From: Raillietiella orientalis
Taxonomy: Eukaryota
Assembly: GCA_036172245.1 (NCBI GenBank)
Contig: JAYWIR010000009.1
Location: 4,712,001 to 4,776,000 of the forward strand
DNA length: 64,000 bases
Direction of reading: 5' to 3'
In this document: positions 1 to 64,000 of the stretch, piece by piece
Numbering within the stretch: the first letter of the stretch is position 1
How the letters are laid out: each line of letters opens with the position of its first letter
The notes under the pieces: model-generated
Told to the model about the DNA's origin: nothing
Seen by the model: the letters and a program-made list of their open reading frames with translations, nothing else
Database searches by the model: none
Position numbers and translations under genes: made by a program

Positions 1-2739
1 AGGAAACGGTTTCATCTGTTGGGCACGAGAGGATGACATCGGCGATGCCACAGGGGGTGGCGAGATGAAATTTGTTTCCGGAGCGCCGGTGATGACTGCC
101 CGATTTCGGATCCGGGAAGAAGGCTGAAATGTGGATCTTCCCCTCCTCCCCCCCTTCCCCACGAAACTACGTGGATGGACTGTCCGTGAAGCGCGAGGAA
201 TTTTCTGTGCAATTTCCACCTTCGATTTTCGAGGCATCTCCGCAGGCCGCCGCCTCCCGCGCCCGGAAGGCGAGCCGCCCCGGTTCCCGGCGCCGGTTGG
301 TGACTGCAGGGAGGGGGGGGGGCCGCATTCGGGACGGAACGTGCACGAGAGCAAGAGGAAAAGAGAAAACAAAAAAAAAGCCGCGATCGCTGGAACGAAA
401 GTACGGCGGGCTTCGCCGATGCTTGGCAACCCGTAAGTGGCGGCAGGGCCGCTTACCCCAGTTGTTCTCCCCCAGCGACCCCTCGGACGACGTGCACCAG
501 TGCAAGTGGACACACACAGACCTGATGCGGTCGTACAGATGATTCGGCAGAGTCCTTCTGAGGAAATTCTCTAGCTTCGAATTCTTCCTTTCCGGGCCTA
601 TCATAACAGAACATCAGACACATCGATCCGTCTGCACACCTCATAGCCAAGTACGTGTGTGTAAGTCCATGATTTCGGGAAGATATATCGATATACGTTA
701 CCATAGTTATCAAGGTCGTGCAGCAGCTGCGGTGATCCCCGGGAGCAAAGCAGCGGGATTCCACGGTGTTTGTGTGCGTTCTCGTAAAACGCCCGCAGGG
801 GTGGACTCGAAGGGGGGCATTCTTTTTGTCCACCTTCAAAGCGCAACCGCTAATTGGATTTCCTTAAGGTGTGCGGTTGCGTCATTTCCGCTGCCTCGCT
901 GCACCTTCCACTAATTGGTGAAGTGGGGACAAAATGGCAATCCGGTATTTGTTTTGATAATCGCCGGTGGCCATCGCTCTTCTCCATCATTCGGGGGGGG
1001 GGGGAGGGCAGAGGAAACAAATGGGGCGCGTACAAACCAGAGTATGTTCCACATTTTCGTGGGAATTACGGCATGTAGCTGGGAGGTATCTTGCAAGAGG
1101 AGGCGGGAAGGATCGTAAAATGGCCAGCAAAAAATATATCCCCATTTGATTAAAGAAAAAAGAAAGAAAGAAAGAAAGGCAATTGAGGCTACTCCACAAT
1201 AAATAAGTTTCGCCAGAAGGAGCGGCGAGCAGGAGAGAACTCGAAATTTTCCTTGGAGCGAAGGCTGCAACTCCCCATTGCCCCCGCGTGGTTTCTCATT
1301 TTTCCTGAAAAGGCTTCTGCCCTCCTCTTCTCTTCCTGGCTATTTGAACTCGCCCACCGGGCAAGACAGTGCTCGCTGATCTCCTCTTCCCTAAATCTCA
1401 AGCCCGAAGTCCCGAAAGCGAACCGAAATGAGATTCCCATTTCCTTGGATGGGGAAAAGCAATTCCATTCCATGGGTGGGTCAAGCAGAGTCCATTCGTC
1501 GTGGGAACAACCCTCCTCCTCTCCGCGAACAGCCTGACCTCTTGGAGAGTATGCGTTCCAGGACGCGCCATGAGGCACGCAGCTCTTCATAAGAATGCCG
1601 TAAGGCGTTTCCCTCAGCTCGCTTTCAGCACTTATGGACGGACTTTGACAGCCTCTCTTCCTGGAGGGATCCTCCCTTTCTTGGCTTCCCGGCACCCCGG
1701 CTTCCCATCGTGGCTGGACTTCCAGAGTTCCCAACTTGGGCACCGTTTCGTCTTAAACACACAGCGGCTACGAGCTTTGTGGCTATGGAAACAGCCGTTT
1801 CCTGCGCAGATGTCTGCGGAGGTAAAAGAAAAAAAAAAAAAAGCCAAGCCCAGACCGACGTGCCCACGCACAAAATCGATCGCCGGTCTCAACGAACAGC
1901 GCGGCAATGGCAATGGCGGCCGCACGCGATGTCACCACCACCACAGATGGCAGATGGGCGGTCGCGCGCATTGCCGCCACCCTGGAAAACGAGGCATTCG
2001 CGGGGGTGCAAAACGGCCTCTTCGACGAGCTCGCCGTCCATCGGTGGGGAAACGCCAGAGGCGCACGAGCTAGTGGAAGTGCAGCATCTCAGGGCGAGCA
2101 GAAACGATCCCCGGACGCCCGGAAAGAACCGACGGAGCCGAAGCGCCCCGGACATGTCGAGAAATCGCTGAAAGGCGCATAACGATCGCTCGCGAGCACC
2201 GCGTGAGGATGAGGCCCGCCGGGGAGCGAGGAGCCGTCGGAGGGGACAGGGGAGGAGAGGGGGCCGGGTTCGCTTCCCGGGGACATCGCGCTTCTGCCCG
2301 GATCCCGCGATGAACGCGCGGCGTAAGCATCTCCTCTCGCTCCGTTGCCCGCTGGCATGGCATCCGGCAGGGGAGAGCGAGAGGCGCGAGCGGGACGTGT
2401 CGCGGAGGAGGGAAGGGGGGGCGGAAGGCTCGTGGACGCGGAGGGGAAAAGATGGGTCGCGTTCCCGGGTCGGGGAGCATCAGCATCCTCAGGGGGATGC
2501 GACAGGACGCACGAGTCTCCCCTCTGAGCGCCGCTCGCCGCCGAGGGACCTCGGGGCCGTCCCGACGCCCTCCGCCACCCGACCCTCGAGAAGAAATCGT
2601 ATCCTTGGCAACCGCCCCCTATGGTCTGAAATCCGAAATTTTTCGAGTGTCGCTGTGTCGCTTTCTCCCCCCTCGGCCTTCGCCCGACACCCCAAATTCC
2701 CGGAATGTTCTGAGCCCTTCGCTCCCGCCGAGGGCACGC

Positions 2740-5700
2740 ATGAACCAGAATGAGGATCCGCATGCCGGCGCAACATCCCCCCGCTCCCCCTCGACGGACC
2801 CCTCCACACGGAGGGCCAATTGCCCCTGCAGCTGGTACCGCTATCTAAAGGACGCACCCAAACTCACTTGCGACTGGAGCAGGAACGTTCGGGAGTGGCG
2901 GCTGCCTCAAGACTTCAACCAGATCTGCATCAACGGCAGGCTGGAGAAGAACGGGAAGAAAAGTGAGGGGCCGAGGGAGCGCTCGGGGGTGTCGAGGGAG
3001 GGACGATAGGAGAGCCGGAAGGAAGGTCCAGGGTTCCCACCCCCACCTCCCTCGCCCCTTCTTGGCCCCGGTCGGCTCGGGTCGCCTTCGCGACGGGAGG
3101 GTTAGCGGGCGACCTTCCGCCTCCCTCGCTTCGCGCGCACACGCGCGCTCCTTCCGGGACGCGCGGGAGGAGGGCGCCCGCGAGCTCCGCCTCGCTGCCC
3201 CCGAAGCCCCGCGACCGGCCGAGGGGCGCGCGCGCTGCCGAGGGCTCCCTCCCACAATAGGTTTCCCCGGTAACGAGAGGCACCTCGGCGAAAGAAAGCA
3301 AGCAAGCAAGAAGGAGGGGGCAGTAAGGAGACCTCCCGAACAGCTTCTGCTCTTCCTTCTCCCCCTCCCCGAGCTCCCGCTTGCTCCCGCCGCCGCCGGC
3401 TCGCCGTTCGGAGGAGAGGGGGGCGGGTCATGATGAGGACGGCGAGGGAGGTCGCGCGCTGCGAGCACGGCGCCGACGTGAAGGTCGCGCTCTACAAGCA
3501 CCTGACCATCTTCGGCACGGAGGAGCACCAGGCCACCGTGTGGTGGTTCCCGAAGTTCTTCTGCCAGTCGAAGCTCTCCGACCGGAAGGACGGTACCTCC
3601 CCTCACCTGCTGCTGCTGCTACCGCTCTCCGCCAGCACCAGCCCCCACGACCACCCTTCCTCTCCCCATCATCATCCCATTGCTGCTGCTGCCGCCTCCG
3701 CTACCACTGTGCCCTCCCTCCTCCCTCCTCCTCTTCCTCCCATCTCCTCCTGCCACCGATAGTACCGCTGTACTCTTCCTACTGACATTCCCCTTCTCCT
3801 TCTATTGCCACCACTACCGATGTCCCCATTGCTAATATCCCCTTATTACTGCTACTATTACCACTGTCCCCTACTACTGATACTAATGCCATCCTCTTCC
3901 TCTTACCACTGCTATTACGAGCCTCCTCCTCCCCTTTCTACTAATGCTGCTACTGCTACTGCCGTTTCCCTCCTGCTATTACTGCCACTACTACAACTAC
4001 TTTCCTCTTCATACTACTAATGCTGCTGCTGTTCCCTTCCAGTTAATACTGCCACTACTACAACTACCTTCCTGATACTACTATTGCTACTCCGGCTACT
4101 ATCCTCATACGCCACTACTAATTCTGTTACTACTACGACCTCTGTTACTAAAACTACTCTCCTCCTCATACTACCACTATTAATGCTGCTACTACTGCCA
4201 CTACTACAAGTACTCTCCTTCTATTGCTACTATCTTCCTACCACTACTGCTCTCACTCTGCTGTTTACTATCCTTGGTATGGATGCTGTGCTCTTCCTCT
4301 CACCCCTCCTCCTGCGCCAATTCACCAGGCGCTTGCGCGCGACGGGTGCCACGTGGGGCCAACCCCTCCCCCTCGTTTACTACCAGCGCCGTCTCCGATG
4401 CCCCTCCTCCCGCAGGTAGCAACGCCTGCACCATCATCTGCATCATCATGGCGCAGCGGATCTTCGAGAATGGCATCCGTATCCACGGGCATCCGGACCG
4501 GCCCCTGAGCAAGCAGCTAATCACCACCTTCGCCGAGTCCATCTCTGACGGCAACACGGTCCACGAGAAGCTGCTGAGGAACGGCCAGCTTTGCCACATG
4601 AACCTCACCGTCCCCGAGGCGCTCAACGCCTGCAGAGACAAGACGGAGTGCCTCACCGAGTGGGTGGGTGACCACCCGCCCTGCCGCCTCGCCGCCTTCC
4701 TCAGAGGAGGGAGCGTCCACTCCCGTGGAACGCTGCCGCCGTCTCGGCCTATCGTAGGGTCAAAGTGACCGGATCCACACGAGCCGGAAAGCGAGGATGG
4801 GGAGCGGGTCGGTCCCCACGAGCCGCCTCGCGGGGCGCCCTCCTCTGAACGCGGGAGGCCGCCGCTCGCCCCCGGCATCGCCGCTCCGCGTGCCGCTTGA
4901 GGAGGGAAGGAGAGGTGGAGGCGCTGCGCCGCGAAGGGAGACTCCCCCTTACTCTTGCCTTTCTCCCGGAGTCCCCTGCCCCTCGCGTGGGAGGAGCTGG
5001 AGGGTGCGGTGACGGCCGCCTGCGACCTAAGCGGAGACCGCTAGGCGGTCAGCACGATCTCGCAGGGTCCCCGGCGGTCCCGAGGGAAGCTCGTTGCGCG
5101 CCCTGCTATTCCAAGGAAGGGTGGGGTGGGACGGGAGGGCACCTATGCGCCCTCGCGGTCTCCACAGGAAGAGCCTCTCCTCCACCCGTTCCAATGGAGA
5201 ACCGCGGGATGCCCCCTGTCCGCCCGCAGCTCCCCGGCGCGCGTGGCATCCGCGATGCCGCGGAGCACGGCTCCGTCTCCTCGCAACGTCATCTCCTGGG
5301 CGCGCTTCGCGCTCGTGTTCCCGACTCAAAGAGCTCCACCACCCGCCCCCGGCGACTCGACCGCTACCGGAAACCTCTCCGCAAGTAACAGCAACACAAG
5401 AAGAATAGCTTCTGGCCGTTCTTCTTCTTCACTGCTTCAGCGACGAGCGCCCGGGGGCACTCCGAGTCTGGCAGACGGGGGCAGGCATCTTCTTCCTCCT
5501 CCCTCCTCCTCTTCCTCTTCTCTCCTTTCCTCCTTCCCTTCCTACTCTCCTCCTCCTGCTAATATTCTCGCTTTATCCTCCCCTCCTCCTTCCCCTGATG
5601 CCATCTGATGCACTTCCAGTACTACGTGCAGAAATCCTTGATGTACCTGATGCCCATGAGGCAGTGTCTTTACGAAAACCTGCAGCACGGGATGAAGCAG

Positions 5701-6067
5701 TGGCGCAGCAACCCTCCTCCCAACGCATTCCCCGACCTGTTCATCATCCTGATAGCCGACTCCCGGAGCGTACTGTTGGTGTACCAGCAAGAGCTGGATA
5801 GAGTGAGTTCTTCCATTCCCCGTGTCGCGCTCCTTGGGAGTCTCTCCATCCCCGAGAGGCGTCCCTCACGGGGTGCGTTTCCAGGTAACCCTCCTGGACT
5901 CGCACTCGCACATGCACTCGGGATCCGTCATCGCTCAGGTGGACGTAGACCAGATCCAAGACCTCTGCTCCTGGTACGACGCGGTCTGCGTGAAGATATT
6001 CGGCAAGAGGCCTGACTGCTTCGAGCTGTCTTTCCTCTACTTCAAGAACATCAGGAGCGCGAAGTGA
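2740..6067 (+). CDS. Putative viral-tegument-like (VTD / peptidase C76-like) cysteine protease/deubiquitinase; alternative first exons A 2740-2962 or B 3430-3592, shared exons 4416-4663, 5632-5802, 5885-6067 (274 aa or 254 aa)
   Basis: Canonical GT-AG sites with consistent phases give an open protein: ...WWFPKFFCQSKLSDRKD|GSNACTIICIIMAQRIF...FAESISDGNTVHEKLL...EW|KSLMYL...FIILIADSRSVLLVYQQELDR|VTLLDSHSHMHSGSVIAQ...FELSFLYFKNIRSAK*. Gln sits 13 residues before a Cys at a helix start, and D-S-H follows a run of hydrophobic strands. This is the layout of herpesvirus UL36/M48/BPLF1-type DUBs. The gene structure is well supported; the function is inferred from motifs. Confidence 0.75.
3600..4270. 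repeat. Degenerate (CTA/CTG/CCT)n trinucleotide low-complexity tract within the intron of the VTD-like gene
   Basis: Continuous ctactactg/ccactacta/cctcct-type units; these produce the spurious poly-Leu/Tyr/Thr ORFs at 3805-4419. Confidence 0.85.
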
Positions 6068-8223
6068 ACGCCACCTTCCTCAGTGGAGATAGTGGATGCT
6101 GGACGGGGGGCTGCAACGCAGCAGCGGGACGCTTGCAAATGGGCCGCAGGAAAGCGCCCCTTCGCCCGACCCGAAACTTCCGGAAAACGCTACCATTCCA
6201 TTTTTTTACGTTTTTCTGTTTTTTTTTTTTTTTTAAAAAAAAAAAAAAGGCTCGCCTGAGAAGATGATAAAGATGATTCCCCCCCCTCCCCCCGCTTCCT
6301 TCCCAGGCTGGATTTTAAAATGGGTCGAAATGCCTCTGGTTCCTCCTGCAGTTCGAAGCGAACCCACGCGGGATTGATCGACGACACGCAATGATCGTCA
6401 GTCAAACTCCCGTCGAAGCGCGGCATTCAGAAGTGGCGTCGCTCCGTCCAGCGTGGGCAGAGGGCGTCTGCCCGCGCGTGGCGGCGGTCCAAAGGATGAC
6501 CGCCAACAATCGATGGAGGATTCCAGGGACCGTGCGGTGTTGGTGGAGCTTCCAGGGACCGCTTCCGGGTCAGACGTGACGTTCCGTTTCCAGAACCTTG
6601 GGCAGCCATTCCAGCAGTCCGTTTCCTTCCGGAGGCTGCTGTTCCGTCGAGGTGCTCTCCGGCGTTCCGACCGCAGCAGTACCAGAGGGCCAGAAAATGA
6701 GTTCGTTCATGTATCGTGGAGAGGAGGCATTTTCCCCTTTGCTGATAGTCATTTCAGCTTCAGCGACTCGCGGATGAATTTCGTGTTTCGGCCACGGTGC
6801 CGTGGGATGGTTGGTAGGCTTGGAATTCACGGGATCTTTGAAACTCCCGGCACTTCATCAGCCATCTCGTTCGCCTTCCCCGAGGACCGGTTCGGACACT
6901 CGGACGCGGAGGGAGCACCAACCGAAGCACAGAAAAGAACGGGAAACGCACAACGGCCTCGAATCACGCGGCCTCCTCTCAGCCACAACACCGGAACCGC
7001 CCATCTGGAGCTTCCTCCTTCTCAGGAAGGAATCGTAGCTGCCGGTGGACATGCCTTCAGCATGCTGGTCCGCAAGAGGCTGCGAGGCCAAGGTCTTTTC
7101 CGCTATTCCGAAATCCACATCCCGAGGGAGTGAGCGAACTTTGTCTTTGGACGTGTGAATGATGGAAGAGCTGAATTCCTCCCCCCTGGACTCCCACAAG
7201 CCGCCTCCCGTTTCCCGGGATACTCGAGCTGCTCGTGTACTGACTGTTCCAACCCCCACTCTTCTCATTACCGGACCGCCTATCCGGAAGGACCTTGGGA
7301 CAGAATTTCGTGTTCATTGAAGGGTTCGTTACCAACCCGGAATGGCCGCCGAGGTCCGCGGAACGGACAACGTAAAAAAAAAAAAAAAAAAAAAAAAAAA
7401 ACGGCAGTCTTCCTGCGACCAGGGACGCGGTCAATCAGCTCCCCCTTACGGCGCTGTGCATGGATTTCAACTTTGCAGGAAGAGCGTCTGTTCAGCTGCT
7501 TTCAGAAGGAACGGAGCGGCCACGATTCGAGCAGGCTGAATTCTGCTTCGTGCAAACTTTCGTGAATGGTGCCAGAGGCGTCCTTCGTCGGCGCCAACGG
7601 TAGAGCTGAGAACAACAGAATCGTGTCGATTGATTCGACACCAACAAAACTCTGGGACAGAACTGCTCCTTGTTTTGATTGAAACGAAATGAGATTTCTG
7701 AGGTACAGCTCTTGAAAGATAAGATACACATCTTTTATGAATGCGATCGCATTTGAATGTGCAACCCAGAGAACCCGCTCGCGTAGAGCGGAATGCACTC
7801 CTCGCGTTATACGAGCACCCACCGTACTTGCAAATCCATTCGATTCAGCATCAACAGAATCTCTCCTGGCTTACCCATTTATGTACCGCATAGACTGACC
7901 AAAAAATCAGTTGGGCTTTGTTCTTTGAATGCTGGCATCAAAATTCCATTTCGCTCTTTCTGGGGCTGCAATGCACGAGCTTCAGTGTTTGCCAAAAGCA
8001 GCGTCCACATTAATGTTCAAAATTATGAAAATCATGAACTTTAAGGCAACGAAGTGTCATAATGGGCAATGATTTGGACATGTGCTATGCCCCTGCTTGA
8101 AGGTTGTAAAGTTATTGCCCATTACAAATGCGAGGAGCATTTCAAAAAGGCGGATCGGATAGAAAGGAAGAACAAACGGGAGGAGCAGAAATGCATCGGT
8201 GGTTCGAAACACACACAGCCATG

Positions 8224-8522
8224 TCATTCCTCTACGCGGTCGCCATTTTTCTTCCAAGCACTTTTGATCCCGTGGAACGAGCTTTTTGGAACCGCCTGCA
8301 TGGAAGCTCCGCCGCCTGGGAGTTCGGTCAGTTCGGCAGCACTGCTCTTTCCAACTCCCCACTTTCCCCTTCGAGATGGAAGAAGCCGCTTCTTGAGGTG
8401 CGCGAAGGAAGACAGGTGGTAGCCACCAGGCGCGAGGTCAGGACTGTAAGGTGGGTGATGGAAAAAGTTTCCATTTGAATTCCTGAATTGTCTGGATTGT
8501 GCGGACAGCAGTGCGTGGGACC
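8224..8522 (-). mobile_element. Decayed Tc1/mariner (mariner/SETMAR-type) transposase C-terminal fragment
   Basis: With frameshifts the minus strand reads TAVRTIQTIQEFKWKLF-HPPYSPDLAPGGYHL..FAHLKKRL...KLVPRDQKCLE-KNGDRVEE*. This matches the mariner HPPYSPDLAPSDYHLF motif (catalytic Asp mutated) and the 'KC...GDYVEK*' terminus. No TIR identified. Confidence 0.85.
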
Positions 8523-9098
8523 AAAAGGGTGTGCTTTCGGTGGACTTTGTGGAGCCTGGAACGACCACCACCACTTCGCCAGACCACTGTGTAGAAACAC
8601 TCTCGAAGCTGCGGTGTGCCATTCAGGACTGACGACGTGGGGGGCTGAGGTCAGGAGGAACGGTTCCTCTCCTTCACGGCAACGCGCGTCCGCGCCCTGT
8701 TGTCCAGACATCTGAGCCCTTCCATTTCGAAAATTGAGCGTGCTCAAAAATCTCAAGGGAATGGAAGTGTGAAAATAAGCACTTTGGATAATCTTGCTCA
8801 GTGAACTCAGTTTTCAACTTCACCCAATTCGGTTATTCAACACGAAAACGGAAGGCCCAGTACATTGTCTTTCAGCTAAAGAACTATGTTGTTTCGAGTT
8901 GACTGCAGAGAGTGTTTTTACATTTACGATTTGGGGAACGCTTGACTCATCTGGTCGGAGGCAACGTGGTTTCTAATTACAGGGGGGCATTCATGAACTT
9001 CCGACACATCAAATGTGTCTTCGTCATGTTCTTATTCAGATCTTACATTTCCCTGGCATCTACGCATAAGTCCGAATGAATTAATATTTTAGAGGGCC

Positions 9099-9135
9099 AT
9101 CGCTTCTTGGTCTTTTGGCTAAGATTAAGGTGTAG
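9099..9135 (+). pseudogene. 5' fragment of U2 snRNA (~nt 1-36), truncated
   Basis: ATCGCTTCTTGGTCTTTTGGCTAAGATTAAGGTGTAG versus the conserved U2 5' end ATCGCTTCTCGGCCTTTTGGCTAAGATCAAGTGTAG (3 C>T changes, 1 inserted base). Similarity stops at the branch-point-pairing GTAG; no Sm site follows. Confidence 0.8.
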
Positions 9136-9425
9136 ATCGTAATAAAAGAATCCAAAAGATTGTGCACCATGGCTGCCAATTACTGAAAAATACTACACGC
9201 TAAATTTAAATTGCAAAGTGGGGGTTTGAAGAGGCATGAAACTTGATTTCTAAGTGAAAGGTGAAATGAGAATTAGTCTTGTGAGCATTCAGAAAAAAAT
9301 TAAATATCAGTATATTCTTATTAATAACATTTCAAAATATAATATAATATATACACACTTCAGTCGGATCACATTCATCCATCTTCAAGTTGCCATCCAT
9401 TACTTTCAAGATTAATGGGCAGCTA

Positions 9426-12400
9426 TTACCCAAGAGGATTAATTGGCTGTGCCTGATTGTTACTTTCCTGAGTTCCAATTGCTTCATGCATTTGCATTTC
9501 AGAGGGAGGCCTGAAAACAAAGTACACTTTCTTAGAAATCCCAATATATCTTCATGAATTTGAACAGGAACAAAATCTTATTTGAATAGGAACTGAAACT
9601 ATTCGATTCAAAATTCTGATGGCATCAACACGGGATTAACATTAAAAAATCAATGGGATTCAACTTATTTTGAAACCCGGATTTACAATTAATGCAAACA
9701 TGTGATACCTAACAAAAGTACCTGTCCGGACTAAGCCCAAGAAAAAAAAGCATCAAATCATCAAGTTTGCAAGACAGTGAAGTGATTTATACATGCTGAA
9801 GAAAATGGAGCATTATTTTATTCAAAGAATTATTAAGAAAGGAATGAACGATGCAAAGAAGTTACCTTGAAGGTTGCATTTTGGGCTTGGGCATCTTGTT
9901 AAGGAGCATTTGTATCTCTTTCTTTTCATCATAAGAACGCCACAATTCATAGAAATGTAGTATGTAGGCCATGATCTCTAAAATCTTCTTTAAATCACAG
10001 TTCAACTCAGCAAACCATTGTTTGGCATCTTTCTGGGCAACCACACAGGCCATATGAAGAGCCGCTACAAAAATTACAGCTCAATACCAGTGGGAATTTT
10101 ATATATATCTTCATACCAAGTGAAATCATGAATGGAGGGTACAAAAGTGACACATCTGTACGTAGACTATCATTCACAATCTTCCATGCAAGAGGAAGAA
10201 GTTGCTCTTCATATCCTAAATCTTGCACATACTGTATAAGAGGACTTTATGAAACAAATATCAAAGACATGAAGCTTTTACGAGTTCCCTTACCGATAAG
10301 GCTGATATACAACCAAGCAACAGTCCATCATCTCCAGGAGATAGAATTCACATTCCAAGATATGATTGGCACGATAAGGATACTCTTGACCATAAGCATA
10401 TGAGAATTTGTTTTTCACTAAAGAGCAGAACATATTCCAAATGTTAAATTTCAGTTGGCAATACACACAGACACTCTGGCAAGTTGACATGAGCCGTGTG
10501 TGGGAAATCACACCAAACTCTTCCACTTTGGATGCTAAGAAAAGGCAAGTTGGTGCCAAAAGCAGAGGATCAATACATTTCAGTGAATTGCGGGCATACA
10601 ATCTCTTCAAATACACTGTGGCTGTAGCAATGACTTGCTGGCGCACTTTCAATTGTTCTCCCAAAACCTGAATAACTTTATCAAATATTTTTTTATTTTC
10701 ATGTTTCATCACAGCAATCACAGAATTAGAATGAGATAAAATCATTAACAAAACACTTCACAATCTTTACAAACAATCCCATCTGACAGTGACTAAACAA
10801 CTGTTTTGAAAATGCACTCAATGATGCTGAGCAAATTTTGGTGTGGCTGGTAACTTTGTGTATTATCAGGATCTTAAAAAATAGTTTCAACATGTTACAA
10901 TGCTAACTCATAATTCCAAATGAATGAATCTTCTAGATTTCTAGGTCACACTACATTCAAACTATGTATTCACACCAGAAATACAAAACACATCTGTAAC
11001 ACTATAATACAGGAAAGCTAAAACATGTTGTTCGTTGATTTTTTCCACTCTGCCAACTGAAATTTGTATTACTTCTGAACTTCATTTAAAATGATGTCAA
11101 CTTGAGAAAGTAAGAGAGATGAAGTCAGTACTCACCTCTCTTACTATTACTTTGTATTCACGGATCCAAAAGTTTTTGGTAACACAAGAGTAACAAAGTA
11201 AATTAAAAATGCACAAGTAGAACCACAAGTCTGAAAAGCTATGCAAGATAAAAAAAATCCTTTAGAAACTATGTTTCCAAGTGTGGCAAAGTTAACTGTA
11301 TTTGAAATCGATCGTTTTTTATACACCCCCCTTGTGACAAAAATTAATGGATGTTCCAAATATACCTAACATGAGCAGCTGCCTTTAATACCAAAAATCT
11401 TTAGTAGCTAACTGTCACAGAAATAAATATGAAAACTGCTTCCTTTTGCCATTTTTGCCAAACACAAAAGCATGCAGTGACTGTACAAAGTTAGTTAAAA
11501 AATCTTTTAAGAACAATCAAGCAGTGCTTTTCAGAAATAACCAACTTGCCAATGACTGGTTATAAATTTGGATAAAGACTATTTTTGATGTAAAACCTTA
11601 TCAAATCAGAAAACTATTAAATGAGAAGCCACATATGTAATAATTTATAAAACCAAATTAAATGTTATCAATGGCAGATATCCTCCTGTAATTATAACCT
11701 AAAATACAGTTCAGTACTTCTTACTTATGCCTTGAGATACCATACAAAGAACACACAAAATACGAAAGTTTGATATGTGCATAACTTTTGCTGTAATGTT
11801 TCCTTTTTCTGTACCTCTCAATGAACTAAAAAAAAAAGGAAATGATCTTTCGCCACTAAACAAATTACCATATTCGGTGCATTTTGCTTTCCAGTTTCAA
11901 ATCCGTAAACAATGAAACAAAGTTGACATCTGCTATACATAGTTTATGTTAACATACCTTTGCACCTGTTGAAACATATTTCAAATGTTTTACGCTTTCA
12001 AGTTGGATGTCCGTTAGTGCAGAAAAAACTGCACTAACCGCATCACATACGGGGAAATAAAAAGAATGCCGGCATCCTGATGAAACCCCAATCCAAAACT
12101 TAAACAAGTATGGAACAAATATTACAAGTATTTAGGTTTATTCCACACAGCGAGGATACACTTCACGTGGTCAGAATTCGTATTATCTTTTAAGAAATGG
12201 GGGATGGGGGGGGGGGAGAAGGGGAAGCAAAAAAACAAAAGAAAAAAAAAACGAAACTTACAATTGGCAAAGAAGATCTGAACTTTTTGGTACTCCTCCT
12301 CGGAAAGAAATTGCAAGTCCGTTTGCCTTTCGCGAATCAAATCCTGCTTGTCAAGAAGCCATTGCTGACTACGGAATTTTCACAAATGCACCCAACCTGT

Positions 12401-12460
12401 GTCCCAAGTTTTATGCGTGTATACTCACTAGTGGGAGCTCTGCCAAAAATTTCCCGACAT
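9426..12460 (-). CDS. CCNC: Cyclin C (Mediator CDK8 module); exons 12460-12429, 12368-12262, 10675-10469, 10417-10294, 10244-10117, 10064-9866, 9510-9426
   Basis: The spliced product MSGNFWQSSHYQQWLLDKQDLIRERQTDLQFLSEEEYQKVQIFFANFIQVLGEQLKVRQQVIATATVYLKRLYARNSLKCIDPLLLAPTCLFLASKVEEFG...ILECEFYLLEMMDCCLVVYQPYRPL...LAWKIVNDSLRTDVSLLYPPFMISL...KMPKPKMQPSRPPS... is typical Cyclin C. All introns are GT-AG with consistent phase. Confidence 0.97.
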
Positions 12461-12800
12461 CTAAACTCTCCGTTTTGCAGCAGGAAAAAAAAGCACCAAG
12501 CGACCACAAGCATTCAACGACATAAAGTTAGGGCGCCCAGCTTCTTCACATGGGCATGAATTCATTTTTTAGGGGTGCCGCCTTGCCGGGAGTTGCACTG
12601 GCGAGGAGGCATGGTGGTCAGGGCCGGGCGGCGGCGGTGGGCTTCTTTCCCGTCTCTTCCGCTCCCCTCGCAGCTCGCGTGCCTCTTCCTGGGAGCGGCG
12701 TCAGGGTGGCACTTCCGCGCGGCAGAATGCTCGAAAGTGTACGAGGGGGGCAGAGGTGAAATGATACGGCAGGGAAGGCCCGGGCCTGCACGACTCTCTC
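12461..12800. promoter_or_regulatory. CpG-rich island / probable promoter at the 5' end of Cyclin C
   Basis: Local GC/CpG-rich patch immediately upstream of the CCNC ATG inside otherwise AT-rich, CpG-poor DNA. Positional inference only. Confidence 0.5.
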
Positions 12801-14345
12801 TGTACACTGCATTCCATTCGAGACACGCAGAGGCAGCTTCTGCTGGATGCTCCCCTAGAGGGAGATTGCAGGTTTGAAGAATGGATCCTGGCTTGAGCCG
12901 GAGGATCTTCTGCAAAAGATCCACCATCACTCATGTGCACTGTAGTTGTCCTCCTCCTGACTGAAAAGTTCCAGCGGATTCCCATTGCATGTTGCGTGAA
13001 AGGGAAGCAGCTGTTGAATAAGCATCAACTTTTGAATAAAAATCTTCAAAGAGGTAGAAAATATATATGTATATTGCATGCTCTTCGTCTGCATTTTCTA
13101 CTTGGGTCGTAAGCTTATTTAAATTCCACAAAGAAAACTGATAATGCAGGACATCATCAAGATAAAGTTGCTGTATGCGTTGAAGATTGCTTTGAAACAT
13201 GCAATGCGTAGTCTTCGAGGTAAAAGTGAAAAGAAAAAAAAAAAAAAAGACTTTCTCAATGTACGTAATTACGCACAAAATAAAACTTGAAAATAAATAA
13301 AGTTAGTTTCCCTTGATCAAGGTTTTTTTTTTTTTTTCTTGTCATTTTCAAACTTTAGGCTGATGGGAAACATGAAGGCACGATGACATAGTTCGTTGCC
13401 TGTGGGCACACTCCTCAGTGAACTGGGAAAAGAGCATGAGAATTGTGAGTTATTACAACTCGCTCACTCTCCGAAGGAACGGAGATCTAAATCTCAATGC
13501 AGTCACATGAGGTCTGTTCTTTATTTTCCACTGAGAACAGAAAATGTTGAACTCTGGATCTTTCGAAAGGCATTCGAAAATCTACTAATCACCTCACTTA
13601 ATCACGTTCAAATGATGGAGCGGCCATTTTATAGAGCAAGAAAAAAGTGTTCACTCTTTGGCTTAAATTGCCATGCATCCTGTCACCAACTTGAGGACAA
13701 GTACAGTGGTCTATGGAGCAACACATTAATTCTTATCTCTCTACTCATAATTTCTTATCGTCTACAATTATGCTTCAAACTGAATAAACGTTTCATGTTC
13801 TATGAATACTTGACTCTTTGAAAACGTGGTCATTTCACAAGCATTGGACCGAAATTTGGTCACGGTAAAAAAGCTCAGAAGAGTAGTTGAAACGCACAAT
13901 CACATGTTATTTATTCTCATAAAAAAAAAGTCCACATTGTTTTTATTGTTTGGGAATTTTCGACAAATTTGCAAGACGCGAAATTTGCAGAACACACGCA
14001 GTCATTCTTTCCTAGTTATTAGAATCCAACATGAGGTTATTTAATTAATCGGCATGGGTTGCCAAGTACGTGACCCTCTGGAGATCAGATGCTTATGTTG
14101 AGTCAATGCTGGTCAAGGAATGAATGGTGAATAATATTAACTATTACTGAAAATATTCATTAGTTTTCGAATGCAGTGGTTTTCTTATGCAAATGATAAT
14201 TATTAAAATTCTGTGCAAATCAAGTAAAAGCAAAAACACACGCATGCATGTTCTCTTTGGTATTCACTTGGTTGGTTCCAGCAGAGATTAGGTGTCCACT
14301 GTCGAAATGGGGAAGCATTGGATCACTCGTAGTCCAAATTCCCAC

Positions 14346-14560
14346 ATATATATATATATATATAGGTCAAAAACAGGCTGTCCATTAAATAGGAGATTTA
14401 TTCAGTGAAGTGAGATGTAAAAAAGCATGGAAGGAAAAAACGTTTGTTTGAGAAAGTTAATTTCGCGTTGTTTGACTTGTAAATTGGGGCCAATTTATAT
14501 ATATATATATATTTCAAATATATTTATATATATATATGCATATTTATATATATATATATA
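14346..14560. repeat. (TA)n microsatellite tracts enclosing a 127-bp repeat fragment (14365-14491)
   Basis: tatata runs at 14346-14364 and ~14496-14560; the enclosed segment is a direct copy of 15270-15396. Confidence 0.85.
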
Positions 14561-14708
14561 TTTCGCATATTTAATACTGAAGTTCCTGCAAATACGGTAG
14601 CTTTATATTCGGCAATCTTGCAGATGGTTTTCCAAGAATTGAACTGTCTCAGTTTATTTTGGCATAAATAAGAAATTGCCTCTCTCCTGTTTGAAAATGC
14701 TATGTATA

Positions 14709-15547
14709 AATTTCGAAGAGCAAAGTTACCTTGGATGACTCACGAATATATTTGCGATTTGAAGGGGGAGGGGGGGGAAACGTTCACATGATAGCTGCCT
14801 CCCACTCACTCTATTTGCCTCTCTCTCTCTATTTCTAAAAGGAAAATTCTGGAAAGATCGGCCCCAATTTCCCATTCAAAGGATGCCAAATGAACTTTAT
14901 CGAGAGAAGCAGTACGCCTGTGCTCCAACCTCATGAAGTTCTGTTGTTTGAATTAATTTCCGTAATTATTAAACTATCAGCAAAAGGAGCACAGCATATG
15001 CCTTCAATGTCATTATTATTTTCCGCTATCGCGTTATCAAATTTTGCATTCTATCAGCTTGGCTTTTTAAATGGAATTGATTATTTTTTGTGTGTATTTG
15101 GGTGTCGGGGAAAAAAATTGATAAAATGTCCGATCTCAATGCGCAAAGCATCTATTTGCACATTGAAATGCAATGTGCGGTCTTTGTGTATACGTTTTAG
15201 AAGCTGCTCAGACATCAGATAGACGTGTGTTCTTTTGTTTTCGTATGAGTTATATCACAAGACGGCTAAGGTCAAAAACAGGCTGGCCATTAAACAGGAG
15301 ATTTATTCACTGAAGCGAGATGTAAAAAAGCATGGAAGGAATAAACGTTTGTTTCAGAAAGTTAATTTGGCGTTGTTTGACTTGTAAATTGGGGCCGGTT
15401 TTTCCAGAATTTTCCTTCCACAAATAGAGGGGCAAATAATAGAATGAGCGTGCAGCAGCTATCATGTGAACACTTCCCCCTCCCCCTCCCGCCTTTAATC
15501 GCAAATATCTTCGTGAGCCATCCAAGGTAGCTTTGCTCTTCGAAATT
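14709..15547. repeat. Imperfect ~190-bp inverted repeat pair (14709-14898 and 15358-15547); MITE-like, or two opposed copies of one dispersed element
   Basis: aatttcgaagagcaaagttaccttggatgactcacgaatatatttgcgatt...ttcacatgatagctgc...ggaaaattctggaaa...ggccccaattt is the reverse complement of aaattggggcc...tttccagaattttcc...gcagctatcatgtgaa...aatcgcaaatatcttcgtgagccatccaaggtagctttgctcttcgaaatt. Confidence 0.8.
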
Positions 15548-18500
15548 CCTACAAAGTATTTCCAACTCCTAACTCAAATTAGAAGAACCAGTTTGCAGAC
15601 CCAGAAACAAAAATGCCCATTGGGCGCGTTCTTATTCGGGAGACATTGTACTGGATGTAACGATGCTTGGATCTCCCACTCCTTGAAATTTTTCAGCTTC
15701 GTTTCCTCAGCTGGGGAATTCGAGAGTTTCGTGACCTCCGCCCACTGGGGAACTCCGAAAATTAACGCAACAAAAAGCAAGAGGATGGCCGAAAAGGAAA
15801 ACGTGCGAGCTGGACCGTGAGATGTCCGGCTGGGCGAGGGCCAGGGAAACTTCCCTGGAACTTCGAACACCGATGGGGTCGCTTCCCCCGTCGCTGCGGG
15901 GTTCCTGTAGCCAACCGAAGCTGCCGTGAGTGCTTTCCTGTTGTGCTCAAGTTTCCAGCGGGAAAGAGCTACAGTGAAAGGGAGGAAGAACCGACGGACG
16001 GGAGAAACCAAGATGAGGGAAGTAGCGCTAAGGTATACGCGCAGGCAGCTGCGTCCCAGTCTCACGGTGGTGACCACCCTGGTGGCGGAGGACTGGGCGA
16101 GTGGAAAAACGGGCCCGCCCACCGACGCTGCGACCCCGATTGCTCGAACTCGTGGAGTTTCGCGCTGGGGAGTGCTACTGGGTATTTCGGAAGACCTGCA
16201 GTGACCTCCGGCGCTTTATGAACGCGCGCACCCTCCTCTTGAAGTGGCAAGAGCCACGACTCTTCTGCTACTGCACTGGGGCCTCCTGTGTAACGCCCGC
16301 CGGCATCATTGAACACGCGGGGAAGGGGTGGATCCAGCTCGTGCAAGGTGCGGGGAGCGGGAATCCTTCCTGCACCTCCTAGTGGGCTGTGTTGCCCTCC
16401 GGCCCCTTTGAGGACGCTTTGCCGCGACCCTTGGAACTCCCGGCGGCAAACGTCAGAAAGACGTCTGAAAGCCCCTCTTCCTGCGCGACACCCTCACGCC
16501 TGCCCCATCCCTAGCAGCACTGTGCTGCTTACGCGGCGGAACCGTGGCTACATGGAGCAGCAACGCCATCTATTTTGCTGTCCTCTTCATGAGGATGGCG
16601 TCAAGATGGCCCCATCTGGGAGTCTTGAAACAGGAATTTGCCGGCATCCTTACAAGGATGCAGAGAACGCCCCCCAGCACACAGTGATCCTTTTCAGAAC
16701 CCCACATCCCATTTTTTGACTGCATCTTTTTTCTTCTTGATTGTCTTCCCTTACCCTGTGCTGCCGAGGCGAACCCCGCTGGCCTGAGCACCCAGTTCTG
16801 ACAGGATCCTTCTCGTAGTTATAAGTATAGTGGCAGGATCAGATGTCCTGCCACAGACGTGTGCCTGTTTCTTTTTTTATAAATAAACGCCTCGGCGTGA
16901 CCGGGTGGCAACCGTAGTGACGAGATGCAGTCAGCGCGGTACGGGTGTGGTGGATACGAACGAGTCTTTCGCTGCCGAAGAGCACTGCTGCGCGCGTCTC
17001 ACTTCACGTGAGGGCCTCCCGGTGTTTTTGTTCTCATCCCGGTGCCTCTCGGAGCGAACTCAAAGATTTCTGTCCTATCCCACTGCATTTATTTTCTATT
17101 TTATTTTTTTGTTGTTGTCATCGTGCCCCGATTCCCCCCCCCCCCCATTCCAGACTTCCGTTATGTCGGGCTGCGGACCCCGGTGCACCCCCCCTTTTCT
17201 TGTCTTGTCGCTGGCTTGGAACTGCGTCTTCTCATTTTCTTTTTTTCATAAAATAAAAGAAAAGACCGGTTGAAGAACCACGAGAGAAGCTCTGGCTGTG
17301 TCCTCAGAGCAGGGGAGAGAGAACACTCGTGTTCCGCAATCGCCCCCCTTCCCCCGACCAGATCTGGACCACAAGCAGACTGGGGAGTACCCCCTACCTC
17401 CCCAAGGCTTGTTCCTGATCGAAATTCAGCTGGTAGCCAGCTGAAACGTCGTCAACCACTGGATGACCTTGAATAAACGTGGGAAGCATCGTGAAGCAAA
17501 CGCGTGCACGCGTCTTCGTTTGGCAGCGCGGTGACGACAGCCGCGACACCTCCTTCGGACCGTCCCCTCCGTGACCTGTGTGGTGGCTCACGTCTCGGTG
17601 GAAGATCTCGGAACTTTCTTGGAGAGGGAGATCTCCGCTGCCTTGGGGTAATAATAAAACAGCGGTCCGCCGCTCCCGTGCGAGTCGATGCGGTCAGGAA
17701 CTGGCAGTTGGCTCCACGCCCAGGGCACGAGGCTGTGCGGTTGACCCGGAGCGCGGGACGCCGTAACACGTTCCCGGCGACCAGATCCCGCACTCCGCAT
17801 GGCGAACTGTCCTGGTCGAGAGAGAGCCGTCTGCAAGGAGCGCGTACCCAGGGTTGCCACATTGCGGATCCTGGACGCGACTCCCCGTGAGCTGGGAGTC
17901 GCCACGAAGGTTTGTGAGCCTCCGAAGGACCCCTCCCTGGGCCTCGTGACGTCACACGGCGGCAAAAAGCGCTTCCGCCACACTGGCCACCGGCGGAAGG
18001 GCGAGGGAGAAGCGGCCTGCGCGCGGAAAGGCAGGGCACCTCGAGTTCGCGCGCCTCCGCCGTGCGTGAACGGCGGGCCCTTTCCGTCGCGCCGAACCTC
18101 CGAACACGGAAGGGGCGCCCGGGAATCCGAAACCGGGCAAACTCCTCGGACACCCCCTCCAGGAGTTGCGCACCTGGTCATGGACTCTGCCGCCTCCTGG
18201 TGGCAAAAGGACCACCTGAGGGCTGTCCCTCGCCTCGGAGGGAAGGCGCTTCCGCGGCACCCTCGCCGGTTCCCAGAACCGCTGCAGAGAAGACGCTCAT
18301 CGTCCAGAAGGATGGAGAGGAGAGGCTCTGCCTCGTCGACTCGAGGAAGATGCTATGCGGATCCGCGGAATCCCGATCGAGAAGCCCCTCCTTTCGACCT
18401 ACGTCCGCGACCCTGAGGGGTGAACCCCGGGAGAGGGACCACGGCTGCAGATCTGTGGACGTACCGGAACAAACGCGGGAACGCCGAGAAAGGCGGGAAG

Positions 18501-20413
18501 ACGCAAGGAAAGTCTCCAGTCGGCTGCGGCAGCAGGCGACGCGACGGACCTCCTGAGACTCTCTGGCGGGCAGTCTCCCTCCCTGTGACCTCTCCGCGGT
18601 TCTGAGCACCTTCCCTAGCTGCACGGGCGCAGCAGCCTGGAGAGAGCAGCAGGGTGTCACGGAGAACCGGGGAGGAGGCGCTTCCTGCACTGGTCGACCG
18701 CCGGAAGGGGAGTCCTCCCAGCTTGTAGACTCCCGCTCTTTGGTGGGTGGGGGTACCTTTCTGGGATGAAGGCGGCGGCACTTCTCGTCCCTAGGAAGTG
18801 ACTGGAGTCTTCTGATCCCAGCCACGCCTCGTAGCAATGCGAGGCTCTTCAGGATCAGGAAAAAGGTCGCTCATGCTCCCTCTGACGACTGAGCGTCTGT
18901 TCAGCTGCCTGCGACCAGTAGCACTGGCGAGAGGAGGGCTGAGTCGAGGAGTCTCGAGCCGCTCCTGCAGCATCCAGGCGAGACCTCCGATGTCTCCCGA
19001 TGATCGGGCAAGTGGTAGGAAGGAGAATTCTCCTCAGACGGAAAGGGAAGGAAGAGGAGGAGGAGAAAGGGAAACGAGGAAAAGGGAGCGAAGAAGAAAA
19101 GAAAGACAGGCTCCTGAATCGCAGTTGCATGGAGGGTAAACCCTGCATCCTCTGTCTCCTCGAGGGTCTCACTGTTCTTCAGGTGTGGCCTCACACCAGA
19201 AGGGCAGGAAGCTAGTCGGTTCCCAAGGAAAGAGCCAGCAAAGCCAGAAAAGTGCCAAAAGGGCGGGATCCCGGTGCTTCCGTATCGAGCTCTCCATCCA
19301 TTTTCTCGGCGCCTCTTCTGATCATTTCGCCTGCTTCCCTGGCGGAGGAGCACTTCTCCTCACCAGAGAGGGTGGACACGCCTCGTTCAGCAAATGGGTT
19401 CGAGCGCTGCAAAGTCCTCGAGGTCGTGTTTCTCCCTAGGAAGTTGTTTGGCGAGGATGCTCCCTCCATTCCAGGAAGAAGGAGGAGGAGGAGAAATATT
19501 TCCACCGCGTCTCCAAGGCGAAAGCAAGCTATTTTCTCTCCCTCCCTTTTTTTGAAAACTAACGCTCTCTGTGCGTCTTTTCCAGGACATCTCCTGGGTG
19601 GTTCGAGCAGACACTCCTACCCGGTTTTCCACCGCGAGTCCAGATGGAATCCTCGAAACTCCGTCCACGTCCGTCGAGCAGTACAGTTCCGCGGAACGCG
19701 GATACGGTGGTTTATCTGGGGAACGCTCACCGTACCTTCCCGGTGGCTTGGAGACGCTCGGCTCCGATGACGGAGAGCGGCGCATTGAGTCACGCATCGA
19801 GCATCTGAAGAAAGCCATGGGCGCGAGATACAGTGCATCCCAAGGCAGATTGGAAAATGCTGATGGCATTCCGGGATTTACGCAAACAAAGGAGCAAGTG
19901 GGTTGTTTCGCTCGCGTTCGCTACTACCTTTGGTCTGCCGTCCCTAGAATTCTTCTGGAAGTCTCGATAAGTGTTGCCGATCTAGAAATTTTCACACGGA
20001 AACACGGACACATTTGTCCGGATAAGGATTTTCGTTTTTTTGAAGGGCAACTGCTCTCTCCCAAGATAACATTTAGCTCCAGCATTCTCTGCAAGGCACT
20101 TGACACCGGATGTGTTCCTCCTTCCTCATTAAGTTAGTCTTTGGGATGTCGCATCTTCGTGGCGTGCTGATTTTGCACGCTGCTTTTTTGTTCCTTCGCC
20201 CGCCTCCGGCAATTTTATCGCTCTCTCGATTGAAAGCGGGGAGAGAATATGGAAATTCTACACACACACACACCGTCTTCGCTCCCTCCCCATACTTGCA
20301 GCGCATGCGGGGGAAACCGAGCAGGAGTGTAATCCGATGTTCCTGATCCGTGTGGTCTCGGCTCCATTTTCCTCTTACTGATGCAAGAAAGAGGGAAAAC
20401 CTTTACCACGGCG

Positions 20414-20565
20414 CTCCGAAGTGGCCGTTTCCGGCGGTGGGCTGCCTCCGAACGACACTTCTCGCGTTCTCACACGCGTGCTAGCCGAAGCGGATCTCCT
20501 CAAACAGTACCGTTCCGCATCTTGCTCCGTCGCTGAGAGAGGAGGGCGTAACCGGTGGCAACGGG
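20414..20565 (+). repeat. Dispersed repeat, copy 1 (152 bp; copy 2 at 22072-22223)
   Basis: ctccgaagtggccgtttccggcggtgggctgcctccgaacgacacttctcgcgttctcacacgcgtgc...gctgagagaggagggcgtaaccggtggcaacggg aligns without gaps to 22072-22223. Confidence 0.85.
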
Positions 20566-21855
20566 ATGCGGCCGCTCGTCGTCCGCGGAAAGCCTCCTCG
20601 GGTCTGCGAGCGAAGTTTCTCTTTTCTCGAGTGCGAAGAATGAGATAATCCGAGAATTCTCTCCCCCCAAAACGAGGAGACTCTCTGAGACGAGGCAGCC
20701 TAATCATCTTCCCGGCCCTCCTGCACGGTATTTCTTGTTTATTTGCTTGGACGCTTTTCATCCGCTTTGTGGGGGGGGGGGGATGTGCGAAAAGGTGCGC
20801 GTACCGCAAGTGCTCGGTGTGAGACTAAAGAAGGAAATGCAAGGATGAACGCACGAGATGACCGAGGGGCATGGAAAGCGACGTCTGGTTCTCGTCCGAC
20901 CACTTCCAGACGACGCACACGACCAAGTGCGGCCGTGGGTGGCGCATGCATGCCGACATCCAATCGGGGAATGTCCAGATTTTGTTCCCGGCTGCTCGCA
21001 AAAAATCGACGCGGTCTTCTCCTGAGCCAAGAGTGATGGGGAAAAGAAAGGAAGAAAAAAAAAAAGATCTGGGAGGAACGATCGAGCGTTTTCCCACCTG
21101 CTGGTAGGATTTTTTTTTTTTTTCTTTTCAATTATCCCGGTGTTGGAGTGCGAGCTCCAGACTGGCAGTGCTCATTTGAAGGAAACACATTTTCCTCAGG
21201 AAATTTTTGAGTGAGCCCTCCCAACTCCGACGATTCTGGACCGATAACCTTTCGAGATTGTGGTCCTAGCTTGCAGGTGGATGGACCGCTTGGACGCGGA
21301 AACCAAAAAAGAGGAAGACAGGAGTGGATGCTGCCGGGCAGGAAGGAAACACGGAAAGCCAAACCCAGTGAGAAGGAGATCTCGGGTTCGAAGATCCCGA
21401 TAGGGGAGACGGCAGGAATATTTGGCCACAAGGCAGAGGAACGAAGGCGTCCTCGCTGGAAGCGGAGAACACACACTGACTACCTCTTGACAGGGAACCG
21501 GAAAAGACGAGGTCGGGCAAGGAGGAGGGAAGAGAAAAAAGCTCTCTCAGATGGTCTTTTTCTTTGAGGATCTTTCCTACTGTTTTGGCTTCAGTGGAGA
21601 CATTGCGAGCGGTTTCCTGTAGCACTTCTGACCTCCACGTCACCCAGAGGGGGGACGCCTCTGGAATGCTTCCTTTAGAGCGGGAGAGCTGTACCACAGC
21701 GTACGTCGCTCGCTGCAGTAGGCGTTGAGTGGTTTCGCTAGCTCACGCGAAACCACGCAGAACGGGAGAGGAGTGGAAGTTGCGATGAGGGTCTCCAGCA
21801 GTAAGGAGCACCAGGAGTCAGCAGCTGCAACAGGTGACAAGAGGAGTCTCTTAGA

Positions 21856-22001
21856 ATCTCCAGAGACGCTCGCGCGTCGTCACTGGTGACCGGGAGGAAT
21901 TTTGCAGAGAGGTACTTGCACACCAGGATGTCGGCCTACTACATGTCCGAGGCGGTGGTCATCAGCTTCTCCGACTCCCTCCGGCGGGAGACGATCAAGT
22001 T
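21856..22001 (+). pseudogene. Inverted, mutated duplicate of part of the SDR gene (intron plus catalytic-motif exon, 23764-23909)
   Basis: Gapless 146-nt alignment to the reverse complement of 23764-23909, 18 mismatches by hand count (~88%). Includes intron sequence; YSMSK becomes YYMSE; ends in a TAG soon after. Confidence 0.9.
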
Positions 22002-22071
22002 TGACTAGGATTCCACTCTGGAGGGCAGCCTCCTTCTCCGTAGCCCTCCCGTGGGCCCGGGCGCCTGCCCT

Positions 22072-22223
22072 CTCCGAACTGGCCGTTTCCGGCGGTGGAC
22101 TGCCTTCGAACGACACTTCTCGCGTTCTCACACGCGTGCGGGCCCAAGGGAATCTCCTCAAACAATGCCGTTACGCATCTTGCTCCGTAGCTGAGAGAGG
22201 AGGGCGTAACCGATGGCAACGGG
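22072..22223 (+). repeat. Dispersed repeat, copy 2 (copy 1 at 20414-20565)
   Basis: Direct, same-length homolog of 20414-20565. Confidence 0.85.
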
Positions 22224-22918
22224 CGGCCGGAAAAGAACAGCAGGGTCTCTCCTGGTTCCGGAATTAACCTTTATCCTGGAGGGAACTCGGAAGGTCCCTG
22301 TTGCTCTTACTCACGGCCCCCCTTTACCATAATCTCCGGTCAATCAGAGGCCTGGAGTAGCCTTCTCCGCTCCCCCCCTTCCCCCCCACATCTTGAAGTT
22401 GAGCTGCCATGAACACCCACCACCACCACCACCAATATGAAAGGGACGGGAAGAAGGAGAGATAGTGATGAGGAGGAAAAAACCGAGAGAGGATTTACGA
22501 ATAAAAATCTCTCCGGTGCTCCGGAAGATCCTATGGCCAACAGAGAATGTCGCCGGGACGAGAACAGGAAGTTTTCAACTAGCAATGATCACGGCTCAGT
22601 CGCCTTCCTCGCCTATGATACTGGCCGTGCGCACGGCTCGAGTGCTTCAGGAAGTGCTTCAGGCGGGCCCCTCTTTCTTCTTCCTTCCCCTCCCCTTCTG
22701 ATCCCCTTCCACCAGCCTCCATTCCCTGCTGCCGCTGCCTTTGCAGCTTCGCACTCTGCGCCCCAGCATCGAGGGGAGGAGGAGAGGTTCTTCAGCTACA
22801 TTTATTGGCGGCCGCCAGCGGAGGCGCTTCCATGGGCACTGTCGGAAAGGCAGAGGGAAGGAAAAGCTTCTCCAGGAGCGTTCCGGGGAACTCCCGGTGG
22901 CGGCGGCAACGACGGTGA

Positions 22919-24680
22919 CTAACGCAATGGAGCCGGCGGTAGCACAGGAACTCTGGGCTCGAACCTGCGGAAGTACTGGTCGAGGGTCTGCGCATAGAAC
23001 AGCCGCAGCAGCTTCTCCTTCAGCTGCATCGGGAGGTGGGGGACGTATCTCACCTGGAAAGAGGGAAGTGAGGAGGGAAATCCAGTGAGAAGATATACTT
23101 ACATCCGGTTTGATGGCAGCGACTGCGTGGACCAAATCGTCGATCACGAGGTGAATTTTGGACTCCGGGAGGCCTTGTTCGCTCATCTTCACGATGCTTT
23201 GCTTGAGTGAGACGCCGAAGGTAAACAGGGGGAATTATGAGGAGAGGGAGAGGAGGAGGGGATGAAAAGCCTGGCAGAGCCCGCCATCCCCTTGACAACG
23301 GCGCGGCGATTCTTCCCCGCGGCCGAGAGTGCTGCGCGGTGCTGCCGGCGCGCTTTCGCTGAATCAGCGAGACCAAGACCTCACCACCAGATGACCTTTT
23401 GGTGCCCCCTTCCCCTGTCCTCTCCCTCCCTCCCTCTGCTACAGCACTACCTGGAACGCTTCGAAGTACTTCTCTCCGTAGTCACGTCGGATGTTCTCAT
23501 TGCAGGAGTCCCACATCTTCTGGGACTCCTTCAACAAGACCGATGGCTGGGTCATGTTGGTTCTAGAAAGATAGGCGGGGTTTAGCAGGGGTTCTCTCCC
23601 TCTTCCGATGGCAAAGGGAGCCGCATCAGGACGGATGCGCGCGCTGGGTGAGGCCTGTCCTGAGGACACGCTGGGAGACCACCTCGCAGCGGCGCCGCAG
23701 CGCAGAGCGCCATGCCAACCGTACCTGTACTGAGAGGGCTCGACGAGATGGACGGACACCCCGAACTTGATCATCTCCCGCCGGAGGGAATCGGCGAAGC
23801 TGATGACCGCCGCCTTGGACATGGAGTAGGCCGACATCCCAGTGTACGAGTACCTTCCTGCAAAATTCCGCCCGGTTACCAGTGCCGACACGCGCGCGCC
23901 TCTGGAGATGCGAACCGGCTAGGCTAGCCAGGAAGACGACCCTTCCCTTGGACCTCCGGATGAGGGGAAGGAACTTCTTGGTCATCCGGACCACGCCCAG
24001 GGTGTTGACTTCATAGATCCTGCGGAAGCCTTCCGAGAAGGGGCACCACTCGATCTCAGCCACGCATGCTAGACCGGCGTTGTTGACGAGGGCCCAGAGA
24101 TCTGAAGAGGAGAGGGAAGTGACGGGTGAGGGAGAGGCCGGCGGCGGCGAAAGCATGCGCCCGGGCACCCGCGGACCTCCCCCTCTCCGGCCAACAGCTG
24201 GGGAGCCCCCACCTTTCGAGTTGTCCTGGACTTTACGGAAGGCGCTCTCCACTTCCTCGTCCTTAGTGACGTCCAGCTGCAGTACATGGACGTTGGGCGA
24301 GCACAGAGTCTTTATCTTGACCGCGCCGTCCCCTTTGTGGTTCAGGCAACCGGCGAATACGATGAACTGCAGCTGGTCCAGTCTCTTCACGAGCTCAAAG
24401 CCGAAGCCGCTGTCGCATCCTTCCCGAAGAAGAGAGGTAGCGCGGGAAGGGGGGGAGGGGCATCGGCTTGCTCACCTGTGACGAGGACCGCCTTCCCCTC
24501 CCTCTTCTGCACCAGGGGCGGGTTCACGAAGGAGCGAGTCAGCCTCTTGAAGACATCCCCCAGGAAGATCCAGGCCAACGAAAGCAGGCAGACGCCCACC
24601 AGCAAGGGCCACGCCTTGGCCGCGTTCAGCAGGACCGCCGCGACGAGGGTCAGTGCCACCAAGCTACGCTTGCTGAGGTC
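22919..24680 (-). CDS. Membrane-anchored classical short-chain dehydrogenase/reductase (RDH / BDH1 / 17beta-HSD2-like); exons 24680-24476, 24419-24213, 24101-23916, 23857-23725, 23562-23451, 23201-23103, 23053-22919; start-codon exon not located
   Basis: The spliced frame gives an N-terminal hydrophobic anchor, KAVLVTG|CDSGFG (TGxxxGxG), LQLDVT, LWALVNNAG, EVNTLG, SKGRVV, YSMSK (YxxxK), DSLRREM..FGVSVHLVEP and DYGEKYF. GT-AG introns, phases consistent; minus-strand AATAAA at 22801-22806. Confidence 0.92.
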
Positions 24681-27600
24681 CTACGTGGAGAACCGAGGAA
24701 GAAGAAGAAGAAAAAAAAAAGTGGCACAACCCGGAGCTGCTTTCCCTTTCTTCTTCCTTCACTCTTCTCCCTCCGTTTCCTCCCCCCCCCCCCCTCCCTT
24801 TCCCCCAGCCTGGGCCCCGCGTCTCCGGCTCAGAGTCGTGAAGGCTCCTCAAGAGAAAGGTGGGATGGTAATGCGGCAGTGGTACACTCCCTAAAGCATC
24901 CCCGAGCAAGACTTCATGAAGGAGGGAGGAGTCCTCGATCCAGGAGCCTCCTGCAGCAGGAGCACCCAAAACGATGACTCCATGAGCCGCGCGCACCAGG
25001 ACTCGGCGGAGGCGCTTCTCTTCCCAGGAAGAACGGGGCAGAATCCCAGACTGCTCCCCCTCGGGTCCTCTCCCGCGCGGGGAGTAGCAGCAGCCCGCGT
25101 TCGTGTGAGAGTAGGAAAAAAAACGCGCCCGAACAGGAGAGGAGCAGGGCGCCTGAGCGGAGGACGTCGCGAAGAACGCGCGCGCGTCTTTCCCCGCGTC
25201 CCTCTCGGGAGTTCAAGGGAGCGGGAGGGAAGACGAAACCCCAGACCTGTCACCCCTCATCCGGGACGAACTCTTGCTGTCCATGTCGAACCCTCCCCGA
25301 TCAGGAAGGAGGGAAAGAGACGGAAGGTCACCTGGACATGAGCGGCGAGACCCTGCCTCAACTTCCGATGACATGAGCAGCACCACTTGCTCGGGAGGTC
25401 TCCCTGGGGCCAGGAGTGCGGGCACACCAGGACACGCACTCTTGCGACCACTGCTGCTCGCCATCCCTCTCGGAGCACGGAACAAGGGGAAGGAAAGGGA
25501 AGGACAGTATGCGTTCGAGACTTAGCTGGGGACAAAGTCCCACTCGTTACTGTTCGGGACGGAACGGGAGGGCTCCTCCGCAGCGCTCACGCATTCGCAC
25601 GGGGAGTACCAGTCATGTGGCGGAACGGGAAAACAGCAGGGGGAGGGGCGCGCGGTGGCGGCCCCATCTCCTGCGGCAGACGACGCACTGCGCGCCTCCA
25701 TAGCCGACGCTGACGCGAGTCTGCGCGGCGCAAAAGTGCGACCTCGGCAACGAGGAGCGGCTCAGCCCCCTCCTTTCGACGGTGCTGCCGTCGACTCTCC
25801 GACGCCGGCTTGTCGCCGAGGTAACGCCGATGCCTCCCCCCCCCCGCCGGCGCGCTTGCGCGAGCTCCGGAGCACCCTCCGCCTGCCGGTGCACGCAACC
25901 CGGTGCTGCTTTGGAGCTCGCACGCTCCGAGCCGCAGGTGCATGTTCGAGATGCAGTTGTCTCAGCAACCCTCCGAAGCATCCCGGAAAAAAAGGCGGAC
26001 AGAAGGGGGAGAGGGCAAAGTGAAGCGTTCGGCACTGTCTTCCTCGCAGCTCCTCTCCTGTCTCGCAGCCAGTCGCCAGAGCAACAGCGGACTGTGACCG
26101 CTCACGCACGGGAGAGAGCCTCCGACTTGCGGTTGGATCGCACGGGAGGCGGCAGCGCGCCCTCCTCCTCGCAGAGCTGCTCCAGGGCCTGGGGTGTGGC
26201 GGGATGGGAGGGGTGGGGTAGATGGTCACCTTCAGGAGGGAGACAAGGAAAGGAAGGATGATGGACTGGCACTCCTACTTATTTCCACCGCCATGCCGTG
26301 GGCGCGTCCCTCTCTCCGGAGGGTTGTTCCCTGCGGACATACTCCTTCCGCAGCTATCAGTATCGCCTCCAAACACAAAAGCTCAGGAACCTTCCGGACT
26401 GGACCAATGAATGGGTAATGGGGAACCCCCTTCCCCGAATAGTCCTACAGGAGGAGCGCTGTCTCCTCCAGAAGTGGGAAAACGCCCACATAGATCTCCG
26501 AGGAAGGGGAGTCCCTTACTGTTGCTCCGGGGAGCAGTGACGAACGCAGGTGCCTCTCCATCGCTGACAACGAGAGAGGGCGAAGAAATTTCTTTAGAGA
26601 TTCGCGCTGCAGTGCAGCAGCAGGAACTCGGCACTGCGTGAAACCTCTCCAGGACAAGCGCCGCAGGGCGTTTCATTTTATAATTGCCCAAGGAAAGAGC
26701 AGCCGAATCCACGGGATATCTTTTCAGAGTCCTCCTTCAAGAAGCAGTGCGCAGGTGCCCCCTGAGCGCTTCTGTCATGGGAATCCCACGGGATCGGGGT
26801 GCCCCTCGAACAGCGGCAGGACCGCGCGGAAGCATATGCGGGTTGAGTGCGAGCGTGCATGCTGCCGCCTCCCCCCCTGAGGGGCAAGCAGCTGTGAGAA
26901 GCTTCTCCGTCTGAACAAGAGATGGCAGAACGGGGGGAAATACGGCGGCGATAGGACAGCACGCCTCGTTTCCGCGCTGCCGCTGAGGCGCGAAAACTCC
27001 GGAGGGGGAGAGAAGGACGGGGGTAAAGGTGGAGCAGAGATTCCTGCTCGCAGTTCTTCCCTTTCTTCCCTCCCTCTCCTTTCCTCCCGCTCGGCGCCGA
27101 GCGCTCGAAGCACGCCGCCCGAACTGCTCCTGCAAAAGGCCGCAGGAAGGAGTAGGAGGGCGAAGTAGGAGAGCGAGGGACATGCGCTCGCGCACGCCGC
27201 CTTCGTCTGGGGAACGGACGACCTTTGCGAGAGAGGAGCCGCGGCGGTTACAGCCACAACCACCATCCGCCGCCCTCACCTCGAGCGCGGCAGCGACTGC
27301 CAGCCGCTAGAGATCTCTGTTGCCGCTGCGAACTAAGGGACGGCAGGGGTGGATGATGGGTCTGGTCAAGACTCCCCACCCTCCCGCGTGCTTATGGTTT
27401 CGCCCCCTTCCTTCCACCGCCCTTCAAGCTCCGAAAGACACTATTGCTCCGCTACCCCTGATCAGGTCGTCTCTTCCCCTCTTCCGTCCTCTTCCCCCTC
27501 AGACAATGACGGGGTCAACCGTCGGGCTGGCTGCTCGGAGTTTAGAGCAACGAGTACGATGGCAGCACGCGGGCCACTCTCAGCTGCTAAAGACGCCGCC

Positions 27601-30600
27601 CAAAAGACCCGCGCCCTCGACAAGGCCCCGGGAGCATCGTCACGACAACGGGACGGCTCGAGTGGGCTCCCATCGCGGCGGGTGGAAGAAGGAGACCGGA
27701 GGAAGGATGGAAGGGGAGAGGAGGAGATGGCTTTGATCTTGTCGACCTTGAGCGAGGGCAGGGAAACAAGGCTGTGAAAAGGGCCCGCCGGCTCCTCCGC
27801 TTCCCTCCAGCCCTCGAGAGGGGCCTTCCCGTCGCCAGTGCAGCGGCGATCCGTTTGCTTCCTTCGTGAGGGTCATCCCTCTTCGAAGTCTGTGCAAGCA
27901 GCTCCTTTCCCGACCCATCGTCAGGGAAACCGTCGTCTCCCGGTTACCACAGTTCCGGCGGGATATCCCCGGAAGAGTGGACTGCGATGATGGCGCCTCT
28001 TTGGGGAGCGAGAGGAAGGGAGGAGGAAAGGGGGGCCACCGAGGGAACCTAGAGGACTCCCCTCCCCTCCCCGGCTTCTATTCCTCTGCGGCTGCTTCCA
28101 GGAGCCCCGGGTAAGCTTCTGGAGATAAGCAGCAGCCATGGAAGACGCGAGGAAGGGAGACGCACCCGCGGGAGAGGTGAAGCGTTTTCAAGGAGAGCTC
28201 CCTCCGGGCGATGGCGGAAGAAGGTTGCTGCGCGTGCGAGGCACCTTCTGCTGCTGCTGCTGCTCAGGCATCCGTCAGAGGGAGGGGAGGCAGTGCTACT
28301 GTTTGGCAGCGCCGGCCGTGCAGAACCTCCCGCCCGCTTTCTCCTGGACCCTGGACAAACGAAGACTCCCGGAACGGACGGCGGAGCTCCCGTGAGAATT
28401 GTTGGCTCGGCGTCCAGGATCGAAGGGAGAGACCCCAAGAGGGCAGGGAACAAGGAGCGAGCAAAAATAGTGGGGCGAGATCCCCTTGACTTCACCTCAG
28501 GACGTCGCCCTTCCCTCGCTGCTGCTGGAGTCAGGCGAGTGAGGACGACCGCCCCCACAGCTCCGTCATGAAGCCGGGCCGCTGACTTCCCCTCTGGAGG
28601 CAGCGAGAGAGAGTCCTTGATGACCAGCAGAAGGCCGCCTGTGCCCCGGGGAGACCGTCCCCCCCCACACACACACATCCGGGAGGCAGGACGAAAAACC
28701 GCCTCTCCTTGCCCCGGAGGGCTCTTGGCCTCGAGGGGGCGTGAGGCCGTCATCTCCGCCTGGGGAGAAAGACGGGGCGTGGAGGCACCCCGGGGCATAA
28801 AGAGACTTCCTGACCTCCCCCTTCTGCGGAGAAGGGAAAGCGTTCCTCGCCCCCAGTGTTGCCGTGAGTGAGCGGCCTCGCCCCTCCCCCCTCTGAGGCG
28901 AAGGGCGAACTCGTGAGTGAACTGGCGGTATCCGGTGGAGGGGCGGCGAGCCCGCTGCGGCCCACACGGAGGGACGGATGTTTGCCCCCCACCCCGCCCC
29001 GAGCACGTCTCCGGGAGCGGGCGGCTCTCTCTGGCGGATGCCGGCAGAGGCACCGCGGAGACGCGCAGCCCCCGATGAGGTCGAAGAGGGAGGGAACTGG
29101 GAAGAGCATCCCTCCCACCCGCGAGAGGGACTCACCGGGAAAAACATAGCTTGACCCTTGGTGACAAGGAAAGATTGGCTGCCATTGGTCTGGCTGACGA
29201 CCACCCCACGGATGAGAACCGCCCACGGCCAGGGGCAGATGGGAAGGAGGAGCCGTTTCTCGGGTGCGCGCACCATCTGACAAGACTTCCCTTCCTCCTC
29301 CTCTCCCTTTACTCTTTCGTTCACCCCAATTCCCCTCTCCTCTTCCTCCCTCTTTCCGTTTCCCCTGCTCCGTTCTTCTGGGTTCCTTCCTTCCTCTTCT
29401 TCACCCCGTTCCCTCGCGAGGGAGGCCGGAACGAAAGGAGCAGAGGAGCACGGTAGAACGAAGCGGCGATCCCTGGAGCAGCGGCGGACCTTGGGAAACT
29501 CTCGAGAGGTCGCTCGGAGAGGGACGAAGGGGGTCGTAAGATTACCCCTCAGCCTCCTCGATGAAAGGACCTGTCAACCAGGGGTCGCTGAGCCGGAGAG
29601 CTTCGAGAGAAGGCGGAAAAGTACCACCCGATGAGCGCTTCGAAGGTATGCACCCGGGTCAGCCGCATACCCCAGGTCATCCGCCATCGCAACGCCGGAA
29701 CCCACAAGAGTTCCGACGACAACGAGGGAAGGGTCCGGGGATAGACGGAAAAGGAGGAAGCCGCGAGACGGCCGGGGGTCGGGAGAGGTAGGTCGCCACC
29801 TCCCTTCGGCTAAAGCTGCCCCCCAGGGGAGCAGGGAAGCACTCTCGTGGAAGGCCCCAGCGGCGACCCGGAGATGCATCATCCACCGGCGCGGAGCGGA
29901 CCCACCTCCTCCTCCACGTGTCTTCATGGGAAGTTCGGGTGGGGGGGTCACACAAGAGCCGGCGATGACCCTCTGGCTTCACGTGTCGCAGTCGCGTCCG
30001 TCACCACCACTTCCTGCTCCTCCTCCGCGAAGAGCGACGGAGAGAGCGTGCGCGCCGTGCCGGCTGAAGCTGGGTTGCCCAGATCCACCGCGTGGAGGCA
30101 GCACCCTCGAGCAGACACTCGCCGGTGAGCAGAGTGCACCCGAGAGACGTTAAGAGAGGGCTGGCCGGTGGCTAGGGATGGGGAGGAGCCACTGCTGCCG
30201 CTCAGAGGCGCAAGGCAGTGGTTCAAGAAAGGCGAGAGCGGTCGCACCGCCGCCGCCAGACGGCGCGCGCGATGCGTTCGTTTCATTGTGGTGGGGCGGG
30301 GGATAGACAGGTCATCTGGGGAAGCTCCTGGGCTTTGCTTCTCGGCCTTTTGGCTATGATCAGAGTGCAGCTGTGGAGCAGCATCTTGTGGCCCTCCCTT
30401 CATACCCCTTCCCTCTTTCCAAGGATTCGGCCGGCACCCTCGGAGGTCGGTCGCCGCAGCCGATGACGGTGGGGATTCCGACCGCGTGCAAAAGCCTTCC
30501 TCTCCGCGTTTTCCGGGAAACGCGCAGCCTCCCCCTCCTCCGCTCCGCATCCGCGAAAGCGCCATCTCGTCCGAGCGCTCCCTCTCCGCGAGCGAACCCG

Positions 30601-31470
30601 CTCGCCTGCCTTCCCTCCCCCCTTTTTTCCCTTTGCTTCCTCCCCTCCCTCTATCCCTGCATGTTTACGAGCTTTACGAGACGCCTAGGTATCGCATCTC
30701 TTTCATTTCCTCGCCTCCTCCTCTCTGCCTGCGAACAGAGCTCCAGGCACATCCTCCCACCTGTTTCCTTTGTATCTCCGGTTTCCCTTTCAGGGAGAAC
30801 GGAGACGTTCTAAAAATGGATCACTTCCTATGCCCCTCCTCCCCCACCATCCGGTGTCTTTTCCTCCTCCAACCCCCCCCCCCCTCCACCATCCGGTGTC
30901 TTCCTTCTTCCTCCCCCACTCGGCTGGCCGTCGGGAACGTCTACGGGAACGTCGCGCGGAATTTCTGACCGCGGTCCCGGGACTCTTTCATCACGGCGCG
31001 GATGGACGCCTCGGAGAAGAGAAAGGGAGGAGAACGTGCGTGCCTCTCCCCGCCTTCCCCTTCGAAAATCCCCTGCCGCCCCACTGCGGAAACCCGGAGC
31101 CGCGGTGAACCCGGAATGCTGGGAAGTCTTCCGCAAGCTGCTGCGACCCCGCACTCGCTGGCTTCTTCTTCCTCCCTGCCACCCTCGACGAATGGGGGAG
31201 ATGGAAGGCCGGTGTGCCCTCTGCAGCCGCCGCCGCCGCCGCCGCCCGCCCGCCCGCCGAGGAGGGAGGGAGGAGGACGTTCACACTATCCTGGAGAAGG
31301 AGGGATCACAAAAACGAAAGCATTCCCTCCTCCCGCGCGAGCGGGACGCGTTCAGTACTCACCGAGAAGCACGGGATGCTGCCGCTGCGCGCGGAAGTGT
31401 GACGACGCGGTGCCGCCGGCGGTTCTGCCGCAGCTCCGTTGGAGGAAGCGCCGACGATCCGTGCGTTGCC

Positions 31471-34400
31471 ATGGGCGGCTGGGAGGCGGCCAACGAGGTC
31501 AGGATCCTGTGCGCAGCCACCGTCCTGTCCAAGCTGAGCCTGCTGCTGTGGATTCTGGCCCTGAGCACGAGCCACTGGTATGCGCTGGACACAGCCACGC
31601 CGATATACATAAACGTCACGGAGAAGTGGTTCATCAGCAGCCACTCGGGCATCTGGAAGTACTGCAGGACGACCTTCACTAACCAGAGCGGGACAGGCGT
31701 TGTCGTAGGTACGAGAGGGGGGGGAGGGGGGCGGGGGTGTACGAGAGAGCAGCCGCGCGTCCCAGCTACAAGAGGGGGACGGTACGGTGGCTGCGTTGGC
31801 AAGAGGGGTTCCTCTTCCGCTCTCGTTCAAAAAGACGAACGGAGTCCGAGGGACGGTTCGGACGGGAGAGGAGGCTCCGCGGGCAGCTCTCGCTTTTTGC
31901 CCTTCCGCTTTTCCCAGAACACATGATCCGCCCTTGCTCAGAGATCAGCGAGAGCGACCACGAGTCTCGCTGACCGGTCACGGCTGCTCCGTCAGCCTGC
32001 CCCACGCGACTCCCCCTCCCGCCTCCAAACCCACATGCACGTGCACTTTGACACGGACTGCCCCTCGTGATCCCGTTTCGCCCATGATTCTCGGGGAAGA
32101 GTCGAGACGGACGCTCCGCGTCTCCACACCCCCCAAGCCCTACTCACGCCGATCCGCCCAACGCCTACGAACCTCCCATTGTTGCCGGCTGTCTTTTCTT
32201 TCATCCCCTGTTGAAAGCTGCAGGCTATTTTTGCTCTACCATCTTCATTGCTGCTGCCGCATCTCTCTCCGCCCCCCCCCCTCCCTTCCTCTTTTCTCTC
32301 CGTCTCTCTCTCTCTTTCAAATTTCGTTGCAGATGCTGAATAAATGTGCAGCGGGCAACGCCTTCACAAAGGACGGCTTTTGCACGGGAAGAAAGAGCGA
32401 TCAAAACGGATTGCATCGTTTGTGGCAGAGAGAGCTTCTGGCACCTCCCATTGAAGGAGGAGGAAAGACGGGAAGCAGCACGAGCGCTCTTCTGCGTGCG
32501 ATTGCGTGTTGGTCTTTCTTCCCTCCGCGAACACGCACACGCGGTTCGCTGGTTCAAAACATCTTCCATTTCTTCTCCTTCCCCTCCTCCACGTTTCGAA
32601 TGCCTGCGGCTCACGTCGGTGCGTCTCCTTCACCCCTCCGTGCATTGCTCTGGTGTTATTGGCATTCCCCCCTCCTGGAAGAAAAGGGACGCCACCCATA
32701 TAAATCAGATGGATGTAATCCATCTGATTTGCACGAGTCCGGAAATCAGTCGGTGCCGCGGAGGACCGAACCGCAACCCCGGAAACGCATCGGAACACGG
32801 GAGATTGCGGATTTCTGGAACGAGCGAACCGGAGCCAGGGAGACGAACGCCGTTGGGTGCGGAAGCTGTGCTCCGTGTTCGGATGCGAATTCACGCCTCT
32901 CGGTGATGCCGAGGCCCGAGAGCATCGGATCTTGAGCGTCCCGGAGTGCGAACACGGCCGAAGCGAACACCACACTAAAAATAGCCACCGACACAACACG
33001 CGCTCAATCTCAACATTCCCTGATAGCCTTGGATTGTTTTCAAGAAGGAAAAAAAAAGGGAAACACGAAAACATGAAAAAAGCGGAGCGCAGTAAATACG
33101 CGAAGGTAATTTTAATGTAACGTACGGTACTTCCGACGTGCGCTCGAACGGATGCAGCGGATGCACGTCTTCGCGAAGTGGGTGTTCACGAAGAGTCCGA
33201 TCGGGGAAATTTGGAACGCAACCGTGGTGAAGCTGAGACCCAGAAACACCGAGGGAACACTTTCCGCGTGTGCTCCTCTCCCCCCCTCCCTCCCTCCGCC
33301 ACGCTTCCCTCCCTTGCTGCTGCTGCTGCTGCTGCTGTTCTTGTGGTGGTGGTGGTGGTTTGTTTGGGGAGGGGACAGAAGCATTCGAGCGGGAAGACCT
33401 CGAAGAGCCTTACCGTTGTGCTTCACTCATCCGCGGATCCCCCCTCCTCCCTTCCCCCAGTGACACGGCTCGCCCAACTTTCAGCCAGCCTTCGCCTAAC
33501 ACCATTTGCCCATCACTTGAGAATCTTCGCTAAACCCCTGAGGTATCCGTCATTGCAACTTTCGTTCCGCCGTCATTTTGGCACTCTGGTGGTGCATCGG
33601 CATTCACAGCCTCCCCTCATCTTCCCGGGGAGCGGAAATTCCGGCGTTTTCCGGCCTCTAGGGCTCACAGCAGGTCGCGAAAACCTATTCCGGTTATTTT
33701 TATTTGGAAGCATCGATCGTTACCACATTTTTCTTTCCTTTTGCAAATTCCTTTTGAGCAGAGTCACTGCTGGGAAGCGATCGGCAGCCACCTTTTCCGA
33801 AAAAAAGAAAAGAAAAGAAAAGAGAGGAAGCACGTGAGATGCCCTCGCGAGATGAAATGGGAGATTTAAAAAAAAACAAACAGAATTTCTGCGGAACGCG
33901 AGGGCAGGGCTGCCCTTTGCAAATAGCCGTAAACCTTTCGCAGGAGGATCATTCCCTTGGTGCCTGCCTGCCTGCTGCTCGGTGAAGTGGAGCTGCTGCT
34001 GTATTTTCGTCGCGAACCTCATCTGTTGTGCTGTCGCGGCGTTTTTGTTTTTCTCTTTCACTCTCTCACCTTCTTCTTCCTCTTCCCCCTTCCTCCCTTT
34101 TTCGTTCCTTTCAACTTCTTGCACCTTCGTGTTGAGACGTCTCGAAAAGTCTATTCCGCGCGGAGAATCCTACGGAGACAAATCGTGCCTTTGCCACAGA
34201 GGTGCATCTTCCCTGACAGCACGGCGTCACCACCCCACCCCCTGCTTCCACCCGCGCCATTCTCCTGAACCCCTTTTTTCCTAGTTTTTGCAAGCGTTGG
34301 TTGATCGAAGATGGACCAACGTTGCCGCCTGCGCTTCGGGGTTGCCCTAACGCCTTGCGAGTCGGCGTCTTGTAAGGTTGCTGGCGCCTTGCCCAGCCAG

Positions 34401-37042
34401 AACAGTTCTTGGTAATAACAGCGCCGACGGAAAAGACGAAAAGCGGCGGCGTTTCCTGCCGCCTGCTTGGTAGCGCGCAGCCACAAGCGCTGAAGAGGGC
34501 GGCGAGCTGACCGACAGCTTCCGGGAAGCACTCGGCCCGCGCGCGCTCGGCAACCGGCGGGCGCCGACGACGGTTCCCCAGCCGGACGTGCGTCCCCGGA
34601 CCTAGCCGACACTTCGCCTCCCGCAGCCTTTCCCGAGCGCGATCCGACGGATCCCGTCCTCGCCGTCGGCCTCGTCCCGTTCCGGGAGAGGGGGAAGGTG
34701 ACACTGCCGACCCAGTTTTCGGTTTCGTTGGACGGGAGGACGCTGCGCCCTGCGCCTGCGTGTCCCTCCTCTCGCAGCCCGCCCGCCCGCCTTTCCCCTG
34801 TCTCATCCGCGCCGTGGTGGCGACGCGCGGGCAGGCCGTAGGAGGACGGAGCCGCCCGATGAGCCCAGCCCCCCGAGACATCACCCCGACTGCCGCCGTC
34901 GACTTCCTGCTGGTGCCTCTCCGCGCTCCCGGAGACTCTCGGGTCACTCCCTGCCCGCGTCGGCGCGTCTCTCCAGTGTCGCCTACGAGGGGATTTCATC
35001 TCTGCCTCCATTTTGGGTCCAGCACTCGGGGTCTCCTCCGACGGCCTTTCCCCCTCCCCTGGACGCGGGAGACGGGGGGGAGGAAGAGGGGGTGATGCGA
35101 GCGACTTGCCTGGAGTTCTTTCAGCTTCGCCCTCCTCCGTCCGGGACCCTTGCGTCTAACCCCAGCCGCAGGCGGCGGTCCCGTCCGGGGCGTGTCGGGA
35201 GGCAGACCGCTGCGCCGTTCGGGAGCTGCCACTCCCGCACGGGAGATGCCTCCCTATGAGCTTCGGGCGCTCCCCACCACGCGGCTCTCCACGGAAGGCC
35301 TCTCTGCGACACCCTGCCCTCCGTGCCCCAGCGCGCCGGCCTCCTGGGCCAGCTGCCGGAGACCTCGTGACTCCAGGAGAAAAAAGCAGCAGGGAGGAAC
35401 GCCTCCGGGACTGCCTGCGCGCTCCGCAGCGAGTCCGACGCGACCCGACCCCACCGCCACCCGTCCTGAGAAAACCCAAAAATCCTCCTCCTCTTATCTT
35501 CTTGCAGAGACGTGCCGCTACTACAGGTGGTACCTGCCCGCAGCCTCCGTGGTCCAGAACCCCCTCGTTGACTCCAACTTCTTGGGTGAGTGCTCTCTCT
35601 GATGTCCACCCTCGCCAGAGGCGGCGGCCCCGACCGCGCAGGACACCTCCTCCCCATCCGCGAGCCCAGGCGAGGGTGGCGCTACGCTGCTGCCACCAGA
35701 GGCCAACGGGGAGTTTCCTTGGAGACTCTTCCCGGTGCCGAACCGCGCTTGCTCCGAGCGGCCCTCCGCGCGCTGACCACGGGACACGTGAACTGTCCGA
35801 TCGGCCCTCGACCTCGACCGCCACGTGCCGGTGGCGACGACGGCGGGCTGGGCCGCACCCACCCCACTCCTCGTCCCCCTCCTGCCTCTCCGGGAACCGA
35901 CCGGAAGTGCCCCTGTCGCTCGAAGGAGAAGCGGTGTCCGTCGCCGTTCCTGCCTGAAGCTCTCCTCCCACTCCCCACCAGGCGCGGGAAGGGGGAGAAG
36001 GGGAACTGGATGACCCCCTCCCTCACCTCGCGTAGGCGCCACCGCGCCCCGCCAGCCGCCTAAGCCGACCCGACGATCCCTCCAGGCAGGGAGGAGCGCC
36101 GACTCACAGCCTGCACTTCTTGTCGTTTTCCAGTCTTCCGGAAGACCAACGCGACCTTCAGCGTGGTGGTCCTCTTCCTCATGCTGATGGCCATCTTCTT
36201 CTCCTTCTACTCGCTGAGGCATCCCCTGTACATGTACAAGAGGCTCTCGGGAGGAATCCACCTGTTGTCCGGTAGGGTCGCGCGCGCGCGCCGGCGGGCG
36301 AGCTTCCCTCTACGCGAACCACGCCCCGCGCTTGGGTCGGAGAAAGCGCCGCAGCCAAACGCGGTGGCCACTTCGCATCCCCCTCCCCCCTTCCCCGCAG
36401 TTCCATACACCGCCACTTTGCATCCCCCTACGCCTCACTTTTCAAACGGTGGTGCGGGAACACCGGACCCATCGTGACCAACGCGTTAACGGCATGCCAC
36501 TTTAATGAATTCCCCAGGGAGCAAACCTGGAAGAGCCACGGAGCCCTCCCTCGTTGCCGTGCATCCTCTGCCTCACGCGGCGATCTTCCCTTGCAGCGAT
36601 TGTCGTCGAGCAAGTGGCTGTTCCCGGAGAATGCCGGAAGTTTCCAGGAGCAACGTTTTGTTTTCGTTTTTTTTTTTTTACTGGTCCTCACGGATTTTAA
36701 AGCTTTCTAATTCACTTACCTCCCTCCCCTTACCCATCCAGAAAGAGGGAAAAACAACAACCAGAGTTATCGTATTATCATACGTCTCGATGTTACTCAG
36801 TTCTTCCATACTTCTACGCACGCACACACAGTGGGATCACGGCAACTGCGCCGTCGATGCAGACTGCAAAAAAAAAAAAAAAAATGCGAGCTTTCTCCTC
36901 CCTCTTTTTTTTTATTTTGTTTTTTTTTGCTTCCCTCCCCCGCCCGTTGTCTTATTTTTTGCAAGCTGGGCGTCACGTGGCCGGTTGCTCGAGCAACATT
37001 GCTGTTGCTTGCCCGGTTCCACACGTGCAAAAAGCAAAAGCA

Positions 37043-37073
<31 letters not shown>

Positions 37074-38102
37074 AAAGAAACACACAGAGAGGAACACGCT
37101 TTCCGTTTTCCCTTTTTATGAGAAATGCTGGCTCCGGTTTGATGTGAACGTGGCACCTCGCTGTGACATGGTGGACAAATGGGCGACCAGTCCTGTACGA
37201 TTTCAGGGTTGCCAGTAGCACAGTTCGGCTCCGACAGTTTGCATAGGAAAATACCGGTTTTCTTGTTTTCGTGACCTTCGCAGGCCCGGTGCTGCTCAGG
37301 AAGCAGAATGCGAGCTTTCCTCTCCGGACTTTCACGCTCCTTTATCGCACCTGCCCGGGCTTCGCGGAGGCCCCGGACGAATGACATTCGCTAAAAGTCA
37401 CTCGATCAACCGAAGGATGGATAGAAAGCAGTTTTTATTGTTCCACCGTCTCGATCCCAGAGTCAGTATTGCGCAGCTCGCTGCGTGGGCATCCTCGTCT
37501 GCAACCCTCGTCCACGCTGCGTCGTGACGGCACTCGTCTACACGCACACAGCATGGATCGACTTGAGCGCCCCTGGAGGATACTTCCCGAGGAAGGATTC
37601 TTCTCCTCTACGCGACCCCCCAAAGACGCGAGGGATCCACGGAAGGGAGGGGAGCGGATCCAGGATTTGCTTGGTCCACGTGGACAGAGGACGCGAGATT
37701 TGAGGAGGTCGTAAGCTCCTTCCAGGTTAAACGGCTACGGACCTAAGCCCATCTCTTCCTCGAAGACTTCCTTCCTTCCTCCTCCGCGTCCCTCGTAACC
37801 CTCCCCCCTTCCCACCCGCGCTCTCATGGACTTCTCTCCTTCCAGCGATCACGGTGGTTGTCATCATCGAGGTCCTGGTCACGTCCGTCCACTACGAAAT
37901 CCAGCACTTGCCGGTGGCGCACCCGTCGGGAAGCCGCTGGCGTTACGGCTACTCCTTCGTCCTGGCGTGGTGCACGGCCTTCCTGTGCGGGGTGGTCGGA
38001 GTGGCCTTCCTCGTGTTCTCCAGGAAGAAGAAGAAGGGATACCTGTCATCCAGACCTGAAGAAGACGTCCTCCGCTACCAGTCTCCCATCATCGGCAGAT
38101 GA
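31471..38102 (+). CDS. PMP22/EMP/claudin-superfamily four-pass membrane protein; exons 31471-31708, 35508-35585, 36134-36271, 37846-38102
   Basis: MGGWEAANEVRILCAATVLSKLSLLLWILALSTSHW...SHSGIWKYC...ETC (W-GLW-C-C signature), TM2 VVVLFLMLMAIFFSFYSL, YMYKRLSGGIHLLS, TM3, YGYSFVLAW TM4, basic tail, C-terminus SPIIGR*. Three phase-1 GT-AG introns; AATAAA at ~38165. Confidence 0.9.
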
Positions 38103-40275
38103 CGGATGCCCCCCCGCGGGAGACCGTCCCTCCCTCCCCCCCGCCTCCTCCAACCTTTAGGAAGAATAAAAGACGTTCCACCGCACGCAGCCGACGGAAG
38201 ATCGCCGCCGCCGCGTGAGACCGGTCCTGGGACCTCTTACCTCCCCCTCATCACACTCGATGCAGGTCGCCCCGGAGTTTGATCCGAAGCTCTTTCTCTC
38301 ACTCTCCCTCTCGACCTCTGCAGCCTTCACGAGCGGAACGCCTCCACCGCAGGCGCCGAGTTTTCGAAGGGCTGCGGGCGGTGCAAGTCATCGACGCCGT
38401 CAATGGAGACCGTTGCATCGGACAGACTTCCGGCGGAGGCGGGGTGCTCCGCGGGGCTACGCCCAAAGGGGTTCGCGCAGCGCCAGTCCCGGAGCGCTGC
38501 CGTCCGAGATGGCAGCGGCGCTCGTCGCTTCGAGCTAGGCAGGTGCCCGGCAACGTCTAGCCAAGGACACCGGGAAGAGTTTCGCCCTTCCGCTCAAGGG
38601 ACCGTCCTTGTCTTTGTGGTCGGTTAGAGTCGGAGGACCGAAGGGCCCGCGGTTCTCGTCCGTGACCGAGACCTCGTGGAAGAGAAGAGCGCGAAGATGA
38701 GGGTGGACCACCGCGTCTGTACCGTCGGGCGCGCGTGAGCGGATCGGAGGGAAACGCCGGACCTCCCCCTCCTTGCACGGGGCGCTGGAGTCTGCGGCCC
38801 TACTCCGTAGGGATCGCTACGTCTGAGGAAACGACGTGGATAGCATGACTGCTTTCCCGGCTCGGGTGGTAACGGTAAGAGCCGGGAGAGCACCCCGTCC
38901 TCTTCCTCCTCCTGTGCTTCCTCCCTTCATTCCTTCTTCCTCTTCCTCTTTCCTTTCACCATCTGTCCTTCTCTCCCCTCCTCCTCCCTTCCTTTCTCTT
39001 CCTTCTCCCACATCCCTTCTGCTGGAGAATGCTCCTCCCAGTGCTTCTGCACTGCAAGGGGTCCCGGACGAACCTCTCAAGCAAGGGCGCCCGACTCCGT
39101 TGTCGGTGCAGCGACCGTTGCCCGGACGCTGCCACTCCTCAGCCTCCTCTACCATGCCCCACCTCACCAGCCCACGTCCCAGTCCGGAAGTTTCCGTCCC
39201 TCCCCGGGCCCTTTTCTCAGCATCGGACCCCGCACCATGAGTCTCCATTTGCGGGCGGCGGCGGCTTCGGTCGTCGCTCCCCGGGAAGTCAAACTCCGGG
39301 AACCATCTGCAGTCCGCCTCAGCGGGGGGCGCGGGGGAAGGGAGCTGTCGCCGCCACTTCCAGCAGCCCTCCTACGCCGTCGCGGCGGCAACGAAGGCGT
39401 GCCAAGGCGAAGGTGTGCCTGCGCGCGCGCACCGCCAAGGCATCCCCTATGCCGGGCCGGGTAGGGCTTCCGCGCCGCTCTATTTTCCGAGCCAACGGGA
39501 GCAGACCCGAAGCCATGCAGTTCCTCCTCCCCCTCCTCGCGCCCTCTGCTGCCACGACCTTGCCAGCCCCTAGCACGAGTCGGAAAAAATGGGAGGGAAC
39601 GTAATCGGGAAGGGAAGCTGGCCGAAGAGGAACCCCTCGGGCGGCGTCCTTGGAAGGATGACGTCCGAACTTTGCGGGGAATCCCGACGGCGTTCTTCGC
39701 TGGCGGCAAGGGGAGGAAACGCCACTCAGAAAATGCGCCCAGTGTCAGCTCTCAGGCAAAACGGCTGCTGCCATGCTACCTCTTCCGGAGGAACAACTCA
39801 CTCTCCCAAGAAACCTCTCGCCGCCGGCTCGCATGGGCGTCCCGGATGTTCCGCCTTTCCCCCCTTCCCAGCCTCCTCGATGCCCAGGATGACGAGGATA
39901 CCTGGAGCCGGACGCCTTCCGGCCGTCTTGGCACTAGCTGATCCTGCAGGTGTCCCCCTCGATCCTTCCGCTTTCCCCGCTGCGTCCCACGGACATCCGG
40001 CCGCTCCCGCAGGGGGCGTTCAGGCTCTCGGCTTCGTCCTTGCACCCGACTCTTTGCAGAGGAAAACACTTGGCGCCTCCGTCGACTTTTCATCGGGTCC
40101 GTGGGCACGAGGACTGGGTCAGCAGCCCCACGCCGGGGGAGAAAGGTGTTGCCCCGCCCGGTCACTGCCGGAGAGAAGCGTCCGGCGCACCCCGGGCAGA
40201 GCAGCCGAGCCGTTGCTGACGCACGGACCAGGGCGGAAGCGGAGCGCCGCTTCCCTCCAGACAGGGGGCCCATGA

Positions 40276-40302
40276 GGATCCCTATTCCCGGGATAGGGAT
40301 CC
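40276..40302. repeat. Near-perfect 27-nt palindrome GGATCCCTAT(T)CCCGGGATAGGGATCC
   Basis: Perfect 26-nt palindrome once a single extra T is removed. Confidence 0.85.
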
Positions 40303-43300
40303 GTGGGGCTATGGAAGGTCGCCTGAGATGCCTCGAGAGCGCACGCGTTCGCACTGCTTTTTGTCCCTGCCGACGGAACAGAAAGCCGCGCATGGCGAAA
40401 CGTTGCTGCCCTGTGGCAGGGACTAGCATCCGTTCGGAAAAGGTCCTCGAGCTGGGCCCAGTCGACCCGGAAACGCAGTCCCTCCCGACCCGGACGGCAG
40501 CACGGGGTCAGCGGAGCGGCCTCCTGCGGCTTTGCTAAACGACGGCTCCTCTTCCGTCTCGCGAAGGAGCAGCTAGGAGTAGGATGCCTTTGCTGGGCCT
40601 CGCTCGGAGTTCCGGAGAGGCGGCGGACGCCAGGTTCCGCCGAGATTCAGGAAAAATCCCGACCTCCTGGGACTCAGCCGACGGGGGAGGGCTGCCTCCC
40701 TCTCCCTCCCAAAGCGCCGGAGTCTGCACGACAGGATGCTCCTTCCTTCGAGGTCTTTCCTTCCCTCCTATCTGTTGGCTTGCACAGGTGTGCCTGCGTG
40801 TGAGGAATCGATTTGAACTTTCATATGGAAAGAGCGAAAGAGCTGGGCCGAAGTGAGGGGGAGAAGTTTTGCTATACTCGGGAAACCGGAAACGTGGGCA
40901 AAAGTGTCCGTTCCTCGGGCTGCTTTCAGGGTGTTGTTCTCTTCTACCACAAATCCGGAGAGCGGCACGGGCGGAGCAATCACTGCAATCTTCGGAGTTC
41001 CTTTCCCGATGCTGCAAATACTCACCCTCTTGACAGCCAAGTGCGCTGGAAAGAAGGGGCTCCATTTGCGGACAGAGCGGCTCACCAGCCGATGGGGTTC
41101 CGTGGTCCCTTAGGGGGAAGCGAGGCGGATGCGGTGGCAGATGCGCCTCTTCACGGACGCATAGAGCAAAGGATCGAATTCTGAAGCACCTATCGGCAAA
41201 TAATCGGCCAGGGAGGAGGCAAGGGAGATTTTCACCTGGCAACTCGGAAAGCAGCTGAAGCCTCGCAAAAAATCACCGTGGGATCCTCGGGGCGAGAGAG
41301 ATCCTGCCAAGGCGGCGCCGGCTGCGATAAGCACATCGGCGCGCACGACCACAGCACACTCGCAGACACCGAGATGGAAAAAGACACACCACACGCGCAC
41401 CCGTCGCGGGGGGAGAGGGGGATTTTTAGTAGCAACACAAGACCTTGAAACGTAACTCTCTCCCAAATCCTTTTCCTTCCGCGATCCACCCTCATTACCT
41501 CTGTCCTCTTAATCTTAGCCCTACCCGTACTAACAGGAACCGTCACCATACTCTCATTTCTTCGACCCCGCAGGAGAAAGAGATTCTATCCTATTCCAAC
41601 ACCTATTTTGCGTTCCTGGACATCCTGAAGTCGACATCTTAAGGATTCCAGGATTTGGAATCACGTCACACATCATTCTTTTCAATAGGGGAAATTTTGA
41701 TTCATACATGCCTTGAGCAAAAGGTTAAGCAAGGGCTCCCACCCAAAACATTACAAACTGGACTTCTAAAACAATCAAATGTTATATCAGTTGGATAATT
41801 GAAACTCTTGACATAAGCTGCTAATTCTCCGAGCAATCTTAGGTTAATTGTAAAAGCAACAAACCATCACGGCGCCCTGATATCTTGAAAAACTGAAGCA
41901 GTACTGCCATGGTCTGATAATGAGACATGCAGGAAATTGTTCTCATTTTCATAAGGTATTTAAGATTAAGTTTTACCATGAATAGGAAAAGGCGCAGGGA
42001 CCGATCGCCCTTTAGACTTACAGGGCTGTGTGGAGCTAAATGGAATGAAAGACGTCACTACAGAATCCCACCGTTTGTGCACTGTATTGTACAGCCAATG
42101 AAAGCAAATGGAAAACAAGATCTACAAGTATCGATGAGCAATACAACTTAATTAAAACCAGAAAACTCCGATAGACATTATGGGAAGACATCATGGGATG
42201 AGCAGGCGTTGATAATACCTGGGAGCATCTCGAGCATGGTTAACAGTTTGTGAAAATGAGTGCTCAGACACTCTCCACTAGTAAAAATTACCGAATGGCA
42301 AAGATAGTTAAAATGAAATGGTTGTTCTCTGATGGCCCCTGCTCTTTTCAATTTGCCCAATTTGGTGTCCACACATGAAAACGCTGACCTTCTTGTCAGC
42401 ACTTGACACCACCTAAGATAATTTCCTTTACAAACACATTAAATATATGTTGCCGTAAAACTGTTTAAAAATTCTACAAACTGCCTGATGAACCCAGAAT
42501 CAGGTCATTATTGTTTACTATTAATTCAGTTGGCAAAATAAGAATTCCGTACAAAAAACCTACTGGTAAAGAGCATAAGCTCTTCACATGGTTTATTTCT
42601 AGAGTCCTGCACAACAAATTACTTGTTTTACTCAATCTTTCAGATGTGCTGCCAGCTTGAATGAACTACAAGTAAAACAATCATGCAAAATTCTTGTTTT
42701 TAGAAGCATCATCAGTTGCCCTACATCTTTGCAAACAGAAATGTACCACCAAGAAATCTTTGCAGATACCTAGGAACCCTATCAAAAAGAGAAATTTTTG
42801 ACAACCATCTGAATAAATGACCAGAAGCCTTTCTCTTTTCCTAAATGAAGACAAGCTTCTGATTGCCTGCAAATAGTCGCAAAAGGTTTTGCAACTGCTA
42901 CAGAATTAAATCTTCATCGGCTTCTGCAGAATTTTTTCCTCTCGATTAAACAAGTTATATCTCCAAAATTAAATTGTGCTGTCCAATTACTTTTTGAACT
43001 TGGAATCTCATTGGATTCAGTGTTTTCTACCTAAGATCTTTAAATCACCTTGGGGGTGGGACTTGAAAATAATCAATCTTCTTTCCAAATAGCTCACCAA
43101 AATCACGTCTATTCCACTTAATCAATGAAAAGATGTGTAAATTTTCCAGAACATTATTTTCCAGAAATATTTGTGTTAGGGGGGATAACAAACTTATCAC
43201 ATCGCCTTTTGAAATTACTGCTGTCATGGACTATGACTGACTGATCTCACTTCAGTTATCACACAACTAAAAGCATGCTCCACATTACATTTGAAAACTT

Positions 43301-43802
43301 AAAATTTGATACGATCTAAGAGCATTTTTTTTGCCATTACATATAATATAGAATAACTATTCCAATTTAGTGAAAAAAGATTTATTTTATTTTCTGTTCC
43401 ATGCTTCCTTGCTGTAATCATATTTAAGTTACCCTCCAATATTCAGAAAAAAACAGAAATCTTGTTTAAAATGTAATTGAAGCACAGTGGAAATTGTTTG
43501 TCCATTAAAATCAGATTTTCCTATTCGAATATGTGGATGTTATATCATTCCCACTAAATGATTTTTCTAATGCTGTCTTAATGTCTTGTCTCTCAACACA
43601 ATATCTTGCAAATCCTTGAATGCCTAAAATTCATCCAATCATAAAAGGACTTCCAAAGGGCCTGATTTTCTTGAAAACCAAACTTTTTGGAAATGCTTCA
43701 CAAAAAGCTTCCATGGGAAATTAAAGAGATTCCCTTTGGCTTACCACCATGCCAACAGCAACTGCAAGCCAACAAAACCTGAAAGTAGGCCTGGAATTAA
43801 AG

Positions 43803-46800
43803 GCAGCAAACTATGAAAACAAAAATCCTATGTTCATTGTATTGAATATCAATTCTGTGATGGTTTTTTCATATCACCTTCTATATCATGAAATACAATT
43901 TAACAGACATATCATAACAGCAATGTCTTTAAAAAAGGATAATCACATGAATCTAGAAACAACTGCAACTGATACGTTCCACTTACCTGCTTCCATTATT
44001 ATATGCTGCTAGTTTCATAAAGTTTTCAGAAATTTATCAAAAATGTCAATTGAACAGCATGCCACTTCCATACAAAACTGATTATCTGATCCACTGATCA
44101 ATTTTTCAAGAGATACATAATGAGGTTGCATTGGATCATACTGATCTTTTCCAATTGCATGTAAAAACTGATGTCTCTCACTTATGAGCTTTTTCCTAAA
44201 CAGGAGGACACGAGGCCATTGCAGAATCAGCTGATGGGGAATTTTCATCTGATTATGCACTACATCAAAACGATCCATCATGAGCCTTTTGCCTAGAGTT
44301 TAAAAATTTTACCATGTTTTCCACTGACACTGATGTTTCACCTACTAATTGTGCACAGTTTTGGACAACTAAGAATAATCTGCTTCATTTCATTCTTCTC
44401 GAAACCCATTTCTTCACAAATGCAAAATGTGGACCACTAGAAAGTTGCACACATAATTCTGCATGGTCTATCAGAGGAGAAACTAACTTTAACTAACCAG
44501 GGATCACAAGTCAAAAGTTGTGGTCTCATAACAATGAAGCTTCGTAAAGTACTAGGTGTGAGCTCTAAGCAATCTTTCAAAAAACAAAGCTGTTTGTGTA
44601 TATCTTTGGTGCTAATGTAAAAGAATGAGATGCATCAAGATAAAAGGCCATTTACCTCAACAAGATGCATCTGGGATTCCTTTGTAAGATTCTGCTCAGC
44701 TTTGAAGAGTCAAATTGCTTATATGTAAAATATCCTACTTTCATCTTTAAAGCTTCCAAATCTTCTTCAAAGATTTGCGGACACTTGGTAATGAACTGTG
44801 CTAAATAATCAGCATTCAGCAGGTAATCATTTAAGAACCTTTTTAAAATAACACAGATTTATACAAATACTCTTCACACCTGATGTATGCATGGAATTTG
44901 TTGATATCCATTTTAATCATGGGCAACATCATCTCCGGATACTTTGATTCAACTTTGGCTAAATTGATCCCAAGTTTTACCATTTCTTGCACAACAACAG
45001 ATCTGGAGATTTGAAACCTTCAATTAAACAAAAAACAAAACTATTTAAAATTTCGTTTACCTATTGACGTAAGCTGCAAAATTAAATGTAGGCCTCAAAG
45101 CAGGGCTTATGTTCTCAACATCAAAACTTTCGTCATCTGGAATTTATCATCATGAAAAAGTACTCAATGAAACAGTACTTTTTTATTAACAATTCAGCTC
45201 TCCAACAAAGCTTCCTTTGCATTCGAGCACTGTGTTTGATACCCATTATCCCAAGGAATTGCTAATGATTTACTAACAAAACGTTTGACTCACTTATTAA
45301 AAAAAGGAATACCTTGTTCAAAACTTGCGTTATCACTTGACTGCCAGTTACAATAATATCTCCAGAAGGAAGCACCCTTTGCCACGGAGCTATTAAACAA
45401 TCTAAATGTTAATTTAAATCTGATTTTCATTAGGTAATGGTGTAAGGTCATATTGCACACTGCTTATTTGATTGTGAATTATTTTGGGGATACGTAGACC
45501 TTTTCAAACCATAACTCCGTGAAGACTTGCTCACACGGCGGCATTCGGTCTGCTCAACCGGAAACTGTCTAAGTTGTGTATCGTTATGTGCATAAATTGA
45601 TGTGACTGCATATAGTCCGTAATTCTCCTAACACGCCCCACAATCTTCTCGGTTTTATGATACCTTGCAATCTTACTCAGTGGCTCACGTGAGGATCGCA
45701 ATTTCCCGCAGCACCGTGAGATCGAAGTCGCAGGGCTCCCACTTTGGCTGCCATGCTTATTGCTTCCTGCAAAAATTCAGAGTGGGCCTTGGAATGGATG
45801 TTCCAGTTTTGTTCTCTGTCTCTTAAATAAAAGCCGAACTCCTTCATGAAGTTAGTTATTACTCAAGTGCTGGACAACACTGCCACTTTCATCTGAATCT
45901 GTGTTCCAAAAGATTGTTCAACAAATTCCATGCTCAAGTATTTAAAATTCATTCATTCCATTTTGGAAATCTGGTTTCTCAAAAGGGTATCCGTACATTC
46001 AAAAACGACCCACTTTCAGGCACTTGAAGGTATAGGAACGGTTTTATTATTTTGAAAAATTAATGGAAAAAAAGGTGAATGTTAGAATTGCAGCTACCTT
46101 TAGCACTCAGAGATGAGCATCTTTACAATTACCAACTTACTAAAAGGGTTGCAGATTATACCTATTATGTATTGCTTAAGATAAAGGACTCAGGAATGAA
46201 GTAACTATATTACAAATAACCCGAAAGTTCAATTGTGTCACAAAAAGATGTTCGTTAGAAAGTTTCATCAAGTGTTCGAACCATCCAGGGAATTCATTTG
46301 ATCCACAGTAAAGAAGGCGATTCGGAACTAACATTGGTAACGAAACTAAGCGATATCAGATTACGAAGAATCCCAATAGGATTATGGAACATGGTAACCA
46401 AGATAGTGCCATGTTCTTGAAATAAGAAAACCAAATCTTGCTCTAATCCAAGAGCAAACTGGATGTCTAAGATGATTCTATGAATCATACATGAGAATCA
46501 CTCGAAGGAAAACAATCACTGATGCTTCTAAATCGATTAGTATTCTACCAATGCAAGAGAACGAAAGTGTGTAACCAGTACCATGAGCAATGTGGAAATA
46601 CTTTCAGAATGATCTTCAACCGATTCTTATTTTCGAATACTTGTAATCAAGCCCAAATCATAGAGGAACTTTATTTTAACAAAGTTCGCAAGTTGAAAAG
46701 CAATCTTTTAGCCAATCTGCATAATGCTTGCACGTGAAACTTCAGTGAGTGCTGTCTCAGTCACAACCATTGTAACAATCTTTATTTACAGAACTTTTGA

Positions 46801-48043
46801 AAATTAAATATTTTCTGTTTAAAGGCAATCAAATAAATGCTTTTTCCTGTTTCCGGTAAAGAATTTAGTTTACTCCTTTCTTACAATTTTATTAGAGATC
46901 TGGTTATGGAAGGTGAATTCATTAGAAAAAGTTCTCATCCTTAGTGAGAAGTAGTAAAACTCTTTCAAAGCTTTCTACGGTGTAGTAGTATTTTTCTGTG
47001 TGATTTTTTTCATAATTCTTAAGCAATTGCCGAAACCTAGCTTTCAAAGTATCTACCCATATGAGTACACACGTCTACAAATGTATATGATATAGTAAAA
47101 ACAGTCAAGAAGATAACCACCCTCATATCTGCTGTATATCAGTAAATTGCATTCGCCTAAATTGTCTAATAACTTGTGCAACTTGTTGGTGAAACTTTTC
47201 AGTTGATTTCATCCTTATTTTTTCAAGTGTTCCTACTTTGACTTTTAATTGAGCGCAGGGGCTCCGAGCCTTCAAAATCTTGTCAAATTCCAGATGAAGG
47301 GGAAAGGTTTTAGTTTTCAATGAAGAAAATCACAAAGATTCTTTAAAGAGAATACTCACCAACCATCTGTACGTGAAACCACCAAGAAAATTTCCAAATA
47401 CCGAGTAACCAGGTATAGCTCCCTGCAAAATCAGTTTGTTGCTTGTTCAATTTTTGACACTCAGCAGTGATGTACATCATCACCTCTTGTCTTTCTGAAA
47501 AAGTTTCTACTAGCCCGATTGGTCATGCAGAGCATTTATGCTTTCATATGGAACTGATAATCGCGCCACACGCTGAGCACGGTGCTTTCAGCCTCCAAGT
47601 GCCTGTCAGAAAGCTTACCACTCCACGTGTATTCTGCGTCGATTCTTTGTTTAATTCAAAATCGAGCATTGGAATCCTTGAGTCAGGTTGTTGTTCCTGA
47701 ACAAAAGAAAATTGCCCTGTATGCTGCTGCAACAAGAACAGCTTCCACTATAGAAGCGTCCTTTCAAATAGCCGAGATCTTGGCCAGGTAGCAAAGCCGA
47801 AACTGAGCAGATCAAAGCGTACGCTAGCAACATCACATCATCTCGGCCGAAAAGCAAGCAGGTTTAAAACAGCAACCAGAAGTCCCGCCGGAGACAAACG
47901 CTCTGAGTGTTGATCACCGAGCAACTACCAGTGCCAGCGTCCGTGCGGTGGACCAAGCGTGGCGGTCCTTTGAATGAGCACATGAAAGATGGCAATAGGA
48001 TGTGTCGTTGTTTCATGCAGCAAACTATGAAAACAAAAATCCT
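43803..48043. repeat. Exact 27-bp direct repeat (43803-43829 and 48017-48043) bracketing the MTERF3 locus
   Basis: GCAGCAAACTATGAAAACAAAAATCCT occurs identically at both sites. Confidence 0.9.
44015..45754 (-). CDS. MTERF3: Mitochondrial transcription termination factor 3; core exons 45136-45061, 45002-44880, 44838-44656, 44611-44488, 44436-44346, 44292-44015; probable N-terminal exons 45754-45689, 45627-45494, 45401-45313
   Basis: The spliced product contains PTFNFAAYVNRSVVVQEMVKLGINLAKVE...FITKCPQIFEEDLEALKMKVGY...EEMGFEKNEMKQIILSCPKL...ERHQFLHAIGKDQYDPMQPHYVSLEKLISGSDNQFCMEVACCSIDIFDKFLKTL*, the characteristic MTERF3 C-terminus. The N-terminal exons (MAAKVGALRLRSH...) fit by phase but are less certain. 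Confidence 0.92.
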
Positions 48044-48893
48044 TCCAAAAATCCAAAAATGATTAAAAAACATGAAACTGATTGGAGTAAAGTTTTAGTT
48101 ATATATCCTAATCAGCACAATACCAGTTTTGGTTTTGTTCTTTTTAAGAAAAGGGTCAAAAGATATTTTTTTGTAAGGAATGAAATCAAAGTTCACTGGA
48201 CATGCAACGGAAAAAATGGCATACGGCGTTGAGAGCTGAATCATTGTGCCTTGCAAGACCTTATGGAAGAACTTATCAGTTTCTTATCATTCTGGGCATT
48301 CTTGACTGCAGAGAAGAAAACCCCTGTAGAATATTTATCAACTCAACCTTTTGCCGATCAACAAAAAATTCTGCGCCTTTAAAAATGCTTTCTTTGGAGA
48401 GAATTAGGAAGCAATCGAGTCACTGAATTCTGAAATCTTTTATTCAGTTTTCAATAAGTTGAAAGAAAACATCCTCACTATTTGAAGCTGCTTCACAAAA
48501 ACGTTTGGAAGTCATTAAAGAGAATTATAATTTTTTGTGGATAATTTTCATAATGATTGCTTTTGCAGTCCTGTCTTCATTTGCAACATGCCTTCTTCAT
48601 GTTCAAACATGTTTCTTCCTATTAAGTACGCTAATAATGAAGAAGACAGAGTTTTTGAAACATGAATGTATTTAAAATCATGTAGCTCACAAAACATTTT
48701 GTAATTGTACATAAGATCGATATGCAGTTGCATAGCTCTTTCCCTACCAGAAACTTATTAGCAGCTGACTTATTACAAGGAAGTAAAAGTACAGCTGTTT
48801 AAAGTTGCACCTAATTGCCTCAACAGCTGCTGACCTGTGCAAACAGTTTGAATTTCCAAAACTGAAGTTAAATTACAAGATGTAATTTCATTT

Positions 48894-51800
48894 TCAAGCA
48901 CTTTTTCTGGCTTTCTTTTTACTTGATTTTTTCTGTTTTCTCTTAGGATTGCACCTGGGATGTACACCTAAAAGAATGAAATCATTACATTAGTACGCAA
49001 TCAAAGGTACTATAAATATGTTAAACAAAAAAACAAATTATTACTGACCTTTATTCAAAAGTCGTGAAAATAAAATGATCTCATACAAGCATAATTTGAA
49101 AAATAGGATGCACATTTACGATTAAGTAATAAGATATTTTGGGATGAAAAAAAAAGGGGGCTATTTATCCCAATTACACTATGCAGAAAATACATTACGC
49201 AGATTCTGGTTCAAATTTATCGACTTCGAGTAATTTCGTTTCAAAAACTGACATAGAGCAGAGTTACATCCAGAAATTAACTCTAATCATAAAGGTGCTG
49301 GATATATCCAAAGTACTGCATATAATGAATCATAAAGTCTGAACTTCAAAATGTTGTTTAATCCTATTATTAAAATCCACATGAATGTTAAAACTTATGG
49401 ATGTATTAAGCATTTCTCTCTGATTGACAAAGAAAAAAGTATGTGCTTCACTTATTGAAGGCAGATATAACACTATGTTCTTTAGCAAAGTTTCAAATTT
49501 TATTTCAACAATCTATTATTACTGGTTAAAAATTTGTTTTACAAAACAACAAATAAACTTTGAGGACTAGGTGACTGTTGCTCCATGCATTAATACAAAT
49601 AACAAATTCTACAGGCAAATTTTTTGGACTGCTTATCATAATGCTGTAAACAGGAAAAACACAAGTATTAGCTACAATAACCTATTGCATTCAATCACTA
49701 TGATTTCTGACGACGTATTTTCACATGGATCGATCCCCTTCCAAACAGGAAAAAAAAAAAAAAACACATCAATCAGATTGTGAAAGTTACAGAGCCTTTT
49801 TAACATAATGCAGATTTATAATGACAGTAAAGAAACAAGTCAATCTTTCAATCTTGATCTTAATAATTAAATGTTTTCTAGGAAAATATTCTAAATATTC
49901 ATATCATACACTCTACTTGCTTATATTTGATAATGAAATGTAATAAATATTAAAAACAGAACAAGGGTTGTGCTGAAAGTAATCCACAATTACACGCATC
50001 TAAAAGACTTACACACATACACCCAACCATCTGAAAGAAACAAAAACAAATAAGGATATGATGCAACCAATATACATGGAAAAGAATGACCTTTCGATCG
50101 TACGACTACCACTTTCCAGCTAACCATATTTTAACACAGGTTTAAAAGCGAGATCATAAGAGAATGGATGGACCTAACTTCATATAATTCATATGGACTG
50201 CTCTGTACAGAGGCAAACCTGACATATCACAAATACCCAAAAAAACAATTTGGAAAGCTTAGTTATCAAGGAAACTGTTCTTATTAATGGATGCTAAAGT
50301 TCCAGAATTCCAATAAGAGATGTGGCAATGTGATTACAAAATTTATTAGCATGGGAAACAAGTTATCACTCAGCAAGAAGTTATCAATGCAACTGAAGCA
50401 GTTTCTTAAGGCAAAAATACGCCATCTTTGTTCAATAATATTGTCAATATGTCATAATGAGCTCTGTTTATTCAGATGATTGTGTGGAATGATAACTCTT
50501 TGTCAAAGGAACCAGTGCATCAATAAGTGAAAAGTCCTAGATAAACTGAACTGGACATAATGGTGTTGCAAGAGACCAAAATTGGCAAACAAATTTGGCT
50601 CACTAACCCCAGCCAATCATCTTACCAGAGAAAACTGGGGCATATCTCAGCAGATTGTTGCTGCTCAGCTTAGCAAATGTCTTCTATGGTGAAATAAGTG
50701 CCTATCTGATGCTCTGGTTCCAACAGCAGGACAGACAAGCTTAGTATGTTTGTATCACAGAAATATCTGAACTCAGGAAAACATATGTGCACTATAGTAT
50801 TGATAATGTTGCAAAACAAATATGCACAGAACCAGATAAACACAGGCACAGGCTTGTTTAATTCACATATTCATTCTTGCTTTTGTAAAAAAAAAAAAAA
50901 AGTAGCTAGCATTATGACTCAGAACATTTTGGGATCCCATTAGCATTCAAGCGCAATTTAAATTTTTGAATTCCTTAAAAACATTCAATACTCTAAGGAA
51001 ATCAAATGAACAGATACTATATTAAAACTTCTTACGGGGAGAAAATAAATTGTGCTGGTAAATGCCCTGAGGTAGTACTATTGGCTTTTCATAGGGAAGC
51101 AAAACCTTTTTCAATCCTTGGAATGACGAATCTACTGTCACATTGAGAATTCCAGTTAATTTTGATTGAGCTTAAAAACAAAAAATTTGACACATACAAT
51201 ATTGAACAAACAAAAAGTAATCTCATTAACTGAATGCTCATAATTGAATGCTTAACGAATATTTCATTTATCAGCATCATCCAATATTTACAAAGTCATT
51301 TACAGTAAATTCACTTGAATTAATAAAGCAGAAGGATCAAATAAGCAGGATACATCCTGCTACAAAGCATTTGTACTTAAGGATCTCACATGAAGATTTC
51401 ATGAAAGATTACAGCTAAATGTTTGCAAAATTCCCTTTTTCATGAACTTCGATTAAAATTTTTAATACACCAAAACAACATTAGATTAACGGAAAATTAT
51501 GACATTACTTGGAACATGCTGGTGCAAACACATGGCTGAATCAATATGTATATATTTGTATTTATTAATACATATGGCATAAATGAAGCAAACCCTAATC
51601 TGTTAAAGGAAATGTGACTTTCTCATACTGCTGCTTTCACTTCTTTTAATTCCTTTTTTCTTTGGAATTAATGCTAAAATCAAGAATGGAACAAAAATCC
51701 ATATTTATGGACCAATTCAACAAATCTTAGTCCAACATAGAATAGTGAGAAATCATGTGAAAGACAATGCACAATTAAAATACTTGTAAAGATAGCATGC

Positions 51801-54169
51801 CCATGTGCACAAACTCAAGTGAGGATTTCTCAACAGATCACTTCCCATAGCAATCTCATCAATTTTTGATCTCACCTTTTCAGCAGCATATGTAACAATA
51901 GTTCATCTGTACCAATAATCAATACCATCAAGCATTCAATTCTCAATTAATTTTTTCAAGTTTCCTCATAAGAGTTCTAATTTCAAGCATATTCACAATA
52001 ATTAAAACTATGTTTGTAATTTTTACTATTGTTCACATACTTCAAAGGTCTCACTTCTTCAATGCAAAATGTTTTTTTTCAAAAAAAATAGCAGCCATAT
52101 ACTTCAGAACTATTTGAAGGGTAGTCTGAATGAAAATTTAGACTGAATGGTTAATTAATCAGACCTAGAAAAGTTACTAAGGAAGCAATCCTTACACCAT
52201 AGGAACTTTCAAAGGACATAACTTCAGATTATCCTTCAAAAAAGGAAAGAATTTGAACAAATATATGTCAACATGTTGGTTTCAATAAAGAATAAAGTAA
52301 ACAGAAGACCTGCTGTTTTGATTTTCCATCATTTGAATGCTCCATCATGTTTAAGCAATTTAAAATTTACACAATAGTGTATTCCTCACAGTTCCCTGTT
52401 CATAAAACTAGATTTCTTGAATTTGAATAAGTAAGCACTGGATTACATTAAAATTATTGATATCATGAAGATTTCTAAACAACAAATCCTGAAGAAAAAC
52501 CACTGCTGGAAATTTTATAAATGGATCTTGGTTCAAGAGTTTTGTAAATAGATCTTATAGTGACAATACAGCAACTGTACCAACAAAGCAAAATAAAAAA
52601 TGTGTGTAACTACTGCGGGCCTGATCAGTAATCATGCTGGAAAGCCAACAATAGAACAAGCATTTCAAATGGATAAGCAACATTTTTCAAAAAACAAAAA
52701 TTTAATACTGCTGTTTTGTTAACAGAAATATTCTCAATAACTATTACTCATGTATTTGCAATCACATGTAAAATAGATGTTCAAGGAGATACTTCCAACA
52801 GATTGATTATTATATGTTATTGATTACTACATGATAGCTGTTTTCTGAAATTTGACCTTCGAACTACACTAATAGCATCATAAAGATGCAAAGAGATATG
52901 ATAATTAACTCTGCATGGATGAAGTACGTTTTCAGAATTTCGGAAAATGGAAGTCATAAACTACCACCTCATTTAAAGAATTCTTAAAATAAAATTATTT
53001 GCTATAAACTCTGCTGCTTAATTAACATATTTGATTTTTTTTTGCCTAAACAATTCAATCTTCACTTATTCTTCAGTTGACTCAATTTTATATGATGTGC
53101 AACTTGCATTCAAGAAAGCCATTTGGTTTGCTAACAATTTCGTATTTGCATGTAAAAAATCATATCATTCCGTCACCTTATTAAAAACAACAGTTTTTTT
53201 GTTCACAGCACAACAATTTTGTTCACAGCACTCATATGCAAAAAAAAGTCTATGGAAATATGTGAAATTTGAAAATTATCTGTTAAAAGAACAAATTTTA
53301 CCATATAAAATGAGTAAATAGATTCCATGCACTTTCATAATTACATGAAATGCTTACATGGAATGAAGTGAGATGTGTTAGTTCACTCACTCAGTTAGGC
53401 AGATTATTACAATGCATAGAAAAAATTCAGAATCAACAAGTTCCACTGAATATGCACATTATGTAAAAGCTTTCAATCACAATATTACAACATTGATTTC
53501 GAACACTGTGATTGACAATCATCAGATACAAATACGCCTAATACATTCAAACACCACAAACAAAACAGCTACATTGTATCTACACATTTTAGGTAATATT
53601 CACCTGCTTTCCAAGAATTTTTTTTGCAATCATATTTCAGCACCGTTAGGGATTTTAGATATTCTTCATTTTTAATAGGTCGAATTGAAAACTTCCTTTT
53701 ATGCGAGCCAGCTATTTTACATGCCTGGGAAAAATCGATGGTAACTTCTTGGTCAATTACCGATGGAACAAACTAAAACGGAGATGTTATCACTTTCCAT
53801 ATCACTGAGATAATACTTCTTTTTGGAATATGAACAAGTTTTCCCAAATAAACAAAAGTTAAGCAATGAAACAAGGGAGCGGTAAAAGTACCTGGTTGGG
53901 TGCGTTCACCATCCATAATTCACAATCCTCACCGTCAAAATCCGTCTCTATAACAGGTACGCGCACTTTCTCATCAACAAACTAAAAAAAGGCAATCCCG
54001 GCTGAAATTTCAGATAGGCTCACACAACGACTTCCCCATGCAAAACATCATGAAAGCCAAAAATCCGAGAGAATCTGAACGTAAGCAAGAGAACTACCTC
54101 ATGTTCAACCCATTCATTAACAAGCTGCAACTTGTATTCATGACTTCTTTTTCCCTTCCGAATTTCCAT
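48894..54169 (-). CDS. Probable RNA polymerase I subunit A34.5/RPA34 (PAF49)-like protein, 179 aa; exons 54169-54098, 53981-53892, 53772-53604, 51170-51036, 48967-48894
   Basis: Five exons join in frame: MEIRKGK...DGEDCELWMVNAPNQFVPSVIDQEVTIDFS...KLTGILNVT...KPIVLPQGIYQHNLFSPRVHPRCNPKRKQKKSSKKKARKSA*. The ELWxxxAP motif, a late P-x-G segment and the Lys-rich tail resemble RPA34. The coding model is fairly solid; the identity is tentative. Confidence 0.55.
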
Positions 54170-57100
54170 GTCACAATTCTAGTTTACATTGAATAAACGA
54201 ATGCTGAGCCATTAAATATATCACACGATTTGCCGTTCGAAAAGTTTTGATCCTTCGGTAGCACTCCAACACGCACACAGATCGTTGCTACGGTCGAGTT
54301 GGGATTCCCAGGTGCAAGTTCCTCTTAGAAAACCAGGATGACACATGCTACGGGGGAAAAAAATGAAGAAAAAAAGAACGTAAAAGCACAAATTAACTCG
54401 TGGGAAGCACTAATGCAGCCGAAGCATAATTCATATTCATGACTTTCAGACCATGCATTTCAATGTAGACCACCACCTTAAGTCAAAGTTAATGGGAAAT
54501 ACTCTAAAATGAGAGTGCTGTATGTACAACAGCAACTGATCCCTACTTATACAAAATAACTCGTGAAATATAACAAAGCCAAAAAAAAAAAACACACACA
54601 CACACACAGACAAACAAAATGAACACATGAGATTTTCTTTAATGCCAAAGGAAATTTATATCTCAAGACTGTCTCAGATTTCACCTGGCAGATGTTGGGG
54701 TATGTCTTTTCTCAGCCCCCAAAAGCCTTTGACTAGAAACCCTGAACTTTACGTGTCCGCCCAAATTCCGCAACACCTCGCGGTGTCAAAATGAGCCATT
54801 CAAATTGGCAACGCTTACAAACTCAAATTGCTAAAAACAAAAAGAATCAGCAGTTTCCAGGAGCCTTAGGACGATCCGGTTTTTGCATGTGACGCACAGG
54901 ACGACCGTGCAACTCCCAAGCCCGCACACAAACGCCGTCGTAAGAAGCTGCTTTTTTTTTCCTCAAGACTACACGGTGCCGGAGGAATAAACAACCCGAA
55001 CATTATAAAATAAAGCATACGTTCCTCAGTATGTAAACAACACCACTTTTGCAGGCAAGGATGAACAGGCTTTCATGAGAATACTCCGGCTCCATACAAT
55101 GGAAAAAAAGGGGGAGGGGAGAAGAAGGCAGACTGTTTAGAAAGATGTAATTATATTTCTGGTCTTCAGACTTATACTGTCTAATTCGCCAACATTCGCT
55201 ATATGACTCATGCCACAGTGCTTGGAACTCTAATGACTGCTGCAATGACTCCATGTAAACCTCTTTTTCATTAAGATGATAGTCAAATAAAAGTACAAAG
55301 GTTTGTGAACTTATCCAAACAAAAGCCATTGAAAGAAGAGGCATTAGTAGCTAAATCCGCCTTAATAAAGTTTGCTAGAAATCAATGCCATTAACATCAG
55401 TTGAGAAAAGGAACATTGCAAAAATTCACCATTCGAAATGATGTTGACAAAACTTTAATGAAACGACAAAAATGTGCACCTTTAAACATGGAAAGAAGTT
55501 TGATAAAGCAATAAACATTGCAGTGTACAAAGATATGTTTTAGAAGTTCAGGTCAGAAATACCCATATGTATAAAAGCCTTTTTATTATATTTACATTTG
55601 TTCAACAAATTCATGTGTGTGCTAAATACAATAAGCATAAAGGCATCGGTGTAGAGCATTTAATTTTTACGCATCAGCACTAAAAGAGACCTGTAATCCT
55701 TTGGCTATTTCAACGAGAAAATCATTTCTATACCATAAAATTTAAAATACAAAGATTCTTGGAATTGTTTCAGCCGAAATGAACTTACTCGAAATGTTTC
55801 AAAGTTCAACAGGACAGAAGAATGATAAGCTTATCAGAAGGTCTTTGTCCTTCCACGAATGTAACCGAAAAGCTGAATTAATAGCCAGAATTTCTAACGA
55901 AAACCTCAGTAAAACAGTCGGATCAGTAGCAACATTCTCAGCGTACCCTTTGGTCAGAGAACTCTTTTTTTTTTTTTTCTTGTTTTTTTTTAACAGATAT
56001 CCAGATCCTTCACTGCTGTCTTGTTTGATTTAGAAAAAAAGACAACTGGATTATTTACTATCGTGAAAACCTGCGTAACGCAGTAAATGTTCGAAGTCCA
56101 CATTTAAAACAGATATGGAATGTTGTAATTCACGTTTGACAGCAGGACGGATATTTGCTTAGCGACTTCAGATTCTATGCCTGAATCAAGAGGAAATGTA
56201 ACCAGTCTCCTTTTCAAGCCTGGCGGCAGCAGAATTGCAGGCTTGTAGTATTATATTTACTACTTCAAACTGTAAATTAGATCTGGCACTCTGATCTTGA
56301 CATTTGTTTTGCTTTATCTGCAACCAGCACGCATTCTTCATTTATGGTAACGCACGTTTAACGAACATATTTCCACATTCATGATTACCGTAAATAATTA
56401 GCAGTTTGCAAAAGCAGCATGAATTCCTTATAATAATAAGTCCAATTCATTGTGCACTTCTCCTTCATATTTTTACTTGTGGAAACATTCAGCAGATGGT
56501 GCTGCGGTGAACAGTAAAACAAAATGAATGGTCATCAGGCATGACAGGGGGCGAAAAATGATCCAAACGTCGAATGTGTATAGCAAATGCACCATTCTCG
56601 ATGCTTGCAAGCACACTGTGTTTTAATTCGTAACCGCAGAAATTCATTTTTCCCTTTCTAGATTGCTTCAAACGGTTGGACGTACGAGGACAAAAATTTA
56701 TGTCTTCATAAATCATTATGATCATCGAGCTTTCCATGATTTCCATAAATCGCATTTCAATCAACTGAATTTCGGCGTGTGGCACATGAGTTCCTCTTTT
56801 GTTTTCTTCGGCTGGCGTTCACGTGCACAGGCGTATCTGCTGCATGCATGCGTATGGATGGATAGGTAGGTATTTATTGAGAATTGAGAATTGCAGTCTC
56901 ATTTTTTTAATCAGTAGCCTTTAGCATACTGGATTTCTAGGAATCATGATTCTTTGAGGTGGGGATTCGTTGCTCATATGAGCACATTATGTTATTTGTG
57001 GATGCAAGAGCGTTCGAACACCTTGGAGCTGGCGACGTACACGTACTTTTCAGTCTCTCTTGCTGCATGCATAGAGAGCAAGTGATCATTGGACATCCAT

Positions 57101-60100
57101 TTCCACACGTATTGTCTGTACCATAGTAAATGTACCTTTTTTGCTTCCTAGCACGCAACCAAGTTCTAAGACAAATCAGTTTCCTGAACACTTGTAAGCG
57201 ATCTTGTCTGTTCCGATCTCAAGAACAAAAAAGTATTGCATTTCAGTCTTGTTGGGAACTTCATTATTTCAGCACAATTTCTGTCGAGTAAACCACATGG
57301 ATTTTCAACCGTTCGGAATGATCGACTGATTAATTGGTTGGTCACTTTATGGGGATCACGACCCTGGAGGCTGTGTTCACCAGTCGTGTGCTCAATGCGT
57401 GGAAAGGCGACGGATGCATCCTTCGAATCATCCGAAGCAAGGCACTGAATGTAGTTTGCTGTTTGAGGACAATTTCCTTATTTTTGAAGACAAATCTTTA
57501 TTTTATTTTGAAAATGGGGAAAACTTGATCACTGCTGAACATTCAAATCCAAATTTTGCTGCTGAGATTGCAGCTTTTCCATGTAAGCGAAACAGTTCAA
57601 AGAACCCTAGCTGTAGACATTTAAGCATGGATTTCTTGCATCTTTTCGTTTGCTTTGTAATTACTATGGGAGTAATTTCCCAAAATATTCCTAATGCATA
57701 TGGATTGGTGCTTACCGTTTCGTTTTTTTCTTGTCGCTTTGGGGTCGCTGTTGTATTTCTTATTTTGAGAGGTTACAAATAATCGTAGGGCTGGTGGTAT
57801 CCCTTGTCATTTGCTTTGAAACCCTGCTTGCTCACCGTGTATTTTCCTATTGATTTCCTTTTTTTCCCTTTCATCCAGAATTAGCATCACGACATTAATT
57901 GATTTTGTATCTCTCATCAATTCCGTTTTATTTCTTTTTGTGTCAAAGTAACCAAATACTTTGAAATGGAAGAAAATTTCAGTTTCCTGCATTTTGTGAT
58001 GTATGCTATTTGTGTGCTATTTGCATCGTCTCGTGAAAATGCATGCTGAAATTCGTGCAGTATCGTGGGGGAGCTATGGATCGATGGGCACCGCATGACA
58101 GATGGACCCATCATCACCTACTGTTACTTCTGTTAAAGTGGGCACTTGAATGTTCTGTTAGCACCTGACCGGAATAACCGAGGAGGAATTCGGCGAATCT
58201 GAAGGCAAGCATCCAAACCAAAATACCGTGAGCTCGAAAGTTTTGGTACCTCGAAAATCGCCTCGCAAACTTCCACGAAGTGCGTGTACACTTTTGTTGT
58301 ACAAGTTCGGCACGAAGAACTGGTAGTTTCAGTGTTCGCTGCAATGGAGCTGGTTGGAGAATCCTCATGCATCGGAGTGCACGGCTTACTTCATTACTAC
58401 GTCGTAAATGAAGGCAATTATTGTGCACACCATGGAGGGTTTTGCATTTTTGGTGTCTCCATGCTCCACAGGATATGGAAATGTAATAGTCCTAGGAAAC
58501 TCCTAGGAAGTTTAATGAGTATCGTGCAATCTTCGGGTGTACGTTTTCTCTCTATCTTCGAAGGAGTCACAAAGGATGGCAAAAGTACACGAATTAAGAT
58601 ATTCCGAACGAAAGCAATGTATTGGAAGTGGCTCCTCGTGCGCAACCCTTCTATTGGACGTGTTTTCCCATCCCGCGGCATTCTAAGGCAATTCGTGTAC
58701 TCTTCCATAAATCGGAGCTGAATCCGAGTCCGCCTCAATGCACCAACACTGCAGGTCTGTTTGACCTCATCCGGCAGCTCCCTACGTTTATTGCGCGCGA
58801 CCCATCCCCAGGGCGACCAGGGAGGAACCGCCGAGAGGAACGGCGGGCACGTACTGCGGTTGTCTTGCTGAACCGCGCCGAGTGGATCGTTTTACGAACC
58901 CCTCCGCTTGGCCACTTGGCCACAAGTCCACGCGTTCAGTTCGGCTGCTTTCGGGAAGGACGCGGACGCACGATTCGAGCAGACGCTGAATTTTCGAAAA
59001 CAGAGCAAGAAGGAGCATCTTCCGGCAACGAAAATTCCAGAGCTGAGGGTATGGAGCTGTCTCCTCTGATTCCATACGAACAAAACTCGAAAAGCCTCTC
59101 TCGCTTCAAGTTAAATAATGAACCAACGCTTGTTGGTTGAAAGCGAAACTGTGAGGATTCTGCTGTTATGACGCTTCAAGATGCATCTTTCATCTTGTGC
59201 AGGAAATACATTTCCATGACCCATAGGGCTCGTATAACGCGAAACGTCTCCCGCGCGTTTCGCGGAAGGCCTACCGGCTGTACTTGGTTGTTGATGCTTC
59301 CTACATTGCAATGAAAGGTACAAAGTCAATTAGCCAACGGCAACGAAGGGCAACGAAGATCACAAAAGGTCGCCTCTTCTCTGTGTTCCTAAATCGAGCA
59401 ACGATGTCAAATTGTCGGAAGGGTCACTTGGCATTCTTCACGCGAACTGAGCATACCGGCTATGGTGCCGGCTGTTTCCATCCCCATAATCTGCCCTGCT
59501 GATTTGAATAGAAACAAACAAAAGAGAGAGAGGGAGAGGGGGAGGGACAGACACACACATACACACACATTCTGCAGCAGCTTTCCCTTCATCTTCCGAT
59601 GCACTTCATTTTTTATGTAGCCCGTCGAATTTATCGAGTCTTTCGCGTTTTACGCCCCTCGGATTGTGCTCAGGGATTCAGTTCACTCGAGTATCATTTA
59701 CCCGCACTTGCCTCCTGGGCGTACCAGTGCACCTCGTGCAATCAGTTTGACGTTCAAAATGTCGTCAGAGTTCCTGGGAAGAAAGATACTCTCTGTGGGC
59801 GAAGCAAGGCACATCTGATGTTTAGGGTGGAAGATCTGCACGTGAACTCCCCTGTGAAGTCCAATGGTTTCGTCCCAGTCCTCAAGGAATCACAGAATTC
59901 AGTCTAGCAGTTCCCCTTGTTTTTTTTGTTTTTTTTTTTAAAAAAGGTGAAGCTGTGGAACGTTCTCTTAACGCACACCTGACAAGCCCGTAGCAAGTTT
60001 TCCTACACAATTCATATGCTTGCAAAACCAAGTCGTGGACGTTTCCGACACTCGGCGAGGGCGGACGACTCGTCCAGCTCCGAGCACCCCAGTCTGCATT

Positions 60101-63100
60101 TCGCGCCCAGCGGCGCCTGGCCATCGGCCCAGAGGCAAAGAGGAAGAGCACATGAAGGAAATGCTGAAGCAGAACTCGTGAAATTGAAATATACATATAT
60201 ACATATGCGGGAATAATTTCTGCTCCAATTTCAGCTGTTCTCAGCTCCGCTTCGACTGCAGGGCTCCACTCGCAGACACCAACGAGAGGCTCCCCGCGAG
60301 ATTTCTCCGGTGCAATCCCCCAATTACCTTCCTTGAGCAAGCTGATGAGCCCACACAGGCTTTTGTTCCACGAATCCACGCGGACGCGGACAAGACAAAA
60401 ACCTGAAAGTTTCCCCGGACACAAAAGAATTCCGGCTTCTGTTTTGTTCGCGTCGAACTTGAAATCTTCCTTTGTTGTTGTTCTCCGGAGATCAGGTGGA
60501 GCAGGTTGCCCATGGATGGTGCCTGGAGTTCCCCTAATTTCGGCTCGGCGTTCGAAAACGAACTCCCGATTCTTCTCCTCTGCCCATCTCCGTCTTCTGC
60601 GTCTTTCACAGCTCCTTCGTCAGCTTCCGCGCGTGTCCGCGGCGGACGACGGAGACTCGCCGACGACTCCCCGTCAGATCCGCACAGCCGCATTGCTCCT
60701 CCGAAGCGTCTTTTGCGAATTCACGTTGGCGCGTGCGCATCACCCGCGGTCGGGCAGCCTCCGGTGGCAACGCTGGGACGAGCCATGAAGGCATTTCCGC
60801 TTCCAAGTACGAAAGTCGAGCAGCAGCAGGGCAGGGTTACGATCCGCCCGTGGAGGTCGATGTCACCGAGTCGATGGGGATGGGGCCCCAAAAGGCGGGA
60901 AAGGTCTTTTTTTTTTTTTTTGTTCCACACCGCGCCTCGCTCTCCGAGTTGTCGCCTGCGCGTTCGGCGCCGCCCGCGCTATCGGAGCGAGCGCGTTCTT
61001 TCCCGAGTTCCCACGAATCAGCCTTGCTACGAAAAACGGTCCCTGCCGGCTCCCGGTTCCCAGCCGTTGAGGGAAGTCGCCCCAAGAATGCGAGCTGCGA
61101 AGAACTTCAAGCAGTTTCGCACCCCCTTCGATTCCCGTCTCGGCGTCTCCGCTCCTTGAATTTCGGGAGGCCAGGGCTTGGCTTCAGTTTTCGAGGAGGG
61201 GCGGAGTGTGTGTGCGTGTGTGGGAGGGGGTAAGTTCCCCCCTCTAAGGAGTCACTCCTAAGCTTCGACTATTTGAGTTTGGGAAGGGCCGACCTGTTTG
61301 CCACTATACCGGTACCACTGCGAACTAGACGCGAAGCTGTTCCTGCCGGGAACCGCGATCTTACGCGCCGTGAACTCCCTCGGTCCGTGCGCATGCGCCT
61401 CCGCCAAACGCACGTGATGCTGCTGCAATCCCCTCATCCCGACCTTTCCTGCAAACGATGATGATGGTCTGCGCGAGATGCTGAAACATCGAGTGAACTG
61501 CCAGTAGCTGGTCTTCCCGTCGAGGTGCATGGAGGGACAGAACGCCCCCGTTCCCGAGATCGCCAACACTTCGCGATCGGGTAGGTGCGGTCATTCGCCG
61601 CGGCCAAGTCCTCGTGAAGAAGACGAAGGGATCCGTCAAACCGAAGATAACAGCGGCTGAGATCGCCGACCGGCGAGCGGTCCAGCACTTCAGAGCCCTT
61701 CCCTTCCTTCTTCAGACCATCGCCGGCCTCTGTTCGAACGCGCCGGAAGCCGAGGTCACCCCCCTTCCCTTCCCTTTCTGCTACGGGAAGGATAGATGAA
61801 GGAGCGAAGTTACAACGTTCTCTTTGCCGCTGTCGTTCAACCTCCTGACGCGCCTTCACAGCTGCATCGCGGGGTTGCAGAACTGTGCGGGGGATGTGAA
61901 AGTGGGACATCGGCCATTTTACAATTTCGACGCATCCCATTATCTGACGAATGCATCTGGAGTCTCTCTACGCGTCTACTATGCAAAAGAAACCTCGGCA
62001 CATGAGACAGCTGAGGGATGAGATGGTTGATGCGCGAGATAGCCGAGGGTGGTTGATCAGCTCACACACGATTTCTTTCTTGCCATATCTGGGGATCCTT
62101 TCTATCCTAGGGGGAAAGTTTTCAACTAGCAACACTCAAGCTTCCCTTTGGTTCAGCAGTAGTGATACTGCCCGTGTGCAAGGTGATACTGCCCGTGCCT
62201 AGGGGGAATTGCCGTGATTGCTGAATCTGATTCGCAAGAGGCTCCACCGTCGTGCTTCTCTTGACCCATCTGATACCCAGCATCCGTGCGCCCGGTTCGT
62301 CCGAAGGACAGTCCTCTGCACGCCTTTTCTTCCCCTTCGTGGCCACTCCCGAAGAGCCTCTTGTGTTTCGTGACGTCTTCCGTGACGGCCGTTTTGCTCA
62401 CCCATCGCTTCCTCGACATCTTGGCGTTTGTCTTTAGCGATGGGGAGCCAGAAGAACCACGCAGTTTCTTGTATTCACCTTTTTAACTGGATAACAGAGT
62501 GACTTCTAGCATTCGGTTTCGAGTCTGGCCCCATATGCGGAAAATCTGCTTATTCGTTGATCAACCCTCTCATCCTTCCTAGCACTGACGGACCAGAGTA
62601 GCCTGCCGAAACATCTCACTTTTTTTTTTCTTCCTTTCTTTGTTTCTTTTTCTATCCGAAGGGAGTTCCTCTTCCCTTTCTTCTACATTCTTCGTGCCAC
62701 GTGCGACCTCCGGACCTGTGCCAGGAGGATGCAACACACACCGGCGATCGTTTCGTCCATGTGCGACCAGCACAGCGCTGCTTCTTTTATGTAACGCATT
62801 TCGTGCCTGCCCGGTCGCGCCGCACCCCCACCCGTGAGCATTCAGTCGTGCTCTCGTGGTAGCCGGGAAGAGCACCTCCTCCAGAGCCTTCGTGACAGCC
62901 AGCGCGCCATTCGTGATCTCGATAGGTCCGATTCGTGTTTCTCCCAAGTGAGCCGCCTTTACTCCGGAGATGCAAACTTAGAATCGAGATCTTGACCTCG
63001 CTCCATCAACAGGAGAGGCAAACGGAAGACCCGCTACTTCGTGCGTGCACTGACAGAATTTTATTTCTTCTAATCTGACTCGGGATCTGAAGCAGTCCGT

Positions 63101-64000
63101 TGCGTGATCCACATGCTACCTTCTATCAACGATCGATCATGCCATTAATGATACATATATTCTTCGTCTTGTAGGCACATTCGTGCCAAGTTAAGAACAA
63201 ACACATCGGAAGCACAAAATCTCTGTTCCTGTTACAGACACGCTTCTAAATTATTCCTTGCCAACTCCCTACTCTGCACTTCCTCAACGGGGATAACTAA
63301 CTGCATTGGCTGCAACGGCGATTTTGTATCTAATACAAGACGTTCTAAATCCAAGATGAAAAAACGTGGGAATGTTTCTTTTTTAAAATCAAGGATCCTT
63401 TACCATCTCTGCAAAGATAATCCGACCTCCTAGCATCAAAGTGAGTCCGAAACATTCTTGAGAGATGTTACAAATATACATATTAGACCAACATTAGAAA
63501 TCTCGGAATTGAATTTCCGAGTTTGAAGAGCTAATGGAGTTTTCATGAGAACTTCAAATGTAATCGCAAGAGTCAAAAAAAGTTACTGCTCCGGAATACA
63601 GCATCCTCCTCCTCAGATAGATCAAGCAATGAATGAGTAGGGAATGTAGTTTGAAGATCCTCTCTACTATAATGTAAACTTTGCACTCCAAATTAAAGAT
63701 TGAATAAACAATTTCTTTCACAATCATTTGGGTAATGCTTTATAAAGCTCACTCCTTCAGCAGCTGAAAACCGAATAAAAAGTGTGAAAGAATTTATGGA
63801 CATCAAGAAGCAGTTTTAATGAACGATCTTCATTCAGATTCCTTGCTTAAATTTATATTTGTGCAGCGAAAGATTTACTAAATACTTTGGAAAAACGTTC
63901 ATCTTAATTTCTTTTTTTTAGAACTCGACCAGATACTCAGCTTAGTCGCAGTGAGCTATCTTCTCAGTTAATTAAAATAAAATATGTGACCACGCCAATG

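Follow-up and report, generated by a model that had tools for sequence, protein, structure and literature searches.

A compact gene for a predicted VTD-type cysteine deubiquitinase lies at positions 2740-6067 on the plus strand of the window (i.e., the whole stretch of 64,000 nucleotides that was analyzed). The gene has two candidate first exons, A and B, and the shared exons C, D, and E (Table 1). Of the readings of this locus, the use of alternative first exons is the most economical and, in our judgment, probably the correct one, though far from assured. In this reading, a single deubiquitinase gene would consist of a variable first exon and a constant core, in which exons C to E would encode the helix with the catalytic Cys and the strand with the Asp-x-His motif.

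All the coordinates and sequences that the original prediction had given for exons A and B and for their junction with exon C were reproduced in the window sequence. Exons A and B each have a length of 3n+1 bases and exon C one of 3n+2, so that either first exon is in frame with exon C. The codon split at this junction is AGT (Ser) when exon A is used and GGT (Gly) when exon B is used, which gives the junction peptides KKSSNAC (A+C) and KDGSNAC (B+C). As had been predicted, both first exons end in phase 1 and continue in frame at position 4416: the spliced A-C-D-E and B-C-D-E translations, with 278 and 258 amino acids, respectively, are each open to a single terminal TGA. The translations also confirm the predicted distances between the conserved Gln and the catalytic Cys, which are 18 via exon A and 13 via exon B. 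Readthrough past the exon A donor would meet a TAG codon at 3007-3009.

Table 1. Exons, products and flanking stretches of the predicted deubiquitinase gene in the window. GC1/2/3, GC fraction at the three codon positions.
Feature	Positions	Strand	GC1/2/3	Description
ORF 5' of the exon A ATG	2452-2739		.66/.67/.65	Flat
Exon A	2740-2962	+	.44/.44/.79 (codons 27-74)	ATG at 2740; donor AAA|GTGAGG after 2962; phase 1; 18-spacing type
Exon A product	2740-2962	+		N-terminal strands, WRLPQDFNQ motif with the Gln, long pre-Cys loop; ICINGRLEKNGKK
Stretch 5' of the exon B ATG	3274-3429		.71/.77/.54	Inverted, non-coding-like
Candidate atypical acceptor	3340-3373	+		Pyrimidine tract ending in GAG; would link A to an extended B in frame
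Exon B	3430-3592	+	.54/.41/1.00	ATG at 3430; donor ACG|GTACCT after 3592; phase 1; 13-spacing type
Exon B product	3430-3592	+		WWFPKFFCQSKLSDRKD
Exon C	4416-4663	+	.50/.41/.91	Shared; acceptor CCCGCAG|GT, donor TGG|GTGGGT; catalytic Cys (SNACTIIC), helical subdomain
Exon D	5620-5802	+	.52/.28/.82	Shared; central beta-strands; donor AGA|GTGAGT
Exon E	5885-6067	+	.49/.33/.87	Shared; Asp-x-His motif (LLDSHSH), C-terminus; TGA at 6065-6067

Family identity of the gene

The fold modeled for a homologue and the catalytic motifs, rather than sequence statistics, identify the product as a stand-alone VTD of the invertebrate type, i.e., a predicted cysteine deubiquitinase. An exhaustive HMMER search with exon C alone returned 35 relatives, and a profile search returned 22, new ones among them. 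The named relatives came from orthopterans, beetles, a sawfly, cockroaches, a stick insect, a water bug, and a nematode. In the family alignments (16/16 and 12/12), the Gln, the S-x-A-C-T motif, an Asn, a Glu, and the D-x-H motif were invariant. In the window gene, exon C contributes SNAC and exon E contributes LLDSHSH to the triad motifs, whose C, D, and H are among these invariant residues. VTD deubiquitinases were recognized as a eukaryotic class in 2022 and, as described there, are defined by a catalytic Cys that is followed far downstream by an invariant Asp-x-His, which together form a "mirror-image" triad (Erven et al., 2022; PMC9741609).

The homologue P0006 shares 51% identity with the window core, and its AF2 model had a pLDDT of 93.4 and showed a papain-like alpha-beta-alpha fold. 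When this model was compared with the PDB by Foldseek, the top six matches were all VTD chains, from 8ADC, 2J7Q, 8ADD, and 8ADB (E 1.3e-7 to 7e-5; TM 0.44-0.62), and AvrPphB came next after these six. The structures matched are those of the bacterial Wc-VTD1 (8ADC and 8ADB), M48 (2J7Q), and the zebrafish Helitron VTD (8ADD). The same order of relationships, AvrPphB included, is given in the description of the class by Erven et al. (2022; PMC9741609). At the sequence level, no Pfam family matched the exons or 13 full-length homologues, and phmmer with exon C against the PDB yielded only noise. The best match of the family profile among the PDB sequences was Wc-VTD1 (8ADB), with a weak E of 0.12 and with the segments containing the Cys and the Asp-x-His colinear. 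In the nearest ESM Atlas clusters, PF04843, the N-terminal domain of the herpesvirus tegument protein, was assigned to 25-32% of the members. A search with exon C for longer homologous proteins found none, and a homologue search with P0016 found P0016 alone, on a Logan contig of 2017 nt.

Stand-alone VTDs of invertebrates include ms(3)76Ca of Drosophila and five genes of C. elegans (Erven et al., 2022; PMC9741609). Judged by their description in that paper, the window gene resembles them in encoding a single domain of about 250 amino acids outside a transposon, and in having a Cys followed by an invariant Asp-x-His on a tegument deubiquitinase fold. The insects and the nematode from which the named homologues of the window gene come are also taxa listed in it. 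Unlike the window gene, the invertebrate VTDs are not described with a duplicated first exon in PMC9741609, in whose text the words "isoform", "alternative", "oxyanion", and "Gln" do not occur. The known invertebrate VTD genes are described as having male-specific expression (PMC9741609).

The predicted fold is also like that of the herpesvirus deubiquitinases UL36-USP and M48-USP (2J7Q, PF04843), to which the P0006 model aligned with a Foldseek E of 1.4e-7 and a TM of 0.51-0.53. The Cys, the Asp-x-His, and a conserved upstream Gln are found in these enzymes as well (PMC8123002). However, the identity to the herpesvirus tegument protein was only about 13-14% in the structural alignment, and no PF04843 match was found. 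In addition, the window gene is a cellular gene with introns, whereas the herpesvirus enzyme is the N-terminus of a giant virion protein.

Two N-terminal modules in the window

An HMM made from the N-terminal segments of 19 homologues, with the part encoded by exon C omitted, was searched against the six-frame translation of the window, which comprises 1861 pieces and 105,922 aa. The only matches were the ORF with exon B (28.1 bits, E 1.1e-7) and the ORF with exon A (20.5 bits, E 2.6e-5), and the next-best piece reached 5.4 bits (E 1.4). The motif W-x-[LF]-P-x-x-F-x-Q, which the original prediction had placed in both exons, occurs exactly twice among the 105,922 six-frame residues, once in A and once in B. 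When the full-family HMM was applied to the window, it found two N-terminal copies together with one copy each of exon C (HMM positions 41-127, E 6e-33), exon D (positions 127-184, E 9e-14), and exon E (positions 183-238, E 4e-24).

The codon-position bias of exons A and B is of the coding type and is absent from the flanks 5' of each (Table 1). Among all 144-nt windows of the two strands (127,714), codons 27-74 of exon A ranked in the top 0.6% and exon B, in which 54 of 54 codons end in G or C, in the top 0.01%. These features support exons A and B as genuine and intact N-terminal modules of the family type. The proposal that each of them supplies the oxyanion-Gln half of the active site holds insofar as each carries the invariant Gln of the family; the oxyanion role is assigned to this residue by analogy.

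A direct comparison of the two exons yielded no BLASTP match at E ≤ 100, and the best blastn match had an E of only 0.053. The nucleotide sequences have thus diverged beyond visible similarity, as had been noted originally, and the paralogy of A and B is visible only through the family. The empty BLASTP result, together with an ORF around exon A that is open for 231 codons, like many others here, could suggest that the frame of exon A is open by chance within a GC-rich promoter region and that its match to the motif is a coincidence. This explanation is scarcely credible and was rejected on the basis of the HMM match, the codon bias, and the alignment to the homologue P0050. The profile match to exon A is separated by several orders of magnitude in E from that of the next-best piece, and the codon-position bias starts inside exon A and is missing from the part of the ORF that precedes it. 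Moreover, BLASTP aligned exon A with residues 4-50 of P0050 without gaps (45% identity over 47 aa, E 4.5e-9), and this alignment stops exactly before the GSNAC of P0050.

It was also considered that exon A might be spliced to an extended exon B through the AG at 3372-3373. The resulting A-B'(3374)-C-D-E product would be a tandem-motif protein of 351 aa, in which only the B copy of the motif adjoins the Cys. The frame of this product is open, and the AG follows a long pyrimidine tract and gives a phase-compatible junction. We nevertheless consider this splice quite improbable. The whole plus strand is pyrimidine-rich here, the linker region (3274-3429) has a non-coding-like composition, and none of the 20 homologues that bear the motif has it as a tandem pair (0/20). 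The base at position -3 of the acceptor is G, and GAG is an unfavored splice acceptor. Such a splice would also leave the exact phase-1 donor of exon A and its subtype-specific loop without a role.

N-terminal subtypes and phylogeny of the core

The distance between the Gln and the Cys varies among the homologues, and a spacing of 18 is rare. Both residues could be placed in 31 homologues, in which the spacing was 13 in 15 cases, 15 in 10 cases, and 18 in three cases (P0050, P0016, and P0026); spacings of 12, 14, and 16 were each found in one homologue. Exon A aligns gap-free to the three 18-spacing proteins, their 5-residue insertion included, and has with them the common signature Q-[IV]-x-I-N-x-R-x-E-x-x-G-[KR]. 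In addition to P0050, BLASTP matched exon A to residues 289-330 of P0016 (E 7e-7), and the A-C-D-E product (residues 28-277) is colinear with residues 4-256 of P0050 at 51% identity (E 1e-93). Exon B has the signature WWFP-x-x-F-C-Q-S-x-L-x-D-R in common with P0009, P0014, and P0015, to which it was matched by BLASTP with E values of 3e-9 to 9e-7. In M48, Gln10 and Cys23 give a spacing of 13, the same as that of exon B. Each module type occurs, joined to a core, in proteins of other organisms.

The intron position before (G/S)SNAC also recurs in the family. The gene-model fragments P0007, P0008, P0010, and P0024 begin there, and the models P0032 and P0047 read through an insertion at this position. 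It should be noted that the position is not universal, as a single exon contains both the motif and the Cys at locus L004. These gene models support the view that exons A and B both end at an intron position that is seen in other family members.

Given that exon A and exon B show no nucleotide similarity to each other and that each has a clade-specific signature, the two copies are old. The split between them apparently predates the divergence of cores that are now 44-53% identical, and we infer that a copy without use should have decayed. This bears on the explanation that protein is made from just one of the first exons and that the other is a recently silenced exon, or an exon 1 captured from a paralogue, so that the gene would make a single enzyme. 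Consistent with such a gene are the donor of exon B, which lacks the usual consensus bases at +4 and +5 (GTACCT), the weak context of the exon A ATG with C at -3, the long ORFs that are common in the GC-rich sequence here, and the end-to-end match of the A-C-D-E product alone to its nearest homologue, P0050. Both exons, however, keep an ATG, all the residues conserved in the family, and a GT at the shared phase-1 position, and both have the coding-type excess of GC3. As old copies with clade-specific signatures, they are also difficult to reconcile with disuse, unless the unused one was copied from a paralogue very recently. We thus regard the use of a single first exon as unlikely.

A core-only tree was calculated from 26 rows that extended from the S-x-A-C motif to the C-terminus. 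Fragments without most of the core were omitted (P0007, P0008, P0010-P0012, P0017, P0019, P0020, P0022, P0024, P0025, P0027-P0033, P0036, P0038, P0039, and P0052-P0058). The window core grouped with all three 18-spacing proteins (95/91), and this group was the sister of the clade of P0009, P0014, and P0015 (90/85). Smaller trees gave the same grouping of the window core (82/90 and 81/90). In the AU test, a placement of the core with the exon-B-like clade was not rejected (p 0.38 for the 26-row tree and p 0.10 for a smaller tree), so that either exon may be the cognate one of the core. The end branch of the window gene is very short, and its core is near the base of the superclade. The grouping of the 18-spacing clade with the clade of P0009, P0014, and P0015 indicates that the A and B module types belong to one superclade. 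These relationships would fit an old tandem duplication of exon 1, which may have been partitioned elsewhere into paralogues, though an exon captured from a paralogue is also conceivable.

Tandem exon duplication can yield alternative splicing, and the alternative 5' exons of fish mitf have been partitioned between duplicate genes. Similar to such a partition, the A-like and B-like N-termini are found in two sister clades, as is expected from the splitting of an ancestor with two first exons. It is possible, though rather doubtful, that the window gene preserves the state of an ancestral VTD gene with two promoters and two first exons, that promoter choice between their pre-Cys (S1'-side) loops switches linkage preference or activity, and that the two modules were later partitioned in other lineages into the sister clades with the 18-spacing and the 13-spacing "FCQS" modules.

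Proposed alternative first exons and the pre-Cys loop

If alternative first exons are used, as we prefer to think, exons A and B would be two copies of the first coding exon that diverged long ago and that both have an ATG and a phase-1 donor. Each would encode an N-terminal beta-hairpin, the invariant Gln, and the loop that leads into the Cys, which has 18 residues when encoded by A and 13 when encoded by B. Transcripts that begin 5' of exon A would use the strong A donor and skip exon B, because exon B, as a first exon, is without a good acceptor. Transcripts that begin between A and B would use the B donor. Promoter choice alone would then be enough for the mutually exclusive use of A and B, and the outcome would be enzymes of 278 and 258 aa with identical cores and differing pre-Cys loops. 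A second gene of this kind was not found. The N-terminal motif occurs exactly once in each of the 20 homologues that bear it, which is a poor test of this arrangement because they are protein models. Likewise, two modules were found in none of the six metagenome loci with an N-terminal match (0/6), and these are also a poor test, being distant and mostly intronless. The metagenome scan as a whole returned 36 distant loci with 23-41% identity, mostly intronless, and missed the contig of P0050 itself.

In the P0006 model, the equivalent of the first exon forms two short strands and a Gln-bearing coil that runs into the Cys helix. The oxyanion-hole Gln is strictly conserved in UL36 and M48 (PMC8123002), and by analogy the Gln of the window gene is presumed to be the oxyanion residue. 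In Wc-VTD1, as described in PMC9741609, a short helix and the residues preceding the catalytic Cys move by about 8 Å when ubiquitin binds, mutations before the catalytic Cys lower the cleavage of di-ubiquitin, and the pre-Cys segment sits at the expected place of the proximal (S1') ubiquitin. The same paper considers this segment the likely site for the proximal ubiquitin. Given this position of the segment in Wc-VTD1, an exchange of exon 1 would alter a plausible part of S1' recognition and keep the Gln. By analogy with the bacterial enzyme, the most plausible difference between the two isoforms would be one of activity or of preference for certain chain linkages.

Paralogous 5' exons that are spliced to one set of constant exons are known from UGT1A and the clustered protocadherins, where the variable exon carries the part that determines specificity and presumably has its own promoter. 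The window gene is like these variable-first-exon genes in combining a single constant set with paralogous 5' exons that each start with an ATG and have donors of equal phase. It differs from UGT1A and the protocadherins in having only two variable exons, and in that its variable part contains a residue of the catalytic center of a protease, whereas theirs is a whole binding domain.

The author of the original prediction knew of no description of this arrangement, and none was found in the literature on alternative first exons and protease active sites; the supplements of PMC9741609 may list the subfamily. The VTD deubiquitinase family and variable-first-exon genes in general are already known. 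Their combination, in which a variable exon contributes to the active site of a protease, did not turn up in the literature searched. With two pre-Cys segments on one core, the window gene would be a natural experiment on what determines the linkage preference of VTDs. If both isoforms are made, the gene would exemplify alternative promoters that exchange part of the catalytic center of a protease, and it would be a clean case of a tandem exon duplication that feeds enzyme diversification. If only one exon is used, the gene would simply belong to a known family and contain a leftover exon.

Of the two loop types, the longer one was modeled in P0016, where it was predicted with confidence (pLDDT 89-97 per 10-residue block). 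It contains the short paired strands 323-324 and 330-331, which form a small hairpin-like element.

Base composition and candidate plus-strand exons

The GC content of the window (positions 1-64000) is very uneven, ranging from 31% to 66% per 2-kb block, and AT-rich genes adjoin GC-rich ones with GC at third codon positions (GC3) near 0.8-1.0. Within positions 1-8000, the observed/expected ratio of CpG is ~1. Four plus-strand stretches between 21865 and 36300 (see table) displayed a GC3 excess equal in strength to that of the deubiquitinase exons, and these stretches are probably exons of unannotated plus-strand genes. The long ORFs tested at these four stretches had no match in Pfam.

Features of the window and of the metagenome contig L004
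Feature	Position	Strand	Basis
Low-complexity CT/CTA-rich tract, B-C intron	3600-4300, especially 3942-4083	+	sequence
ORF with PPYSPDLAPGGYHL stretch	8227-8813	-	presumed mariner likeness
Cyclin C-like gene, exons	9862-10757	-	Pfam Cyclin_N, E 1.4e-11
Short-chain dehydrogenase (SDR), two ORF pieces	23442-24471	-	Pfam adh_short, E 4e-19 and 7e-8
GC3-excess stretches	21865-22044, 24481-24684, 31489-31704, 36109-36300	+	codon-position composition
L004, two distant VTD gene copies	2956-3861 and 119-961	+ and - (opposite)	one 4.3-kb metagenome contig

Genes and an ORF on the minus strand

The cyclin C-like gene, whose identity to human cyclin C we take to be roughly 70-75%, a level that suggests an invertebrate, is encoded on the strand opposite to the deubiquitinase gene. 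It is located ~4 kb downstream of the latter, and the DNA around it is far more AT-rich. Both ORF pieces of the dehydrogenase match adh_short, so they belong to an SDR gene interrupted by one or more introns. The PPYSPDLAPGGYHL stretch presumably resembles the C-terminus of mariner-type transposases; this likeness is unconfirmed, as Pfam returned no match at E<=0.001 for its ORF.

The deubiquitinase gene and a distant relative

The low-complexity tract of the B-C intron contains 2.1 copies of a 67-bp unit. Neither AATAAA nor ATTAAA was found on the plus strand within 1.1 kb past the deubiquitinase stop codon (6067-7200). Past this codon, at ~6205-6250 (+), a long stretch of T precedes a run of A. 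Both copies of the distant viral tegument-like cysteine deubiquitinase (VTD) gene on the metagenome contig L004 contain introns, and in each copy a single exon holds the N-terminal motif together with the Cys.
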